Source of the DNA: Aquificaceae bacterium
GTDB taxonomy: Bacteria > Aquificota > Aquificia > Aquificales > Aquificaceae
Reading direction: 5' to 3'
DNA: 64,000 nt
Assembly (NCBI GenBank): GCA_037925075.1
Contig: JAXSNR010000002.1
Span: 416,001 to 480,000, forward strand
Shown one piece after another: positions 1 to 64,000 of this stretch. The number at the start of each line of letters is the position of its first letter. The first letter of the stretch is position 1. Made by a program: the position numbers and the translations under genes. The notes under the pieces were generated by a model. That model ran no database searches and was not told the DNA's origin. It was given only the letters and a program-made list of their open reading frames with translations.

Positions 1-715
1 CAACGGAATAAAGAGCGACCTTGTGAACCTTGTGAACAAGCAAACGGATGCAAGCTTTTCTGACGATGTGCTAACCATAGGTATAGCAAGAAGGGTAACA
101 CCCTACAAAAGGAATGACCTTATACTCAGGGACATAGACAGGTTGATACACATAGGGGAGAGTGTGGGGGAAATTCAGATTGTCTTTGCGGGGAAAGCCC
201 ATCCAAGGGACGGACTTGGTAAAGAGATGATAAAGAACATCTTTGAAAAGATGAAGCTTATAAGAGAAAGGACAAAGGCGGTTAAGGTAGCCTTTCTTGA
301 AAACTACGGCATAGATATGGCAAGGCTTTTGATAGCGGGATGCGACCTATGGCTAAATAATCCCAAAAGGCCATACGAAGCTTGTGGCACAAGTGGTATG
401 AAGGCTGGTATGAACGGAGTTCTCAACTTCTCCATATGGGACGGGTGGTGGCTTGAGGGTGGTATAGAGGGAGTAAACGGCTGGGGCATAGGTCCAAAAC
501 CAAGCTGGCAGGATTTAAGTGAATCAAAAGACGAAGAAGACCTTGAAGACCTTTATGGAAAGTTGGCTTACATAATCATACCCACCTACTACAAACATAG
601 GGATGAGTGGGTCCGTCTTATGAAAAACAGCATAGCGACCATAGGACCGTACTTTAACACCTACAGGATGGTAAGCGATTATATTAGTAAAGTGTACAAA
701 ATAGGATTGAGGTAG
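1..715 (+). CDS. glgP: alpha-glucan (glycogen/maltodextrin) phosphorylase, C-terminal part (5' end outside window)
   Basis: ARRVTPYKR, FAGKAHP and the PLP-binding EACGTSGMKA motifs. Confidence 0.93.
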   Translation, partial: NGIKSDLVNLVNKQTDASFSDDVLTIGIARRVTPYKRNDLILRDIDRLIHIGESVGEIQIVFAGKAHPRDGLGKEMIKNIFEKMKLIRERTKAVKVAFLENYGIDMARLLIAGCDLWLNNPKRPYEACGTSGMKAGMNGVLNFSIWDGWWLEGGIEGVNGWGIGPKPSWQDLSESKDEEDLEDLYGKLAYIIIPTYYKHRDEWVRLMKNSIATIGPYFNTYRMVSDYISKVYKIGLR

Positions 716-719
716 AAAT

Positions 720-1610
720 ATGGACAAAAGGGAAACCATAAACCTACTCCTTTACGATGTAGCCCTTGAGCATTCAGCCATAGTGCAGTATCTGTATCAC
801 ATATTTCTCATAAGCGACGGTAATATAACCTCTGAGATAGAAGAGATTGCCCGTCAGGAGATGAGGCACCTCAAGTGGTTTGCTCAGAAGGTGGTACAGC
901 TTGGTGGTCAGGTGGTCTTGGACAGGCTTGAGGATATGATCGTTATAGGGGGTCCAGATTGGGCGGATATGCTCTCAAGGGATGTGTGGGCGGAAGAAGA
1001 AGCCATAAGGGTATACAGCCAGCAACTGGAGTTGGTAAAGGATGATTCGGTTAAAAAACTCCTTGAGAGGGTCATAAAGGATGAACAAGATCACAAGGTG
1101 GAGTTTTCAGAGCTTATGCAAAGGGTCAAAGAGGGGCTCGTATGCTTGCCCTTGGAGGAGCAAAGACCAGACCCCAAAACCATTGAAGTTTTAAACAAGT
1201 TTCTCAAAGAGGAGTATCAAACCATAATCAACTACCTTTATCAGTTTTTCCACTCCAAAAATTGTGATTACAAGGACATAATGCTTGACCTTGCTATAGA
1301 AAGTATGGTGCATATGGGAAAGTTGGGTGAGAAGATTGGTGAGTTGGGCGGTATGCCAGACCTTCAACGCATGGACTTTTCACCAAAGCCTTTAAAAAGC
1401 CTTCAAGAGCAGGTAAAGGCGGAGATACTTTACGAGCAAGAAACGGGCGGTGAGTATGGCAAGGAGGTTGAGGAAGTCAAAGACCCGGAAATAAAGAGAC
1501 TCCTTAGCTTTATAGAGCATCAGGAAGAGTATCACAAGCAAAAGCTCATGGAGTTTTTCAAGCTCATGAACAGGCTTACGGTGGGAGATCTCAGAAAAAA
1601 GGATGCTTGA
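720..1610 (+). CDS. tandem ferritin-like (bacterioferritin/rubrerythrin-like) di-iron domain protein
   Basis: Two similar halves with ExxH pairs (EMRH/EQDH; ESMVH/EEYH) and QYLY/NYLY helices. Confidence 0.75.
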
Positions 1611-2166
1611 CCTTGTGATAAACTCCTTTAGAGAAAGTGCGGATGTAAAGTTGGCTTTTGTGGAGCTTTACGCTAACAGAATTTTGGAGGTGGGAGAGAT
1701 AATAGCTAGTGCTTTGAAGGAGGGCAACAAACTCCTACTTTTTGGCAACGGGGGAAGTGCTGCAGACGCTCAGCATATGGCAGGTGAGATAGTGGGTAGG
1801 TTTAAAAGGGAAAGGAGGGCTTTGCCCGCCATAGCCCTAACCACGGATACCTCTATACTTACCGCGGTAGGAAACGACTATGGCTTTGAAAGCGTATTTG
1901 AAAGACAGATAGAAGCCCTATGCATGCCCGGAGACATTGCCATCGGCATAAGCACTTCGGGAAACTCACCCAACGTGATAAGGGGTCTAATGAAGGCTCA
2001 CGACCTTGGAGCAACCACCATAGCTTTTACAGGTAGAGATGGTGGAAAGTTGGTAGATATAGCCCACTACAGCTTTGTGGTCCCTTCCTACGATACCGCA
2101 CGCATCCAAGAGTGCCATATAACCCTTGCTCATGTGATCTGCGATATAGTTGATAGGCTTTTATGA
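1603..2166 (+). CDS. gmhA: D-sedoheptulose 7-phosphate isomerase
   Basis: [17 protein letters not shown] and IQECH motifs. Confidence 0.95.
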
Positions 2167-2981
2167 AAGCTCTTCTTTTTGTAAAGGACAGTCAAAGAGC
2201 AAGGGAGGTCTCTCAAAGGGTTGCCGAAATTGTAAAGACTGGTGCAAAGCTGGAGGTTTTTATAAACGAGAGAACAAGGAGAGAAAAACCGAGCCTTAAG
2301 GGTATTGACCTGCTTGTGGTGGTGGGTGGAGATGGCACCTTTTTGGCTGGTGCAAGGCTTGCTTCAAAGGAGGGTGTGCCACTTTTGGGTATAAACGTGG
2401 GAAGGTTTGGCTTTCTCACAGAGGTGGAGCTGGAGGAGTTAGAGGAGGTGTTTGGGCTTATCTTGGAGGGCAAAATAGAGCCTCAGAAAAGGATGATGCT
2501 CTCCGCCTTTTTGGTAAGAGATTCTCAAGAGCTTTACCTTGGGGACTACCTTAACGATGTGGTGGTTTCAAAGGAAAGCCTTGCCCGTATGGTGGAGGTG
2601 GAGATAGAGCTTCAGAGGGAAAAGGTGCTAAAGGTTTATGGTGATGGTGTTATAGTTTCCACTCCTACGGGTTCTACCGCCTATGCTTTGTCCGCGGGAG
2701 GACCCATACTCTACCCTCTTATGGAAGCCCTCCTTTTTGTTCCCATATGCCCGCATACCCTCTCCAACAGACCCCTTGTTTTTCCGGCGGACTTTGAGAT
2801 AAGGCTTATAAACCTCTCAGAGGACCATATGGCATACCTCACCCTTGACGGACAAGAGGGCATGAGCCTTAAAAAGGATGACTTGGTTCTTGTAAAAAAG
2901 TCTCAAAACTACTGCCTCATGTATCCAAACCCAAAAAGAAGCTTTTTTGGGATTCTTAAAGAAAAGCTAAGGTGGGGCTAA
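2163..2981 (+). CDS. nadK: NAD(+) kinase
   Basis: GGDGT, ND and [15 protein letters not shown] motifs. Confidence 0.95.
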
Positions 2982-3013
2982 AAAAATACTTGTATTGTAA
3001 AAAAATACTTGCA

Positions 3014-3028
3014 TGATAATTATTCTCA
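3014..3028. promoter_or_regulatory. Fur/PerR-like 7-1-7 operator upstream of the hemerythrin gene
   Basis: TGATAAT-T-ATTCTCA, one mismatch from TGATAATnATTATCA. Confidence 0.55.
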
Positions 3029-3060
3029 TATTATATTTATTATATAAAGGAGGTGATAAC

Positions 3061-3453
3061 ATGAGACTTATACAAATAAATCCGGATCTACTTACTGGTG
3101 TTGAAGAGATGGACAGGCAACACATGCGCATAGCGGACTACATAAACCATGTAGCAGACCTAATTTCTGAAGATAAACTGGAGGAAGCCATTGAGTTTTT
3201 CAAGGAAACACTCCTGCCCTTTGTGAAGCATCACTTAGCAAGCGAAGAAAACTTTATGTTGTCCATTGAATACCCAGACTATGAAACACATAGAAAGCAT
3301 CATGATTGGGTTCTAAACCTGTTTATAGATGTAGCCAACAAGCTTTCAGACAAAAAAAGCGTAAGACAGGCTATTTCTTTACTAACAGGCTGGCTTTATG
3401 GTCATGTGGGTAGTGTGGATAAGAAATACGGAGTTTTTATAACAGCAAAGTGA
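3061..3453 (+). CDS. bacteriohemerythrin
   Basis: TGVEEMDRQH, HHxxxEE, YPxxxxHxxxH and HxxxxD iron ligands; AGGAGGT SD before ATG 3061. Confidence 0.88.
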   Translation: MRLIQINPDLLTGVEEMDRQHMRIADYINHVADLISEDKLEEAIEFFKETLLPFVKHHLASEENFMLSIEYPDYETHRKHHDWVLNLFIDVANKLSDKKSVRQAISLLTGWLYGHVGSVDKKYGVFITAK

Positions 3454-3467
3454 AGGTATAATTAGAA

Positions 3468-4211
3468 TTGCTGATGTTTAAGGAGTATGTCGCCTTTCGC
3501 TTTAAAGAAGGAAGTTTACAACCTGTAAAACACCCCCATATTCCAAGCTTTGATACTCTTTTCTGTATAGAGGAACAAAAGCGGGTACTAAGGAGTAATA
3601 CGGAAAGGCTTGTGAAGGGCATACCGGCTCACGACGCCTTGCTTTGGGGAGACAGAGGCACAGGAAAGTCCTCTTTAGTAAAGTCCATGCTGGGACTTTT
3701 TGCCCAAGAGGGTCTAAGGCTTGTCCAAGTCTATAAAATGGACATAAGCCACCTCTCTGACCTTTATGAACTTCTCAGAAACCAAGAAGAGAAGTTTATC
3801 CTCTTTTTTGACGACCTTTCCTTTGAGCCCGGAGATGAAAACATCAGGGTTTTAAAGTCTCTCATGGAGGGAGATGTGGAGGAAAGGCCTTCAAACGTGC
3901 TTGTGTATGCGACCTCCAACAGAAGATATCTCATGCCCGAAAGGGAAGAGGAAGGGAAGTTTCCCGAAGAGGGCTACTGGGAAAGGGCATCCCTCGTAGA
4001 AAGGTTTGGCATAAGGTTGGGCTTTTTCAGTTTTGGGAAGGTGCAGTACCTTGATATAGTAAAAAAACTGGCACTTCAGAAGGGTATAAACCTTGAGGAA
4101 AAAGAGCTTGAAGGGCTTGCCCTTGAATGGGCTTTGCATAGGGGCTTTTCTGGCAGGAGTGCAAGCCAGTTTATAAAGGACCTTGAAGGGAGGTTGAAGT
4201 TAAAATTTTAA
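3468..4211 (+). CDS. AAA+ ATP-binding protein (DUF815 family)
   Basis: WGDRGTGKSS Walker A, FFDDLSFE and YATSNRR motifs. Confidence 0.85.
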   Translation: MLMFKEYVAFRFKEGSLQPVKHPHIPSFDTLFCIEEQKRVLRSNTERLVKGIPAHDALLWGDRGTGKSSLVKSMLGLFAQEGLRLVQVYKMDISHLSDLYELLRNQEEKFILFFDDLSFEPGDENIRVLKSLMEGDVEERPSNVLVYATSNRRYLMPEREEEGKFPEEGYWERASLVERFGIRLGFFSFGKVQYLDIVKKLALQKGINLEEKELEGLALEWALHRGFSGRSASQFIKDLEGRLKLKF

Positions 4212-4212
4212 C

Positions 4213-5925
4213 ATGACCTTTTGGGAGCTTTCCCAGTACTTTTATCGCCTTGAGCAAACCACAAGCAGGCTAGAGATGGCACAGATACTGGGAGAGCTTT
4301 TAGAAAAGGCAAGCGTGGAAGAGGTGGACAAGGTGGTCTATCTTACCTTAGGTGAACTTGTGCCAGCCTTTAGGGGATTGGAGTTTGGGATTTCGGAAAA
4401 GCTTATGATGGAAGCCCTTTCCAAAGCGTGCGGTGTAAGGCTAAGTCAGTTGCAAGCCCTATACAAACAGAAGGGAGACCTTGGAGACACCGCCCAAGAG
4501 CTTATAAAATGGCAAGGAAGAAACCTAAGCCTTGTAAAGGTATATGGAGAACTCTTTGATATAGCACGCACAAGGGGGACTTTGGATAAGCTTATGAAGC
4601 TTATAAGCCTTCTAAAGGGGCTTTCTGGCTTTGAAGCCAAGTATGCGGTAAGGGTTGTTATAGGAAGGCTAAGGCTTGGGGTGGGTGATGCCACCATAAT
4701 TGACGCCATGGCTAAGGGAAGAAGGGAGCTAAAGACTCTCATAGAAAGGGCTTACAACCTTTGCTCTGATTTGGGATTTGTAGCAAAAAGGTTCAAAGAG
4801 GGTGGACCTTCCGCTTTGAAGGAGTTTAAGGTTCAGGTGGGCTTTCCCATAAGGATGGCTCTGGCGGAGAGGGTGGCAAGTGCTGAGGAAATTGTTCAAA
4901 GGTTGGGAAGATGCGCGGTAGAAGCCAAGTACGATGGCTTTAGGCTTCAAGTCCATAAGGATGGGGAAAAGGTGGAAATATACTCAAGAAACCTTGAGCG
5001 TATGACGGAGATGTTCCCAGAGGTGGTAAAGGCTGTTCTTGAGGATATAAAGGTTCAGAGGGTTATACTTGAGGGGGAAGCTCTGGCTATAAATGAAGAA
5101 ACGGGAGAGTTCTATCCCTTTCAGATAACCATACAGAGAAAGAGAAAATACAGTGTAGAAGAATACTCAAGGGAATATCCCCTTAAGCTCTTTGCCTTTG
5201 ACCTTCTTTACCTTGAGGGAGAGGACTACACAGTAAAGCCCTACACGGAAAGAAGAAAAGCCCTTGAAGAGCTTCTTACTCAAACAAACACCCTTCGCAC
5301 TTCGGAGATGTTTATAACCGACAGTGCAAAGGAAATAGAAGCCTTCTTTGAGGATGTTATAACGAGGGGGCTTGAGGGTATAATGGCAAAAAGGCTTGAC
5401 GCACCGTACACCGCAGGTTCAAGAAACTTCAACTGGATAAAGCTAAAAAGGAGCTACAGGGGAAGCCTTGCGGATACCATAGACGTGGTCATAGTGGGTT
5501 ATTACTACGGAAGGGGTGCAAGGGCAAAATTGGGCATAGGTGGGCTTCTTGTGGCGGTCTATGAACCATCCACAGATACCTTTAAGACTGTAAGCAAGGT
5601 GGGTTCAGGCTTTACAGAGGAGGAATGGATAAGGCTAAAGGGCATGTTAGATAGGATAAGGCTAGACCATAAGCATCCGAGGGTGGACAGTCTCATAGAT
5701 GTGGATGCTTGGGTGGAGCCAAGGTATGTGATAACCGTGAACGCGGATGAGATCACTAGGTCTCCCCTTCACACTGCAGGAAGAACCATAGAAGAACCCG
5801 GCTATGCCCTTCGTTTTCCAAGGGCTGTAAGCTTTGTAAGGGAAGACAAAAATCCAGAGGATGCCAACACGGTGGAGGAGATAATAAGACTTTACCAACT
5901 TCAAAAGAGGGTTTCCATAGAGTAG
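4213..5925 (+). CDS. lig: ATP-dependent DNA ligase (archaeal-type)
   Basis: EAKYDGFRLQVH (motif I), EGE, FAFDLLY, EGIMAK, WIKLK and LRFPR. Confidence 0.95.
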   Translation: MTFWELSQYFYRLEQTTSRLEMAQILGELLEKASVEEVDKVVYLTLGELVPAFRGLEFGISEKLMMEALSKACGVRLSQLQALYKQKGDLGDTAQELIKWQGRNLSLVKVYGELFDIARTRGTLDKLMKLISLLKGLSGFEAKYAVRVVIGRLRLGVGDATIIDAMAKGRRELKTLIERAYNLCSDLGFVAKRFKEGGPSALKEFKVQVGFPIRMALAERVASAEEIVQRLGRCAVEAKYDGFRLQVHKDGEKVEIYSRNLERMTEMFPEVVKAVLEDIKVQRVILEGEALAINEETGEFYPFQITIQRKRKYSVEEYSREYPLKLFAFDLLYLEGEDYTVKPYTERRKALEELLTQTNTLRTSEMFITDSAKEIEAFFEDVITRGLEGIMAKRLDAPYTAGSRNFNWIKLKRSYRGSLADTIDVVIVGYYYGRGARAKLGIGGLLVAVYEPSTDTFKTVSKVGSGFTEEEWIRLKGMLDRIRLDHKHPRVDSLIDVDAWVEPRYVITVNADEITRSPLHTAGRTIEEPGYALRFPRAVSFVREDKNPEDANTVEEIIRLYQLQKRVSIE

Positions 5926-5999
5926 TGGCGGCGGGAGGACTCGAACCTCCGACCTGAGACTTATGAGATCTCCGCTCTAACCAGCTGAGCTACGCCGCC
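5926..5999 (-). tRNA. tRNA-Met (CAT), probably elongator; CCA not encoded
   Basis: Reverse complement GGCGGCGTAGCTCAG...CTCATAA...GGTTCGAGTCC...CGCCGCCA forms a cloverleaf. Confidence 0.9.
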
Positions 6000-6004
6000 T
6001 ATGT

Positions 6005-7345
6005 TTATATTATATTATACTCCCTTAGCTTTGAAATTAGTGTGTTCCTAGACATTCCCAACACTTGAGCCACCTTACTCTTATTCCCACCAAACCTTTC
6101 AAGAAGTTTCTTTATTACCATAAGCTCAAGCTTCTCAAGGATATTAGGAAGCTCTTCTTCGGGAATTGTTTGTAGGCATTTTTCTACAATAGGTTCAAGA
6201 TTTTCTCTTTTTTCTGGCTCTTTAAGTTCAAAGTCCGCTTCTGTGAGCACACCGTATCTTTTCTTCATACACATCCTAAAAACCGCATTCTTTAACTCCC
6301 TTACGTTTCCATACCACGGGTAATTAAGTGCTTTGTCAATAAAGGATTTATCCGCACCACTTACATTTGTGTCAAGCTCCTTGTTGGCAAGATTGATGAA
6401 GTATTCAATAAGCGGTGGTATATCTTGTTTTCTTTCCCTAAGAGGGGGTATATGTATGTGTATCTGGGATACTCTATAAAACAGGTCTTCTCTAAACTCT
6501 TGCTTTTCAACCATTTCCTTTATGTTCCTATTGGTGGCACATATGATCCTAACGTCCGCATGCAATTCTTTGTTTGAACCCAATGGATAAAAACTCTTTT
6601 CTTCTATGAACCTTAAAAGTTTTGATTGCTTGCCGTAGGGTAGCTCACCGATCTCATCAAGAAAGAGAGTTCCTCCCTGTGCCTGTTCCACCTTACCCTT
6701 TCTGTCTGAAGCCGCACCAGTAAAGGCTCCCTTTGTGTATCCAAAGAGCTCCGCTTCAAACAGATCTTTTGGAATGGCACTACAGTTTAGGGCGACAAAG
6801 GGCTTTCCACTTCTCGCGGAGTTTGCATGTATCAGCCTTGCAACCACTTCCTTGCCAACCCCCGTTTCACCCGTTATAAGTACGTTAAGGTCGCACCCGC
6901 TTGCAATACCAGCCTGTTTTAGGACTTCAAACATTTCCTTTGACGCAAACACTAAACCCTTTGGCTCCATAAGTACGGTCCGTATTGGGGGTTTTTGCTC
7001 CATAGCACCTTTTACAACCCTTAGAAGTTCATCCACGCCAAAGGGTTTTTTTAGAACATCCACAGCTCCAAGCCTTGAAGCTCTAACTATCATATCAGGG
7101 TCGGTGTAAGCAGTTATAAAAACTACTGGTACGTTGTAGCCTTTAGACCTTAATTCCTCCATAACCTCCACACCATTTTTATCTAAAAGCCGTATGTCCA
7201 TTATAAGGAGGTCCGCTTCGCCGATATGCTCTTCCAAGCCTTCGGGGCTCAAAAGGGTTAGCACCTCAAAGCCTTGATTGGAAAGTGCCTTTTTTATTGC
7301 GTACAGGATAAACCTTTCATCATCCACCACAACAACCTTAGCCAT
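6005..7345 (-). CDS. sigma-54-dependent response regulator (NtrC family; AioR-like by context)
   Basis: Receiver domain, GETGVGKE, GAFTGA, FLDEIGE and C-terminal Fis-type HTH. Confidence 0.92.
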   Translation of the reverse strand: MAKVVVVDDERFILYAIKKALSNQGFEVLTLLSPEGLEEHIGEADLLIMDIRLLDKNGVEVMEELRSKGYNVPVVFITAYTDPDMIVRASRLGAVDVLKKPFGVDELLRVVKGAMEQKPPIRTVLMEPKGLVFASKEMFEVLKQAGIASGCDLNVLITGETGVGKEVVARLIHANSARSGKPFVALNCSAIPKDLFEAELFGYTKGAFTGAASDRKGKVEQAQGGTLFLDEIGELPYGKQSKLLRFIEEKSFYPLGSNKELHADVRIICATNRNIKEMVEKQEFREDLFYRVSQIHIHIPPLRERKQDIPPLIEYFINLANKELDTNVSGADKSFIDKALNYPWYGNVRELKNAVFRMCMKKRYGVLTEADFELKEPEKRENLEPIVEKCLQTIPEEELPNILEKLELMVIKKLLERFGGNKSKVAQVLGMSRNTLISKLREYNII

Positions 7346-9011
7346 TAAAGGGCACCTCTAAATAAAATTTTGTTCCCAAACCCTTTTGGGATTCGTAGGT
7401 AAGATGACCACCTAACAGATAAGTGTACTTCATGGCTATGGAAAGCCCAAGCCCAGTACCTTCCCTTTTGGTTGTAAAAAAAGGCTCAAACACTCTATCC
7501 TTCATATCCTCCTCTATCCCCGGTCCATCATCAAAAACGGTAAAAACCAGCTTATCATCTTTGATTTTTACCTCTATCCCCACTGTACCACCCCGTTCAA
7601 CAGCATCTATGGCGTTCTTAATCAGATTTGCAAGTATAAGCTCAAGATATCCCCTTTCCATAAACAAGTTTGCATCTTGGATATCTGCTGAAAAGTTTAT
7701 GTTCTTTTCTTTTAACAAAGGCTCAAAAAGGTTTTGAATACCTCTAATAAGGTCGCTAACATAAAAGTGGGATTTTACCTCCTTTTTTTGCCTTGCAAAG
7801 TTAAGCATGTTTATTAGAACCCTATCCACCCTTGCAAGAGACTGCTTTACTACCTTTATATCTTCTCTATCCCACTCTTCCACATCCGCCAAAAGTCTTA
7901 TAGGTAGTAGGGCATTTTTCAACTCATGGGCAAGACCCACACTCATCTCCCCAAGAAGACTAAGCGTCTCCATAAGTTTTATCCTTTTTTCCATCTCCTT
8001 TAGCTCCCTTATATCCCTTATGGTAACTAAATAAAACTCCTCCTTGAACATAAAGTTTATAAGAACATCAATCTTCATCTCTCTTGTCCTGAATTGCCCT
8101 TCAAGAATAGCATCCTCTTTTAAAGACATTGCCTTTCTTAACCTTGAACGCACCCTTGCATCGCAGATAAGAATAAAAAACCGCCTACCTATAAGGTCTT
8201 GATATCTGTAATGAAACTGTTCTACCATGGCGTTTGTAAAGATTATCCTACCCTCCACATCCAGAACAAAAATCATTTCACCAAGAGAGTTTACAAGATT
8301 GAAAAAGAACTCCCCTTCAAATCTTGCATTTTCCAAAAGTCTTTTTATATTTTTTAAGCTTTGATATAGATAGTTAGCCAATTCCTGAAGTTCATCCTTC
8401 TCAATAAAATAAACAGGATATACACTACCTTTTTCTGCATCCTCCGCCATCTTGATTATTTTTTTAAGTCTTCCGTATATTCTAAGGGATATTAAAAGAC
8501 CTAATACAAGACCTAAAGCCGAAAAAATAAGTGTAAAGCCTATAGCAAACATCTTTACAGGCATAAGGGAGCTCTCTATGTACTTGTTATCAACCCTAAA
8601 AACCGCGTACCCTATGGTTCCGTTATAACTCCTTATATCAATTTTCCTCTCTTCTTGGTTTGAAAGGTAAAAGGTGTATATGGGGAATTGTTGCGGTCTT
8701 GAATGTGCTAGTATAAACCCATCGGTGTTAAGTATGGCGACATATTCTATGCCTTTAAACCTCGCCCATGCGTCCACTCGCTTAAAAATCTGCCAGTAGT
8801 CCCCACTGATAATGGCGGTTCTGATGTTTCCTTCTTCCGCTTCAAAACTCTTAATAATGCTTTCTTCTACTTGTTTTCTCAAAAGGTTTCCCGAATAGTT
8901 TATTATCAAATAAGATAGGGATGCAGATACACATATAATAACAATAAGAAAAGTTATGGCTAATTTAAAACCTATGCTCAGCCTTAAAATTCTATCTTTT
9001 AGAGAATACAT
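7338..9011 (-). CDS. membrane sensor histidine kinase with PAS-like domain (AioS-like by context)
   Basis: Two TM helices, H-box AHELKN, NLIKNA, DDGPG, FEPFFTTK and GTGLGL. Confidence 0.92.
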   Translation of the reverse strand: MYSLKDRILRLSIGFKLAITFLIVIICVSASLSYLIINYSGNLLRKQVEESIIKSFEAEEGNIRTAIISGDYWQIFKRVDAWARFKGIEYVAILNTDGFILAHSRPQQFPIYTFYLSNQEERKIDIRSYNGTIGYAVFRVDNKYIESSLMPVKMFAIGFTLIFSALGLVLGLLISLRIYGRLKKIIKMAEDAEKGSVYPVYFIEKDELQELANYLYQSLKNIKRLLENARFEGEFFFNLVNSLGEMIFVLDVEGRIIFTNAMVEQFHYRYQDLIGRRFFILICDARVRSRLRKAMSLKEDAILEGQFRTREMKIDVLINFMFKEEFYLVTIRDIRELKEMEKRIKLMETLSLLGEMSVGLAHELKNALLPIRLLADVEEWDREDIKVVKQSLARVDRVLINMLNFARQKKEVKSHFYVSDLIRGIQNLFEPLLKEKNINFSADIQDANLFMERGYLELILANLIKNAIDAVERGGTVGIEVKIKDDKLVFTVFDDGPGIEEDMKDRVFEPFFTTKREGTGLGLSIAMKYTYLLGGHLTYESQKGLGTKFYLEVPFNG

Positions 9012-9837
9012 CTTTATTCACATATTTCAGCATATGCTTTATTGGCATGTAAAAATTATCTTCTACTACTGTAAACCCAGATATACCCAGCAAACTTAGT
9101 ACTTTTTTGCCTTCTTTTTCCTTATTCATCTCAAGCAAAGCATCTCTCATTTTTTTTACTATTGTGGTGTCTAAGCCTCTTCGGTATACAAAGGGAGTTA
9201 TTGGAAAGGGGCCATACTTTTCTACCACCTTAATTTCCTTTCCAATGCTTTTGTCAAGTTTTAAAACCTGCTCATAAACAATGCTATCCACACTTGCTCC
9301 CTCCACAAAACCCTTATAAACCGCCAATATAGATTCGTAGTGGGAGTAGGTATAGATTACTGGCTTGAAAAACTCATCAGGTTTCAGCCCTCTTTTAAGG
9401 AGGTTGTACGTGGGGACAAGGGAGCCTGAGTTGGATTTTGGGTCTGAAAAGGCGTAGGTCTTTCCTTTGAAGTCTAAAAGGCTTTTGTAGTGTTTTTCCT
9501 TTCTCGTTATAACCAGAGAGTAATAATAGGGCTTTCCCTCAGAGTTAAGAGGAACAGCTACTATCTTATAACCATATCTATCCTTACCCTCCACGTATGG
9601 GGCTCCGCATATGTATGCTATATCAACTCTACCTATTGCCAAAAAGTGGTCCATTTCGTCGTAGGACTTAGCGAATACAGGTTTGAGTAAAAATCCAGTC
9701 TTTTTTGAAAGGTAGTCCAAAAAGGAGTGTATGCTTCCTGCATCTTCCCTTGTTATAACTGCGGTAAAGCCAACTTTTATCTCCTGCGAATAGGCAAAAG
9801 TAAAAGTAAGAAGGGTTATAAGAAGAAATAGCACCAT
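8992..9837 (-). CDS. PhnD-family periplasmic binding protein, AioX/ArxX-like
   Basis: Signal peptide, YICGAPY Cys motif, YYYSLVI and FSDPKSNSG; overlaps the kinase gene. Confidence 0.75.
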   Translation of the reverse strand: MVLFLLITLLTFTFAYSQEIKVGFTAVITREDAGSIHSFLDYLSKKTGFLLKPVFAKSYDEMDHFLAIGRVDIAYICGAPYVEGKDRYGYKIVAVPLNSEGKPYYYSLVITRKEKHYKSLLDFKGKTYAFSDPKSNSGSLVPTYNLLKRGLKPDEFFKPVIYTYSHYESILAVYKGFVEGASVDSIVYEQVLKLDKSIGKEIKVVEKYGPFPITPFVYRRGLDTTIVKKMRDALLEMNKEKEGKKVLSLLGISGFTVVEDNFYMPIKHMLKYVNKDVFSKR

Positions 9838-9948
9838 AAAATATAATTTACACATCCAGCAAAAAATTCCATCTTCCAGTACAGCTCCAAATAGATGTAA
9901 AAGTTAGCTTTTTTAGTCGGTGTGTATTTTAAGATTATACTTTGTATT

Positions 9949-10215
9949 ATGGAGGAAAGCTTAAAGGGTTTGGTTTTCTTTTACTATACATTCTCTGAGC
10001 TATTCCTTGCGAGGGACTACTATTATCTCAATAAGCTGTGTCAGAACATGCTGGATTCGGACTATTCAACTTATGCTACATCTGTGCTTGAACATATTCA
10101 TAGTGGCCTTCTTCCTGTAGAGCTTGAACTTTTGGAAAATGCTTGCCTGTTGGAAAGAAACCACAGACAGGTTGATACAGACCAGCTCCTAAAGTCTTAC
10201 GAACACTTTGGATAA
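9949..10215 (+). pseudogene. short ORF, possibly a truncated TorD/DmsD-like chaperone
   Basis: Helical ORF ending LLKSYEHFG*; weak by-eye resemblance only. Confidence 0.3.
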
Positions 10216-10254
10216 AGGTAAGGAGTTTTGTCTTTTTGAGCTGGAGAAGAAATG

Positions 10255-11160
10255 TTAAACTTTATTTAAAAACTCCTCCACTATCAACCCTTCTTTTAGC
10301 CCCCAGTCGCTTACCCTTATTTTTTTTCTTCCAAAAAGTAGCATGCTCCTGTAGAAGATCGCAAGCCCGGGAATAATCACCTTTGCCCTTTTTGGCTCTA
10401 TGTGTGGAAAGTTGGCAATCCTTTGGCTTTCCTTCATGGAGCTTAGGGTTTCAAGCCAAAACATAAGCCTTTCAAGGGATAGCTCTTTTCCGTGCACATC
10501 CTCGCCCTTGTAGGGGTATATACCGTATTCTATTGCGGCTATAGTGGTTATTGTTCCGCCAAGCCCTATAAGCTCATCGCAAGGCTGGACCACCTGTTTT
10601 ATATGCTCATCAAGGAAGTTTTTCAAGGATTCAAGCTCATAGTCTCTTGGTGGGTCGTGCTGGATAAACTCCTCCGTAAGGCCTACTATGCCAAAGGGAA
10701 GGGATTTTAGGCTTTCTATCTGAAAGCCCCTACCGCATACAAACTCCGTGGAGCCTCCTCCTTGGTCTATGATGCAAAACTTTCCTTTGGGTCTAAGGGA
10801 GTAAGCAACGGAGAGAAAGGCATACCTTCCTTCTTCCTCTGGGGTTATAACCTTTAGCTCAAAGCCCGCAAGTTCCTTTAACCTTTTTAGAAATTCTTCA
10901 GAGTTCTTTGCTCTTCTCAAAGCTTCTGTCCCCACAATCTTTACACTTTCCACGTTAAACCTTTTAGCCTTTTCTAAAAATTCCCTTATGGTGTTTAGGG
11001 TTTCTTCTATCCTGTCCTCTCTTAAAAGCCCTTCCTCCCTAAGCCCAGTTGCCAAGGCGGTTATCCTTCCCTCTTCGTAAAGTATATTCAAGCCTGCATT
11101 AAGCTCCGCTACGCTTAGCCTTACAGAATATGAGCCCACATCTATACTGGCAACCTTCAT
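10255..11160 (-). CDS. ppx: Ppx/GppA phosphatase
   Basis: IDVGSYSVRL, TEALRRA, EEEG, DQGGGSTE and GLKEG. Confidence 0.92.
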   Translation of the reverse strand: MKVASIDVGSYSVRLSVAELNAGLNILYEEGRITALATGLREEGLLREDRIEETLNTIREFLEKAKRFNVESVKIVGTEALRRAKNSEEFLKRLKELAGFELKVITPEEEGRYAFLSVAYSLRPKGKFCIIDQGGGSTEFVCGRGFQIESLKSLPFGIVGLTEEFIQHDPPRDYELESLKNFLDEHIKQVVQPCDELIGLGGTITTIAAIEYGIYPYKGEDVHGKELSLERLMFWLETLSSMKESQRIANFPHIEPKRAKVIIPGLAIFYRSMLLFGRKKIRVSDWGLKEGLIVEEFLNKV

Positions 11161-11189
11161 CTTAGAGGGATATTATAATATTTTAATTG

Positions 11190-11281
<92 letters not shown>

Positions 11282-11282
11282 T

Positions 11283-12536
11283 TTAAGCTTTTCTCACCTT
11301 TAGCAAAAGCCCCCTCACCTCCTCTACTACTACCATGTCTCCCCTCTTTATATCCTCATCGCTTATGGCGTTCCATATCTCACCATGTACAAAAACCTTT
11401 CCCTTACCATTTACAAAGTGGGTAAAAGCTTCTCCCTGCTCACCCACCAACTCCTCAGCACCGAGCATCTTTTTTCTTCTTTGGGCTTTTAGCCCAAGCC
11501 TTCCCGCAAAGAGGAAAAAGGCTACCGTAAGTCCCACCATGGTGGCTATAACGCTAAGAGGTATGTCTCCATAAGGAGAATCTGGGCTTATGAGTATGAA
11601 AGAGCCAAGGGCAAGGGCGACCGCACCCGCAAGGGCAAGCCCACCAAAGGTGGGAGTTATAAGCTCAAGCACCAAAAGGAGTATACCCGCAAGTATAAGC
11701 AAGAGCCCAAGCCAGTTTATGCCAATAACACCAAGCCCATACAGCCCCAAAAGCAAGGATATTACACCCACCGCACCCGGAATAATACTTCCAGGATTGT
11801 AAAGCTCAAAGAAGATACCATAAAAGCCTATAAGGAGAAGCATGTAGGCAACCGTTGGGTTGGTTATCACCCTCAAAAACTCTTCTCTTAGGCTTTTCCC
11901 TATCTCCACCACCTGAACCCCTTCTGTCTTGATCCTTGTTTCCTTCCCATGCTTTTTGACCACTCTGCCATCAAGTTTTTTCAAAAGGTCGGACCTGTCC
12001 CTTGCCATCATGTCTATAACCTTTTCCTTTAGAGCCTCCTCCGGCGTTAAGGATATGGCGTCCTTTACCATCCTCTCTATCACATCTGGGTTTCTGCCCT
12101 TTTCCTTGGCTATGCTTCTGACAAAGGCGAGCATGTCTTGCATAACCTTCTTTTTCATAGCTTCGTCCATCTTTTCACCACCCATTTGCACTGGCGTTGC
12201 AGCTCCTATGTTGGTTCCCGGTGCCATGACCGCAACGTCCGCGGATACGGTTATAATGGCTCCTGCGGAGGCTGCACGACCGCCGGAAGGGTACACATAT
12301 GCCACCACGGGAAGAGATGTCCTTTGAAACTCTTGAATAACCTCCCTCATGGAGCTTTCAAGACCACCGGGAGTGTTAAGCTCAAGGATGAAAAGCGTAC
12401 CACCCTCTCTTTCCGCCTTTTCAAGGCTCCTTTTTATGTAATCCACCATAAGAGGAGTTACCGCATCCTGCCACTGGGAGACAAAGACCTTAGCATAAGA
12501 AAGACTAAGGAAGAGCGTTAAAAGTAGAAGTACCAT
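11283..12536 (-). CDS. nfeD: NfeD-family membrane-bound serine protease
   Basis: LNTPGG, RAASAG, TNIGAATP, TM region and C-terminal OB fold (HGEIWNA). Confidence 0.9.
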   Translation of the reverse strand: MVLLLLTLFLSLSYAKVFVSQWQDAVTPLMVDYIKRSLEKAEREGGTLFILELNTPGGLESSMREVIQEFQRTSLPVVAYVYPSGGRAASAGAIITVSADVAVMAPGTNIGAATPVQMGGEKMDEAMKKKVMQDMLAFVRSIAKEKGRNPDVIERMVKDAISLTPEEALKEKVIDMMARDRSDLLKKLDGRVVKKHGKETRIKTEGVQVVEIGKSLREEFLRVITNPTVAYMLLLIGFYGIFFELYNPGSIIPGAVGVISLLLGLYGLGVIGINWLGLLLILAGILLLVLELITPTFGGLALAGAVALALGSFILISPDSPYGDIPLSVIATMVGLTVAFFLFAGRLGLKAQRRKKMLGAEELVGEQGEAFTHFVNGKGKVFVHGEIWNAISDEDIKRGDMVVVEEVRGLLLKVRKA

Positions 12537-12551
12537 AAGAAAATCTTAAGG

Positions 12552-13172
12552 CTATTTCATCCTTCCCGCAAGCTCTTTAAGAACCTCCTCTACACCTATT
12601 CCTCTTATGGTGAGCATAAGCACAAGGTGGTAAAACATGTCTGAAGCTTCCGCCTTTATCTCATCGGGCACACCCCTTTTTAGGGCTATAAGGGTTTCTA
12701 TGGCTTCTTCGCCAAACTTTTGGAGCACTCTGTCCTCCCCCTGTTTGTAAAGCTCTACCGTGTAAGAGCCCTCCGGAAGCTCTTGTAGTCTTTTTTGCAC
12801 TATCTCCTGAAGCCGTTGTAAGGCTTCAAAGGGAAGCACCCTTTTAACCTTCTCTCCTTCAATATTTCTGAAAAAGCAGTTTCTCTCCCCCGTGTGGCAA
12901 GCTGTGTTTTTTTCTTGCTCCACAAGGTATAGCACCGCATCCTCGTCGCAATCTACACGGACTTCAACAACCCTTTGAAGCTCTCCCGAGGTCTCCCCCT
13001 TTTTCCATATGCTTTTTCTTGACCTTGAATAGTAGTGGGCATAGCCTGTCTCTAAGGTCTTTTTTATAGCTTCTTCGTTTGCCCAAGCAAACATCCTTAT
13101 CTCACCAGTCCTGTAGTCCTGAGCTATAACCGGCAAAAGCCCCTCTTCGTTAAACCTTAGCTTTAGCACCAT
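12552..13172 (-). CDS. hisIE: phosphoribosyl-AMP cyclohydrolase / phosphoribosyl-ATP pyrophosphatase
   Basis: WKKGETSG, DCDxD, ACHTGxxxCF and KFGEEAIE. Confidence 0.95.
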
Positions 13173-13176
13173 TAAG

Positions 13177-13776
13177 TTAAATTATAAGGCTTACCCTCAA
13201 ATCTCCGTATGGTCTTTCCTGCTCTATGTCCACAAGCCCATCCTGATATAAAACCATAAGAGCCATGAGGTAAGGCACAAGGCTCTTCCCAAGAATAAGT
13301 TCGTAAAAGGAAAAAACTACCCCTTCCTCTTTCAGCAAGCCTCTAAGCTCTTCAAGGGCATCCTCAAACTTGGATATATGCAAAGGGAAACGTCTTTCCC
13401 TTGTCCTTTCTCTGGTTACCTTAATCGTTGGCCTTTTTATGACCCTTTTTACCCTCTCTATCCTCTGGCTTATTTCTTCTTGCACATGCTCCTCTTGACC
13501 TTCAAACTGCTCAATTATTTCCTCAAGGGTTAGCCTTTTTCTTTCTCTTTTTTGCTTTGGTTCCGGGAATAGCACCTCCGCCTGCTTTTTTAACAAAAAG
13601 GACGCTGCAAGCACCGCCCTTGCCGGCACCCTTAGGTCCAAAAGCTCATGCCTTCTTATCTCCTCCATGTAAGCCTTTGCAAGGGCAGATATATCCACAT
13701 CCCAAGGGTCAAGCTTTCCTTCTTCTACCAGCCTATAAGCAAGGGCAAAGGGGTGGTCCTCTTCAAACCTCCACAT
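13177..13776 (-). CDS. scpA: segregation/condensation protein A (kleisin)
   Basis: [10 protein letters not shown] and C-terminal EQERPYGDL. Confidence 0.85.
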
Positions 13777-14596
13777 GTCTTCTCCAGTAGGTGGTAAGTT
13801 TTATAAGCTGATGCAAGGTATCCTTTAGGTCCTTTCTGTGGACTACCATATCCACCATGCCCTTTTGTATGAGAAACTCAGAGGTTTGAAAGCCCTCTGG
13901 TAGTTGCTGTTTTATTGTCTGTTCTATGACCCTTGGTCCCGCAAAGCCTATAAGAGCCTTAGGCTCTGCGATGATTATGTCTCCCAAAAAGGCAAAGCTT
14001 GCGGACACTCCACCGGTGGTAGGGTTTGTAAGCACGGTGATGTAAGGAATGCCCTTTTCCTTTAGGTAGCCCACACCTATGGAGGTCTTTGCCATCTGCA
14101 TCAGAGAGAGAATTCCTTCCTGCATACGAGCACCGCCCGAGGTTATCACCGCAATGAGAGGCACTTCCTTTTCACCGGCACGCTTGCATGCCCTGTAGAA
14201 CTTCTCCCCCACCACAGAGCCCATACTACCACCTATAAAGCCAAAGTCCATAACCGCAAGCACCACCCTTTCGTCCTTGAGAAACCCTTCCGCCACTAAC
14301 AGAGCTTCAGAAAGACCCGTTTGTTCCTGAGCTTGCTTTAGACGGTCCTTGTAGCTTTTTGTATCCTTGAAGTTAAGGGGGTCCGTAGGTCTTATGTTTT
14401 CAAAAAGAAGCTCGTAGTTTTCAAGAAGATGTTCAAGCCTTTCCTTTGCTGGCATGTTAAAGTGGTGCTGACACTTGGGACATACATTCAGATTTGCCCT
14501 CAGCTCAGGAATGTACAGGATAGACTTGCAGTTTTCACACTTAGTCCAAAGGACTTCCTTTTCTTCCTTTTTCCTAAACCTATCAAAAAAGCCCAT
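13763..14596 (-). CDS. accD: acetyl-CoA carboxylase carboxyltransferase beta subunit
   Basis: WTKC zinc ribbon, GGSMGSVVGE, SGGARMQE and FAGPRVIEQT. Confidence 0.96.
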   Translation of the reverse strand: MGFFDRFRKKEEKEVLWTKCENCKSILYIPELRANLNVCPKCQHHFNMPAKERLEHLLENYELLFENIRPTDPLNFKDTKSYKDRLKQAQEQTGLSEALLVAEGFLKDERVVLAVMDFGFIGGSMGSVVGEKFYRACKRAGEKEVPLIAVITSGGARMQEGILSLMQMAKTSIGVGYLKEKGIPYITVLTNPTTGGVSASFAFLGDIIIAEPKALIGFAGPRVIEQTIKQQLPEGFQTSEFLIQKGMVDMVVHRKDLKDTLHQLIKLTTYWRRHVEV

Positions 14597-14675
14597 GCTA
14601 TAAGATTATACGAATGCCCTCAAGGTTTGTGCCTGATTTCTAAGTGGCAAGAACCCAAAACTTTACCACCAAAAT

Positions 14676-15226
14676 TCAACAGACCTCCAAATAGCCAAAG
14701 CCTTGACCCGTCCTCAACCCAAGCCCATACTGATAGACAAACTCTAATATTTGGGGATTGTCTGTGATTATACTAAACCTTCCAAGAAAAGCCCTTATGT
14801 AGCCTCCGTAGTGCCTTATAAGTTCTTCCTTGAAGTGTTTAAATACGGGGGAAAAGACTTTTATTTTTGGCTCATAGCCTTTTATAGCCTTAAAACGCCT
14901 TTGTATGTTTTCAAGAAGAACTTCTTTAAAGTCTTCTTCTATGGGAATGGCATATATTAGCTTGGGATTGTCCTCATAAAAACCAGGCCTCTCAACCACC
15001 ACAGGAGAAAGGGTTTTAAAGGTACCCTTTGACCAATCCTTTTCCTCTTCTAAAATTATTTCCTTTATAATAAATTCCGCATCGCCTATTTTATGGACCT
15101 GACCTTTTAGACCAATAAGCCCGTTGTATAGCCTTACTCCGTACACTGGATCTCCCGTAGAAATGCGTAGGTTTAAGAACTTTACACCTTTAATAGTTTC
15201 CTCTTTAAAGACTACATGCTTTCCTT
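14676..15226 (-). pseudogene. cas6: 5'-truncated Cas6 endoribonuclease (second cas6, different subfamily)
   Basis: C-terminal G-loop GLGLRTGQGFG and TLSPVVV; the frame stays open upstream (GKHVVFKEE...ISTGDP) until a CRISPR repeat, about 183 codons, with no start upstream of GTG 15146. Confidence 0.8.
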
Positions 15227-15255
15227 GTTGCTAATCTACCGTGTGGAGTTGAAAG
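15227..15255 (+). CRISPR. solitary CRISPR repeat of a second family
   Basis: GTTGCTAATCTACCGTGTGGAGTTGAAAG, 29 nt with a GTTGAAAG 3' handle; resembles the Aquificae GTTCCTAATGTACCGTGTGGAGTTGAAAG-type repeat as I recall it; abuts the cas6 remnant. Confidence 0.75.
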
Positions 15256-15324
15256 CAAATTGCATACATGATTTTCTGACTGCCATCATTGAAGAACTGG
15301 CAAGCTCAAGTTTAATATTCAAAC

Positions 15325-16224
15325 ATGCGTTGGATAAGGCTAAAAAGAAGCAAAATAAAAGTCTATGGTAAACAAGGGAAACTGCTTTCAAAGGGCATGG
15401 CGGAAGAACACACCGCCTTTTTGCACAATCTCCTTAGCAACGATATAAAGGGAATGAAAGAAAACACCTTTACCTACAACCTTTGGCTGAGACAGAACGG
15501 TTTTCCCTTGGGTGAGTTTTATGTCTATAAGATAGGAGACCAATATCTACTTGATACTTCTTTGGAAGCTAACTATGTTATTGAGGAGTTTAACCGCCTT
15601 AAGCTTTCTATGAGGGTGTACTTTGAAGCCCTTGATATGGAGCATGTTTTTCTGTTTGGAGAGGGTGTGGGGGAGTTTATCAAAAGCCGTTTTGGTGTGG
15701 AGCTTAAGGACTTTGAAGTAAGACAATTGGATGGTGTTTTTCTTGCTTGCAATTCCCTTAGGCTGAGGGAAGAGGGGTATGAAATCATGGGCAAAGCCCT
15801 TGAAATTTCTTTGGAGGACAAAGCCATGCTATCCGAAGATGAGTATGAACATATACGCATACAAAAGCTTATTCCCAAGCTTGGAAAGGAGCTAAAGGAG
15901 GGCTTTTCTCCTTTGGAAGCCTGTCTTTTAAAGGACGCTATCAGTCTTACAAAGGGCTGTTATGTGGGGCAGGAAGCCATAGCAAGGGTTTATTACAGAG
16001 GGAGGCTTCCAAGAACTCTGGCACTTTTTGGGGGAGAGGGTCTATCTGAGGGTGAAAAGATAAGGCTTGAGGGCAAGGATATAGGGGTTATAACCTCTGT
16101 AAGCCCTATAAAGCCTATTGCTTTGGGTTATGTCTTGAGGGCAAAGGTGGAAAGTCAAAGGGTCTTTGAAACGGACAGGGGAAACAGGGTAGAATTTTTA
16201 AAGTCCTGTGATGAGGCTCTCTGA
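15325..16224 (+). CDS. ygfZ: YgfZ/GcvT-like folate-binding Fe-S repair protein
   Basis: KGCYVGQE signature. Confidence 0.88.
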   Translation: MRWIRLKRSKIKVYGKQGKLLSKGMAEEHTAFLHNLLSNDIKGMKENTFTYNLWLRQNGFPLGEFYVYKIGDQYLLDTSLEANYVIEEFNRLKLSMRVYFEALDMEHVFLFGEGVGEFIKSRFGVELKDFEVRQLDGVFLACNSLRLREEGYEIMGKALEISLEDKAMLSEDEYEHIRIQKLIPKLGKELKEGFSPLEACLLKDAISLTKGCYVGQEAIARVYYRGRLPRTLALFGGEGLSEGEKIRLEGKDIGVITSVSPIKPIALGYVLRAKVESQRVFETDRGNRVEFLKSCDEAL

Positions 16225-16497
16225 AGAGGAAAAGAGGTGCCTGAAAAGGGCTCTTGAGGGCTTTGAGGGTGAAGTGTACCTTTTTGGGTCAAGGCTTAGG
16301 GATGACCTAAAGGGGGTGATATTGACCTTTTGCTGGTGCCATCAAAGCCAGAAAACTCCATGGAGCTTGCCCTCAGGATTCAAACAAGGTTTTTCATGGA
16401 ATGCGAGCAAGACGTAGATGTGCTTGTCTACAGGGATACGGACTTTTTTAGGGAGATCCTCAAACATGCAAAAAGAATCTATCCTGAGGAGCTTTGA
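16208..16497 (+). pseudogene. MNT (minimal nucleotidyltransferase) antitoxin, frameshifted
   Basis: YLFGSR...KG then a shift in the GGGGG run at ~16312-16316 to GDIDLLL...DVDVLV; adding one G restores GS..DxD. Confidence 0.8.
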
Positions 16498-16899
16498 AGA
16501 CCTTCTCAAAAGCAAAAGGCTGTTGGACGCTTCTATAAAAGGCTACACACCTTATGAACCATACAAAAGCTATGAACCAGAAGAGCTTGAAAAGTACGAT
16601 GCCCTTAGCTTTAGGTTTGAAAAGTTTGTGGAAACCGCACTGAGCTTTTTTGTATCCCTTGAGCTGTATCTCTTTGGTGAAAAATCCGACACCTTAAGAG
16701 GTAGGCTTCTGAGACTACAGAGGGCTGGGTATGTGCAAGATGTGGAGCTTTGGCCTTCCGCAAGGTTTTGAGAAACAAAATAGCCCATGCTTACCTTCCG
16801 GAAGAGTTGGTTGAGATTTTTGAAAGCCTTATGGCTATTTCAAAAAGGCTTTTTGAAGAAGTAGAAAGCCTAAGCCATAAGCTCAAAGCTCTTCTATAG
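16466..16899 (+). pseudogene. HEPN toxin / nucleotidyltransferase substrate-binding protein, frameshifted
   Basis: RFEKFVE...; a frameshift near 16765 separates the Rx4H motif RNKIAHAY, whose frame runs to TAG 16899. Confidence 0.78.
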
Positions 16900-18223
16900 C
16901 CCACTTTAGGGTGTTTAGCACATGGTCCATATCTTCCAAACTTATCACCAAGGGCATCATCAAAACCATCACATCCCCTAAAGGTCTTAAAAACACGCCC
17001 CTTTCCCTGCACTTGTAAGCGACCTTAAAGCCAGTTCTTTCTCCGTAGGGAAACCTTTCGTCGGTTTTTTTGTCCTTTACAAGCTCTATGCCCGCCATAA
17101 AGCCAAGCTGACGCACATCTCCTACGTGCTCAAGCTCCCAAAACTCCTCAAGCCTTTTGGAAAGGTGTTCTATCTTTGGCTGAAGCTTTTGAAGTGTTTT
17201 CTCTTCTTCAAAGACCTCAAGGTTAGCCAAGGCGACCGCACAGGCAAGGTTGTTGCCCGTGTAGGTGTGTCCGTGATAAAAATGCCTTAGCTCTCCAAAC
17301 TCTCCAAGAAAGGCGTTAAAGACCTCTTCCGTGGTAAGGGTTACCGCCAAAGGTAGGTATCCTCCCGTTATGCCCTTACCAAGACACATAAAGTCAGGGC
17401 TTACATTCTCTTGCTCGCAGTAAAACATGGTCCCAGTCCTTCCAAAGCCTGTAGCCACCTCATCCACTATCATAAGCACCTTGTATTTCTCTGTTAGCTC
17501 CCTTACTCCCTTTAAAAAGCCCTTTGGAAAGGGTAGCATGCCCGCCGCACCTTGAATGCCCGCCTCAAGGCTTACAGCTACCACATCATCCCTACTTTTC
17601 AAAATCTCTTCTAACATATTCAAAAGCTCATCCCTACACTCATCACATAGCCTTCCGTACCTTTCCTTACAGAAAAGATAAGGAGAGGGTAGTTTTATGC
17701 TTTCAAAGAGTAGGTCCTTGTATGTGCCATGAAAGAGGTCTATACCGCCCAGACTGACCGCACCGAGGGTATCCCCATGGTATGCCTCCGCCAGTGTTAT
17801 AAAGGCTTTTCTATTTTCCCCCTTGTTTTTCCAGTACTGGTATGCCAGTTTTATGGCTATTTCTACCGCCTCCGCGCCGTCCTCCGAGTAGAAGACCTTT
17901 GTAAGACCTTTGGGAGCTATTTCCACTAATCTTTTTGCCAAAAGTATGGCTGGCACGTTGGAGCTTCCAAGGGTTGTGGTGTGTGCCACCTTTTGGAGCT
18001 GGTCTATGAGAGCCTTGTTTAGCTTTGGGTGGTTGTGTCCGTGCACATTGCACCAAAGGGAAGATATGGCGTCTATAAACTTCCTGCCCTTTATATCGTA
18101 GAGATATACACCTTCTCCCCTTTCAAAGATTAGATTTTCTTCTTCTCGGTAGACCTTCATCTGGGTAAAGGGATGCCAAAAGTACTCCTTGTCCCACCTG
18201 TCCAAAAGCTCGTATTCCATCAT
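16883..18223 (-). CDS. bioA: adenosylmethionine-8-amino-7-oxononanoate transaminase
   Basis: WHPFTQM, SSLWCNVHGH, DEVATGFGRTG and HGHTYTGN. Confidence 0.95.
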   Translation of the reverse strand: MMEYELLDRWDKEYFWHPFTQMKVYREEENLIFERGEGVYLYDIKGRKFIDAISSLWCNVHGHNHPKLNKALIDQLQKVAHTTTLGSSNVPAILLAKRLVEIAPKGLTKVFYSEDGAEAVEIAIKLAYQYWKNKGENRKAFITLAEAYHGDTLGAVSLGGIDLFHGTYKDLLFESIKLPSPYLFCKERYGRLCDECRDELLNMLEEILKSRDDVVAVSLEAGIQGAAGMLPFPKGFLKGVRELTEKYKVLMIVDEVATGFGRTGTMFYCEQENVSPDFMCLGKGITGGYLPLAVTLTTEEVFNAFLGEFGELRHFYHGHTYTGNNLACAVALANLEVFEEEKTLQKLQPKIEHLSKRLEEFWELEHVGDVRQLGFMAGIELVKDKKTDERFPYGERTGFKVAYKCRERGVFLRPLGDVMVLMMPLVISLEDMDHVLNTLKWAIEEL

Positions 18224-18891
18224 GGCAGTCTCCACACCAGCACCACCTCTCCCTTTACCTCTCCTCTACCTTCTAACTCCCTTATAACCTCCGAAAGCTT
18301 ACCCCTTAAATACTCCTCATGAACCTTTGTGAGCTCCCGAGCGACGCATACGGGCAACTCCGAGCCATAAACCTTTTCCATGGCTTGCAGGCTTTTTAAA
18401 AGTCTGTTGGGAGATTCAAAGGCTATAAGGGTTGTATCCGCGTAAGCCCTTAGCTCCTCAAAGAACTTTTCAAGCCCCTTTCTTGGAAGAAAGCCCAGAA
18501 AGGTAAACCTATCTGTGGGAAGTCCGGAGCCTACCAGGGCGGTTAGCACCGCACTGGGTCCCGGGATTACCTCCACAGGAATGCCCTTTTCTACGCAAGC
18601 CCTTATTAGCCTGTAGCCCGGGTCTGATATGGAGGGCATGCCCGAGTCTGTAACAAGAGCCACATCTTCTTTCTCCAAAAGCTTTAGTACCTTTGGCACT
18701 TGCACACTTTCCTTTGGCTCGTAATAAGATATGAGTTTTTTATCCTTTATGTGGTAGTGGTTGAGAAGTATAAGGGTTCTGCGGGTATCTTCACAGGCTA
18801 TGAAGTTAACATTTTGGAGCACCTCAAGGGCTCTAAAGGTTATATCTTTTAGGTTTCCTATGGGTGTGGCTACCACGTAAAGCTTTCCCAT
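18220..18891 (-). CDS. rsmI: 16S rRNA C1402 2'-O-methyltransferase
   Basis: LYVVATPIGNL, CEDTR, ISDPG and ARELTKVHEE. Confidence 0.95.
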   Translation of the reverse strand: MGKLYVVATPIGNLKDITFRALEVLQNVNFIACEDTRRTLILLNHYHIKDKKLISYYEPKESVQVPKVLKLLEKEDVALVTDSGMPSISDPGYRLIRACVEKGIPVEVIPGPSAVLTALVGSGLPTDRFTFLGFLPRKGLEKFFEELRAYADTTLIAFESPNRLLKSLQAMEKVYGSELPVCVARELTKVHEEYLRGKLSEVIRELEGRGEVKGEVVLVWRLP

Positions 18892-18892
18892 A

Positions 18893-19687
18893 TCACTTCA
18901 CCAAAAGGAGGGGTATGTTTATGTGGTGTATCACAAAACTGGTCACACTTCCAAGGAACAGCTCCCTTATCCTTCCCTTTGAGTAGGCTCCCATAAGTAG
19001 GAGGTCCACCTGTGCCTTTTGGCAATGGCTTACTATCTTCTCTTCTGGCAATCCATGTAGGACCTCAAGCTTAACCTCTTCAGGCTTTTCTGGTGGCTCT
19101 TCTCCCACATAGAGGGCGTAAAAGTTGGCTTCGTAGACCTCGGCGAGCTCCCTTGCAAGTTCAAGGGCTTTTTTTGATACCTCTCCTCCGTCGTAAGCAA
19201 CGCACAGGTTTTTTATATGCCTTTTTTCTTCAGGCACCAGCATAACTGGAGCCCTACTTCTTCTTGAGACCACCTCCGCGGTGGAGCTTAGAAAGAAGCC
19301 CTTTATGGGTCTTTTTCCGCTCCTTCCCATGATAAGCAGGTCCTCTGGGTCCGCTTGATTTACAAGCTCTTCGTAGGGTATGCCTACCGTCTGAAAGGAG
19401 GAGACCCTTATGCCCCTTTGCCTGCCTTCTGTGAGAAACTCCTCTATGAGGGCGTTTGCCTGCTCTTCAAGGAAGCTTCTAACCTTTTGAGAGATGCCCA
19501 AATAGTAGGTAAAGCCAAGCACACCCGCCAAGTCTTCCAAAAAGCTTTCCTCAAGAAGCCTACTGTCTATTATATGGATACCTACCACCGGTACAGAAAG
19601 CTTTTCTCCAAGCTCAAAGGCGTAGTCCTTGGCAGTCCAGCCAGCTTTTGAACCGTCAATACCCACCAAAAGCCTTTTAAACGTCAA
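18893..19687 (-). CDS. universal stress protein (tandem USP)
   Basis: VGIDGS, VAYDG and MGAY...LGSVT. Confidence 0.9.
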   Translation of the reverse strand: MTFKRLLVGIDGSKAGWTAKDYAFELGEKLSVPVVGIHIIDSRLLEESFLEDLAGVLGFTYYLGISQKVRSFLEEQANALIEEFLTEGRQRGIRVSSFQTVGIPYEELVNQADPEDLLIMGRSGKRPIKGFFLSSTAEVVSRRSRAPVMLVPEEKRHIKNLCVAYDGGEVSKKALELARELAEVYEANFYALYVGEEPPEKPEEVKLEVLHGLPEEKIVSHCQKAQVDLLLMGAYSKGRIRELFLGSVTSFVIHHINIPLLLVK

Positions 19688-22052
19688 GGTTTCTTACCTC
19701 TCTTGCGTAGGCTTCTATAAACTCCCTTCTTGGCTCCACCTCTTCACCCATCAGTATGGAAAAGATTCTGTCCGCTTCCGCCGCATCTTCTATGGTTACC
19801 TTTAAAAGCCTTCTTGTGGCTGGGTTCATGGTGGTTTCCCAAAGCTGTTCTGGGTTCATCTCTCCAAGACCTTTATATCTTTGTATTTCAAAGGACTCCT
19901 TTACCAACTCAACCACCTTTGAATAGAGGTCTTGCAGGCTTTCCACCTCTACAGATTTCTTCTCATAGAGTATCCTCACTGGAAACCTTACCCTTGAGCC
20001 TTCAAGAAGAGACTTGTAGGAGAGAGAAGACAGAAAATCAACATCTACCATGGTTCTTCTGCCTGCTATCTTGTCCTTGAAGATTATTTCGTAGGCGTCT
20101 TCAAGCCTGTCGTAGTGAATGTCTATAGCCATATCGGGGAGCTTCTCCTCAAGCTCCTTTATCTTTTCACTAAGGAGGGAAGAGTTTCTGAGAGTTTCTT
20201 CTGTAATGCCTACCGTAAGTAGGGCTCTTAGGATTTGCTCTCCTTTGAGCCTTGCCATGGCTTTATAGCCCTCTTCAATCTCCTTTACCTCCCTTAGGAC
20301 TTCTAAAAGCTGTTCTCCCTTGTATTCTGTCCCGCTCAGGTCTATAAGCGTTGCCTCCTCTTCAAGGGTCTTTAAAAGAATTGCTTCAAGCTCCCTGTCA
20401 TCCTTCACATACTGAACCTTTTTACCCTTCTTTATCCTGTAAAGGGGTGGCTGTGCTATGTACAGATGCCCTCCTTCTATAAGCCTTGGCATGTACCTGT
20501 AGAAGAAGGTAAGAAGAAGCGTCCTTATATGTGATCCATCCACATCCGCATCCGTCATCAGGATTATCTTGTGATATCTGAGTTTTGAAAGGTCTATGTC
20601 TTCTCCTATGCCACATCCAAGGGAGCTCACTATGGTTTTTATCTCTTCGTTAGAGAAGACTTTGTCAAGCCTTGCCTTTTCCACGTTGAGAATTTTCCCT
20701 CTAAGGGGTAGGATGGCTTGGGTTCTTCTGTCCCTTCCTTGCTTTGCGGAGCCTCCCGCAGACTCACCTTCCACTATGAATATTTCGCACTTGCTTGGGT
20801 CTTTCTCGGAGCAGTCCGCCAGTTTCCCTGGGAGGGATGAGTCTTCAAGGGGAGACTTTCTACGCACCAGTTCCTTTGCCTTCTTTGCCGCCTCCCTTGC
20901 AAGGGCAGCTTCTACCGCCTTTTCAACTATGAGCCTAAAGGTGTCCCTGTTGCTGTCAAAGTACTCTGACAAATATTCGTAGGTGATGGACTCCACCACA
21001 TTTTTCACGTTCTGATTTCCCAGCTTGGTTTTCGTCTGCCCTTCAAACTGGGGCTCTGGCACTTTGCAGGATATGACCGCCACGAGACCCTCTCTTAGGT
21101 CCTCTCCCGTTATGGTTTCCTTTAGCTCCTTCTGAAGCTTTATGTTGGGTAGGACCTTCATGACAGCCTTTGTAAGCCCAGACCTAAAGCCCGTCAGGTG
21201 AGTACCACCTTCTAAGGTTTTTATGTTATTTACAAAGGTTTCTACGGACTCTCTGTAGTCTTTGGTGTAGGTAAAGGCTATGTCTACATAAACTCCTTCC
21301 TTTTCACCGTTTATTCTAAGTATTTCCTCAAATAGAGGCTCTTTGCCGGCGGACAGAAATCTCACAAGGTCTTCTATACCCTTTTCAAACCTAAAGGTGA
21401 GCTCTTTACCGATCCTTTCATCTATGAGTTTAAAGGTGCAGCCTGGATTAAGGTATGCAAGCTCCCTTATGCGTCTTTCTACGATGTCAAACTTTATTTT
21501 GGTGGTTTCAAAGATCTCTGGGTCTGGCTTGAAAACCACCTTAGTCCCGCGTTTCGTGGTAGTGCCTACGAATTTTACCTCGTAAAGGGGCTCACCCCTT
21601 TTGTATTCCTGCTTGTAGATTTTTCCATCTCTATAGACCTCCACCATAAGCCACTCGGAGAGGGCATTCACCACCGACGCACCCACGCCGTGCAAACCGC
21701 CAGAGTATTTGTATGCCTTTTTGTCAAACTTCCCTCCCGCACCCAGCATGGTAAAGACCATCTGAACCGCGGGAATGCCCGTCTCTGGGTGTATATCTAC
21801 CGGTATGCCTCTTCCGTTGTCTTCTACGGTTATAGAGCCGTCCGCATGGATTATAACCGTTATATGGTTGGCATAACCTGCCATATGCTCATCCACTGCG
21901 TTGTCAAGGATTTCCCATATGAGGTGATGAAGACCCCTTTCCCCCACATCTCCTATGTACATGGAGGGCCTAAGTCTAACGTGCTGAAGACCGGTAACTG
22001 CTTTTATGTCTGTTGCTTGATAGTCAATGTTTTCTTCTCTTTTCTTTTCCAT
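19677..22052 (-). CDS. gyrB: type IIA topoisomerase subunit B
   Basis: RPSMYIG, EILDNAVDE, GLHGVG, EGESAGG, MTDADVDG and YKGLGEMNP. Confidence 0.96.
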   Translation of the reverse strand: MEKKREENIDYQATDIKAVTGLQHVRLRPSMYIGDVGERGLHHLIWEILDNAVDEHMAGYANHITVIIHADGSITVEDNGRGIPVDIHPETGIPAVQMVFTMLGAGGKFDKKAYKYSGGLHGVGASVVNALSEWLMVEVYRDGKIYKQEYKRGEPLYEVKFVGTTTKRGTKVVFKPDPEIFETTKIKFDIVERRIRELAYLNPGCTFKLIDERIGKELTFRFEKGIEDLVRFLSAGKEPLFEEILRINGEKEGVYVDIAFTYTKDYRESVETFVNNIKTLEGGTHLTGFRSGLTKAVMKVLPNIKLQKELKETITGEDLREGLVAVISCKVPEPQFEGQTKTKLGNQNVKNVVESITYEYLSEYFDSNRDTFRLIVEKAVEAALAREAAKKAKELVRRKSPLEDSSLPGKLADCSEKDPSKCEIFIVEGESAGGSAKQGRDRRTQAILPLRGKILNVEKARLDKVFSNEEIKTIVSSLGCGIGEDIDLSKLRYHKIILMTDADVDGSHIRTLLLTFFYRYMPRLIEGGHLYIAQPPLYRIKKGKKVQYVKDDRELEAILLKTLEEEATLIDLSGTEYKGEQLLEVLREVKEIEEGYKAMARLKGEQILRALLTVGITEETLRNSSLLSEKIKELEEKLPDMAIDIHYDRLEDAYEIIFKDKIAGRRTMVDVDFLSSLSYKSLLEGSRVRFPVRILYEKKSVEVESLQDLYSKVVELVKESFEIQRYKGLGEMNPEQLWETTMNPATRRLLKVTIEDAAEADRIFSILMGEEVEPRREFIEAYAREVRNLDV

Positions 22053-22062
22053 GTTTTTAAAA

Positions 22063-22138
22063 CACCCCCAGCGGGATTCGAACCCGCGATCTCCGCCTTG
22101 AAAGGGCGGTGTCCTAGACCGGGCTAGACGATGGGGGC
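22063..22138 (-). tRNA. tRNA-Glu (TTC)
   Basis: Reverse complement GCCCCCATCGTCTAG...CTTTCAA...GGTTCGAATCC cloverleaf. Confidence 0.95.
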
Positions 22139-22176
22139 TAAACTTTTATAGATTATAGCAGAGAAAGTGCTTTCTG

Positions 22177-23244
22177 TCAAGTGGTAGAACCTTCCTCATC
22201 AAGGTAGAAAACGTCATCGGATATGGGCTCGTTCCACCTTTTGAAGCCGGGCAGTGCTTCTATCCTGTACCATGCGGACCTGTACCAAACTCCGTTGGGG
22301 TGCCTTCTCACTGGGGCAACCTCCGCAGCCTTTGTCTCTGAGTGATAATCCCAAGTTATGTACGCGTTAAAGTCTTGAACTATGTCCGTTATGGCTACGC
22401 CAAATTCTGTGGTTAGGGATATCTGAAAGTCTCTCCAGCGAAAGACAGAAGAATCCCTAAGGGTAAGGCCAAAGTAGCCTACGCCTCCGTCTTCTCTTAA
22501 AGTGGCTATACCTCTACCTATAAAGGCTCTAAAGGCAGGTAAGGTCTCTGGTGGGTCCGAGACAAACACATCGTAATGACCCAGTATCTCCTGCGGGAAA
22601 GGGTTCCTAAGATCCCACACCTTAGCCTCTGCGTTGTCTATGCCAAGCTCCTTGAATATTCCGTTGTCAAAGTCAATAAGCCTTTTGTCTATGTCTATCA
22701 CAAGCACGCTACGGGCTTTTCTTGAAAGGGCTACCGCCAGGCCCGTAAGGTCATCCTCCGCACCAAGAACGAGAACATCCTTGTTTCTTAGGTCTCCCCT
22801 TGAGTCCATAAAAAGAACCCTTGTCACAGTGGTCTCTGGTGTAACGGAACCCTGATCATAGTCCCTTATGGCTTTGGGTCTGTCCTTTGTGATTTGAAGA
22901 AACTCTCTGTAAAACTCTATGTCCGCATAAAAGGGAATGCCTCTACCTTCGCACGCCTGACAGGTATAATCCACATAGGGCTCTATGCCCAGTTCTCTTA
23001 CAAGGTCAAAGCCCTTTTGCGTTAGCCTTATATTTTCTTCATCATCTATAAAGGCTATCCCTCTCTCCACAAGCGTGTTCACTATACCAGAGGCGGCAGG
23101 TACGGGAAGGTCTGACATATCCACTATTTCCCAAAAGTCTCCACTTTTAAGAAGTGCGGACAGCACACGCTCTATGTTCTTTTTATAGACCCTAACACCG
23201 CCTAATTCCCTTGCTCTATTGGCAAGTTCAACGAGGATGTTCAA
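22177..23244 (-). CDS. bpsA: N4-bis(aminopropyl)spermidine synthase (branched-chain polyamine synthase)
   Basis: CxxCEGRG, YDQG, GAEDDLT and DPPET (DUF43 fold). Confidence 0.85.
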   Translation of the reverse strand: MNILVELANRARELGGVRVYKKNIERVLSALLKSGDFWEIVDMSDLPVPAASGIVNTLVERGIAFIDDEENIRLTQKGFDLVRELGIEPYVDYTCQACEGRGIPFYADIEFYREFLQITKDRPKAIRDYDQGSVTPETTVTRVLFMDSRGDLRNKDVLVLGAEDDLTGLAVALSRKARSVLVIDIDKRLIDFDNGIFKELGIDNAEAKVWDLRNPFPQEILGHYDVFVSDPPETLPAFRAFIGRGIATLREDGGVGYFGLTLRDSSVFRWRDFQISLTTEFGVAITDIVQDFNAYITWDYHSETKAAEVAPVRRHPNGVWYRSAWYRIEALPGFKRWNEPISDDVFYLDEEGSTT

Positions 23245-23303
23245 TACACCACCTCCAATCTAAGAGTTAAGCTATATAATTATAGCACAATTAGGAGGCT
23301 TTT

Positions 23304-23948
23304 ATGAAAGTGCAAAAACCACTAAGAGAAGTACCCCAAGACCCAAAAAAACTTGAGCCCTTTTTGGACTGGCAGGAGCTTTCTCCAAGCTTTGAGACTC
23401 TGTCCTTTGGAGATTGCACTCTTCTTATCGCAACCATAGAAGATGAGGAGTTTGATAAGCTACTGCATATATTCCAAAGTAGAGAAGAGGCTATGGGAGC
23501 CTTTCTTAGCGTTGCCATGGAGCATGGTTGGGAAGAGGTCCCCCAAACCTATTGCATATACCATGCTCAGGAAGTGGATGGGAAGCTTATCGCTGGTGTA
23601 AAGCTTAAAGATCAGGTGAGCTTTTACGAACAGACAACGGTGGAACAGTTGGCTCAGATACTGGCAAAGGTCCATAGGGTTGTGGTCTATTCCTCTGAAG
23701 TGCTTACCTACATAAAGGACATATATCCAGATATTGACCACAAAACCTATTCCATAGCAAGGGAGATAGCCAAAAGGCTTGGTAAAGCTCCTGAGTTTGA
23801 AGACTTGGGAAAGATATACGGTATGCCCTTTGAAAGCCTTGAGGAAAAGCTAAATCTAATAGAAAGGCTACTTGAAAACCCAGTGAGGACGCCTTACGGT
23901 GAGGTGGAGCTACCTCCTTATAGCTATCCCTTGGTGGGATGTGAGTAA
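23304..23948 (+). CDS. hypothetical protein
   Basis: 214-aa ORF with AGGAGG SD; no motif recognised. Confidence 0.7.
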   Translation: MKVQKPLREVPQDPKKLEPFLDWQELSPSFETLSFGDCTLLIATIEDEEFDKLLHIFQSREEAMGAFLSVAMEHGWEEVPQTYCIYHAQEVDGKLIAGVKLKDQVSFYEQTTVEQLAQILAKVHRVVVYSSEVLTYIKDIYPDIDHKTYSIAREIAKRLGKAPEFEDLGKIYGMPFESLEEKLNLIERLLENPVRTPYGEVELPPYSYPLVGCE

Positions 23949-24139
23949 AGGGTGGTGGTGAAACTGCTAAGGTCTACTTTTCTTTCTTTTAGCCATAAGA
24001 TTTCCACACCCACCACATTCCCCTCAGCATCTTAATCAACGAATATGTCCTCCGCCACCTCTTTTGTAGTTTCCACACGAAAGCCTTCTCTGAGGTATAG
24101 ATAAACCGCATCCGCCACTGGGTCGTAGGTTAGCCTCAT
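23924..24139 (-). pseudogene. DUF2283-family (putative antitoxin) gene with an internal stop
   Basis: MRLTYDPVADAVYLYL...DIFVD*DAEGNVVGVEI; in-frame TAA at 24032-24034; ATGA overlap with the upstream gene; absent from the ORF track. Confidence 0.8.
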
Positions 24140-24354
24140 TTTAAATAATAATATAAACTATTAACCTTGACCTCCTTATCCTGATAAAATTTCCCACCGA
24201 ACGTGTTATTATAAGGAAACCTTTTTATGTAGCTAACTTTGCCTTCTTTTTCTTCCTGCTGAATACCCCTTAGGATACATTCTATAACCTCTTCTTCTTT
24301 TACATTTCTTTCTAACATCCTTTCTTGAGCATGTTTAGTGAATTTTATATTCAT
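24136..24354 (-). CDS. DUF4258-family (RelE-like putative toxin), probably internally deleted
   Basis: IKFTKHAQERMLERNV motif; C-terminus looks shortened. Confidence 0.7.
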   Translation of the reverse strand: MNIKFTKHAQERMLERNVKEEEVIECILRGIQQEEKEGKVSYIKRFPYNNTFGGKFYQDKEVKVNSLYYYLK

Positions 24355-24464
24355 GAATTTGATTATCAAAGGGCACATATCACCTTAGCAAGTTTTATGA
24401 ATAAAATTTGTGCTAAGCTTAGGTGTTAATGTCCTAACATTAGGCTTATCCGAATAAATTGTTT

Positions 24465-25070
24465 CTAAAGAAATTTCTCAAGCACCCCCATTACTTCCAC
24501 CTTTTTGTTTCTGTAGCTTGCCCTGTTGCAAACCAGCATGGCGGTGGAAGTGGTTATTTCTTCTATGACCACAAGGTTGTTTTCTCTTAGGGTCTTTCCC
24601 GTCTGTACCAAATCTACGATAAAGTCCGAAAGTCCAATAAGAGGTGCAAGCTCCACAGAACCGCTAAGAGGAATTACCTTACACTTAATGCCCTTTTCTG
24701 AGAAAAACTCCTGAGTTATGCGTGGATACTTGGTGGCAACCCTTAGGTATGAGCTTGTGAGATATTTCTCTCTGTTTTCTTCCTTTCCCGCCACCACTAT
24801 CCTACAAAAGCCTACTCCAAGGTCAAAAAGCACATAAAGGTCTGGTTTTTTCTCCATTAATACATCCCTCCCGGCCACTCCAAGGTCTGCCACCCCGTTT
24901 TCCACATAAACGGGCACATCGGAGGGTTTTACAAGAAGAAACTCATAATCCCCAACTCTTATACTGAGCCTTCTTCCCTCTTCAAAGCCCTCTTGTATTA
25001 TTCCTTTCTTCAGAAAAAGGTCAAGGGTTTCCCCAAAGAGCCTGCCTTTTGGTAGAGCTATCTTTAACAT
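24465..25070 (-). CDS. hisG: ATP phosphoribosyltransferase (short form)
   Basis: IALPKGRL, VATKYP, GSVELAP and DLVQTGKTLREN. Confidence 0.95.
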   Translation of the reverse strand: MLKIALPKGRLFGETLDLFLKKGIIQEGFEEGRRLSIRVGDYEFLLVKPSDVPVYVENGVADLGVAGRDVLMEKKPDLYVLFDLGVGFCRIVVAGKEENREKYLTSSYLRVATKYPRITQEFFSEKGIKCKVIPLSGSVELAPLIGLSDFIVDLVQTGKTLRENNLVVIEEITTSTAMLVCNRASYRNKKVEVMGVLEKFL

Positions 25071-25086
25071 GGCTTAAAGTATAACA

Positions 25087-25770
25087 TCACAAAGCCCTCA
25101 GGGTTAGGTCTCCCACATTAAAGGACCGTATGCCCTCTTGGGTGAGCAAAAGCAAGCTACCTTTTTCGGAAATGCCCTTTAGAATGCCCACTACTGGCTC
25201 TGGAGTGTAAAGCACAACCTCCTCATCCTTGAAAAGAAGCCTGTCTTCTATGGCTTCTTTGAAGGCTTTAAAACCAAAGGCTTGTAGCTTCTCTAAATCT
25301 CCTTCAAGCTGTCCCAAAAGACCCAAAAGGAAATCCACCTTATCAAAGGTCTTACCACTTATAAGTCTTAGAGATGTGGCGTCAAGGTCCTTGGGAAAGT
25401 CTTCCTGATTGAGGTTTATTCCAACCCCCACCACTATCTTGTCCCTTAGTCTTTCTGTTAGAACACCGCATACCTTTTTTCCACCCACATACACATCATT
25501 GACCCACTTTACCGCAGGCATAAAACCAAGCCCTCTAATGTATGACGCAAGGGAATGAGCTATCACAAGGGGTAGGGTCATCTCATCTCTCATGCCCGTA
25601 AAAAGGCAGAAGCTAAGGTAAAGCCCTCCTTCTGGAGAGTGCCATTGCCTTCCCATCCTCCCACGACCGGCGGTCTGTCTGTTTGCCACCACCACAGAGC
25701 CCACGGAAAGCCTTTTGGCTATCTCCTGAGTGGAAGAGACTTTTTCAAGCCATAGCAGGCTTTTTAGCAT
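25087..25770 (-). CDS. birA: biotin-[acetyl-CoA-carboxylase] ligase
   Basis: QTAGRGRMGRQW, KWVND, KVCGVL and GVGIN. Confidence 0.93.
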   Translation of the reverse strand: MLKSLLWLEKVSSTQEIAKRLSVGSVVVANRQTAGRGRMGRQWHSPEGGLYLSFCLFTGMRDEMTLPLVIAHSLASYIRGLGFMPAVKWVNDVYVGGKKVCGVLTERLRDKIVVGVGINLNQEDFPKDLDATSLRLISGKTFDKVDFLLGLLGQLEGDLEKLQAFGFKAFKEAIEDRLLFKDEEVVLYTPEPVVGILKGISEKGSLLLLTQEGIRSFNVGDLTLRAL

Positions 25771-27035
25771 ACATTGAATTTTACCCTTAGAAAGTGCGTC
25801 GCACAGGATATGCAAGGGTCAAAGCTTCTTATCATAGGCTCAGCATTATCCCTTAGCCATGTCTCCTCAAGGTTGTGGTAGTCTTTTATAAGCTCCCAAA
25901 GGGAAAGCTCTATCGCCCTCTGGTTTTGGGATGTGGGTGGCACTATGTCCGCACTGATTATTTTGCCCTCTTGGTCAAAGGAGTAGTGGTGCCATAGGAT
26001 TCCCCTCGGAGCTTCGGAAACTCCGTAGCCCTCTGACCCTTTTGGCTTTATCTCCACCTTGCTTTTTTCAGGTTTCTTGTAGTTTTTTACCATCTCAAGA
26101 GCCTTCTCAAGGGCATGCACCATCTCCACAACCCTAACCAGTAAGCTGATGTAAGGGTTTCTAACTGGAGGTTCAAGCTCAAGCTTTTTGGCTGTTTCCA
26201 TGGCAAGAGATGAAAGCTTTTCAAAGGCGTTGTTAAAACGTGAAAGGGATCCAACCACATAAACCCTTCCGTCCCTTGTCATGGCATGCTTGGCGGTGGA
26301 ATAGGGGACCTCAAACTCCACAAAAAACTCCTTAAAGTCCCTTGGACTTATTCTTTGACCTTCAAAGTATATGTCTCCCTTCAAAATGGGGTATTCTTCT
26401 TCCATCAAAGATACAAAGAGCACATCTCTAAGTTCAAAGCTTGGAAAGTCAAGCCTTTTAAGTTTTTCCGCAGTCCATAGGGTTTTTTCAAGGGCTTTCT
26501 CAAGGGGCTCCACAAGAGAGGCTAAGCTCTCTGGAAGATCACTAAAGCCACCGGGGACTACGGAAACTGGATGGGAGGTCCTGCCTCCAAGGGTTTGGAT
26601 TATAAGGCTTCCAGCCCTCTTTATCTCCATTCCCGCAAGCACAAGCTCTTTGTCTATCTTTGAAAGCTCAAGGATTGAGGGAACTCCAAAGAAGTCTGGA
26701 AGATGTAAGAAAAACACATGCAAGGCATGACTTTGGACCCACTCTCCAAAGTACATGAGCCTTCTAACCTTCTCTATATCCTCTGGAACTTTGACGCCAA
26801 AGGCGTCCTCCACCGCCTGAACACCGCTCATCTGATAGGCGACAGGGCATATTCCACATATGCGTGCGGTGATATCTGGAATAACATGGTAGGGCTTTCC
26901 AGCAAGTATGCCCTCTATAAACCTTGGAGGCTCGTATATAGAAAGGTGTAGCTTTTGGGGTCTTCCCTCCTTCAAAAACACCTCAAGGCTACCCTCTCCT
27001 TCCACCCTTGTGAGAGCTTCTACCTTTATCTTCAT
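25764..27035 (-). CDS. hydA: group 3b [NiFe]-hydrogenase (sulfhydrogenase) large/alpha subunit
   Basis: TRVEGEG, RICGICP (L1) and DPCISCATH (L2). Confidence 0.9.
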   Translation of the reverse strand: MKIKVEALTRVEGEGSLEVFLKEGRPQKLHLSIYEPPRFIEGILAGKPYHVIPDITARICGICPVAYQMSGVQAVEDAFGVKVPEDIEKVRRLMYFGEWVQSHALHVFFLHLPDFFGVPSILELSKIDKELVLAGMEIKRAGSLIIQTLGGRTSHPVSVVPGGFSDLPESLASLVEPLEKALEKTLWTAEKLKRLDFPSFELRDVLFVSLMEEEYPILKGDIYFEGQRISPRDFKEFFVEFEVPYSTAKHAMTRDGRVYVVGSLSRFNNAFEKLSSLAMETAKKLELEPPVRNPYISLLVRVVEMVHALEKALEMVKNYKKPEKSKVEIKPKGSEGYGVSEAPRGILWHHYSFDQEGKIISADIVPPTSQNQRAIELSLWELIKDYHNLEETWLRDNAEPMIRSFDPCISCATHFLRVKFNVC

Positions 27036-27775
27036 AGCCACTCTCTTATGTTTTTATTGTAGCCGTTAAAAGAAACCCTTAGAAGCTCCTTAAGAGTGTC
27101 TTCGCATATTCCCAATCTACTGTATCCTTCCACAAGGGCTTGGAGGTTTGGATTTCCCACAGGTCCATAACAGCCATAGCATCCTCTCTTATAGCTTGGA
27201 CACAAGGCTCCACAACCCGCCATGGTTATAGGTCCAAGGCATACAAGCCCATAGGCAACCACCACGCATGGATTTCCCCTTCTTTTGCACTCAAGACAGA
27301 GAGGATAATTAGGGACCTGAGGAGTTCTACCGTGCAAAATAGCGGTTATGACCTCTTTAAGGCTATTTTTGTCTATGGGACACCCTCTTATCTCCAAATC
27401 CACCTTTACAAAGTCAGAGATGGGTCTTGAGAGGTGATTGACCTCGTATTTTTCAGAATACACGGAGGAGTAAAGCTTGGAAAAGTCTTGAAAGTTCCTC
27501 GCGGACTGAATGCCTCCAGAAACCGCACATGCACCTATGGCTATAAGAAGTTTTGAGCTTTCCCTTATTCTTTTAATTCTTTCCTCTTCCTCTGGAGTTG
27601 AAACAGAGCCTTCCACAAAGGCAAGGTCAAAATAGCTCCATCTGTTTGAAGAGCTTGCCTCAAGGAAGTACTCTATGCTCAGAATTTCCGAAAGCCTAAG
27701 TAACTCTTCCTCAAAATCAAAAAAGGCAAGCTGACAGCCATCGCAGGAAGAGAACTTAAAAACTCCAACCTTCAT
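27032..27775 (-). CDS. hydD: group 3b hydrogenase small/delta subunit
   Basis: SCDGC, GACAVSGG, GCP and Cys-rich C-terminus. Confidence 0.88.
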   Translation of the reverse strand: MKVGVFKFSSCDGCQLAFFDFEEELLRLSEILSIEYFLEASSSNRWSYFDLAFVEGSVSTPEEEERIKRIRESSKLLIAIGACAVSGGIQSARNFQDFSKLYSSVYSEKYEVNHLSRPISDFVKVDLEIRGCPIDKNSLKEVITAILHGRTPQVPNYPLCLECKRRGNPCVVVAYGLVCLGPITMAGCGALCPSYKRGCYGCYGPVGNPNLQALVEGYSRLGICEDTLKELLRVSFNGYNKNIREWL

Positions 27776-28572
27776 ACCTCTTTCCTCTCAAAGTATTCTC
27801 TTATAAGGTCATACCTAAATATGGGACCATCCTTGCAAACAAAATAGGGACCTATCATACAGTGCCCGCATGTTCCAACAGAGCATTTCATATGCCTTTC
27901 AAGGGATGCGTATATATTACTAAGGGGTATGCCCTTTTCCTGTAGCACCTTAACGCAGGCTTTTACCATAGGATCAGGTCCGCAGGCAAAAACTATAGCA
28001 TCCTTCTCAAGGTCTATATCTCTGAGAAGCTCCGTTATAAGCCCTACCTTGCCCTTCCACCTTTGGTCTGGCTTGTCAAGGGTTATGTAAAACTCCGCCT
28101 TTGAACTCCATTCTTGGTAAAGATATCTGTAAAGAAGGCTATCGTAGTCCTTTGAGCCGTAAAGATGGACAAGTCTTTTTATGGGTTTTTTCATAGCTTC
28201 TTCAAAGACCCACCTTGTAGCCGCAAGCCCAAGACCACCGGAGAGTATGAGAAGGGTTCTCCCGTAAGCCCTTTCAAGCTCCCACACATTGCCATAAGGA
28301 CCTCTCCAATAAAGAAGGTTTCCTTCCCTTAGCTGGTCTATATGTTTTGTTACATCGCCTACCGCTCTTACCGTATGAACCATATAGTTGTCTCCCATGC
28401 TTGCTATGGTGATGGGTGCCTCTCCCATGCCAAAGGCGTACAGCATGTTATACTGCCCCGGCAAAGCATACTCCCAAGCTTCTATATGAAAGGTATAAAC
28501 GCCTTCGCATTCCTTTATAACCTTTAGAACCTTTCCAGCCTTCAAGGTGTAAGGGTTTTCAAGAGTAGGCAA
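27772..28572 (-). CDS. hydG: group 3b hydrogenase FAD/NAD(P)-binding gamma subunit
   Basis: [28 protein letters not shown] and CKDGP. Confidence 0.88.
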
Positions 28573-29662
28573 CTCTTTTTACCTCCTCCCTCAGGTCTAT
28601 ACCCACTGGACACCAAGTTATGCACCTACCACAGCCCACACAGCCAAAGGTGCCAAACTGGTCCACCCAATAGGCAAACTTGTGCATAAGCCACTGCCTG
28701 TATCTTGAATGTATGCTCTGTCTTAGGTTAAAGCGATGGACTGTAGCAAAAGAAGGTGAAAAGCAAGAGTCCCAAACCCTTATTCTTTGGCTTTCTTTTA
28801 GCTCAAGGTGGTTCTTCTCAATGATATCAAAGCAAAAACATGTGGGGCATGCCTGCGTGCAAGAGGTACAGGCAAGACAGCGCTTTTCTATATGCTCCCA
28901 ATAGCTTGAGGCCATCCTTTCGTAAAGCCTCTGCGTGAGGCCCTCTGTCTGAAAAGGGATGTTCATCATAGCCTCTGTTTTTTTAAGTATTTCCTTCTTC
29001 TCCTCAAAGTGTCTCTTTTCCGCCTCCTTTTTGTTTTTAATACCTTCTAAGATGTATCTGCCCTTTTCTGAGCCCACTTCTACCAGAAAGCCTTCGGCAA
29101 GCTCAGTTATAAGAAGGTCGTAGCCCTGCTTTACTTCTGGACCTGTTCCCATGGTGGTACAAAAGCAATTTGAAGTAGCATAGGAGCAATTTACCGCGAT
29201 CACAAAAAGGCTTTCCCTTAGGCTCGCATAGTAGGGGTCGGGATGGGGGTTTTTGTAAAGAAAGACCGTATCAAGCACCTTCAAAGCGGACAGATCACAG
29301 GCTCTTACATCAAAAAAGCAAAAGTTTCCCTTTGGTATTTCCATCTCAAAGCTTAGCCTTCCATCCTCTTTGACCACCTTCATAAGGGTAAGCTCTGGGG
29401 GATGTAGGAAGTTTTTTAGGGAGTTGTAAGGATGTGTGTAGGAAAAGTAGCCTTGGGACTTTTCAAAGGCATAAAAGCCTGGAGTTTCCACATTCCTGTA
29501 GCCAAAGGGAAGGCTTTCAAAACTTTCCGCCTCAGAATAGGCTATAAGCCCATCTTTAAGCTTTGGAGCTATAACCTTGTATTCTTCTTTTAGTCTTTCA
29601 AAGAGCTCTTTAAGTCCATCAACCTCTAAGAGGTAGCTTCCGCCTTCTCCCTTGCCCTCCAC
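28559..29662 (-). CDS. hydB: group 3b hydrogenase 4Fe-4S beta subunit
   Basis: [16 protein letters not shown] and [12 protein letters not shown]. Confidence 0.88.
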
Positions 29663-30741
29663 CTTAGGTACTCCTCTATAAAGGGGTCTATCTCACCATC
29701 CATCACCGCCGAGACATTGCCCACTTCAAGCCCAGTTCTTAGGTCCTTTACAAGCTGGTAGGGTTGAAAGATGTAAGACCTAATCTGATAGCCCCAGCCT
29801 ATTTCTGTCTTTTCACCTTCAAGGGCTTTTTTCTTCTCCTCAAGCTTTTGAAGTTCAAGCTGGTAAAGTTTTGCCTTTAGAAGCTCAAGGGCTTTTAGCC
29901 TGTTTTGAAGCTGAGACCTTTCCTGCTGACAGGATACCACTATACCAGTGGGTTTGTGCCTGAGCCTTACAGCGGTGTCTGTCTTATTCACATACTGACC
30001 TCCCGCTCCGCTTGCCCTAAAGGTTTCCATCTCAATGTCCTCTTCCCTTATCTCTATGTTTATGGCTTCGTCTATCTGAGGCATAACGTTTACGGACGCA
30101 AAAGAAGTATGTCTTCTTGCGTTGGCATCAAAGGGGGAGATTCTCACAAGCCTATGTACTCCATGCTCACCCTTTAGGTAGCCGTAGGCATACGGACCCT
30201 TTATCAAGATGGTTGCACTCTTTATGCCTGCCACATCGTCGGGGTTTATATCCACCACTTCCACCTCGTAGCCATGCCTTTCCGCCCACCGCCTGTACAT
30301 CCTAAAAAGCATGCTTGCCCAATCGCAAGCCTCCACACCACCCGCACCCGCCTGAACGGTAAGGTATGCGTTTTTGGAGTCCATCTCCTCCGACAGAAAA
30401 GCCCTTATCTCAAGGTCCTTTATAGGCTTTTCTATCTTTTCCAACTCTTCCATAAGCATCTGCAAGGTGTCCAAGTCTTCTTCCGAGGTCATTCCAAGTA
30501 TCTCTTCCACATCCTCCAGAGTTCTTTGGATGTTCTCAAGCTCCTTTATGTTTTCTTCTAACCATCTCCTCCTTTGAGTTAGACTTTTTGCCTTTTCCGC
30601 ATCCTCCCAGAAGTCCGCAAGAGACATGCTTTTGTCTATGCTTTCCAACTCTTCTTTAAGAGCCTGAAGGTTCATGGTGGATTTTATATCCTCAAACTTA
30701 GCCTTTAGCTCCTCAAGCTTTTCTCTTATCTCCGCCATCAT
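29626..30741 (-). CDS. prfB: peptide chain release factor 2
   Basis: SPF recognition motif, GGQ and [10 protein letters not shown]. Confidence 0.96.
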
Positions 30742-30785
30742 AGGAGTTTAATATAATTCAATTTTAAACCCTGTGGAGGTATAAA

Positions 30786-31142
30786 ATGCGAAAGGTAAAT
30801 GTGGCAATAGCTGGACTTGGAAGGGTTGGAAGCCAGTTTCTTGAAGCCCTTCTTAAAGCAAACTCGGAGACGGTAAAAGTTATCGCAGTTGCGGAGCCAA
30901 GGGAAGACCTGCCAAGCGTGAAGTTGGCAAAGGAAAAGGGAGTGGCGTACTTTAGAGACGCAAGGAATATGTTAGAAGCCCTTGAGGATAGCATTGATGT
31001 GCTTTTTGAACTTACTGGTGATGCGGTAGTAAGAAGTGATCTCTACGATGTGCTTGCAAAGACAGGAAACAATAAAACGGTCATAGTCCCAGAGCCAGTA
31101 GCCTATCTTATATGGAGTTTAATAAAGGAAGGAGAAAAATAA
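30786..31142 (+). CDS. small NAD(P)-binding Rossmann-domain protein
   Basis: VAIAGLGRVG, IAVAE and LFELTG; GGAGG SD. Confidence 0.7.
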   Translation: MRKVNVAIAGLGRVGSQFLEALLKANSETVKVIAVAEPREDLPSVKLAKEKGVAYFRDARNMLEALEDSIDVLFELTGDAVVRSDLYDVLAKTGNNKTVIVPEPVAYLIWSLIKEGEK

Positions 31143-31166
31143 TACCCATCAGAAGTGCGGTAGGCT

Positions 31167-31504
31167 TTTGGGAAAAAGAGAAAATACGAAGGCATGCACA
31201 AGGTCGTTTTTTAGAACAAAAGCCTTGTATAATATATGTTAAAAAGGTTAGGGGCAAAAAGCCCCTTGACATCTTGGCATTTGAATAGGGCTTTAGCTAT
31301 GCCATAAAGCCATAAAGACATAATTACGGTTTTACGGTAATACGGCGTAGGCTTAAAAGCCTTGTCTCTCAATGGTTTAAATTTGACAATAACATACTCA
31401 ATTTTGCATGACCTGAGGTTTTTGGCAAACTACCTTCATTTGAAAGGGGTGGGGTATTGATAAAAGCTTTGATAGTTCTTATTATTTTTTATGTGCTTGT
31501 GCAG
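31167..31504 (+). repeat. duplicated block: eroded cas6 5' end plus CRISPR leader (copy 1)
   Basis: Near-identical to 35043-35421, with two short deletions in the cas6 part. Confidence 0.92.
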
Positions 31505-32073
31505 GTTTTAAGCCCACTGTGAGGGATGGTGACTAGTCCTCTATTATGCCATCATACGGGGCAAAAATGAACTGTTTTAAGCCCACCGTGAGGGATGGTG
31601 ACCTCAATTAACTCCTGCATTGTTAAGCATTGTTTAGTTTGTTTTAAGCCCACCGTGAGGGATGGTGACGCTTCATGGCTTTAACCTCCTTTAAGGTTTA
31701 TTCTTAGTTTTAAGCCCACCGTGAGGGATGGTGACGCTTCATGGCTTTAACCTCCTTTAAGGTTTATTCTTAGTTTTAAGCCCACCGTGAGGGATGGTGA
31801 CCTCAATTAACTCCTGCATTGTTAAGCATTGTTTAGTTTGTTTTAAGCCCACCGTGAGGGATGGTGACTCACGGTCATTCAAAGGGCAGTGGTTGGAGTT
31901 GTCAGTTTTAAGCCCACCGTGAGGGATGGAGACATAATAAAAGCCAGCCCGCTCCAGTCGTAGTTGTAGTTTTAAGCCCACTGTGAGGGATTGGAAACGT
32001 GAGGGATGGAGACAAATAAATCTTTTGGATAAAATTATTAACAAGTTTTAAGCCTACTATGAGGGATGATAAC
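31505..32073 (+). CRISPR. CRISPR array 1: 9 repeats (GTTTTAAGCCCACCGTGAGGGATGGTGAC), 8 spacers
   Basis: Repeats start at 31505, 31574, 31641, 31707, 31773, 31840, 31905, 31969 and 32045; the last two are degenerate; leader on the left. Confidence 0.97.
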
Positions 32074-32091
32074 AGCACTTAGCAAAAGAAG

Positions 32092-32568
32092 ATGATAAGA
32101 GAAATGAAGCCAGAGGATATTGAGCATGTGCTAAAAATAAGTGAAGAATGCTTTAACTCCGACGCATGGAATAGAAAGGCTTTTGAAAGGGAGTTTGAGC
32201 TTGAACACTCCTATAGGTTTGTTATTGAAGAGGGGGGAGTTATAGTAGGTTATGCGGTGGTTTGGAGGATATTTGAAGATGCCACCCTTATGTCCATAGC
32301 CATAAGGAAGGATATGTGGGGGAAGGGCTACGGAAAAAGGCTTATGGAGTTTCTCATAGACTACTTTAGGGGGAAAGTTCAGAGGTTCCTTCTGGATGTA
32401 AGAAGGTCCAACATAAGGGCTATAAGGCTTTACCAGTCCCTTGGTTTTAAGATAGTTTCGGAGAGAAAAAATTATTACTCGGACGGCGAAAACGCCTTTC
32501 AGATGGTGCTTGAACTGGAGGAAGGAGATGCATATAAAGGGAAGACCTTTGAGACTACTCATACCTGA
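32092..32568 (+). CDS. rimI: ribosomal protein S18 alanine N-acetyltransferase
   Basis: GNAT GKGYG, LDVRRSN, LYQSLGF and RKNYY. Confidence 0.9.
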   Translation: MIREMKPEDIEHVLKISEECFNSDAWNRKAFEREFELEHSYRFVIEEGGVIVGYAVVWRIFEDATLMSIAIRKDMWGKGYGKRLMEFLIDYFRGKVQRFLLDVRRSNIRAIRLYQSLGFKIVSERKNYYSDGENAFQMVLELEEGDAYKGKTFETTHT

Positions 32569-33052
32569 GGAGGAAATAAGGGAAAGGGTCAAGGGGCTTG
32601 CGAAGGAAATACAGGATTATTTTGGTGAGCCTTTTCTTGTGATAGGTCTTTTGAAGGGCGCCTTTGTCTTTACCGCAGACCTCATAAGGGCTTTTGATAT
32701 CCCAGTTCAGGTGGATTTTATGTGGGTTTCCAGTTATGGCTCTTCCCAAGAAAGTCAGGGACACATCAAAGTTATAAAGGACCTTGACAGGGATATAGAA
32801 GGTCTTAGGGTCTTGCTTGTGGATGATATACTGGACACGGGCTACACCCTTGCGGAAGTTTATAGACTCCTCAAATTAAAGGGTGCCAAAGAGATAAAAA
32901 CTTGCGTCTTGCTTGACAAGAAGGAAAGGAGAAGGGTGGATTTTCATGCGGACTTTGTGGGCTTTGAAGTGCCTAACCTCTTTCTTGTGGGTTATGGACT
33001 GGATTGGGACGAAGAAGGGAGAAACCTCAGAGGCATATATGCGGTGGAGTAA
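32528..33052 (+). CDS. hpt: hypoxanthine phosphoribosyltransferase
   Basis: LKGAFVF, VSSYG, VDDILDTGYTL and VGYGLD. Confidence 0.94.
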   Translation: MHIKGRPLRLLIPEEEIRERVKGLAKEIQDYFGEPFLVIGLLKGAFVFTADLIRAFDIPVQVDFMWVSSYGSSQESQGHIKVIKDLDRDIEGLRVLLVDDILDTGYTLAEVYRLLKLKGAKEIKTCVLLDKKERRRVDFHADFVGFEVPNLFLVGYGLDWDEEGRNLRGIYAVE

Positions 33053-33055
33053 ATG

Positions 33056-33643
33056 CTAAGTTAAGATTTCACCTATTTCTACTCCCACCGCACCCGCTTT
33101 TAGCATCTCCTCTATCGCCCTTTCGGAGTCTCCGGGCTTTACATCCACACCCTTTATACCGTCAAGGAGAAGAAAGGCTTGATAGCCAAGGTTTATGGCT
33201 CCAAGCACTGTGTTTTTGACGCAGTAGTCAGTCGCAACGCCACCCACAAAGACCCTTTTAATGCCTCTTTCTCTTAGGAGGCTGTCAAGCACCGTGCCTT
33301 GAAAACCAGAATAGGCGTCAAAGTCTGGGCTTGTTCCCTTTGAGATTATAAAGCGGTTATCGTGGGGGATAAAAAGCTCCTCATGAAACTTTGCACCTTC
33401 CGTGCCTTGCACACAGTGAGGTGGCCAAAGGCCTCCTTGCTCCTTGAAAGATATATGGTTTGGTGGATGCCAGTCCCTTGTGAAGAAAACGGGCAATCCC
33501 AACTTGGAGAATAGCTCTATGTACTTATTAAGCCTTGGCACTATCTTGTCTCCCTCAGGCACAGGAAGGGCTCCGCCGGGCATAAAATCCTTTTGCATAT
33601 CCACCACTATAAGGGCATCCCTTTTGGTAGGTAATACTCTCAT
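33056..33643 (-). CDS. pncA: nicotinamidase/pyrazinamidase
   Basis: VDMQKDF, DWHP, WPPHCVQGT and ATDYCV. Confidence 0.92.
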   Translation of the reverse strand: MRVLPTKRDALIVVDMQKDFMPGGALPVPEGDKIVPRLNKYIELFSKLGLPVFFTRDWHPPNHISFKEQGGLWPPHCVQGTEGAKFHEELFIPHDNRFIISKGTSPDFDAYSGFQGTVLDSLLRERGIKRVFVGGVATDYCVKNTVLGAINLGYQAFLLLDGIKGVDVKPGDSERAIEEMLKAGAVGVEIGEILT

Positions 33644-34284
33644 GGCAAAACCTCCACGGGTACCTCTTCTTTTAATTTAATCTCTTCAAGGCTTACTGAA
33701 CATTTGTATGCCTTTATCTCAAGCCCAAGCCTGTGGTACTCAAAAAGAGCCTCAGAAAAGTCCCTATCCACCTCCCAGTTGGGAGAAAAGACCCGTGCGT
33801 CCTCTCTTTGCACCACAAAGACCACAAGAGGCTTGTAGCCCTCTTTTGATAACTCTATAAGCTTTTTTATATGCTCTTTTCCTCTTTTTGTGGGAGCGTC
33901 TGGGAAAAGGGCTACGCCAGATTTGACAAGGTTTACAGATTTGACCTCAACGGGCCTACCTTCCAAAAGAAGGTCAAACCTCTTATTCCCAAAGCGTGGC
34001 TCAAAGGAAACACAAGAACCCACATACTCCGCATACAACTTGGGAGCTATATGGGAGTCTATGCATACAAGATAGCCATCCTTCTTTGCAAGGACTATTT
34101 CAAAGGGATGTTTTCCCTCTTGCTTTTCCGTTATATAAACCTCATTGTCCTCAAAAAGCAATTCACTAAGCCTTCCCGTGTTTCTTATGTAGGCGGTAAA
34201 GGTTTTACCCTCAAAGGATACAAGGCCTACGAACCTGTTTAGCCTTCTTATAAAGCTTGCCTTTTTAAGCTCTGGAAACCTCAT
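33640..34284 (-). CDS. sfsA: SfsA DNA/RNA nuclease family protein
   Basis: RRLNRF, NTGRL, EVKSVNL and FPDAPTKRG. Confidence 0.92.
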   Translation of the reverse strand: MRFPELKKASFIRRLNRFVGLVSFEGKTFTAYIRNTGRLSELLFEDNEVYITEKQEGKHPFEIVLAKKDGYLVCIDSHIAPKLYAEYVGSCVSFEPRFGNKRFDLLLEGRPVEVKSVNLVKSGVALFPDAPTKRGKEHIKKLIELSKEGYKPLVVFVVQREDARVFSPNWEVDRDFSEALFEYHRLGLEIKAYKCSVSLEEIKLKEEVPVEVLP

Positions 34285-34289
34285 CTTTT

Positions 34290-34380
34290 AGAAAGGCCCC
34301 ACCGGGCGGTGGGGCAAAACAATTAGGGGAGGGAGGGGGAGGGAGTTTCTAATAGCCCCTAATTTTCTGTCCTTTATAGG
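34290..34380 (-). ncRNA. candidate small RNA or structured leader downstream of cas6
   Basis: Consensus promoter upstream, 9-bp stem AATTAGGGG/CCCCTAATT around a C-rich loop, then an 8-bp GC hairpin followed by CTTTCT; no start codon. Confidence 0.5.
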
Positions 34381-34385
34381 GTATT

Positions 34386-34413
34386 ATTATATACAAAAAT
34401 TTTTTCTTGTCAA
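34386..34413 (-). promoter_or_regulatory. sigma70 promoter TTGACA-N16-TATAAT overlapping the cas6 stop codon
   Basis: Both hexamers are perfect consensus on the minus strand. Confidence 0.75.
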
Positions 34414-35138
34414 GGGATCTCATAACACAGTTTTATTACACCCATTCCCATGGTGCATTTTTTACCAACGCCAGAGAACTCTCCAAACTTCAAAAGAGCA
34501 TGGACCAGTTTAGAAAGCTCCCTATCTTCAACACCAAAGATTACATTACCCACAAAGCCCCTTAGCTTTCCAAAGGATAGCTCCACTGTTTCAACCCTTA
34601 TCTTATGTGCCAATATGTACGCATTTGAATAAACGCCGTAGAGTAAGTCTTCTTCTTTTATCGGAAAGGGATGGAAGCTAACCCATTTCCTATATAGGCT
34701 TCTAAAGATAGTTTGAGGGTCTGGGAGAGGATAGTCCCACCTACCTTTTCTGAAAACGGTGGGCTTTATAAAATCCACAGAATAACTCTCTTTTGGTTCA
34801 AGGTTAAGAAGCTCCTCATAAGAGATTGCCTCTTCTTCTCTTATGCCACCGGGTACTATGGGCTTAAGCTCTGAATTTCCAAGTGCATAAGCTTCCTTAG
34901 ATAGGTAGTAGCGACTAACAAGCGGTGGAAAAAGCTCATCCCTCAATAGGCAAAGCCTAAACCATACCTGCCCTTCAGAATTGCCATAGGCTTTTATGCT
35001 AAAGGGCTTTTCCTTTTCTCCATGAAGTTTTTCGGAAATCTCTTTGGGAAATAGAGAAAATACTAAGGCATGCACAAGGTCGTTTTTTAACTCCACATTC
35101 TGTTTGGACCTAAACCTTAACAAAAGCCTTATAGGCAC
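34410..35138 (-). CDS. cas6: CRISPR-associated endoribonuclease Cas6
   Basis: KPFS, PTVFR, PLPDP, GFVG and G-loop GVGKKCTMGMG; next to the leader and array. Confidence 0.92.
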   Translation of the reverse strand: MPIRLLLRFRSKQNVELKNDLVHALVFSLFPKEISEKLHGEKEKPFSIKAYGNSEGQVWFRLCLLRDELFPPLVSRYYLSKEAYALGNSELKPIVPGGIREEEAISYEELLNLEPKESYSVDFIKPTVFRKGRWDYPLPDPQTIFRSLYRKWVSFHPFPIKEEDLLYGVYSNAYILAHKIRVETVELSFGKLRGFVGNVIFGVEDRELSKLVHALLKFGEFSGVGKKCTMGMGVIKLCYEIP

Positions 35139-35421
35139 GTATAATATAATATGTCAGGAAGGTTAGGGGCAAAAAAGCCCCTTGACATCTTGGCATTTGA
35201 ATAGGGCTTTAGTTGTGCCATAAAGCCGTAAAGACATAATTACGGTTTTACGGCAATACGGCGTGGGCTTAAAAGCCTTGTCTCTCAATGGTTTAAATTT
35301 GACAATAACATACTCAACCTTGCATAACCTGAAGCTTTTGGCAAAATACCTTCATTTGAAAGGGGTGGGGTATTGACAAAAGCTTTGATAGTTCTTATTA
35401 TTTTTTATGTGCTTGTGCGAG
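35043..35421 (+). repeat. cas6 5' end plus CRISPR leader (copy 2), with promoter TTGACA-N17-TATTAT at 35373-35401
   Basis: Aligns to 31167-31504; the promoter points into the array. Confidence 0.88.
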
Positions 35422-35584
35422 GTTTTAAGCCCACCGTGAGGGATGGAGACAATTGATAAAACTCTCTGCTTTTTTCTATTCTGTCATTGTTTTAAGCCCA
35501 CCGTGAGGGATGGTGACACAAAATGAACCCCCTTAAACATTTTCTCAAGTAGCAAGTTTTAAGCCCACCGTGAGGGATAGAAAC
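35422..35584 (+). CRISPR. CRISPR array 2: 3 repeats, 2 spacers (38 nt each)
   Basis: Same repeat as array 1 at 35422, 35489 and 35556 (the last ends GATAGAAAC). Confidence 0.95.
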
Positions 35585-35611
35585 CTCTTTTGACAACTTG
35601 CCTAAAGCTTC

Positions 35612-35640
35612 TTGACTTTGCTATTGAGGTATCTTACAAT
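35612..35640 (+). promoter_or_regulatory. sigma70 promoter of the csm operon
   Basis: TTGACT-N17-TACAAT about 20 nt before the cas10 ATG. Confidence 0.65.
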
Positions 35641-35659
35641 AATCACTGCGGGGGAGAAT

Positions 35660-38017
35660 ATGGAAGAAAAAGAAAGATATTTGGTCGCTTTAGCTGGGTT
35701 GTTTCATGATGTGGGGAAGTTAGCGGATAGGTCTGGTGAAAGGGCTGGTGAAGGATACGAGGAAAGGTTTGGATATGCTCATGCTAAACTGTCTTTTGAT
35801 TTTATGGAAAAGTTGCTCAGGGATAAGCTAAGGGAAGAGGACTATAAGGTTATACTTTCTGGTGCATACCATCACAAGCCCGAAGGTTGTGAAGAGGCTT
35901 ACCAACATTACGCAAAAATCATCCAGTCTGCGGACCGAAACTCAAGCAAAGAAAGAAGCAAAAGAGAAGAGGAAGAAGCTCAAAGGCAATTCAAAAGACT
36001 TAGGCCTGTTTTTCTTGGTATCAAAGTTGAGGATTTTGGCTATCAAGAGGATAGGGATTATTACATAGGCTTAAAACCTCTTGAGCTTGAAAAGGAAATA
36101 CTTTTTCCAAAAGAAGGTAGGCTTGAAAAGGGTGAGGAAGAATACAAAGAACTCTACGAAAAGCTAAAAGAAGATATAAAAAAGATAGACTTTTCTCACC
36201 TCCAGAAGGCTTTTCTTAAGGCATATCATACTTTCTACCGCTATTGCTGGTGCGTGCCTGCATCTGCATATTCCGCATATGATAGAGAAAAAGGAACAAG
36301 GCATTATAAAGATAAAGGAAGAAGGCATTATCCAGATATATCCCTTTTTGACCATTCAAGGATGCTCTCCGCCATTGCTTGTGGTCTTCTCACTGAATAC
36401 AACAAAAAGGAAAAAATAAAAAAGCTTATTCTTGTAGATGGAGACATTAGCGGTGTTCAAAATTTTCTTTTTTCCCTTGCTAATGTAAAGGGTGTAGCCA
36501 AAAGGTTAAGGGGTAGAAGCTTTTTCCTTACTATGCTACCTCATTTGATTGCAAGGTCTATGCTATGGGAGTTGGGCTATCCTCTTTGCAATCTCGTTTA
36601 TGCGGGTGGTGGTAAGTTTTTGGTATTGTTAGGCTATGAAAATGGTATAGAAGAAAAGCTAAGAAACTTTGCCAAAAAGGTGGAATACGCTCTTATCAAA
36701 GCCTTTGGTGGAAAGCTTGGTTTTGTGCTTTCGTGGATTTCTATATATGCGGAGGAGCTTACTGAGAACTTTAAGGATATCATGAAAAAGCTCTACGATG
36801 AAATTGACGAGCAAAAGAGGAGAAAGTTTTATCTAACTATGAAAGACTTTGAAAATCTTGTAAAGGAAAAGGAAAGGGGGATTGGTCTTTGTCCATCCTG
36901 TAGGTGGGAGATGTTAAAGGAAGGTCAGGAGGTTTGCGATTGGTGTGAGACTTTTTATAAGCTTGGCGATGCCCTTTTAAAGGCGGAATATGTCGCTTTT
37001 GACGACAATAGGGAAAAGTTTAACGATAAAAGCCACTTTTATCTTGAGGGTATTGGTGGGGTCTGTTTGCTTGAAAAGGAAGACCAGAGCTTTAAAGAGG
37101 TTTATCTCATAAATCAAACGGACTTTTTGGAAAGGGGAGTAGATGGCTTTCTGTTTTTTGGTAAATACGTGCCAAAAATGGAGGAGGGCGGAAAGACTGC
37201 GGATTTTGAAACTTTGGCGGAAAGGGCGGAAGGAGACAAAAAGATTGCCTTTGTGCTTGGGGATGTGGATTTTCTTGGGTTTATACTTCAATCCATAGAG
37301 GAATATTCTCCCTCAAGGCTTGCGACACTGAGCAGAAGCCTTGACCTTTTCTTTTCTGGCTACCTCAATACTTTCCTAAAGGACTCTAACATATATACTC
37401 TCTACTCGGGAGGTGATGACTTTTTCCTCATAGGTCCATGGGACGAGATGGTGGATAAGATACTTAAATTAAAGGAAGAATTTGATGAATACACTACTTA
37501 CAATCCTGCTATTAATTTTTCTGTGGGCTTTCATGTGGATAGACCAGAGGCACCAGTGAGGTTTGTGGGAGAATATGCGGAAAGGGAGGAAAAGAAGGTA
37601 AAGGAAGAAAAAACCAAAAAGCTTGAAGAAAATGGTATAAACAATCTTCCACACTTTTCCATACTTGGTGAGCTTTTGACACAAGATGACTTATCTAAAG
37701 GTCTTGAGAGTGCGAAAAGTTTGATAAAACTCGTAGAAAAACGAGAGGTGGGTAGGTCCTTTTTGTATAGGATGTACATGTTAATGAGACAATACCAAGA
37801 AAAGAAGAAAGGCGGAGGATGGTGGAAGTTCTATCCCTTGTTCTACTACCAGCTTTACAGAAATGTAAAGGATGAACATCACGGCAAACTGGAAGAGGTT
37901 TTTATTGACAAAAGCGGGAGCTACAACCCAAGGAAAAATGCCCTTTTTATCTCAAAGTATGTGATAATGAAAACAAGGGGTAAGGATTTGTCAGAAAATG
38001 CGGGAAATAAAAGTTAG
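35660..38017 (+). CDS. cas10: type III-A Cas10/Csm1
   Basis: HD domain (FHDVGK...HA...HH), DISLFDH, GDISGVQ, LRGRSF, CPSC/CDWC zinc finger and Palm2 YSGGDD. Confidence 0.96.
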   Translation: MEEKERYLVALAGLFHDVGKLADRSGERAGEGYEERFGYAHAKLSFDFMEKLLRDKLREEDYKVILSGAYHHKPEGCEEAYQHYAKIIQSADRNSSKERSKREEEEAQRQFKRLRPVFLGIKVEDFGYQEDRDYYIGLKPLELEKEILFPKEGRLEKGEEEYKELYEKLKEDIKKIDFSHLQKAFLKAYHTFYRYCWCVPASAYSAYDREKGTRHYKDKGRRHYPDISLFDHSRMLSAIACGLLTEYNKKEKIKKLILVDGDISGVQNFLFSLANVKGVAKRLRGRSFFLTMLPHLIARSMLWELGYPLCNLVYAGGGKFLVLLGYENGIEEKLRNFAKKVEYALIKAFGGKLGFVLSWISIYAEELTENFKDIMKKLYDEIDEQKRRKFYLTMKDFENLVKEKERGIGLCPSCRWEMLKEGQEVCDWCETFYKLGDALLKAEYVAFDDNREKFNDKSHFYLEGIGGVCLLEKEDQSFKEVYLINQTDFLERGVDGFLFFGKYVPKMEEGGKTADFETLAERAEGDKKIAFVLGDVDFLGFILQSIEEYSPSRLATLSRSLDLFFSGYLNTFLKDSNIYTLYSGGDDFFLIGPWDEMVDKILKLKEEFDEYTTYNPAINFSVGFHVDRPEAPVRFVGEYAEREEKKVKEEKTKKLEENGINNLPHFSILGELLTQDDLSKGLESAKSLIKLVEKREVGRSFLYRMYMLMRQYQEKKKGGGWWKFYPLFYYQLYRNVKDEHHGKLEEVFIDKSGSYNPRKNALFISKYVIMKTRGKDLSENAGNKS

Positions 38018-38027
38018 GAGGTAAAAC

Positions 38028-38450
38028 ATGGAGCAGGGAGGAAGGCAAGGTAATCAGCAAGAGAGCTATGTTGATAAGTTTCTCGGAAAGCTTAGAGAAC
38101 TTGGAAACGACCTTTCAAAGTTAGAAGACAAGCTTATATTCCATCCGGAAGAAGGCTACGCCAAAAAAATTGTTGATAAACTTGAACTAGAAGGTGTCCA
38201 ACTGAGGAGGTTTTATGCGGAGATAAGGAATATATACGAAAAGAGTAAGGAGGGCAGGAATATTTTATACTACCTATATAGGCTCTATCCTATAACTGAA
38301 TATCAGGTAAATAGAAGGGTTATAAATAAGCAATTTGGAGAGCTTGTAAAGGGGATACTTAAAGCCCTTGAAAAAGATCACTCAGAAGAAAGCTTGCGTA
38401 AAGCTTCTGATTTTTTTATGGCAATGGTAGCATACTCTAAGACTAGATAA
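38028..38450 (+). CDS. csm2: type III-A small subunit Csm2
   Basis: QLRRFY and FFMAMVAY; position in the operon. Confidence 0.92.
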   Translation: MEQGGRQGNQQESYVDKFLGKLRELGNDLSKLEDKLIFHPEEGYAKKIVDKLELEGVQLRRFYAEIRNIYEKSKEGRNILYYLYRLYPITEYQVNRRVINKQFGELVKGILKALEKDHSEESLRKASDFFMAMVAYSKTR

Positions 38451-38464
38451 ATGGGAGGTTTGCC

Positions 38465-39295
38465 ATGTTTGAGTTTTTGGGTTCTCTCATTTTTGAGTAC
38501 CAGCTAAAGGTACTGACTGGTCTTCACATAGGAGGTTCAAAGGAAAACTTTGACATAGGAGGTATAGACAATCCAGTTATAAAGACGTACATTAGCATAC
38601 CAAACTTTTATGAAGATGGTTCTGATCTTCCAAAAGGTGCTCCTTATATACCGGGTTCATCTTTGAAGGGTAAGATAAGAAGTCTTCTTGAGTGGGCTCT
38701 TGGTATGGTGGAGAATAAAGTGAGAAATGGAAATACGCAAAATATTGAAGAAGCTGGCAAGCCTTGTAGCTGTGGAAAGTGTGATGTATGTGTGCTTTTT
38801 GGCACAGGAGACGCAAAAACCTTGGAAAGGCTTAGTTTAGAAAAACAGCCCGGACCTCCGAGACTCATTTTCAGTGATGCTTATCCCACCTTAGAAACAC
38901 TGAAGAATATTGAAGAAGAGCTTGGTGAGGGTATATATACGGAAATAAAGACGGAGACTCAGATAAACAGGATAAACTCAAAGGCAAATCCTCGCAAGAT
39001 GGAAAGGGTGCCTGCGGGTGCAATCTTTAAAGGAAGGATTGTTTTTAACGTGTATAAGGAAGACGATAAAAAGAAGATTGAGGTACTCCTGCAAGGTATG
39101 AAGATGTTAGAAGATAACTTCCTCGGAGGTGCTGGTTCAAGGGGTTATGGTAGGGTAAAGTTTGAAAATATAGAGGTGGTCTTTAAGAGTAAGGATGCTT
39201 ACCTCAAAAAGGTGGAGATTAAGAAGCCTAATATTGATAAATTTAGAAGCTTAGAGGAAATAGATGTTGAAAAGTTGGAAGAGCTATGTTCCTGA
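38465..39295 (+). CDS. csm3: type III-A backbone RNase Csm3
   Basis: TGLHIGG, GGIDNPV (catalytic Asp), PYIPGSSLKGK and LGGAGSRGYG. Confidence 0.95.
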   Translation: MFEFLGSLIFEYQLKVLTGLHIGGSKENFDIGGIDNPVIKTYISIPNFYEDGSDLPKGAPYIPGSSLKGKIRSLLEWALGMVENKVRNGNTQNIEEAGKPCSCGKCDVCVLFGTGDAKTLERLSLEKQPGPPRLIFSDAYPTLETLKNIEEELGEGIYTEIKTETQINRINSKANPRKMERVPAGAIFKGRIVFNVYKEDDKKKIEVLLQGMKMLEDNFLGGAGSRGYGRVKFENIEVVFKSKDAYLKKVEIKKPNIDKFRSLEEIDVEKLEELCS

Positions 39296-40209
39296 TTTTA
39301 TCTTTTAAACCATTTGGTTTTTTAAGCTCTTTGCCTACCGCACACACTTTTTTTGGAGTTTTCTGTTGGGGTGTTAGGCTATTTTATGGAGAGGAAAAGC
39401 TTAAGGAGTTTTTAAACTCATACAAGGAAAGCCCAGCCCTGCTATTTTCTTCGCCTATATACAAGAGAGATAATAAGTTATTTTTCCCTAAACCTGCCTA
39501 TTTAAAAATTAAAGAAGAATCACCGCAAGCTTATAGCCTGCAAGCTTATAGAAACCGCAAAAAGCTTAAGACCATAAAGTTTGTATCAGAGGATGTTCTA
39601 AGGAAATTCTTGGAAGGTAAAGAGTTAGAATTTTCTGAGCTTCTTAATGAAGGAGATATTTATGAGACCGCCTTGATACCTCATGCCAGTATAAACAGAA
39701 TTACAAACACAACCACTGGAGGAGAGCTATTTTTTGAAAGTATATACGGCACATCTGAGTTTATTGTCCTGATAAAGATAAATAGATGGATTTTTAATGA
39801 GGAACCAAAAAAGTTATTCTCCGCAATTTACAATCTTTTACCACTTGGTGGAAATAAATCCACCGGTAGAGGTCTTTTTGAAGTTAGCATACAGGAGCCA
39901 CCGCAATGGCTTTTGGAGTACGCCAACAGAGATGGTGAGTATTTTTACAGTCTTTCTGACTTCTTGTACGATGATTCCTTTGATTTGGATGGGAGCTATT
40001 ATGAGGTGGAGGCAAAAAGGTTTGCGGTGGAAAACTACTTTGAGAAATCAGACCTACTTTGGAAGGGTCCTATGCTTATTATAAAGGCTGGTGCCATAAT
40101 GAAAACTAAGGGTAAAAAGGAAAGCTACGGCATGCTAAAGGAATTTCATAATAAATATTACCACTATGGTTATGCCTTTCCCATCTATATGAGGGGGAAG
40201 CCAAAATGA
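39286..40209 (+). CDS. csm4: type III-A Csm4
   Basis: TFFG, FSSP, INRIT, LGGNKSTGRG and YGYAF. Confidence 0.9.
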   Translation: MFLILSFKPFGFLSSLPTAHTFFGVFCWGVRLFYGEEKLKEFLNSYKESPALLFSSPIYKRDNKLFFPKPAYLKIKEESPQAYSLQAYRNRKKLKTIKFVSEDVLRKFLEGKELEFSELLNEGDIYETALIPHASINRITNTTTGGELFFESIYGTSEFIVLIKINRWIFNEEPKKLFSAIYNLLPLGGNKSTGRGLFEVSIQEPPQWLLEYANRDGEYFYSLSDFLYDDSFDLDGSYYEVEAKRFAVENYFEKSDLLWKGPMLIIKAGAIMKTKGKKESYGMLKEFHNKYYHYGYAFPIYMRGKPK

Positions 40210-41327
40210 TGGAGAAGATAGACTTTGAATTGGAAGTTTTAAGCCCTGTGCATATTGGAAGTGGTGAGAAAATTACCAATTGGGAGTATATAATAGAAGG
40301 GGGCTACCTTAAGGTTTATCCTTATGAACACCTAATATCTTATCTTCATAAGAAAAATCCAAAGTATCTTGAAGTTCTTAGAAACTCAATGCGAGATAAA
40401 GACTTTAGCCTTTTAAAGTTGAAACAAACAAACATAAACATAGGGGAGCCACTTTATGAACTTAAATTAGCCTTGCCCTTGAGGACAAGAGAAGTAGAAC
40501 TTTTCATCAAATCTCTTGGTAAGCCGTACATACCGGGTAGTGAGCTAAAGGGAGCTTTGAGAACCGCTTACATAGGGGGGCTTTTGCTTGAAAACGGGGA
40601 TTTAAGAAATCAGGTAGAAAGAAAGCTGATTGGAGAACTTAAGAAAGGGGGAAATATTCGCGAGTTGCTTGCAAATGTGGGTTCAAAGAAGAGGGGAAAT
40701 TTTGAAGAAATCCTCCTATATCCAAAGCTGGAAAACGAAGTTAAACAAGATGCGAAGTATGACCTATTTAGGGCTATATCTTTCCCTGACCTGTTTTTTG
40801 ATATAGACAATCTACGTGTTGAAGTGCCAAAGATTGTAGGTTCAAACAGACCTCTTAACGCCTACGCCTGTGAAGCACTGAAAAAAGGAACAAGGATTAA
40901 GGGGAGCCTTATGATAAACATGTCCCATATTAATAAAATGGTAGAGCTTGAAAATCTCACTTATCCGCATATGAACCTGAGCTGGGAGAGACTAAAGGAG
41001 CTTTCTAATAAGTTTTACAGTCGTGTTATAGAGCTTGAGATGGAGTTTTTCAATAATATGCAAAAGGAAGATACAGTGAATCATCTAAAAAAGATTTTAG
41101 ACAGATTAAATAATGGAATTCTTTTACGCATTGGAAAACATCAAGGGTATCTAAGTACTACTATTATGTCGGTTTTTAAAGAGTCCAACGATTTTAAAGA
41201 GCCCAACGAGAGGCTTTTTGAGAAGGTATATTTAGGGAGCTTTAATAGGGTCCGGAATGAAAAGCCAAAGACCAGAAGGCTTAGTTCGGATGATTCAACC
41301 TTTGGTTGGGTTCTTCTTGTAAAATAG
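40206..41327 (+). CDS. csm5: type III-A Csm5
   Basis: LSPVHIGSG, PYIPGSELKGALRTA, LRIGKHQG and FGWV. Confidence 0.92.
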   Translation: MMEKIDFELEVLSPVHIGSGEKITNWEYIIEGGYLKVYPYEHLISYLHKKNPKYLEVLRNSMRDKDFSLLKLKQTNINIGEPLYELKLALPLRTREVELFIKSLGKPYIPGSELKGALRTAYIGGLLLENGDLRNQVERKLIGELKKGGNIRELLANVGSKKRGNFEEILLYPKLENEVKQDAKYDLFRAISFPDLFFDIDNLRVEVPKIVGSNRPLNAYACEALKKGTRIKGSLMINMSHINKMVELENLTYPHMNLSWERLKELSNKFYSRVIELEMEFFNNMQKEDTVNHLKKILDRLNNGILLRIGKHQGYLSTTIMSVFKESNDFKEPNERLFEKVYLGSFNRVRNEKPKTRRLSSDDSTFGWVLLVK

Positions 41328-41332
41328 TATGA

Positions 41333-42571
41333 ATGAAGCTTTTGGTGGTAAAGTTTGGCGGGACTTCTGTAGGAAGCCTTGAGAGGATTCAAAACTCCGC
41401 AAAGAGGGTGGTTGAAAAGTTAAAAGAAGGCTACAGGGTGGTGGTGGTCTCTTCCGCCATGGCGGGGGAGACGGACAGGCTTATAAACCTTGCAAAACAG
41501 ATAGACCCTATGCCCTCTGAGCGTGAGCTTGATATGCTTGTATCCACCGGCGAACAGCAAGCCATAGCCCTCTTTGCTATGACACTTCAAAAGCTTGGAG
41601 TTCCATCAATTAGCCTTTGTGGTTGGCAGGTGCCCGTAATCACCGATAAGGTGCATACAAAGGCAAAGATAGAGAAAATAGGTATCCAGAGGCTAAAAAA
41701 CCTACTTCAAGAAGGTTATACACCTGTTGTGGCCGGTTTTCAGGGGGTTACGGAAGATTGGGAGATTACCACGCTTGGCAGAGGGGGTTCTGACCTTTCT
41801 GCGGTAGCCCTTGCCTATGCCCTTGGTGCAGACTGTGAGATATACACAGATGTGGAAGGTGTCTTTACCGCAGACCCAAGGATAGTGCCCAACGCGAGGA
41901 AGATACCTGTAATATCCTACGAAGAGATGCTTGAGATGGCCTCTTTGGGTGCAAAAGTGATGCAAGCAAGGAGTATTGAATTTGCTATGAAATACGGTGT
42001 TAGGATACATGTAAGAAGCTCTTTTACAGACAGCGAAGGGACTTGGATAGTCCCGGAGGAGGAAGTGATGGAAAAAAGCGTGGTAAGAGCCATAACCCTT
42101 GAAAGGAACGAATCAAGGATAACCGTGGTGCGGGTGCCAGATAGACCGGGCATAGCTTACAGTATCTTTAAGGCTCTTGGTGATGCCCATATTGTGGTGG
42201 ATATGATAGTTCAAAATGTGTCCCATCAGGGCTATACGGATATGTCCTTTACCGTAAATAAGGCGGACGCACCAAAGGCGGAGGAGATAGTCCGAAAGGT
42301 TGCACAAAGTATAGGGGCTCAGGAGGTGGTAAGGGATGACAGGATAGCAAAGGTTTCGGTGGTGGGTATAGGTATGAGGAGTTCTTACGGCACCGCAGCC
42401 AAAATGTTTGAGGTGCTATACAAAAACGGCGTAAACATAATGGCTATTTCCACTTCGGAAATAAAGATTTCCTGCCTTATAGAGGACAAGTATGGGGAGT
42501 TGGCTGTTAGAGAGCTTCATAGGGCTTTCATAGAAGAAGGTGAGGAGATAAAGGTGGTCAATGACTCCTGA
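41333..42571 (+). CDS. lysC: aspartate kinase
   Basis: [29 protein letters not shown] and ACT domains. Confidence 0.96.
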
Positions 42572-43505
42572 AAGAGTGCAAGAGATCCTTGAAGGGTTTA
42601 AAAGCCTGAAAATCCTTGTGGTGGGGGATGTGATACTTGACAGGTATGTGTTTGGAAAAGTGGAAAGGATTTCTCCAGAGGCTCCTGTGCCAGTGGTGGA
42701 GGTCCAAAGGGAGGAGTTCAGGCTTGGTGGTGCGGGAAATGTGGCCAACAATTTGGCAAGTCTTGGCGTAAAAACCTATCTACTTGGTGTGGTGGGGCAA
42801 GACTACGGAAGGCATATTATAAAAGGGCTTTTAAAGGAGTCAGGCATAGAAGACTTGCTTGTGGAAGACCAAGCAAGACCTACCACAGAGAAAACTCGCA
42901 TAGTTGCCCTATCCCAACAGCTTTTGAGGGTGGACAGTGAAAGTAGAAAATTAGTAGAGGGTAAGGTGTTAGAAAAACTTTTGGAGGGATTGGACATAGA
43001 GGTGGATGGTATAGTGGTTTCTGACTATGCCAAGGGGGTGGTGTGCAAAAGGGTTATGGACAGATTAAGGGAAAGGGGTCTTTTTTTTTCTATTGATCCA
43101 AGACCGCAAAACAAAAGCCTGTATATGGGTGCAAGCCTGATGACTCCCAACGAAAAGGAAGCAAGGGGTATGTTTGAGGGGGAAAGCTTGCAAGAGCTTG
43201 GCTGGGGTCTAAAGAGGAAGCTAAAACTGGAGACCTTAGCCATAACCTTGGGTGCAAAGGGTATGGCTCTCTTTGATAAGGAGTTTAAGGTTTTCCCTGC
43301 AAGGGCTAAGCAAGTGTATGATGTTTCTGGTGCGGGTGATACAGTGGTTGCGGTGCTTACCGCCTGTGCCCTTTCTGGGGTTGATTGGGATATGGCTTGT
43401 GAGCTTGCAAACCTATGTGCGGGCATAGTGGTTGGCAAACTTGGCACCGCAGTGGTAAAGCCTGAAGAAATACTTCAGAGCCTTGAGGAAGGGTGTGGAA
43501 TTTGA
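42561..43505 (+). CDS. rfaE1: D-glycero-beta-D-manno-heptose-7-phosphate kinase
   Basis: [23 protein letters not shown] and DVSGAGDTV. Confidence 0.93.
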
Positions 43506-43812
43506 AGAGCTTGCGGTAAGCTATTTGGAAAAACTCGGCTACAAAGTGCTTCACAGAAACTATCACTGCAAAACTGGAGAGATAGACATAATAGCCCTTG
43601 ACGAAAAAACCTTGGTTTTTGTGGAAGTAAAGGGAGGTATAACCAAACATCTTGGCGACCCTTTGGAAAGACTAAACAAGAAAAAGATAGAAAGACTGCT
43701 GGGATGCATAGAGAGATATCTTCAAGAGCATCCAACGGAAGATTACAGAATTGATGTGATTGTGATAAGGAAAGGCGGTTTAGAACATATAAAGGGGGTT
43801 GAACTATACTAA
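43483..43812 (+). CDS. YraN family nuclease-like protein
   Basis: GEIDII, VFVEVK and RIDVI. Confidence 0.88.
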   Translation: MRKGVEFEELAVSYLEKLGYKVLHRNYHCKTGEIDIIALDEKTLVFVEVKGGITKHLGDPLERLNKKKIERLLGCIERYLQEHPTEDYRIDVIVIRKGGLEHIKGVELY

Positions 43813-43999
43813 GTATGCTCTACTTTTTCTTTCGTTAAGGTAGCTGTCTTAAATCACTCATTTTATCCTTTATGCCACTTGGCGGTATTTTAGCCCTATA
43901 TCCACATAGCTATTAAAGTCCTTTATGGCTTTCTCAAAAGCTGAGACGCTTGAAGAAAAGTCATCAAGCCTTTTATCTATCCAACCACCGCACCTGCCA

Positions 44000-44782
44000 C
44001 TATGATAACTTATAAATATCAATGAGAAACCTATCAAAGAGCAAATCCACACTGAGGCATTTCCTTTCATCGCATGTGTTAGGAAAGCATGGGCTACAAA
44101 AAAGTTCAAGGCTTATCTGAAATACCCTTTCTCCTATTGGCCTCCATATTACTGGATTAGTGGGTCCATAAAAGATAAAGGTGGGAAGACCACAGTAGCT
44201 GGCAAGATGAGAAAGGCCACTGTCAAGTCCTACAAAAAGCTTGGCACTTTTCAACGCCTTTGCTATCTCAAGGGGTGAAAAGCTTTCAAAGTAGTTTTTA
44301 ACGTGGTCCCTTAGCCACTGGTCCGCCTCTCCCACAAGGTATATGGTTTTGTAGCCCTCTTTTTTTAGAAATCTTTCAATTCTCAAAAAGAGTTCAAGGG
44401 GTGGGTTTTTCTTCCAAGAGCCACTGGAAGGGTGAAGGACTATGTGGTTTTCAAGTGGGCTTTTTTCCATAGGCTCAAGGGGGAGGGTTTTTGAAAAGCT
44501 TCCTGTAAGGGATGCACTCCTAAGGTAATGCTCCACAATCCACATTCTTTTTTCTGGGAAGGGCTTTATGTTTCCATCAAGGGATATGACAATTTTGCCC
44601 TCAAATTCATACTTTGGCACCTCCGAGCTGATTTCGTCAGCCCATCCCACCTCTTTGGCAATTATAAGGTAGTCTGTGTTTCCAACCGCCCATAGTCTCT
44701 TTCCAGACTTTTTTAAAAGCTCAAGCAAGGGAAAGGTCAGAAGGGTATCTCCAAGACCACCGCGACGATAAAACAGCCACAT
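44000..44782 (-). CDS. glycosyltransferase family 9 (heptosyltransferase-like)
   Basis: GGLGDTLL, LHPSSG, DSGLSHLA and YGPT. Confidence 0.85.
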   Translation of the reverse strand: MWLFYRRGGLGDTLLTFPLLELLKKSGKRLWAVGNTDYLIIAKEVGWADEISSEVPKYEFEGKIVISLDGNIKPFPEKRMWIVEHYLRSASLTGSFSKTLPLEPMEKSPLENHIVLHPSSGSWKKNPPLELFLRIERFLKKEGYKTIYLVGEADQWLRDHVKNYFESFSPLEIAKALKSAKLFVGLDSGLSHLASYCGLPTFIFYGPTNPVIWRPIGERVFQISLELFCSPCFPNTCDERKCLSVDLLFDRFLIDIYKLS

Positions 44783-44799
44783 GGTATAATAAGAGATTT

Positions 44800-45372
44800 A
44801 TGATAAACCACAACGTTTTTATCGCACTGCTTCACTATCCCGCCATGGACAAAGAAGGAAAAACCATAATAACCTCCTTTACAACTATGGACCTACATGA
44901 TATTGCCCGTCCCGCAAGGGCCTATGAGATAAACGCTTACTACATTGTCCAGCCTGTGGATGCACAAAGGCTCGTTATAAAAAAACAGATAGAATACTGG
45001 CTTTCTGAAGAGGGTCTGAGGACAAATCCCACAAGAAACGAGGTGGTAAGGCTCGTAAAGCTTTGCTACACCTTTGATGAAGTCCTTGAGGATATTCAAG
45101 CTCTCAGAGGCAGTAAGCCGGTGGTTGTGGGAACGGACGCAAGGACTTATCCAAACACCGTTTCCTACCGATGGCTGTCGGAAGAAATACAAAAAAGGGA
45201 AAGGGACTTTCTCATAGTTTTTGGCACAGGCTATGGCATTCCACCATCCCTTATGAACACCTTTGATTACATACTTGAGCCCATATACGGTGCTGGAGAT
45301 TGGAACCACCTGTCTGTTAGAAACGCGGTCGCCATAATCCTTGATAGACTTTTAAGCAGGAACAGGTGCTAA
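44800..45372 (+). CDS. SPOUT-type SAM-dependent RNA methyltransferase (TrmD C-terminal-like family)
   Basis: LLHYP, DLHDIAR, FGTGYG and NHLSVR..AIILDRL. Confidence 0.82.
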
Positions 45373-45373
45373 G

Positions 45374-46453
45374 ATGCTTTACCATATAGCCCTATACCTT
45401 AGAGATTACCTGTTTGCCTTTAACGTTTTTAAGTACATAAGCTTCCGCTCTTTTCTGGCGGTTTTTGTTGCCTTTTTTATTACGCTTGTTTTAACTCCCA
45501 TATTCATGAAAAAGATGAAGGCCCTTCAAAGGCTTTTAAAGGGGTATGTAAGAGAATACACGCCGGAGGGGCATTTAGTTAAAAAGTACACTCCTACTAT
45601 GGGCGGTATTGTAGTAGTGCTTTCTGTCTTTTTTACATCTTTTCTTCTCATGAGGCTTGACCTTGTGTATTTTTGGATTATAACCTTTTGCATGCTTGGC
45701 TTTGCCCTGATAGGCTTCTGGGATGACTTTGTGAAGTTAAAAAACAAAAAGGGTATATCCGCAAGGAAGAAGTTCTTGGCACAGCTACTGGTCGCAGGAA
45801 TTACATCGGTTTTTATATACACATATAGCGGTGTTAATACAAAGCTTTACTTTCCTCTTTTTAAAAACCTTCAGATAGACCTCGGGCTTTTGTACATTCC
45901 CTTTGCCATGCTTGTTATAGTTGGCACTTCTAATGCGGTAAATCTTACCGATGGACTTGACGGCCTTGCCATAGGACCAGCGATGACAACCGTGGCAAGT
46001 ATGGGTGTAGTCGCTTATGCGGTGGGTCATGCGGGCATAGCCAACTACCTAAACATCCCCTATGTTCCCTATGCGGGAGATTTGACGGTTCTGTGCTTTG
46101 CGGTGGTGGGTGCTGGGCTTGGCTTTTTGTGGTTCAACGCCTTTCCCGCCCAGCTTTTTATGGGGGATGTGGGAGCCCTTGCCTTGGGTGCGGGTCTTGG
46201 GGTGATAGCCTTGGTGTCCAAGTCGGAGCTTTTGCTTCCCATAGCTGGTGGTGTGTTTGTCTTTGAGACTCTTTCTGTAATGCTACAGGTCGCCTACTTT
46301 AAGCTCACAAAGGGCAAAAGGCTCTTTAAAATGGCTCCCTTTCATCATCACCTTGAGCTTTCTGGTGTTCCCGAGCCAAAGATAGTGGTAAGGATGTGGA
46401 TAATATCACTACTTCTTGGCATCCTTGCACTTGCGACCTTAAAGCTAAGGTGA
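45374..46453 (+). CDS. mraY: phospho-N-acetylmuramoyl-pentapeptide transferase
   Basis: [26 protein letters not shown] and MAPFHHH. Confidence 0.96.
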
Positions 46454-46822
46454 AAGCAAGCGGCTTTTATAGGTGCATCTTCTACCCTTTAAAAGCTCCA
46501 CCACCGTATCCACAGGCTCGGGTGAAGAAACTATCACTATTCCAGCCTTTTCCTCAGGTGGAAGATAAGACCTTCCCACAAGCCTTTCTCCATCAATCCA
46601 ATAGACATACAGATCCAAGTGCGTATTTTTGTTCCAGAAGTGCCTTAAGGCTTTATCCTTGTAGAGAAAAACCATACCGTCATAGCCTTTAAGGAACCTT
46701 ATGTGCATAAGTCCCTTTTCGTGCTTTTCTGGTGTGTCCGCCACAAGAAGCTTACACTGGGGTTGCTTTGCCTGAGTGGTCCATGTTATCAAGAAAAGTA
46801 TGATATTGAAAATTATTAGCAT
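46445..46822 (-). CDS. DUF192 family protein
   Basis: VADT...GLM, GMVF, FWNKNT and VVEL. Confidence 0.8.
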
Positions 46823-46842
46823 ATGGTTTATATTATATAACC

Positions 46843-47271
46843 ATGCTTAAGGAAGAAAAACTTCAGGAGTTTATAGAGGCTTGTAAGAACATGGGGCTAA
46901 AGATTACACCCCAGAGGATTGCGGTCTATGAGGTCTTGCTAAGTAGAGAAGACCACCCTACCGTTGAGGAGATTTACAATGAGATAAAGAAAAGGTATCC
47001 CTTTGTCTCTCTTGCGACCGTGTATAGAACCGTAGAGACCCTTGAGGAACTCGGATTTGTAAAAAGGGTTGCCTATTGGGGTGGCTCTGTGCGGTATGAT
47101 GCTAACATAAGCGACCATCATCACCTCATATGTACTCAATGCGGAGCCATAAAGGATGTGGAGTTTTGCATAGATTGGGATCCACCCGCTTACATGGAAG
47201 GATACAAGGTTCATAAGTATTCCTTGCACATATACGGAGTTTGTCCTAAATGTCAGGCGAGGGAGAATTAA
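46843..47271 (+). CDS. Fur/PerR family transcriptional regulator
   Basis: ITPQR, HPT, SLATVYR, HHHLICxxC and GxCxxC. Confidence 0.93.
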   Translation: MLKEEKLQEFIEACKNMGLKITPQRIAVYEVLLSREDHPTVEEIYNEIKKRYPFVSLATVYRTVETLEELGFVKRVAYWGGSVRYDANISDHHHLICTQCGAIKDVEFCIDWDPPAYMEGYKVHKYSLHIYGVCPKCQAREN

Positions 47272-47564
47272 GGGCTTACTCAAGGCAGGAAGTGGAAGAA
47301 AGGCTAAAAAGGCTTACCAACTGGCACTATCAAGAAGGTTTTATAATCAGGGACTTTATCACAAAAAACTGGAAGGAGACTGTCTTTCTCTTTAACACCA
47401 TAGCAGGCCTTGCGGAGGCTTACTGGCATCATCCCGATGTGGAAGTGGGTTTTAAAAGGCTTAGGGTAAAGCTTACCACTCACGAGGCTAGTGGTATCAC
47501 GGATAGGGACTTTAACTTGGCGGAGGAGATAGAAAAAATCTCTTCCCTTTTGCTAAAAAGGTGA
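47250..47564 (+). CDS. pterin-4-alpha-carbinolamine dehydratase
   Basis: HHPD and LTTH..GITDRD. Confidence 0.88.
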   Translation: MSGEGELRAYSRQEVEERLKRLTNWHYQEGFIIRDFITKNWKETVFLFNTIAGLAEAYWHHPDVEVGFKRLRVKLTTHEASGITDRDFNLAEEIEKISSLLLKR

Positions 47565-47582
47565 TATAATATAAACCTCTGA

Positions 47583-47660
47583 GGAGCCGTAGTTCAGCCC
47601 GGTCAGAACGCCGGCCTGTCAAGCCGGAGGGCGCGGGTTCAAGTCCCGTCGGCTCCGCCA
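47583..47660 (+). tRNA. tRNA-Asp (GTC)
   Basis: GGAGCCG acceptor, CTGTCAA loop, GGTTCAAGTCC and encoded CCA. Confidence 0.95.
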
Positions 47661-47682
47661 CTTGTATGTTATAATCTTGTCT

Positions 47683-48573
47683 ATGTTTCAAGGTTCTATT
47701 GTTGCCCTCATAACGCCCTTTAAGGATGGAGAGGTAGATTTCAAAGCCCTTGAAAACCTAATAGACTTTCATGTGAACAACCACACGGACGCCGTACTTG
47801 TCTGTGGAACTACAGGCGAATCCCCCACTCTCACCTTTGAAGAGCACGAAAAGGTAATAGAGCATGCGGTCAAGTACGCGGGTGGAAGGATCAAAGTTAT
47901 CGCGGGTACGGGAGCAAACGCCACTCACGAGGCTATAGAGCTTACATCCCACGCAAAGAAGGTGGGTGCGGACGCCTGTCTTCTTGTGGTTCCCTATTAC
48001 AACAAGCCCACACAGGAAGGACTATACCAACACTTTAAGACAGTGGCGGAAGAGGTGGATATACCCATAATTCTGTACAACATACCATCGAGAACCGGCG
48101 TGGAGATAGCTCCGGAAACCATCTACAGGCTTGTCAAAGACTGTCCCAACATAGTAGGCTCAAAGGAATCCACTCCCAACATGGACAGGATCTCCGAACT
48201 TAGAAGGCTTTTGGGTGAAAACTTTACAATCCTTTCGGGTGATGACTCTTTAACTCTTCCCATGATGGCTTTGGGTGCAAAGGGTGTGGTGTCCGTTGCC
48301 AACAACATAATGCCGAGAGAAGTCAAGGCTTTAGTGGATTACGCCCTAAGGGGTGATTTCCAAAGGGCAAGGGAGCTACACTATTACCTTTTTGACCTCT
48401 TTAAAGTGCTTTTTGTGGAGACAAACCCCATACCTGTAAAGACCGCATGCTGGGCTTTGGGTATGTGTGAAAAGGAGTTTAGGCTTCCCCTTTGTCCCAT
48501 GAAGCCAGAAAACGAAAGAAGGCTTTTACAAACCCTCAAAAACTATAATCTCCCTGTAGTTAGAAATGTTTAA
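47683..48573 (+). CDS. dapA: 4-hydroxy-tetrahydrodipicolinate synthase
   Basis: GTTGES, PYYNKP, LYNIPSRT, SGDD and NPIPVK. Confidence 0.96.
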   Translation: MFQGSIVALITPFKDGEVDFKALENLIDFHVNNHTDAVLVCGTTGESPTLTFEEHEKVIEHAVKYAGGRIKVIAGTGANATHEAIELTSHAKKVGADACLLVVPYYNKPTQEGLYQHFKTVAEEVDIPIILYNIPSRTGVEIAPETIYRLVKDCPNIVGSKESTPNMDRISELRRLLGENFTILSGDDSLTLPMMALGAKGVVSVANNIMPREVKALVDYALRGDFQRARELHYYLFDLFKVLFVETNPIPVKTACWALGMCEKEFRLPLCPMKPENERRLLQTLKNYNLPVVRNV

Positions 48574-48958
48574 GTTTCTTCTTTTTATAAACTCCCTCTA
48601 TCTTGGGCTTGGCTCTTTTTTTAGCTTTTTTGTGGCTCCTACCCTCTTTAAGGTGCTTCAAAGGGAACAGGCAGGTGCGGTGGTGGAGAGGGTCTTCCCA
48701 GTGTACTTTAGCGTGGGTCTGATGGTCTCCCTTTTTACCCTAGTGCTTGGCTTTAAGTACAGCAAGCTTATTGCAAGCCTTGCCTTATTTAATCTCATAC
48801 TTCATGCAATCCATGTTTTTTATGTGCTTCCTACCTCTCATGCCCTCAAGATGGTAGATTACCAAGCCTTTATGAAATGGCACGGCATATCCATGGGTAT
48901 GAACCTCCTTAGTCTTTTTCTTACGCTCCTTCTTTGCATCCTTCTCATGAGAAGATGA
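48566..48958 (+). CDS. DUF4149-like membrane protein
   Basis: Four TM helices; FVAPTLF and FPVYF motifs. Confidence 0.7.
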   Translation: MFKFLLFINSLYLGLGSFFSFFVAPTLFKVLQREQAGAVVERVFPVYFSVGLMVSLFTLVLGFKYSKLIASLALFNLILHAIHVFYVLPTSHALKMVDYQAFMKWHGISMGMNLLSLFLTLLLCILLMRR

Positions 48959-49329
48959 TAGAGTTGAGGCTCTCCATGCTTCCTGTGCCAAAGAGCAACA
49001 GGTACATAAGAAGAAGAGGGGGTAGAGTCTTTAAGCCTCCAAGGGTGAAAAACTGGGAGGCGAGAGCCCTATGGGAAATAAGAGAGCAGTACAAGGGCAA
49101 ACCCCTTGAAGGTAAGCTTTCCGTTTATGTGGAGCTTATACTTCCCAACCACAGAAGAAGGGACATAGACAACATGCTCAAAAGTTTGTGGGATGTTTTA
49201 GAAAAAGGGGGTGTAATAAAAAACGACAGCCAAATATATGAGGTGAGGACCATCAAGAGAGTCATAAAGGGTCAGCAGGGTACCATTATAGAACTTGGAG
49301 ACTTTAAGGATGCCCTTGAAGGTTATTGA
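48955..49329 (+). CDS. rusA: RusA family Holliday junction resolvase
   Basis: RDIDNMLK.LWD.L...NDSQI. Confidence 0.88.
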   Translation: MIELRLSMLPVPKSNRYIRRRGGRVFKPPRVKNWEARALWEIREQYKGKPLEGKLSVYVELILPNHRRRDIDNMLKSLWDVLEKGGVIKNDSQIYEVRTIKRVIKGQQGTIIELGDFKDALEGY

Positions 49330-49936
49330 TCATCCACTACTGAGGCATAAGCTAAATTTTGTAAGAAACAGACATACACCGCCAGAAAGGCTCAGAAGCC
49401 TCCTTGAGGAGATAACCTTGATGGCTATGCCTCTTGTTCTTGATGAGCTACCTCTAAAGGTAGAAACCATTGAAACGCCCATAGATTCAGAGAGCTTTGA
49501 GTTTGTGGAGGAGGAGAAGTTTGTTTTTGTTTGCATACTGAGGGCAGGTCTTCCCATGCTCAACGGTGCTCTTAGGGCAATGCCTGGTGCAAAGGCAGGC
49601 TTTTTTGCCATAAAAAGAAACGAGCAGACCCTTAAGCCGGAACTCTTTTACAAAAGATTGCCCCCGATAGAAAACAAGCATGTTCTGGTGCTTGACCCAA
49701 TGCTGGCAACTGGTGGTACCCTTAGCCTTGTTTTGAGTGAGCTAAAGCTTCTAAAGCCCAAAAGGCTAATATCTTTAAACCTTGTCGCCTCACCTCAAGG
49801 AATTCAGAAGATAACCTCGGAACATCCAGAGGTTGAGCTTTTTATCCTTAGCATAGACAAAGGGTTGAACTCCGCCGGCTACATAGTGCCGGGAGTGGGA
49901 GACATAGGAGATAGACTTTTTAATGAAGGTCTTTGA
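49310..49936 (+). CDS. upp: uracil phosphoribosyltransferase
   Basis: ILRAG, DPMLATGG and YIVPGVGDIGDR. Confidence 0.94.
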   Translation: MPLKVIDHPLLRHKLNFVRNRHTPPERLRSLLEEITLMAMPLVLDELPLKVETIETPIDSESFEFVEEEKFVFVCILRAGLPMLNGALRAMPGAKAGFFAIKRNEQTLKPELFYKRLPPIENKHVLVLDPMLATGGTLSLVLSELKLLKPKRLISLNLVASPQGIQKITSEHPEVELFILSIDKGLNSAGYIVPGVGDIGDRLFNEGL

Positions 49937-51323
49937 TGTACTCCGTTGGGTCTAATGGAACTCCTTCCTTGTTTCTCAGTTCAAACCTCAAGGTGCACTC
50001 TTCGGAGTTGTTCTTTTTGCCAACTTTGGCTATGACCTGTCCCTTGCTTACCCTATCTCCTCTTTTGACAAGGTTTGCCTCATTGTAGGCATAAAGGGAT
50101 ATAAAGCTGTCGTGTTCTACTATGACCATGTTTCCGTAAGCTTGTAGGTCACCTCCGCTGTATATAACCCTTCCATCCTCTACAGCCTTCACCGGTGATG
50201 AGCAGGGGGCTAAGATCTCTATACCTTTGGGTACCTTTGACACTTTGCCATCAACGGGTAGCTGTATGTTTAAAGCTTTTGGTGCGGATGTGTTTGGCGT
50301 CTCTGGTTCTGTCAGCAAAGCCCTCTCTTCTCTTCTACTGACCTGTTTTTCCTTTTCCTGTGCTGGCTTTTCTGCGACCGTAGCTTCCCTTCTGGGTAGC
50401 TTTACCTTTGCTCCTGCCTTTAGGAGCTTGCCCTTTAGCTCTGGGTTTAGCCTTTCCAATTCTCTAAGTGGTACACCTGTAGCTTTAGCCACATCTTTTA
50501 ATGTTCCACCTCTTTTGATTTTGTATACCTCATAGGATTCTTCTTTTCTTTTCTTTTCCTCAGCCCTTTCCGTATCTTTGGCAGGCACTTTTACCTTTGT
50601 TCCTGCAGGAAGCCATTTACCTTTTAGTTCTGGATTTAGTCTTTCCAATTCATTAAGGGGTACGCCGGTTGCCTTTGCCACATGCTCAAGCTTGGCACCT
50701 CTTTTGATAGTGTATAGCTCGTATTTTTCTTCTACTTTTCTTCTTTCTTCTGCTTTTATGCTATCCTTTGGTATCTTTACCTCTGTCCCGGGCTTTAGCC
50801 ATTTTTTCTTTAACTCTGGATTTAAGCTTTCTAATTCCTTTAGGGGAACGCCGGTTGCCTTTGAAACATCCTCCAGCCTTCCGCCTCTTTTGACGGTGTA
50901 AAGTTCATATTTGCTAACTTTGACATCGGTGCCCTTTGAAGGTGCACTAACTTTTGCAGGGATCTTTAGCTTTTGACCCTCTGTTAACTTATCCCCCTTT
51001 AAATTGTTAATCTCTTTGAGACTTTCCACATCAACACCAAAGCCTTCCGCTATCTTTTGGAGAGTATCACCCTTCTTTACTTCATAAAGGGCATATCTAT
51101 TTGTTTCCTTCTTTGAACTTCTAACGGGTATGCAAAGGCTTTGACCTACTTTTAGTCTTTTGTCATCAATACCCTTATTGGCAGATTTAAGGCTCTTTAG
51201 GTCAATGCCTTCTTTTTTGGCTATTTTCTCAAGGGTGTCTCCTTCCTTCACCCTGTAGTTTTTACATTCCAAGGCAAAGGAAAGGCTAAGACTAATACCT
51301 AACAGTAAAATCCCTTTCTTCAT
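49920..51323 (-). CDS. LysM-repeat protein with a degenerate M23/LytM domain (NlpD-like)
   Basis: Signal peptide, five LysM domains (three near-identical), M23 fold lacking HxxxD/HxH. Confidence 0.85.
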   Translation of the reverse strand: MKKGILLLGISLSLSFALECKNYRVKEGDTLEKIAKKEGIDLKSLKSANKGIDDKRLKVGQSLCIPVRSSKKETNRYALYEVKKGDTLQKIAEGFGVDVESLKEINNLKGDKLTEGQKLKIPAKVSAPSKGTDVKVSKYELYTVKRGGRLEDVSKATGVPLKELESLNPELKKKWLKPGTEVKIPKDSIKAEERRKVEEKYELYTIKRGAKLEHVAKATGVPLNELERLNPELKGKWLPAGTKVKVPAKDTERAEEKKRKEESYEVYKIKRGGTLKDVAKATGVPLRELERLNPELKGKLLKAGAKVKLPRREATVAEKPAQEKEKQVSRREERALLTEPETPNTSAPKALNIQLPVDGKVSKVPKGIEILAPCSSPVKAVEDGRVIYSGGDLQAYGNMVIVEHDSFISLYAYNEANLVKRGDRVSKGQVIAKVGKKNNSEECTLRFELRNKEGVPLDPTEYIKDLH

Positions 51324-51564
51324 TGCTTGGCACCTCCTTGAGGACCTCCATACGGTCAACTCTTGCCGCGGGAGGACCCTCCCAAAGTCCCTTCAAAAAC
51401 TCCCAGACCACATCCTTGTCTCCTTGAACAAAGACCTCAACCCTTCCGTCGGGCAGGTTCTTAACCCATCCAGAAAGTCCGTAGCTCTGAGCGAGCCTTT
51501 TTGTAAAAGCCCTGTAGCCCACACCTTGCACTATACCGCTTATGTATATTCTCAGAGCTATCAC
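51292..51564 (-). CDS. acyP: acylphosphatase
   Basis: GIVQGVGYR and GWVKNLPDGRVE. Confidence 0.93.
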   Translation of the reverse strand: MIALRIYISGIVQGVGYRAFTKRLAQSYGLSGWVKNLPDGRVEVFVQGDKDVVWEFLKGLWEGPPAARVDRMEVLKEVPSNEERDFTVRY

Positions 51565-51654
51565 CTATAGAATTTTAACATCAAAAAACTGGGTTGAAAA
51601 GTTAAGATGATTTATGATATCATTAAAAAGCCACAGTCCACAGGAGGTGTTTCC

Positions 51655-52074
51655 ATGAAAATAGCCATACTTACAGCTTTGCTGTTCTCTTTTGCCCTTG
51701 CTCAGGAGTGTGAGGTTCAGGAGGGCTACGCGAGCTGGTATGGCGGAAAGTTTCATGGTAGAAAAACAAGCTCAGGAGAGGTCTTTAACAAGTACAAATT
51801 TACAGCAGCATCAAGGGACTTTCCCCTTGGAACTTATCTACTGGTGAGAAACCTACAAACAGGAAAGGATGTGGTTGTGGTGGTCACAGACAGGGGGCCA
51901 GCCATAAAAAGCAGGATAATAGACCTTTCAAGGGCAGCAGCTGAGAAGATAGGAATGTTAAGGCAAGGCGTGGCTAAGGTCCAGATAATGCCCCTATATT
52001 GTGCGGTAAAGGGTGATGAGCTAGGTGAAGAGCTTCATGAGGAGGTTATAAAGGACCTTCTCAACACCCTATAA
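51655..52074 (+). CDS. rlpA: RlpA-family septal lytic transglycosylase
   Basis: ASWYG.KFHGRKT, DRGP and RIIDLS. Confidence 0.9.
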   Translation: MKIAILTALLFSFALAQECEVQEGYASWYGGKFHGRKTSSGEVFNKYKFTAASRDFPLGTYLLVRNLQTGKDVVVVVTDRGPAIKSRIIDLSRAAAEKIGMLRQGVAKVQIMPLYCAVKGDELGEELHEEVIKDLLNTL

Positions 52075-52870
52075 GACTTCTGTTTGCCACAAGTGTCCCG
52101 CATCCTCCAAGCGGGTCTTTTCTGAACCTGTTTGAAAGTGTGACCCTTATACCGTAGGATCTCAAAAGTAGAAAGGCTTTCTCATATTCCCAGTCTCCTA
52201 CGTCCCGAAAGTCTTCTACTGTTTGGTTATACCGCAAGAGGGTTGCGTTAACACCCAGTGATTTTACCAACTCCGCAAAGCTTCTCAGGTCTTCTTCCGT
52301 GTCGTTTACACCCTTGAGGAGTAAATAGGCAAGGCTTACCTTCCTTCTTTTTCTAAGGGGCATGTGGGAAAGCTTTTCTCGTAGAACTTCTACGAGCTTT
52401 TTCAGGCTTCCTGCGTAGGGAAGTAGCCTCTTTCTTGTGTCTTCTCTTAGAGAATGCACCGATATACTAACTCCCTTGTGAGGGAGGTCTAAAAGCTCCC
52501 CGAGCCTTTTAACTGGATATCCTGTGGTGTAAAAGCTCACTCTGAGCCCTAAGCTCTTAAAATGCCAAAAGGCTTCCTTTACCGCTTCCCAGTTCATCAA
52601 TGGCTCACCTATACCTGCAAAGGCTATGCCCCTTATTTCAAGCCTGTCTTTTACAAGCTCGTACTGCCCCTTTATCTCCTCAGCAGAGAGGTTTCTTAAA
52701 AGGCCCTCTTTGCCCGAAAGGCAGAAGGGACAGCCTATGGCACAGCCCGCTTGGGTGGATAAGCATAGGGTATCCCCTCTGTAGTAGACTGCCTCAACCC
52801 TCTTACCATCGCGAAGTTCAAAGAGAAAAAGCCTGTTAAGGCTACTGTTCAATTCTTGCAAGAGTTTCAT
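52061..52870 (-). CDS. radical SAM protein, RlmN/Cfr-like (short)
   Basis: CLSTQAGCAIGCPFC, GIGEPL, GVND and C-terminal GCGTL. Confidence 0.8.
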   Translation of the reverse strand: MKLLQELNSSLNRLFLFELRDGKRVEAVYYRGDTLCLSTQAGCAIGCPFCLSGKEGLLRNLSAEEIKGQYELVKDRLEIRGIAFAGIGEPLMNWEAVKEAFWHFKSLGLRVSFYTTGYPVKRLGELLDLPHKGVSISVHSLREDTRKRLLPYAGSLKKLVEVLREKLSHMPLRKRRKVSLAYLLLKGVNDTEEDLRSFAELVKSLGVNATLLRYNQTVEDFRDVGDWEYEKAFLLLRSYGIRVTLSNRFRKDPLGGCGTLVANRSLIGC

Positions 52871-53711
52871 CTTCCACAAAAGCCCTTCTACAACAATCCC
52901 CGCAGGCTTCACAATGCTTGAGAGCCCTTTCGTAGCCTTCTGGAAGTACATCTTTGAGGTCTATCTCTCTCTTTGATTCTTCAGTAGCAAGGCTTATCTT
53001 CCAGCCTATGGGATCCACTTGCAAAACCTTGTAAACTTTGCCCTCGTAGCAAAGCTCGCTCCCAACCTCAGGAAGTATGGATTTTATAAGGTAGTTGCCC
53101 CTTTCAAAGACCAGACAGCACATGAGCCTCCCGCATGGACCCGTAAACTTTTGAGGTGATAGAGGTAGGTTTTGCTCCTCTATATCACGTAGAGATACGG
53201 ATTGAAACTCTTCCTGAAACCTTATACAACAGGGTATATCTCCACAGGCACCCACCCACCCGAGCATTTGCACAGCATCCCTGACCCCCACCTGCCTCAT
53301 CTCTATTCTCTTCTTAAATACCTTTGCAAGGTCCTTTACCAGGTTTCTAAAGTCCACTCTGTGCTCGGAAGTATAGTAGAAGAAGATCCTACTTCTGTCC
53401 AAGGGTATGTAAGTTTTTATGAGCTTCATATCAAGCCCGTGTTCTAATATCTTTTTCTTGCATAGCTCCATAGCTTCTTTGGCTTTTTCCTCGTTTTCCA
53501 TCATCTTTTGTATGTCTTCCTTTTTTGCCCTCCTGAGGAATATGGCTTTGTGAGAGGAGGGTTCTTTCGAGGTGCCGAGCACCTTTACCACTTCCTCCCC
53601 TTTTTCCGATTGAACTACAAGAAGCTCGCCCTTAGATACATCCCTTTCCCATACGCCTTCAACCTGAAACACCTTGTTGGTGTCCTGAAACTTTGCCTTT
53701 ATGTAAGACAT
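52842..53711 (-). CDS. PSP1/RicT (YaaT) family protein
   Basis: RVDFR.LVK, RIEMRQVGVRD and GPCGRLMCCL. Confidence 0.9.
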   Translation of the reverse strand: MSYIKAKFQDTNKVFQVEGVWERDVSKGELLVVQSEKGEEVVKVLGTSKEPSSHKAIFLRRAKKEDIQKMMENEEKAKEAMELCKKKILEHGLDMKLIKTYIPLDRSRIFFYYTSEHRVDFRNLVKDLAKVFKKRIEMRQVGVRDAVQMLGWVGACGDIPCCIRFQEEFQSVSLRDIEEQNLPLSPQKFTGPCGRLMCCLVFERGNYLIKSILPEVGSELCYEGKVYKVLQVDPIGWKISLATEESKREIDLKDVLPEGYERALKHCEACGDCCRRAFVEDETLARIEQ

Positions 53712-54630
53712 TCTTTTCACCTCCTCTTAGCTGAAAGAGTAAAAGACTTAGCCTTATACCCTTGCTTAAATATTCTAACCCTGCGGACGCTTTGTCAAGA
53801 GCTTGCTGGTAAACCTCTTCCCTTGTTTCCAAATACCTTTTGTGAAGCAAGCTGATGATAATTTTTAAAAGTAAAGCCTGTCTCTCATAATCCCACTTTT
53901 CCACCTCAAGAGCCTTCTTATAAAGGGTAAGCACATCTCCCTCAAGCACAGCCTTTGCACTGCTTAGGAGTTCCTTATCCTCTTTTAGCTTAAGAGCCAT
54001 GTTAAGACTGCCCTCGGAGAGCTCAAGGATCAGAGGGTCTTGTATGCCTGTTTTTTCCCTTAACTCCTCCTTGCTTAGCGGAGGGACTTCAAGTAAAAAG
54101 CTCCGAGATCTTACGGTGGGCAAAAGCTTCTGAAGTCTATGGGCAACCAAGAGAAAATGCGTGTCTTCCGGTGGCTCCTCAAGGACCTTTAGCAGGGCGT
54201 TTTGTGCCTGTGGGTTCATGGTGTCCGCAGGCTCTATCAGGACTACCTTCCTTTTGGAAAGGACAGGTCTTAGGTATACAAAGTCCTTAACCCCCCTTAT
54301 CTGGTCAATCTTTATCTCAGCCTTTTCTGGTTTTAGGTACACAAAATCCGGATGGTCTCCTTGAAGGTAGAGGTAGACCTTCTTACCCCTTTTGTCCTCC
54401 CCATAGAAATAAAGCTCTTCTTCTTTTTTCTGCCTAAAGTCCTGCATGTGAAGACACGAGGGACACCCTCCACAAGGTGGGTACATCTCCTGCAAGCACA
54501 ATATGGCCGTTGCAAACTCAAAGGCTAAATCCTTCTTTCCTACCCCCTCCTTTCCGTACAGAAGAAGCGAAGCGGGCAACTTTTTTTGGTGGAAGAGCCT
54601 GCTTAGGAACCTTTTGAGCCTTTCCCTCAT
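53659..54630 (-). CDS. holB: DNA polymerase III delta' subunit
   Basis: GVGK, zinc Cys motif, HPD, QNALLKVLEEPP and TVRSR. Confidence 0.9.
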   Translation of the reverse strand: MRERLKRFLSRLFHQKKLPASLLLYGKEGVGKKDLAFEFATAILCLQEMYPPCGGCPSCLHMQDFRQKKEEELYFYGEDKRGKKVYLYLQGDHPDFVYLKPEKAEIKIDQIRGVKDFVYLRPVLSKRKVVLIEPADTMNPQAQNALLKVLEEPPEDTHFLLVAHRLQKLLPTVRSRSFLLEVPPLSKEELREKTGIQDPLILELSEGSLNMALKLKEDKELLSSAKAVLEGDVLTLYKKALEVEKWDYERQALLLKIIISLLHKRYLETREEVYQQALDKASAGLEYLSKGIRLSLLLFQLRGGEKNVLHKGKVSGHQQGVSG

Positions 54631-55958
54631 ATCATAAGCTCTTCTACAAACCTTATGTGATGTTTCCCTTGCTGGAATTCTCTGTTGGAGAGTACCCTTT
54701 TGTGGAAATCTATGTTTGTCTTTAGGCCACTACCCCATATTTTGAACTCTTCAAGGGCTCTCATGGACCTTTTTATGGCTTCTTCCCTTGTTTGCCCCCA
54801 GCATATGAGCTTGGCAATCAGAGAGTCATAAAAGGGTGGGATGGAATATCCACAGTAGAGGTGGGTGTCCACCCTAACGCCGTAGCCCCCAGGAAGATAG
54901 AGACCTTCCACCTTCCCGGGTGATGGAAGGAAGGTGTTTGAGTCTTCCGCGTTTATCCTAAACTCTATGGCATAGCCTCTTCCCACGGGCTTTTTTATTT
55001 TTAGCCTTTCACCCCTTGCTATCCTTATCTGCCACTCCACTAAGTCTATGCCATAGACCATCTCTGTGACGGGATGCTCCACCTGTATGCGTCCGTTCAT
55101 CTCCATAAAGTAGAAGTTTCCCTCTTGGTCCATGAGAAACTCCACCGTGCCCGCACCCTCGTAGCCTATTTCCCTGCAAAAGTCTGCAACAAGGGCTTCC
55201 ATCTCCTTCCTTTTTTCCTCTGTAAGGGAAGAGCTTGGAGCCTCTTCTATGAGTTTTTGGTGCCTTCTTTGTATGGAGCATTCTCTTTCTCCTAGGGTAA
55301 GCACATTGCCATATTTGTCCGCCAGAACCTGAATCTCTATGTGCTTTGGGTTTATAAGGTACTTCTCAATGTAGAGCCTTCCATCTCCAAAGGCTACCTC
55401 CGCCTCCTGCATGGCTAAAGGTAGCTTTTCTCTTAGCTCCTTGTCGTTGTTTATAACCCTTATGCCTCTTCCTCCCCCACCCGCCGCCGCCTTTATGACC
55501 ACAGGGTAGCCCACCTTACTTGCCACCTCCAAAGCCTTCTGAAAGTCCACAGGACCATCACTACCTGGCACAAGGGGAAGCCCTACCTTTTTTGCCACCT
55601 CCTTTGCCTTTACCTTATCTCCTATAAGCTCAAGGGTCTCTGCGGAGGGACCTACGAAGACCTTACCGCTTGCCCTCACTATTTCCGCAAACTTTGGATT
55701 TTCTGACAAAAAGCCATATCCCGGATGGACCGCATCCGCATCTGAAACCTCAAGGGCGGACATGATTCTGGGTGTATCCAAGTAGCTCTTTGAAGGTTCT
55801 GGTGGTCCTATGCATATGCTTTTATCCGCAAGTTTTACATGCATGCTGTTGGAGTCTGCCTCGGAATAAACCGCAACAGTCCTTATACCCATCTCCTTGG
55901 CGGTTCTTATGATACGGACCGCTATCTCACCCCTGTTGGCTATAAGAAGGCTTTGCAT
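54627..55958 (-). CDS. accC: biotin carboxylase
   Basis: ANRGEIAVR, HPGYGFLSEN, RECSIQRRHQK and RIQVEH. Confidence 0.95.
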   Translation of the reverse strand: MQSLLIANRGEIAVRIIRTAKEMGIRTVAVYSEADSNSMHVKLADKSICIGPPEPSKSYLDTPRIMSALEVSDADAVHPGYGFLSENPKFAEIVRASGKVFVGPSAETLELIGDKVKAKEVAKKVGLPLVPGSDGPVDFQKALEVASKVGYPVVIKAAAGGGGRGIRVINNDKELREKLPLAMQEAEVAFGDGRLYIEKYLINPKHIEIQVLADKYGNVLTLGERECSIQRRHQKLIEEAPSSSLTEEKRKEMEALVADFCREIGYEGAGTVEFLMDQEGNFYFMEMNGRIQVEHPVTEMVYGIDLVEWQIRIARGERLKIKKPVGRGYAIEFRINAEDSNTFLPSPGKVEGLYLPGGYGVRVDTHLYCGYSIPPFYDSLIAKLICWGQTREEAIKRSMRALEEFKIWGSGLKTNIDFHKRVLSNREFQQGKHHIRFVEELMI

Positions 55959-55996
55959 CAAGACTATTTTACACGCAAAGACTTTAAAATTTTCCC

Positions 55997-56569
55997 ATGC
56001 CCGGCAAAATAGTCCTTTGTATCACCGGTGCAAGCGGTGTCATATACGGCTACAGACTTTTGCAGGTGCTAAGCTCTATGGGCTTTGATATAGACCTCAT
56101 AGTTTCCTCCTCGGGATGGGTGGTCCTAAAGCAGGAGCTTGACCTAACAAAGGAAAAAATCCTTGAAGAGTTTCCACAGATAAGGCTTATTCCAGAAAAG
56201 GATATGGCAAACCCGGTCGCAAGTGGTTCAAGGCTTGTCTTCTACCGAGGCGTGGTGGTGGCACCCTGTTCTATGAGCAGTCTTGCCCATGTGGCTTCTG
56301 GTACAAACCAAAACTTGATACATCGGGTATGCGAAGTTGCCCTAAAGGAGAAGGTGCCACTTCTTCTGTTGGTGCGAGAAGCTCCCTACTCTTTGGTTCA
56401 TCTCAAAAACATGCTAAAGGTTTCTCAGGCGGGTGCAACGGTCATGCCCGCAAGCCCGGGCTTTTATCACAGACCACAGAGTCTTCAGGACCTTGTGGAT
56501 TTTGTGGTAGGAAAGGTGCTGGACAGTCTTAGGATTGAACATAACCTCTACAGAAGGTGGAGGGAATAG
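55997..56569 (+). CDS. ubiX: flavin prenyltransferase
   Basis: ITGASG, ASGS, APCSM, REAP and PGFY. Confidence 0.93.
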
Positions 56570-56570
56570 C

Positions 56571-58094
56571 ATGAAGATTGTAAAAGCCCATCAGATGAGG
56601 GAAATAGACAGAAGAGCCATAGAGGAGATGGGTATTCCTTCCCTTTTGCTTATGGAAAAGGCGGGGCTCTCGGTGGTGGAGGTCATAAGAAGGGAGTTTC
56701 CAAGTGCCAAAAGGGTTTTGGTGGTCGCCGGCAAGGGCAACAATGGGGGCGATGGGCTTGTGGTGGCAAGGCACCTTTATTTACTTGGCTACAAGGTCTC
56801 TTATGTGCTTGCCCTTGGCGAGGAGCTAAAGGGGGATGCTAAGGTACAGCTTGAGATCCTTAGAAAGCTAGGACTTGAGCCTGCCAGAGAGGTGGACTTT
56901 TCTGAGTATGACCTTGTGGTGGATGCCCTTTTTGGCACGGGTTTTGAACCACCCGTTAGTGGTGAGGCGGTAAGGTGGATAGGTCTTATAAACAAAAGCG
57001 GTCTGCCAGTGGTGTGTGTGGACCTTCCTTCGGGGCTTTCTGCGGACAGTTCAAGGGAGTATGAACCTTCGGTAAAGGGGACCCTCACCGTAAGCTTTCA
57101 GTTCCCAAAGCCTTGTCATCTTTTGCACCCTTCTAACCTTCGCTGTGGGAAGCTCTATGTGGCAAACATCGGCATACCTCAATGGCTCGCAAAGGATGTA
57201 AATACGGAGCTGATCACAAGGGTGGAGCTTCCTAAAAGGCCTGCCTATGCCCACAAGGGTCTTATGGGGCATGTGCTTTTGGTGGGTGGTAGCACGGGCA
57301 AGACGGGTGCCCTCATCATGAGTGCAAAAGCTTCCACGAGGGCGGGTGCTGGGCTTGTGAGCGTAGGAGTGCCACAGGACCTAAACCAAATCTTTGAGAC
57401 AAGCCTTGTGGAGGAGATGAGCATACCTTTAAAAGGTCTTGGTAGGCTTTCTGTTGAGTCCGCAAGACAGGTGGTTGAACTTCAGGATAGGTTTTCCGCC
57501 ATAGGTGTGGGTATGGGGATGGACAGGTACGAGGAGGGAAAGCAAGTAATAAGGGAGATCCTGCTTGGAATAAAAAAACCACTTCTCTTGGATGCGGACG
57601 GGCTCAACAACCTTGCGGACTTGGGAGTGGACCTGCTAAGAGAAAGGGAAGGCTTAACTCTTCTTACTCCTCATGTGGGTGAGTTTCAGAGGCTTACTGG
57701 GCTTGAGAAGGAGTACATCTTGGAAAACTTCTTGGAGGTCGCCCGGGAGTTTGCGGTCAGGTACGGTTGCTATCTGGTGCTAAAGTCCTCAAGGACTGTG
57801 ATAGCGACTCCAGAGGGAAGGGTCTTTCTTTCTACGAGGGGCACGCCCGCCATGGCAAAGGGTGGTGTGGGAGATGTGCTTGCGGGCATCCTTACAGCCC
57901 TTATAGGTAGAGGCCTGCCTACAGAAGAAGCCCTAAAGCTGGGTGTTTTCTTGCACGGTCTTGCAGGAGAGATAGCGGAAAGCAAAAGGCACAGGGAAAG
58001 CGTCAGAGCCCTTGACCTTGTGGAAGAGCTTCCGCAAGCCTATAATCTAATAGAGAATGAAGCCTATAGCCCTACTTTTGCTTATATCCCTTAG
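56571..58094 (+). CDS. nnr: bifunctional NAD(P)HX epimerase/dehydratase
   Basis: GNNGGDG, DALFGTG, DLPSG, DADGLN, TPHVGEF and GGVGDVLAG. Confidence 0.93.
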
Positions 58095-58557
58095 TGGATG
58101 CGGGCTCATCCACATTGAGATAAGGGACAGAAAGCCTCAGGAAAAAAGAGTAGAAACACCAAAGGCTCAAGTTAGAACCGCTCCAACGGAGAAAAAAGAA
58201 GCACCGCGAGGTGAGGTTCTCAAGGTTAGCATGCCCGTAAAGGGCAAAATTACACGCAGTGAAAGGGGTTACTTTATTGGTACCTCTTGTGATGAGTTTT
58301 TTAGGTCTGTGAGCGACGGTAGGGTTTTGTATGCGGGTGATGACATAAGGAATATGGGTTGGGTGGTTATGGTGGAGGCAGAGGATGGTTATGTGTATGT
58401 GTATGCAAAGGCTGGCAGTTCCTTTGTAAAGAAGAGAGAAGCAGTAAGAAAAGGACAGCCCTTAGGTAAAGTGGGAAACTCTGGGGATGGGTGCGGTGTT
58501 CTTTTTGAGGTCAGAGACAAGGAGGGAAAGCCCGTAAGCTTTGAACTTGTGCTATAA
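58057..58557 (+). CDS. lipoprotein with a degenerate M23/LytM domain
   Basis: Lipobox [16 protein letters not shown] and FEVR. Confidence 0.75.
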
Positions 58558-58566
58558 TAGGCTAAC

Positions 58567-58908
58567 ATGATAGATATAGCCTTCGCCCAGCAGACGGGAC
58601 ACGGTGCAAGTCCAGTGGGAGCTCTTCTCTTTCAGCTTATATTTTTCATAGCCCTTTTTGCCCTTTTTTACTTTCTACTTATAAGACCGCAGAGCAAGGC
58701 AAGGAAAAAACATCAGGAGTTTTTGGCAAACCTTAAAAAGGGTGACAGGGTCATAACCACGGGGGGTATATGGGGCACGGTGGTGGAGATAGGCGATGAA
58801 ACTGTAACCCTAAAGGTGGACGCCAACACGAGGATAACTTTTACAAAGGAAGCCATCTCCCACTACCAACCCAACTACAAAAGGGAAGACAAGGAAAAGG
58901 AAGACTAA
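58567..58908 (+). CDS. yajC: preprotein translocase subunit YajC
   Basis: FYFLLIRPQ and LKKGDRVITTGG. Confidence 0.94.
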   Translation: MIDIAFAQQTGHGASPVGALLFQLIFFIALFALFYFLLIRPQSKARKKHQEFLANLKKGDRVITTGGIWGTVVEIGDETVTLKVDANTRITFTKEAISHYQPNYKREDKEKED

Positions 58909-58918
58909 ATTTTTCTCT

Positions 58919-61414
58919 ATGAGACTTCTTTTAGAGGAGGGGGTGGTCTTACCAGAGATCCAAGACCACAAAAAGACAGCCCTTATAAGGGGCGGACAGG
59001 AGATAAGCTACGCAGAGCTTATAGAAAACATCTCCAGCTTTGCCACACTTATAGACATCCTACCAAATGAAAGGGTACTTCTATGTGCGGAAAACAGGCC
59101 CGAATGGGTCTATGCCCTCTACGGTGCATGGCAAAGGGGTGGGATTGTGGTCCCCGTGGACTTTATGTCCAGCGCCGATGAGATTCTTTACATCTTAAAG
59201 GAGACAGAGCCTTCCGTGGTCTTTTGTTCAAAGCAGACAGAAAAGACCGTCAGGGAAGCCCTTGAGAGGTCTGGAGTTGGGTCTCTCCTTTACAACTTTG
59301 ACACCTTGATTATGCCAAAACCTTATGGAAAGTCCATGAGCAGAGGTCTAAGCGAGACTGCCTTGATTCTATACACCTCTGGCACCACGGGACAACCAAA
59401 GGGTGTGATGCTAAGCTTTAAAAACTTGCTCTCCAACATAAGGGCTATAGAGAAGGTGGGCGTGGCGGGAAGAGAGGACAGAACCCTTGCCCTTTTGCCC
59501 TTCCATCATTCCTATCCTCTTATGGTGACCCTTCTTGTGCCCTTGTATCTTGGTGCGACGGTGGTCTTCTTGGAAAGGCTTAGCTCCGAAGAGCTTTTGA
59601 AAACTCTAAGGGAGTATAGGATCACCATCTTGGTGGGCGTTCCAAGACTTTACCAGCTTTTGCACCAAAAAATAATGGATGGGCTTAAGGCTAACCCTCT
59701 TGGAAGGCTCCTTTTTAAGCTCTCACCCTACATGGGGCAAAGGCTCAGGAGGATAGTCTTCGGAAGGGTTCACAAGGCTTTTGGGGGAAGCATAAGGTAT
59801 CTTGTGAGCGGGGGTGCCAAGCTACCCTTGGAGGTTGCCCTTGACCTTAACAGGCTTGGCTTTACCGTACTTGAAGGCTACGGTCTTACGGAGACCTCAC
59901 CCATAGTCTCCTTTAATCCACCTCAAAGGCCAAAGCTTGGCTCTGTGGGACTACCCATAGAGGAGGTGTATGTAAAGATAAGCCAAGAGGGAGAAGTGCT
60001 TGTAAGGGGTGTGAATGTGATGCAGGGCTACTACAAAAAACCAGAAGAAACCAAAAAGGCCTTCAAAGATGGTTGGCTACTCACCGGCGACCTTGGATAC
60101 CTTGACGAGGAGGGATACCTTTACATCACGGGTAGGAAAAAGGAGGTTTTGGTCCTCTCTGGTGGGAAAAAGGTAAACCCAGAGGAGCTTGAAAGTCTTA
60201 TATTGGTGGAGGGTAAGGGAAGAATAAAGGAAGTGGCGGTTTTGGAAGTAGATGGAACCGTAAAAGCCCTTGTCCTACCAGACTTTGAGCTTCTGAAAAG
60301 GGAAGGGGTCTTAAACCTTGAGGAGTTTGTCAGGTGGCAGGTGATTGACAAGGTAAACCAAAGGCTTCCAGAGTGGAAAAGGATAACGGGCTTTAGGCTG
60401 ATCAAGGAAGAGCTTCCAAAGACAAGGCTCGGAAAGCTAAGGAGGTTTTTGCTTCCTAATATATACCAGTCCGCAGAGGTGCATGGAGAAGGACAGGAAG
60501 ATAGGGAGGTGATGAGCGGTCAAGAAGGTCAAACCATAAGGTCCTTTTTGCAAAGGCTAACTCAGAGGGAGGTAAAGGGATACCACCACCTTGAGCTTGA
60601 CCTTGGACTGGATTCTCTTGGAAAGGTGGAGTTTCTTAGCTTCCTTGAGTCCACCTTTGGAGTTTCTATCACCGAAGAAGACCTTATAAAAAGTCCAACG
60701 GTGCAAGAGGTGGTAAGGCTTGTAATAGAAAGAAGGGAAAAGATGGAGCTTTCGCAGGTTCAGTGGAAGGAGATACTTCTGGGAGGAGAGCCTTACCAAC
60801 TGGAAGAGCATGCCCTTGCCTTTGGCACTGGAAGACTGGTTCTTAAAGCCTTCTTCCGCCTTTACAACCGCCTTGAGGTTTTTGGAGTGGAAAACCTTCC
60901 CGAGCCCCCCTTCATACTGGCACCCAACCATGCCAGCTATTTGGATGGCTTTGTTCTGGCTTGTGCCTTGCCGTCAAAGATAGCCCTAAGGACCTACTTT
61001 CTCGGAGCGGAAGAATACTTTAGAAATCCTGTAAGTGCCCTCTTTGGGAGGCTTGCCCATGTGATAACGGTCAATTTGGATAAAAAGCTAAAGGAATCTC
61101 TCCAAAAGACTGCATGGGCTTTGAGGCTTGGCAAGGTGGTGGTCATATTTCCAGAGGGTGCAAGGACAAGAGAGGGAAACCTTCTACCCTTTAGAAAGGG
61201 CTTTGCCTTGCTAAGCAAAGAACTTGGCGTGCCAGTGGTGCCTGTAGCCATAAAGGGAACTTATCAGTCCATGTCCATCTATGATAGGTTCCCAAAGCCT
61301 GCAAAGATAATAGTGGTCTTTGGACAGCCCATACACCCAGAGGGAAAGAGCTACGAGGAGGTGGTGGAGGAGACAAGGAGAGAGGTGGAAAGGCTACTCT
61401 CTAATAAATTATGA
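58919..61414 (+). CDS. long-chain acyl-CoA synthetase fused to ACP and 1-acylglycerol-3-P acyltransferase domains
   Basis: YTSGTTGQPKG, GYGLTE, LGLDSL (ACP Ser), NHASYLD and FPEG. Confidence 0.88.
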   Translation: MRLLLEEGVVLPEIQDHKKTALIRGGQEISYAELIENISSFATLIDILPNERVLLCAENRPEWVYALYGAWQRGGIVVPVDFMSSADEILYILKETEPSVVFCSKQTEKTVREALERSGVGSLLYNFDTLIMPKPYGKSMSRGLSETALILYTSGTTGQPKGVMLSFKNLLSNIRAIEKVGVAGREDRTLALLPFHHSYPLMVTLLVPLYLGATVVFLERLSSEELLKTLREYRITILVGVPRLYQLLHQKIMDGLKANPLGRLLFKLSPYMGQRLRRIVFGRVHKAFGGSIRYLVSGGAKLPLEVALDLNRLGFTVLEGYGLTETSPIVSFNPPQRPKLGSVGLPIEEVYVKISQEGEVLVRGVNVMQGYYKKPEETKKAFKDGWLLTGDLGYLDEEGYLYITGRKKEVLVLSGGKKVNPEELESLILVEGKGRIKEVAVLEVDGTVKALVLPDFELLKREGVLNLEEFVRWQVIDKVNQRLPEWKRITGFRLIKEELPKTRLGKLRRFLLPNIYQSAEVHGEGQEDREVMSGQEGQTIRSFLQRLTQREVKGYHHLELDLGLDSLGKVEFLSFLESTFGVSITEEDLIKSPTVQEVVRLVIERREKMELSQVQWKEILLGGEPYQLEEHALAFGTGRLVLKAFFRLYNRLEVFGVENLPEPPFILAPNHASYLDGFVLACALPSKIALRTYFLGAEEYFRNPVSALFGRLAHVITVNLDKKLKESLQKTAWALRLGKVVVIFPEGARTREGNLLPFRKGFALLSKELGVPVVPVAIKGTYQSMSIYDRFPKPAKIIVVFGQPIHPEGKSYEEVVEETRREVERLLSNKL

Positions 61415-61433
61415 ACCGAAGGCTTGTCTGTAG

Positions 61434-64000
<2,567 letters not shown>

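What the first reader, a model, noticed from the sequence alone, without database searches (positions are those of the whole stretch)
34290..34413. Candidate crRNA-mimic small RNA directly downstream of cas6
Seen: on the minus strand a perfect TTGACA-N16-TATAAT overlaps the cas6 stop and would drive about 90 nt with no ORF. The sequence reads ...AGGGGCTATTAGAAAC | TCCCTCCCCCTCCCTCCCCTAATT | GTTTTGCCCCACCG-CCCGGTGGGGC-CTTTCT. The left part resembles the 3' end of the local repeat (terminal variants GGGATAGAAAC and GGGATTGGAAAC; last 8 nt TTAGAAAC versus ATAGAAAC). The right part resembles the repeat 5' end (GTTTTAAGCCCACCG) and folds into a terminator-like hairpin. The 24-nt insert is made of anti-Shine-Dalgarno-like CCUCC units and is partly sequestered by a 9-bp stem. 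Known: degenerate mini-arrays next to cas genes (CreA/CreR) guide Cas complexes for regulation. Inference: this may be a type III-A regulatory guide or an RBS-binding sRNA. It could instead be an attenuator leader for sfsA-pncA, whose start is about 11 nt after the hairpin.
Basis: partly seen in the sequence, partly recalled or inferred. Interest (0 to 1): 0.75.

Follow-up and report, generated by a model that had tools for sequence, protein, structure and literature searches.

The report
Conserved C-rich small RNA, not CRISPR
The flagged stretch is a real small RNA gene kept across a group of hot-spring and vent bacteria; it probably blocks ribosome-binding sites on messenger RNAs, and it sits beside a CRISPR gene only by a local accident of gene order.

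Summary
The sequence is as described, but it is not a crRNA mimic. It is a ~90-nt small RNA gene: sigma-70 promoter, unpaired tract with three CCUCC units, U-rich linker, terminator hairpin. Its core is 99% identical in 20 genus relatives and a model finds it in 129 of 151 genomes of the phylum. cas6 lies upstream in only 2 of 66 loci, and 5 near-complete carriers (one closed) showed no Cas6, RAMP or DevR-type Cas7. The hairpin changes by compensatory pairs away from the repeat; sister-family copies lack the 'handle'. Two copies match published, uncharacterised A. aeolicus transcripts (n68/Aae-65, n75); Rfam has no family. Best reading (0.62): a trans-acting anti-Shine-Dalgarno sRNA that works like RoxS/RsaE/FsrA. 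Some paralogs carry Fur-type or CRP/FNR-type promoter boxes; this copy does not. No target was found; the best candidate was not conserved. One metatranscriptome sample has contigs ending near the 'handle' start, too weak to count. The scan had not noted this sequence before, though it noted similar C-rich RNAs in other lineages.

The parts
34408..34413 (-). -35 box TTGACA; also supplies the cas6 stop codon
   Evidence: a promoter match at this place in 64 of 70 family rows
34386..34391 (-). -10 box TATAAT; start site predicted near 34379
   Evidence: start site inferred from spacing; the published 5' boundary of n68 lies 8 nt after the -10 box of the matching copy
34353..34379 (-). variable purine-rich 5' leader; 34364-34356 can pair with 34329-34321
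   Evidence: 46.5% ungapped identity in 20 genus loci; absent from most sister-family copies
34345..34352 (-).
   Evidence: 14 variants in 70 rows, commonest TTAGAAAC 25; absent in sister families
34326..34344 (-). C-rich single-stranded tract with three CCUCC units (proposed anti-Shine-Dalgarno seed)
   Evidence: near-invariant; 2-4 CCUCC units in 50 of 50 rows; predicted unpaired except the last four C
34316..34325 (-). U-rich linker before the hairpin (possible Hfq contact)
   Evidence: Hfq role inferred
34296..34315 (-). 8-bp GC-rich terminator hairpin with 4-nt loop
   Evidence: 100% of cells paired in 58 distinct rows, 6 of 8 pairs with compensatory change; 7 of 7 pairs in the wider alignment
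34287..34295 (-). imperfect U tail; a full run of 5-8 T in sister-family copies
34410..35138 (-). cas6 (neighbour; has no terminator of its own before the RNA gene)
   Evidence: Pfam PF10040; no terminator-like site between
33640..34284 (-). sfsA (downstream neighbour in 35 of 73 loci), followed by pncA-like gene 33056-33643

Best explanation
A stand-alone small regulatory RNA of a family conserved across the class. Shown: own promoter, near-invariant single-stranded C-rich tract, covarying terminator hairpin, independence from neighbouring genes. Inferred: it is transcribed as a ~90-nt RNA, possibly trimmed at the 5' end so the whole tract is freed; its repeated CCUCC units pair with G-rich Shine-Dalgarno regions of several mRNAs in trans, probably helped by Hfq through the U-rich linker and tail, blocking 30S binding and speeding decay. 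Several tandem seeds would give pairings long enough to hold at 65-85 C. The type III-A locus arrived next to it in one sub-lineage; the hairpin then also ends cas6 transcripts.
For: Core 99.3% identical against 75.5% for the first 45 nt of sfsA and 46.5% for the upstream 30 nt in 20 genus loci. Stem varies by compensation while the tract stays fixed. Model R2 hits 68/72 own-family, 41/44 and 0/8 in two other families of the order, 19/25 and 0/1 in other families of the class; five unrelated genomes reach at most 21.3 bits against 35-75 bits. 36 different upstream gene clusters in 66 loci and 11 downstream arrangements in 73. In the sister family the tract starts 5-7 nt after the -10 box in 19 of the 20 rows with a promoter match (35 rows examined), so tract plus terminator is the whole RNA. 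2-4 CCUCC units in 50 of 50 rows; GGAGG occurs in 526 of 1693 predicted start regions against 42 in coding controls. Hfq-family genes in 88 of 90 family genomes; A. aeolicus Hfq binds U-rich RNA (PMC5379935, passages). Published dRNA-seq reads for n68 (476/756) and n75 (158/79) on the C-rich strand (PMC4227106 Table 3). C-rich regions that pair with SD sequences are described for RsaE/RoxS and proposed for cuckoo RNAs.
Against: No target is identified. Pairing scores over 1693 start regions show no standout; perfect complements of 10 nt or more fall near a start in only 2 of 73 cases. The best candidate (molybdopterin enzyme large subunit, 11-bp helix) keeps that helix in 1 of 13 genus genomes. 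The GGAGG count is partly circular because my start picker favoured SD-like starts. The tract fits G-run variants better than the commonest SD. The n75 Northern showed sense and antisense signals of similar strength and sizes off prediction. The tract is low-complexity, so the distant matches could be convergent. No expression data exist for this genome.
Confidence: 0.62

Rival explanations
1. A decoy or sponge: the unpaired C-rich tract titrates a C-binding protein (for example Rho or a KH-domain protein; candidates from my own knowledge) or a G-rich RNA, not mRNA start sites.
For: Near-invariance over a whole class fits one fixed partner; no conserved mRNA target found; number of UCCC units varies as in multivalent decoys.
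Against: Every copy keeps the CCUCC word. Different paralogs sit under different promoter boxes, as base-pairing sRNA paralogs do. No protein partner was tested.
Confidence: 0.15
2. Main role is a cis leader or attenuator of sfsA-pncA: read-through of the weak terminator sets sfsA expression, and the sfsA start region is buried beside the hairpin.
For: sfsA follows within a few nt in 35 of 73 loci; tail is imperfect; the start region is paired in the read-through fold; contigs of a relative join the core to sfsA in 3 of 4 runs of one sample.
Against: The same core and tail lie before a convergent gene in 20 of 73 loci and before unrelated genes elsewhere; sister-family copies have full terminators and other neighbours. 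No alternative anti-terminator fold was seen.
Confidence: 0.07
3. A crRNA mimic (CreA/CreR-like): Cas6 cuts 8 nt before the insert and Csm or Cascade uses the 24-nt insert as a regulatory guide.
For: 7 of 8 match to two terminal repeat variants and 12 matching letters to the repeat 5' end; conservation in the genus begins at the 8-mer; cas6 is adjacent here and in L002; in one RNA sample of a relative, contigs end at 34352 (X4) or run into adapter after 34353 (X3).
Against: Resemblance not significant; 43 of 70 rows have a different hairpin arm; 22 of 70 carriers have no hit to either Cas6 Pfam, 15 of them at least 90% complete; 5 of 5 tested also lack TIGR01877, RAMP and DevR hits, one a closed genome; no target in cas genes or leaders (best 14 of 24, longest exact 8); no handle in sister families; type III mini-arrays were judged degraded in a wide survey (10.1101/2023.03.03.530964, passages). 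In X1 and X2 contigs run past 34352.
Confidence: 0.04
4. The conserved thing is a G-quadruplex on the opposite strand (DNA template or antisense RNA), acting as a transcription block or thermostable structure.
For: The + strand here has four G3+ runs; 35 of 50 rows keep that pattern; antisense reads were reported for n75.
Against: 15 of 50 rows lack four G3 runs but keep CCUCC; promoter and terminator point the C-rich way in all groups.
Confidence: 0.04

Closest known systems
A. aeolicus candidate ncRNAs n68 (= Aae-65) and n75 (Lechner et al. 2014, PMC4227106, Table 3)
   Same: The two published intervals, read on G041:C1, each hold one copy of this family on the same strand, begin just after the predicted -10 box and have matching GC (0.51/0.57 against 0.50/0.55); n68 is annotated beside a permease and an AEC-family permease follows that copy.
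   Different: The paper lists them as separate candidates, conserved in 2-4 of 11 genomes, without function and with unclear polarity for n75. It does not, in the sections I read, note the C-rich tract, their kinship or class-wide spread.
RsaE/RoxS and FsrA/IsrR (C-rich-region sRNAs of Firmicutes)
   Same: Several C-rich regions able to pair with G-rich SD sequences; RoxS is trimmed by about 20 nt at the 5' end, which widens its targets (PMC4409812 passages). Fur-type boxes on some paralogs recall the iron-repressed FsrA/IsrR (search listing only; FsrA details recalled).
   Different: No Rfam match. Here the units form one continuous 19-nt tract and the RNA has one conserved hairpin. This copy has no Fur-type box (score 9 of 14, background).
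Cuckoo/CcsR family of Alphaproteobacteria
   Same: Fixed anti-SD-like C/U motif, covarying stems, several paralogs per genome (PMC4615179 passages).
   Different: Cuckoo RNAs carry CCUCCUCCC in the loops of 2-4 hairpins; here the tract precedes a single terminator hairpin.
CreA/CreR crRNA-like regulators
   Same: Superficial layout of repeat-end, short insert, repeat-start beside cas6.
   Different: CreA/CreR are tied to type I or V-A loci and match a PAM-flanked site at a cas promoter; this RNA is neither tied to cas loci nor matched to one.

Membership tests
CreA/CreR crRNA-like RNA | Located in or tied to a CRISPR-cas locus across relatives | tested here: not met
   cas6 upstream in 2 of 66 loci; carriers without detected cas genes
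CreA/CreR crRNA-like RNA | Flanks are degenerate copies of the cognate repeat | tested here: not met
   p = 0.10-0.24 against shuffles for the best pairings; hairpin arm differs in 43 of 70 rows while pairing is kept
CreA/CreR crRNA-like RNA | Spacer partly matches a cas or toxin promoter next to a PAM | tested here: not met
   longest exact match 8 nt in cas region; best seed match in the genome is inside a tRNA-Ser gene
CreA/CreR crRNA-like RNA | Processed by Cas6 and loaded on the effector | not testable with these tools
   contig ends in one RNA sample are inconclusive
C-rich anti-SD trans-acting sRNA (RsaE/RoxS/FsrA kind) | Independent transcription unit with promoter and terminator | tested here: met
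   published reads for matching copies
C-rich anti-SD trans-acting sRNA (RsaE/RoxS/FsrA kind) | Conserved, exposed C-rich regions complementary to the host SD | tested here: met
   (exposure is a folding prediction)
C-rich anti-SD trans-acting sRNA (RsaE/RoxS/FsrA kind) | Conserved mRNA targets paired at the RBS | tested here: inconclusive
   no standout target; the one candidate followed up was not conserved
C-rich anti-SD trans-acting sRNA (RsaE/RoxS/FsrA kind) | Repression of translation shown by experiment | not testable with these tools
   needs bench work
RsaE/RoxS, cuckoo or any Rfam family (homology) | Covariance-model match at the gathering score | tested here: not met
   no hit on the element in the window; in six homologous loci only two weak hits, E 0.83 and 0.95
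Cuckoo/CcsR | 2-4 hairpins each with CCUCCUCCC in the loop | tested here: not met
   one conserved hairpin, tract outside it
Fur-repressed iron-sparing sRNA (FsrA/IsrR/RyhB kind) | Fur-type box over the promoter | tested here: not met
   this copy scores 9 of 14 and 1 of 62 main copies reaches 12; met in 8 of 8 family-f4 copies and 5 of 6 copies of the second paralog (consensus recalled)

The most novel reading that the evidence does not exclude
In the sub-lineage where a type III-A locus landed beside it, the old housekeeping sRNA has been co-opted: Cas6 cuts it at the repeat-like 8-mer and Csm loads it, so a class-wide anti-Shine-Dalgarno RNA doubles as an endogenous type III guide against G-rich ribosome-binding sites.
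Probability: 0.04. Interest if true: 0.85.

Novelty: new member of a known kind. Interest (0 to 1): 0.48.

Why it matters
My searches found no characterised base-pairing sRNA in this phylum, although nearly every genome of the family has two Hfq-family genes and A. aeolicus Hfq has a solved structure. This family gives a concrete, expressed, class-wide candidate substrate, and paralogs with different promoter boxes that predict iron/peroxide and oxygen-linked control. It makes testable how short anti-SD pairings work at 65-85 C. It also warns that crRNA-mimic calls beside cas6 need a synteny check.

Tried and rejected
Rfam: nothing on the element. Viral contigs and phage records: no match. Pattern was mis-spaced and found nothing; corrected. 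Conserved 5' stem (G-rich leader with the first CUCCC): only 65.6% of cells paired, 1 of 5 pairs compensated, so not claimed. T-arm/tRNA origin: a 13-nt same-sense match to a tRNA-Ser 3' half has E 2.9; treated as chance. Target search by duplex energy and perfect complement: mixed functions, no standout; only 1 of the 30 listed candidates was followed into relatives and it failed. Fur-type box at this promoter: not found. Family f2: R1 hits of 22-26 bits lack the tract-hairpin anatomy and R2 finds 0 of 8; rejected as chance. L099 and L229 were dropped as atypical or chance; six contig-end loci and L043/L045 were left out of the 70-row set. Sequencing runs: four runs, one sample, one study, contigs only, from a relative; they cover 34286-34352 in all four, but cannot show strand, start or level; X1 and X2 continue upstream into unlike sequence, and one X2 contig joins the tract to an unlike G-rich stretch that I did not search; not counted as evidence. 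The 2005 paper that first described Aae-65 is not held and the supplements of PMC4227106 could not be read; Supplementary File 1 of PMC8632094, which covers a Hydrogenobaculum genome, was not visible. Any of these may already say more about this RNA.

Full report
Observation. Neighbours are cas6, sfsA and a nicotinamidase-like gene; cas10-csm2-csm3-csm4-csm5 run the other way from 35612. The genome has two arrays of this repeat, a two-repeat array of another type, a second cas6 at about 14676-15146 and no cas1 hit. The promoter is far beyond chance (17 perfect ones against 0.76 expected). The repeat resemblance is not: p = 0.12 for the right part, 0.17-0.24 for the left part against the two terminal variants, and 4 of 8 letters against the consensus repeat end.

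Distribution. A DNA search found the stretch in 20 of 24 genus relatives, beginning at the promoter and not in cas6. The 65-nt core is 99.3% identical in those 20, against 75.5% for the start of sfsA and 46.5% for the 30 nt upstream. In the family 76 of 90 genomes match at E <= 0.05; I counted 70 with a full-length match. A pattern scan of the species collection gave 61 hits, 53 with the hairpin; 52 of these 53 have Aquificota-type titles, and the 8 without hairpin are chance hits in other phyla. Covariance models reach further: R2 matches 129 of 151 genomes of the phylum (68/72 own family; 41/44 and 0/8 in the other two families of the order; 19/25 and 0/1 in other families of the class), while five unrelated genomes score at most 21.3 bits. 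That f3 and f4 are Hydrogenothermaceae and Desulfurobacteriaceae is my inference from kinship labels and the three families named in PMC4227106; no call names them. These genomes are kin, so counts are not independent.

Not a CRISPR part. cas6 is the upstream gene in 2 of 66 loci with an upstream call; the 66 fall in 36 clusters (seven cluster representatives had no Pfam hit). 22 of 70 carriers have no hit to PF10040 or PF01881, 15 of them at least 90% complete. Five carriers, one a closed genome, also lack TIGR01877, RAMP and DevR hits; most are draft assemblies, where cas loci can be missing. The hairpin is 100% paired in 58 distinct rows with compensatory change at 6 of 8 pairs, and 43 of 70 rows have an arm that differs from the repeat-like one: structure, not repeat sequence, is kept. 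The insert has no match in the cas operon or leaders. In the sister family the tract begins 5-7 nt after the -10 box in 19 of 20 rows with a promoter match (35 examined), leaving no room for a handle. CreA/CreR are defined by cas linkage and a PAM-flanked promoter target (10.1101/2023.03.10.532045, passages), and type III mini-arrays were judged degraded (10.1101/2023.03.03.530964, passages). One result points the other way: conservation in the genus starts at the 8-mer, and in one RNA sample of a relative two of four runs have contigs ending at 34352-34353. That fits 5' trimming by any nuclease and is too weak to count.

Prior sighting. Table 3 of PMC4227106 (sections 11, 22 part 1 and 30 read, plus passages) lists A. 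aeolicus candidates n68 (Aae-65) and n75. Read on G041:C1, those intervals hold the two copies found, on the same strand, starting just after the predicted -10 boxes. So the RNA has been seen as an expressed, uncharacterised transcript; the paper gave conservation in 2-4 of 11 genomes and left n75's polarity open. Rfam has no family. Searches for further description found none; unseen supplements may bear on this.

Mechanism. The invariant part is single-stranded and holds 2-4 CCUCC units in 50 of 50 rows. GGAGG is the common SD core here (526 of 1693 start regions against 42 controls, partly circular). In the full-length fold the last four C of the tract are paired with the leader; removing the leader frees them, as 5' trimming widens RoxS targeting (PMC4409812, passages). 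The U-rich linker, hairpin and tail resemble an Hfq-binding end (own knowledge); Hfq-family genes are in 88 of 90 family genomes. I therefore favour a trans-acting RBS-blocking sRNA (0.62). The weak point is targets: none stood out, and the best one kept its long helix in 1 of 13 genomes. A protein or RNA decoy (0.15), an sfsA leader (0.07), a crRNA mimic (0.04) and an opposite-strand G-quadruplex (0.04) remain.

Paralogs and regulation. Copies in family f4 carry a 7-1-7 palindrome over the -10 box (8 of 8 score 12 of 14 against a recalled Fur-family consensus), as do 5 of 6 copies of the second paralog in genus g8; only 1 of 62 main copies does, and this one scores 9. In this genome the ten best such boxes lie before hemerythrin, DUF3501, two Fur-family genes, AhpC/TSA, COX3, an Fe-S oxidoreductase, and three genes with no obvious metal link, which partly validates the motif. 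A second f3 paralog has ATGAT-N4-ATCAT upstream in 13 of 13 loci (motif taken from those loci, so the count is descriptive), placed like a CRP/FNR class II site (inference). The family thus looks wired to several regulators, while this copy may be constitutive.

Verdict. Real, conserved, previously seen as a transcript but not described as a family in what I could read; a new member of the known C-rich anti-SD kind, not a CRISPR guide. Earlier notes of this scan hold no look-alike sequence but report similar RNA kinds in other lineages; they are unchecked and not counted as support.

Noticed in passing
window 14676-15146 (-): A second cas6 (PF01881) among housekeeping genes (accD-like, scpA), with no array of either repeat type nearby; similar hits occur in many genus relatives.
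   Followed up: partly
window 31167-32070 and 35043-35584: Two arrays with a duplicated ~260-bp leader; the first has two spacers present twice and a garbled end; the genome has a III-A operon but no cas1 hit.
   Followed up: partly
G000:C1:554087-554180: Two-repeat array of a different repeat type with a related leader, no cas-sized operon checked beside it.
   Followed up: no
G000:C1:387676-387864 and a second locus: Nearly all family genomes encode two Hfq-family proteins; I saw only one discussed in the passages read.
   Followed up: no
L226-L228, L230-L234: Family-f4 copies with a Fur-type box (tandem in L232) over the promoter: candidate iron-sparing sRNA.
   Followed up: partly
L210, L213, L217, L220, L235-L238, L240, L241, L243: Second f3 paralog with an ATGAT-N4-ATCAT palindrome upstream; six such loci checked end against topA.
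   Followed up: partly
L172, L211, L214, L215, L221-L223: Copies that start right at the stop of a NapH-like ferredoxin gene with no promoter match: possible 3'-UTR-derived form.
   Followed up: no
window 34323-34352 (run X2, record 6): One RNA contig joins the first 30 nt of the core to an unlike G-rich stretch; could be a library chimera or an sRNA-target join.
   Followed up: no
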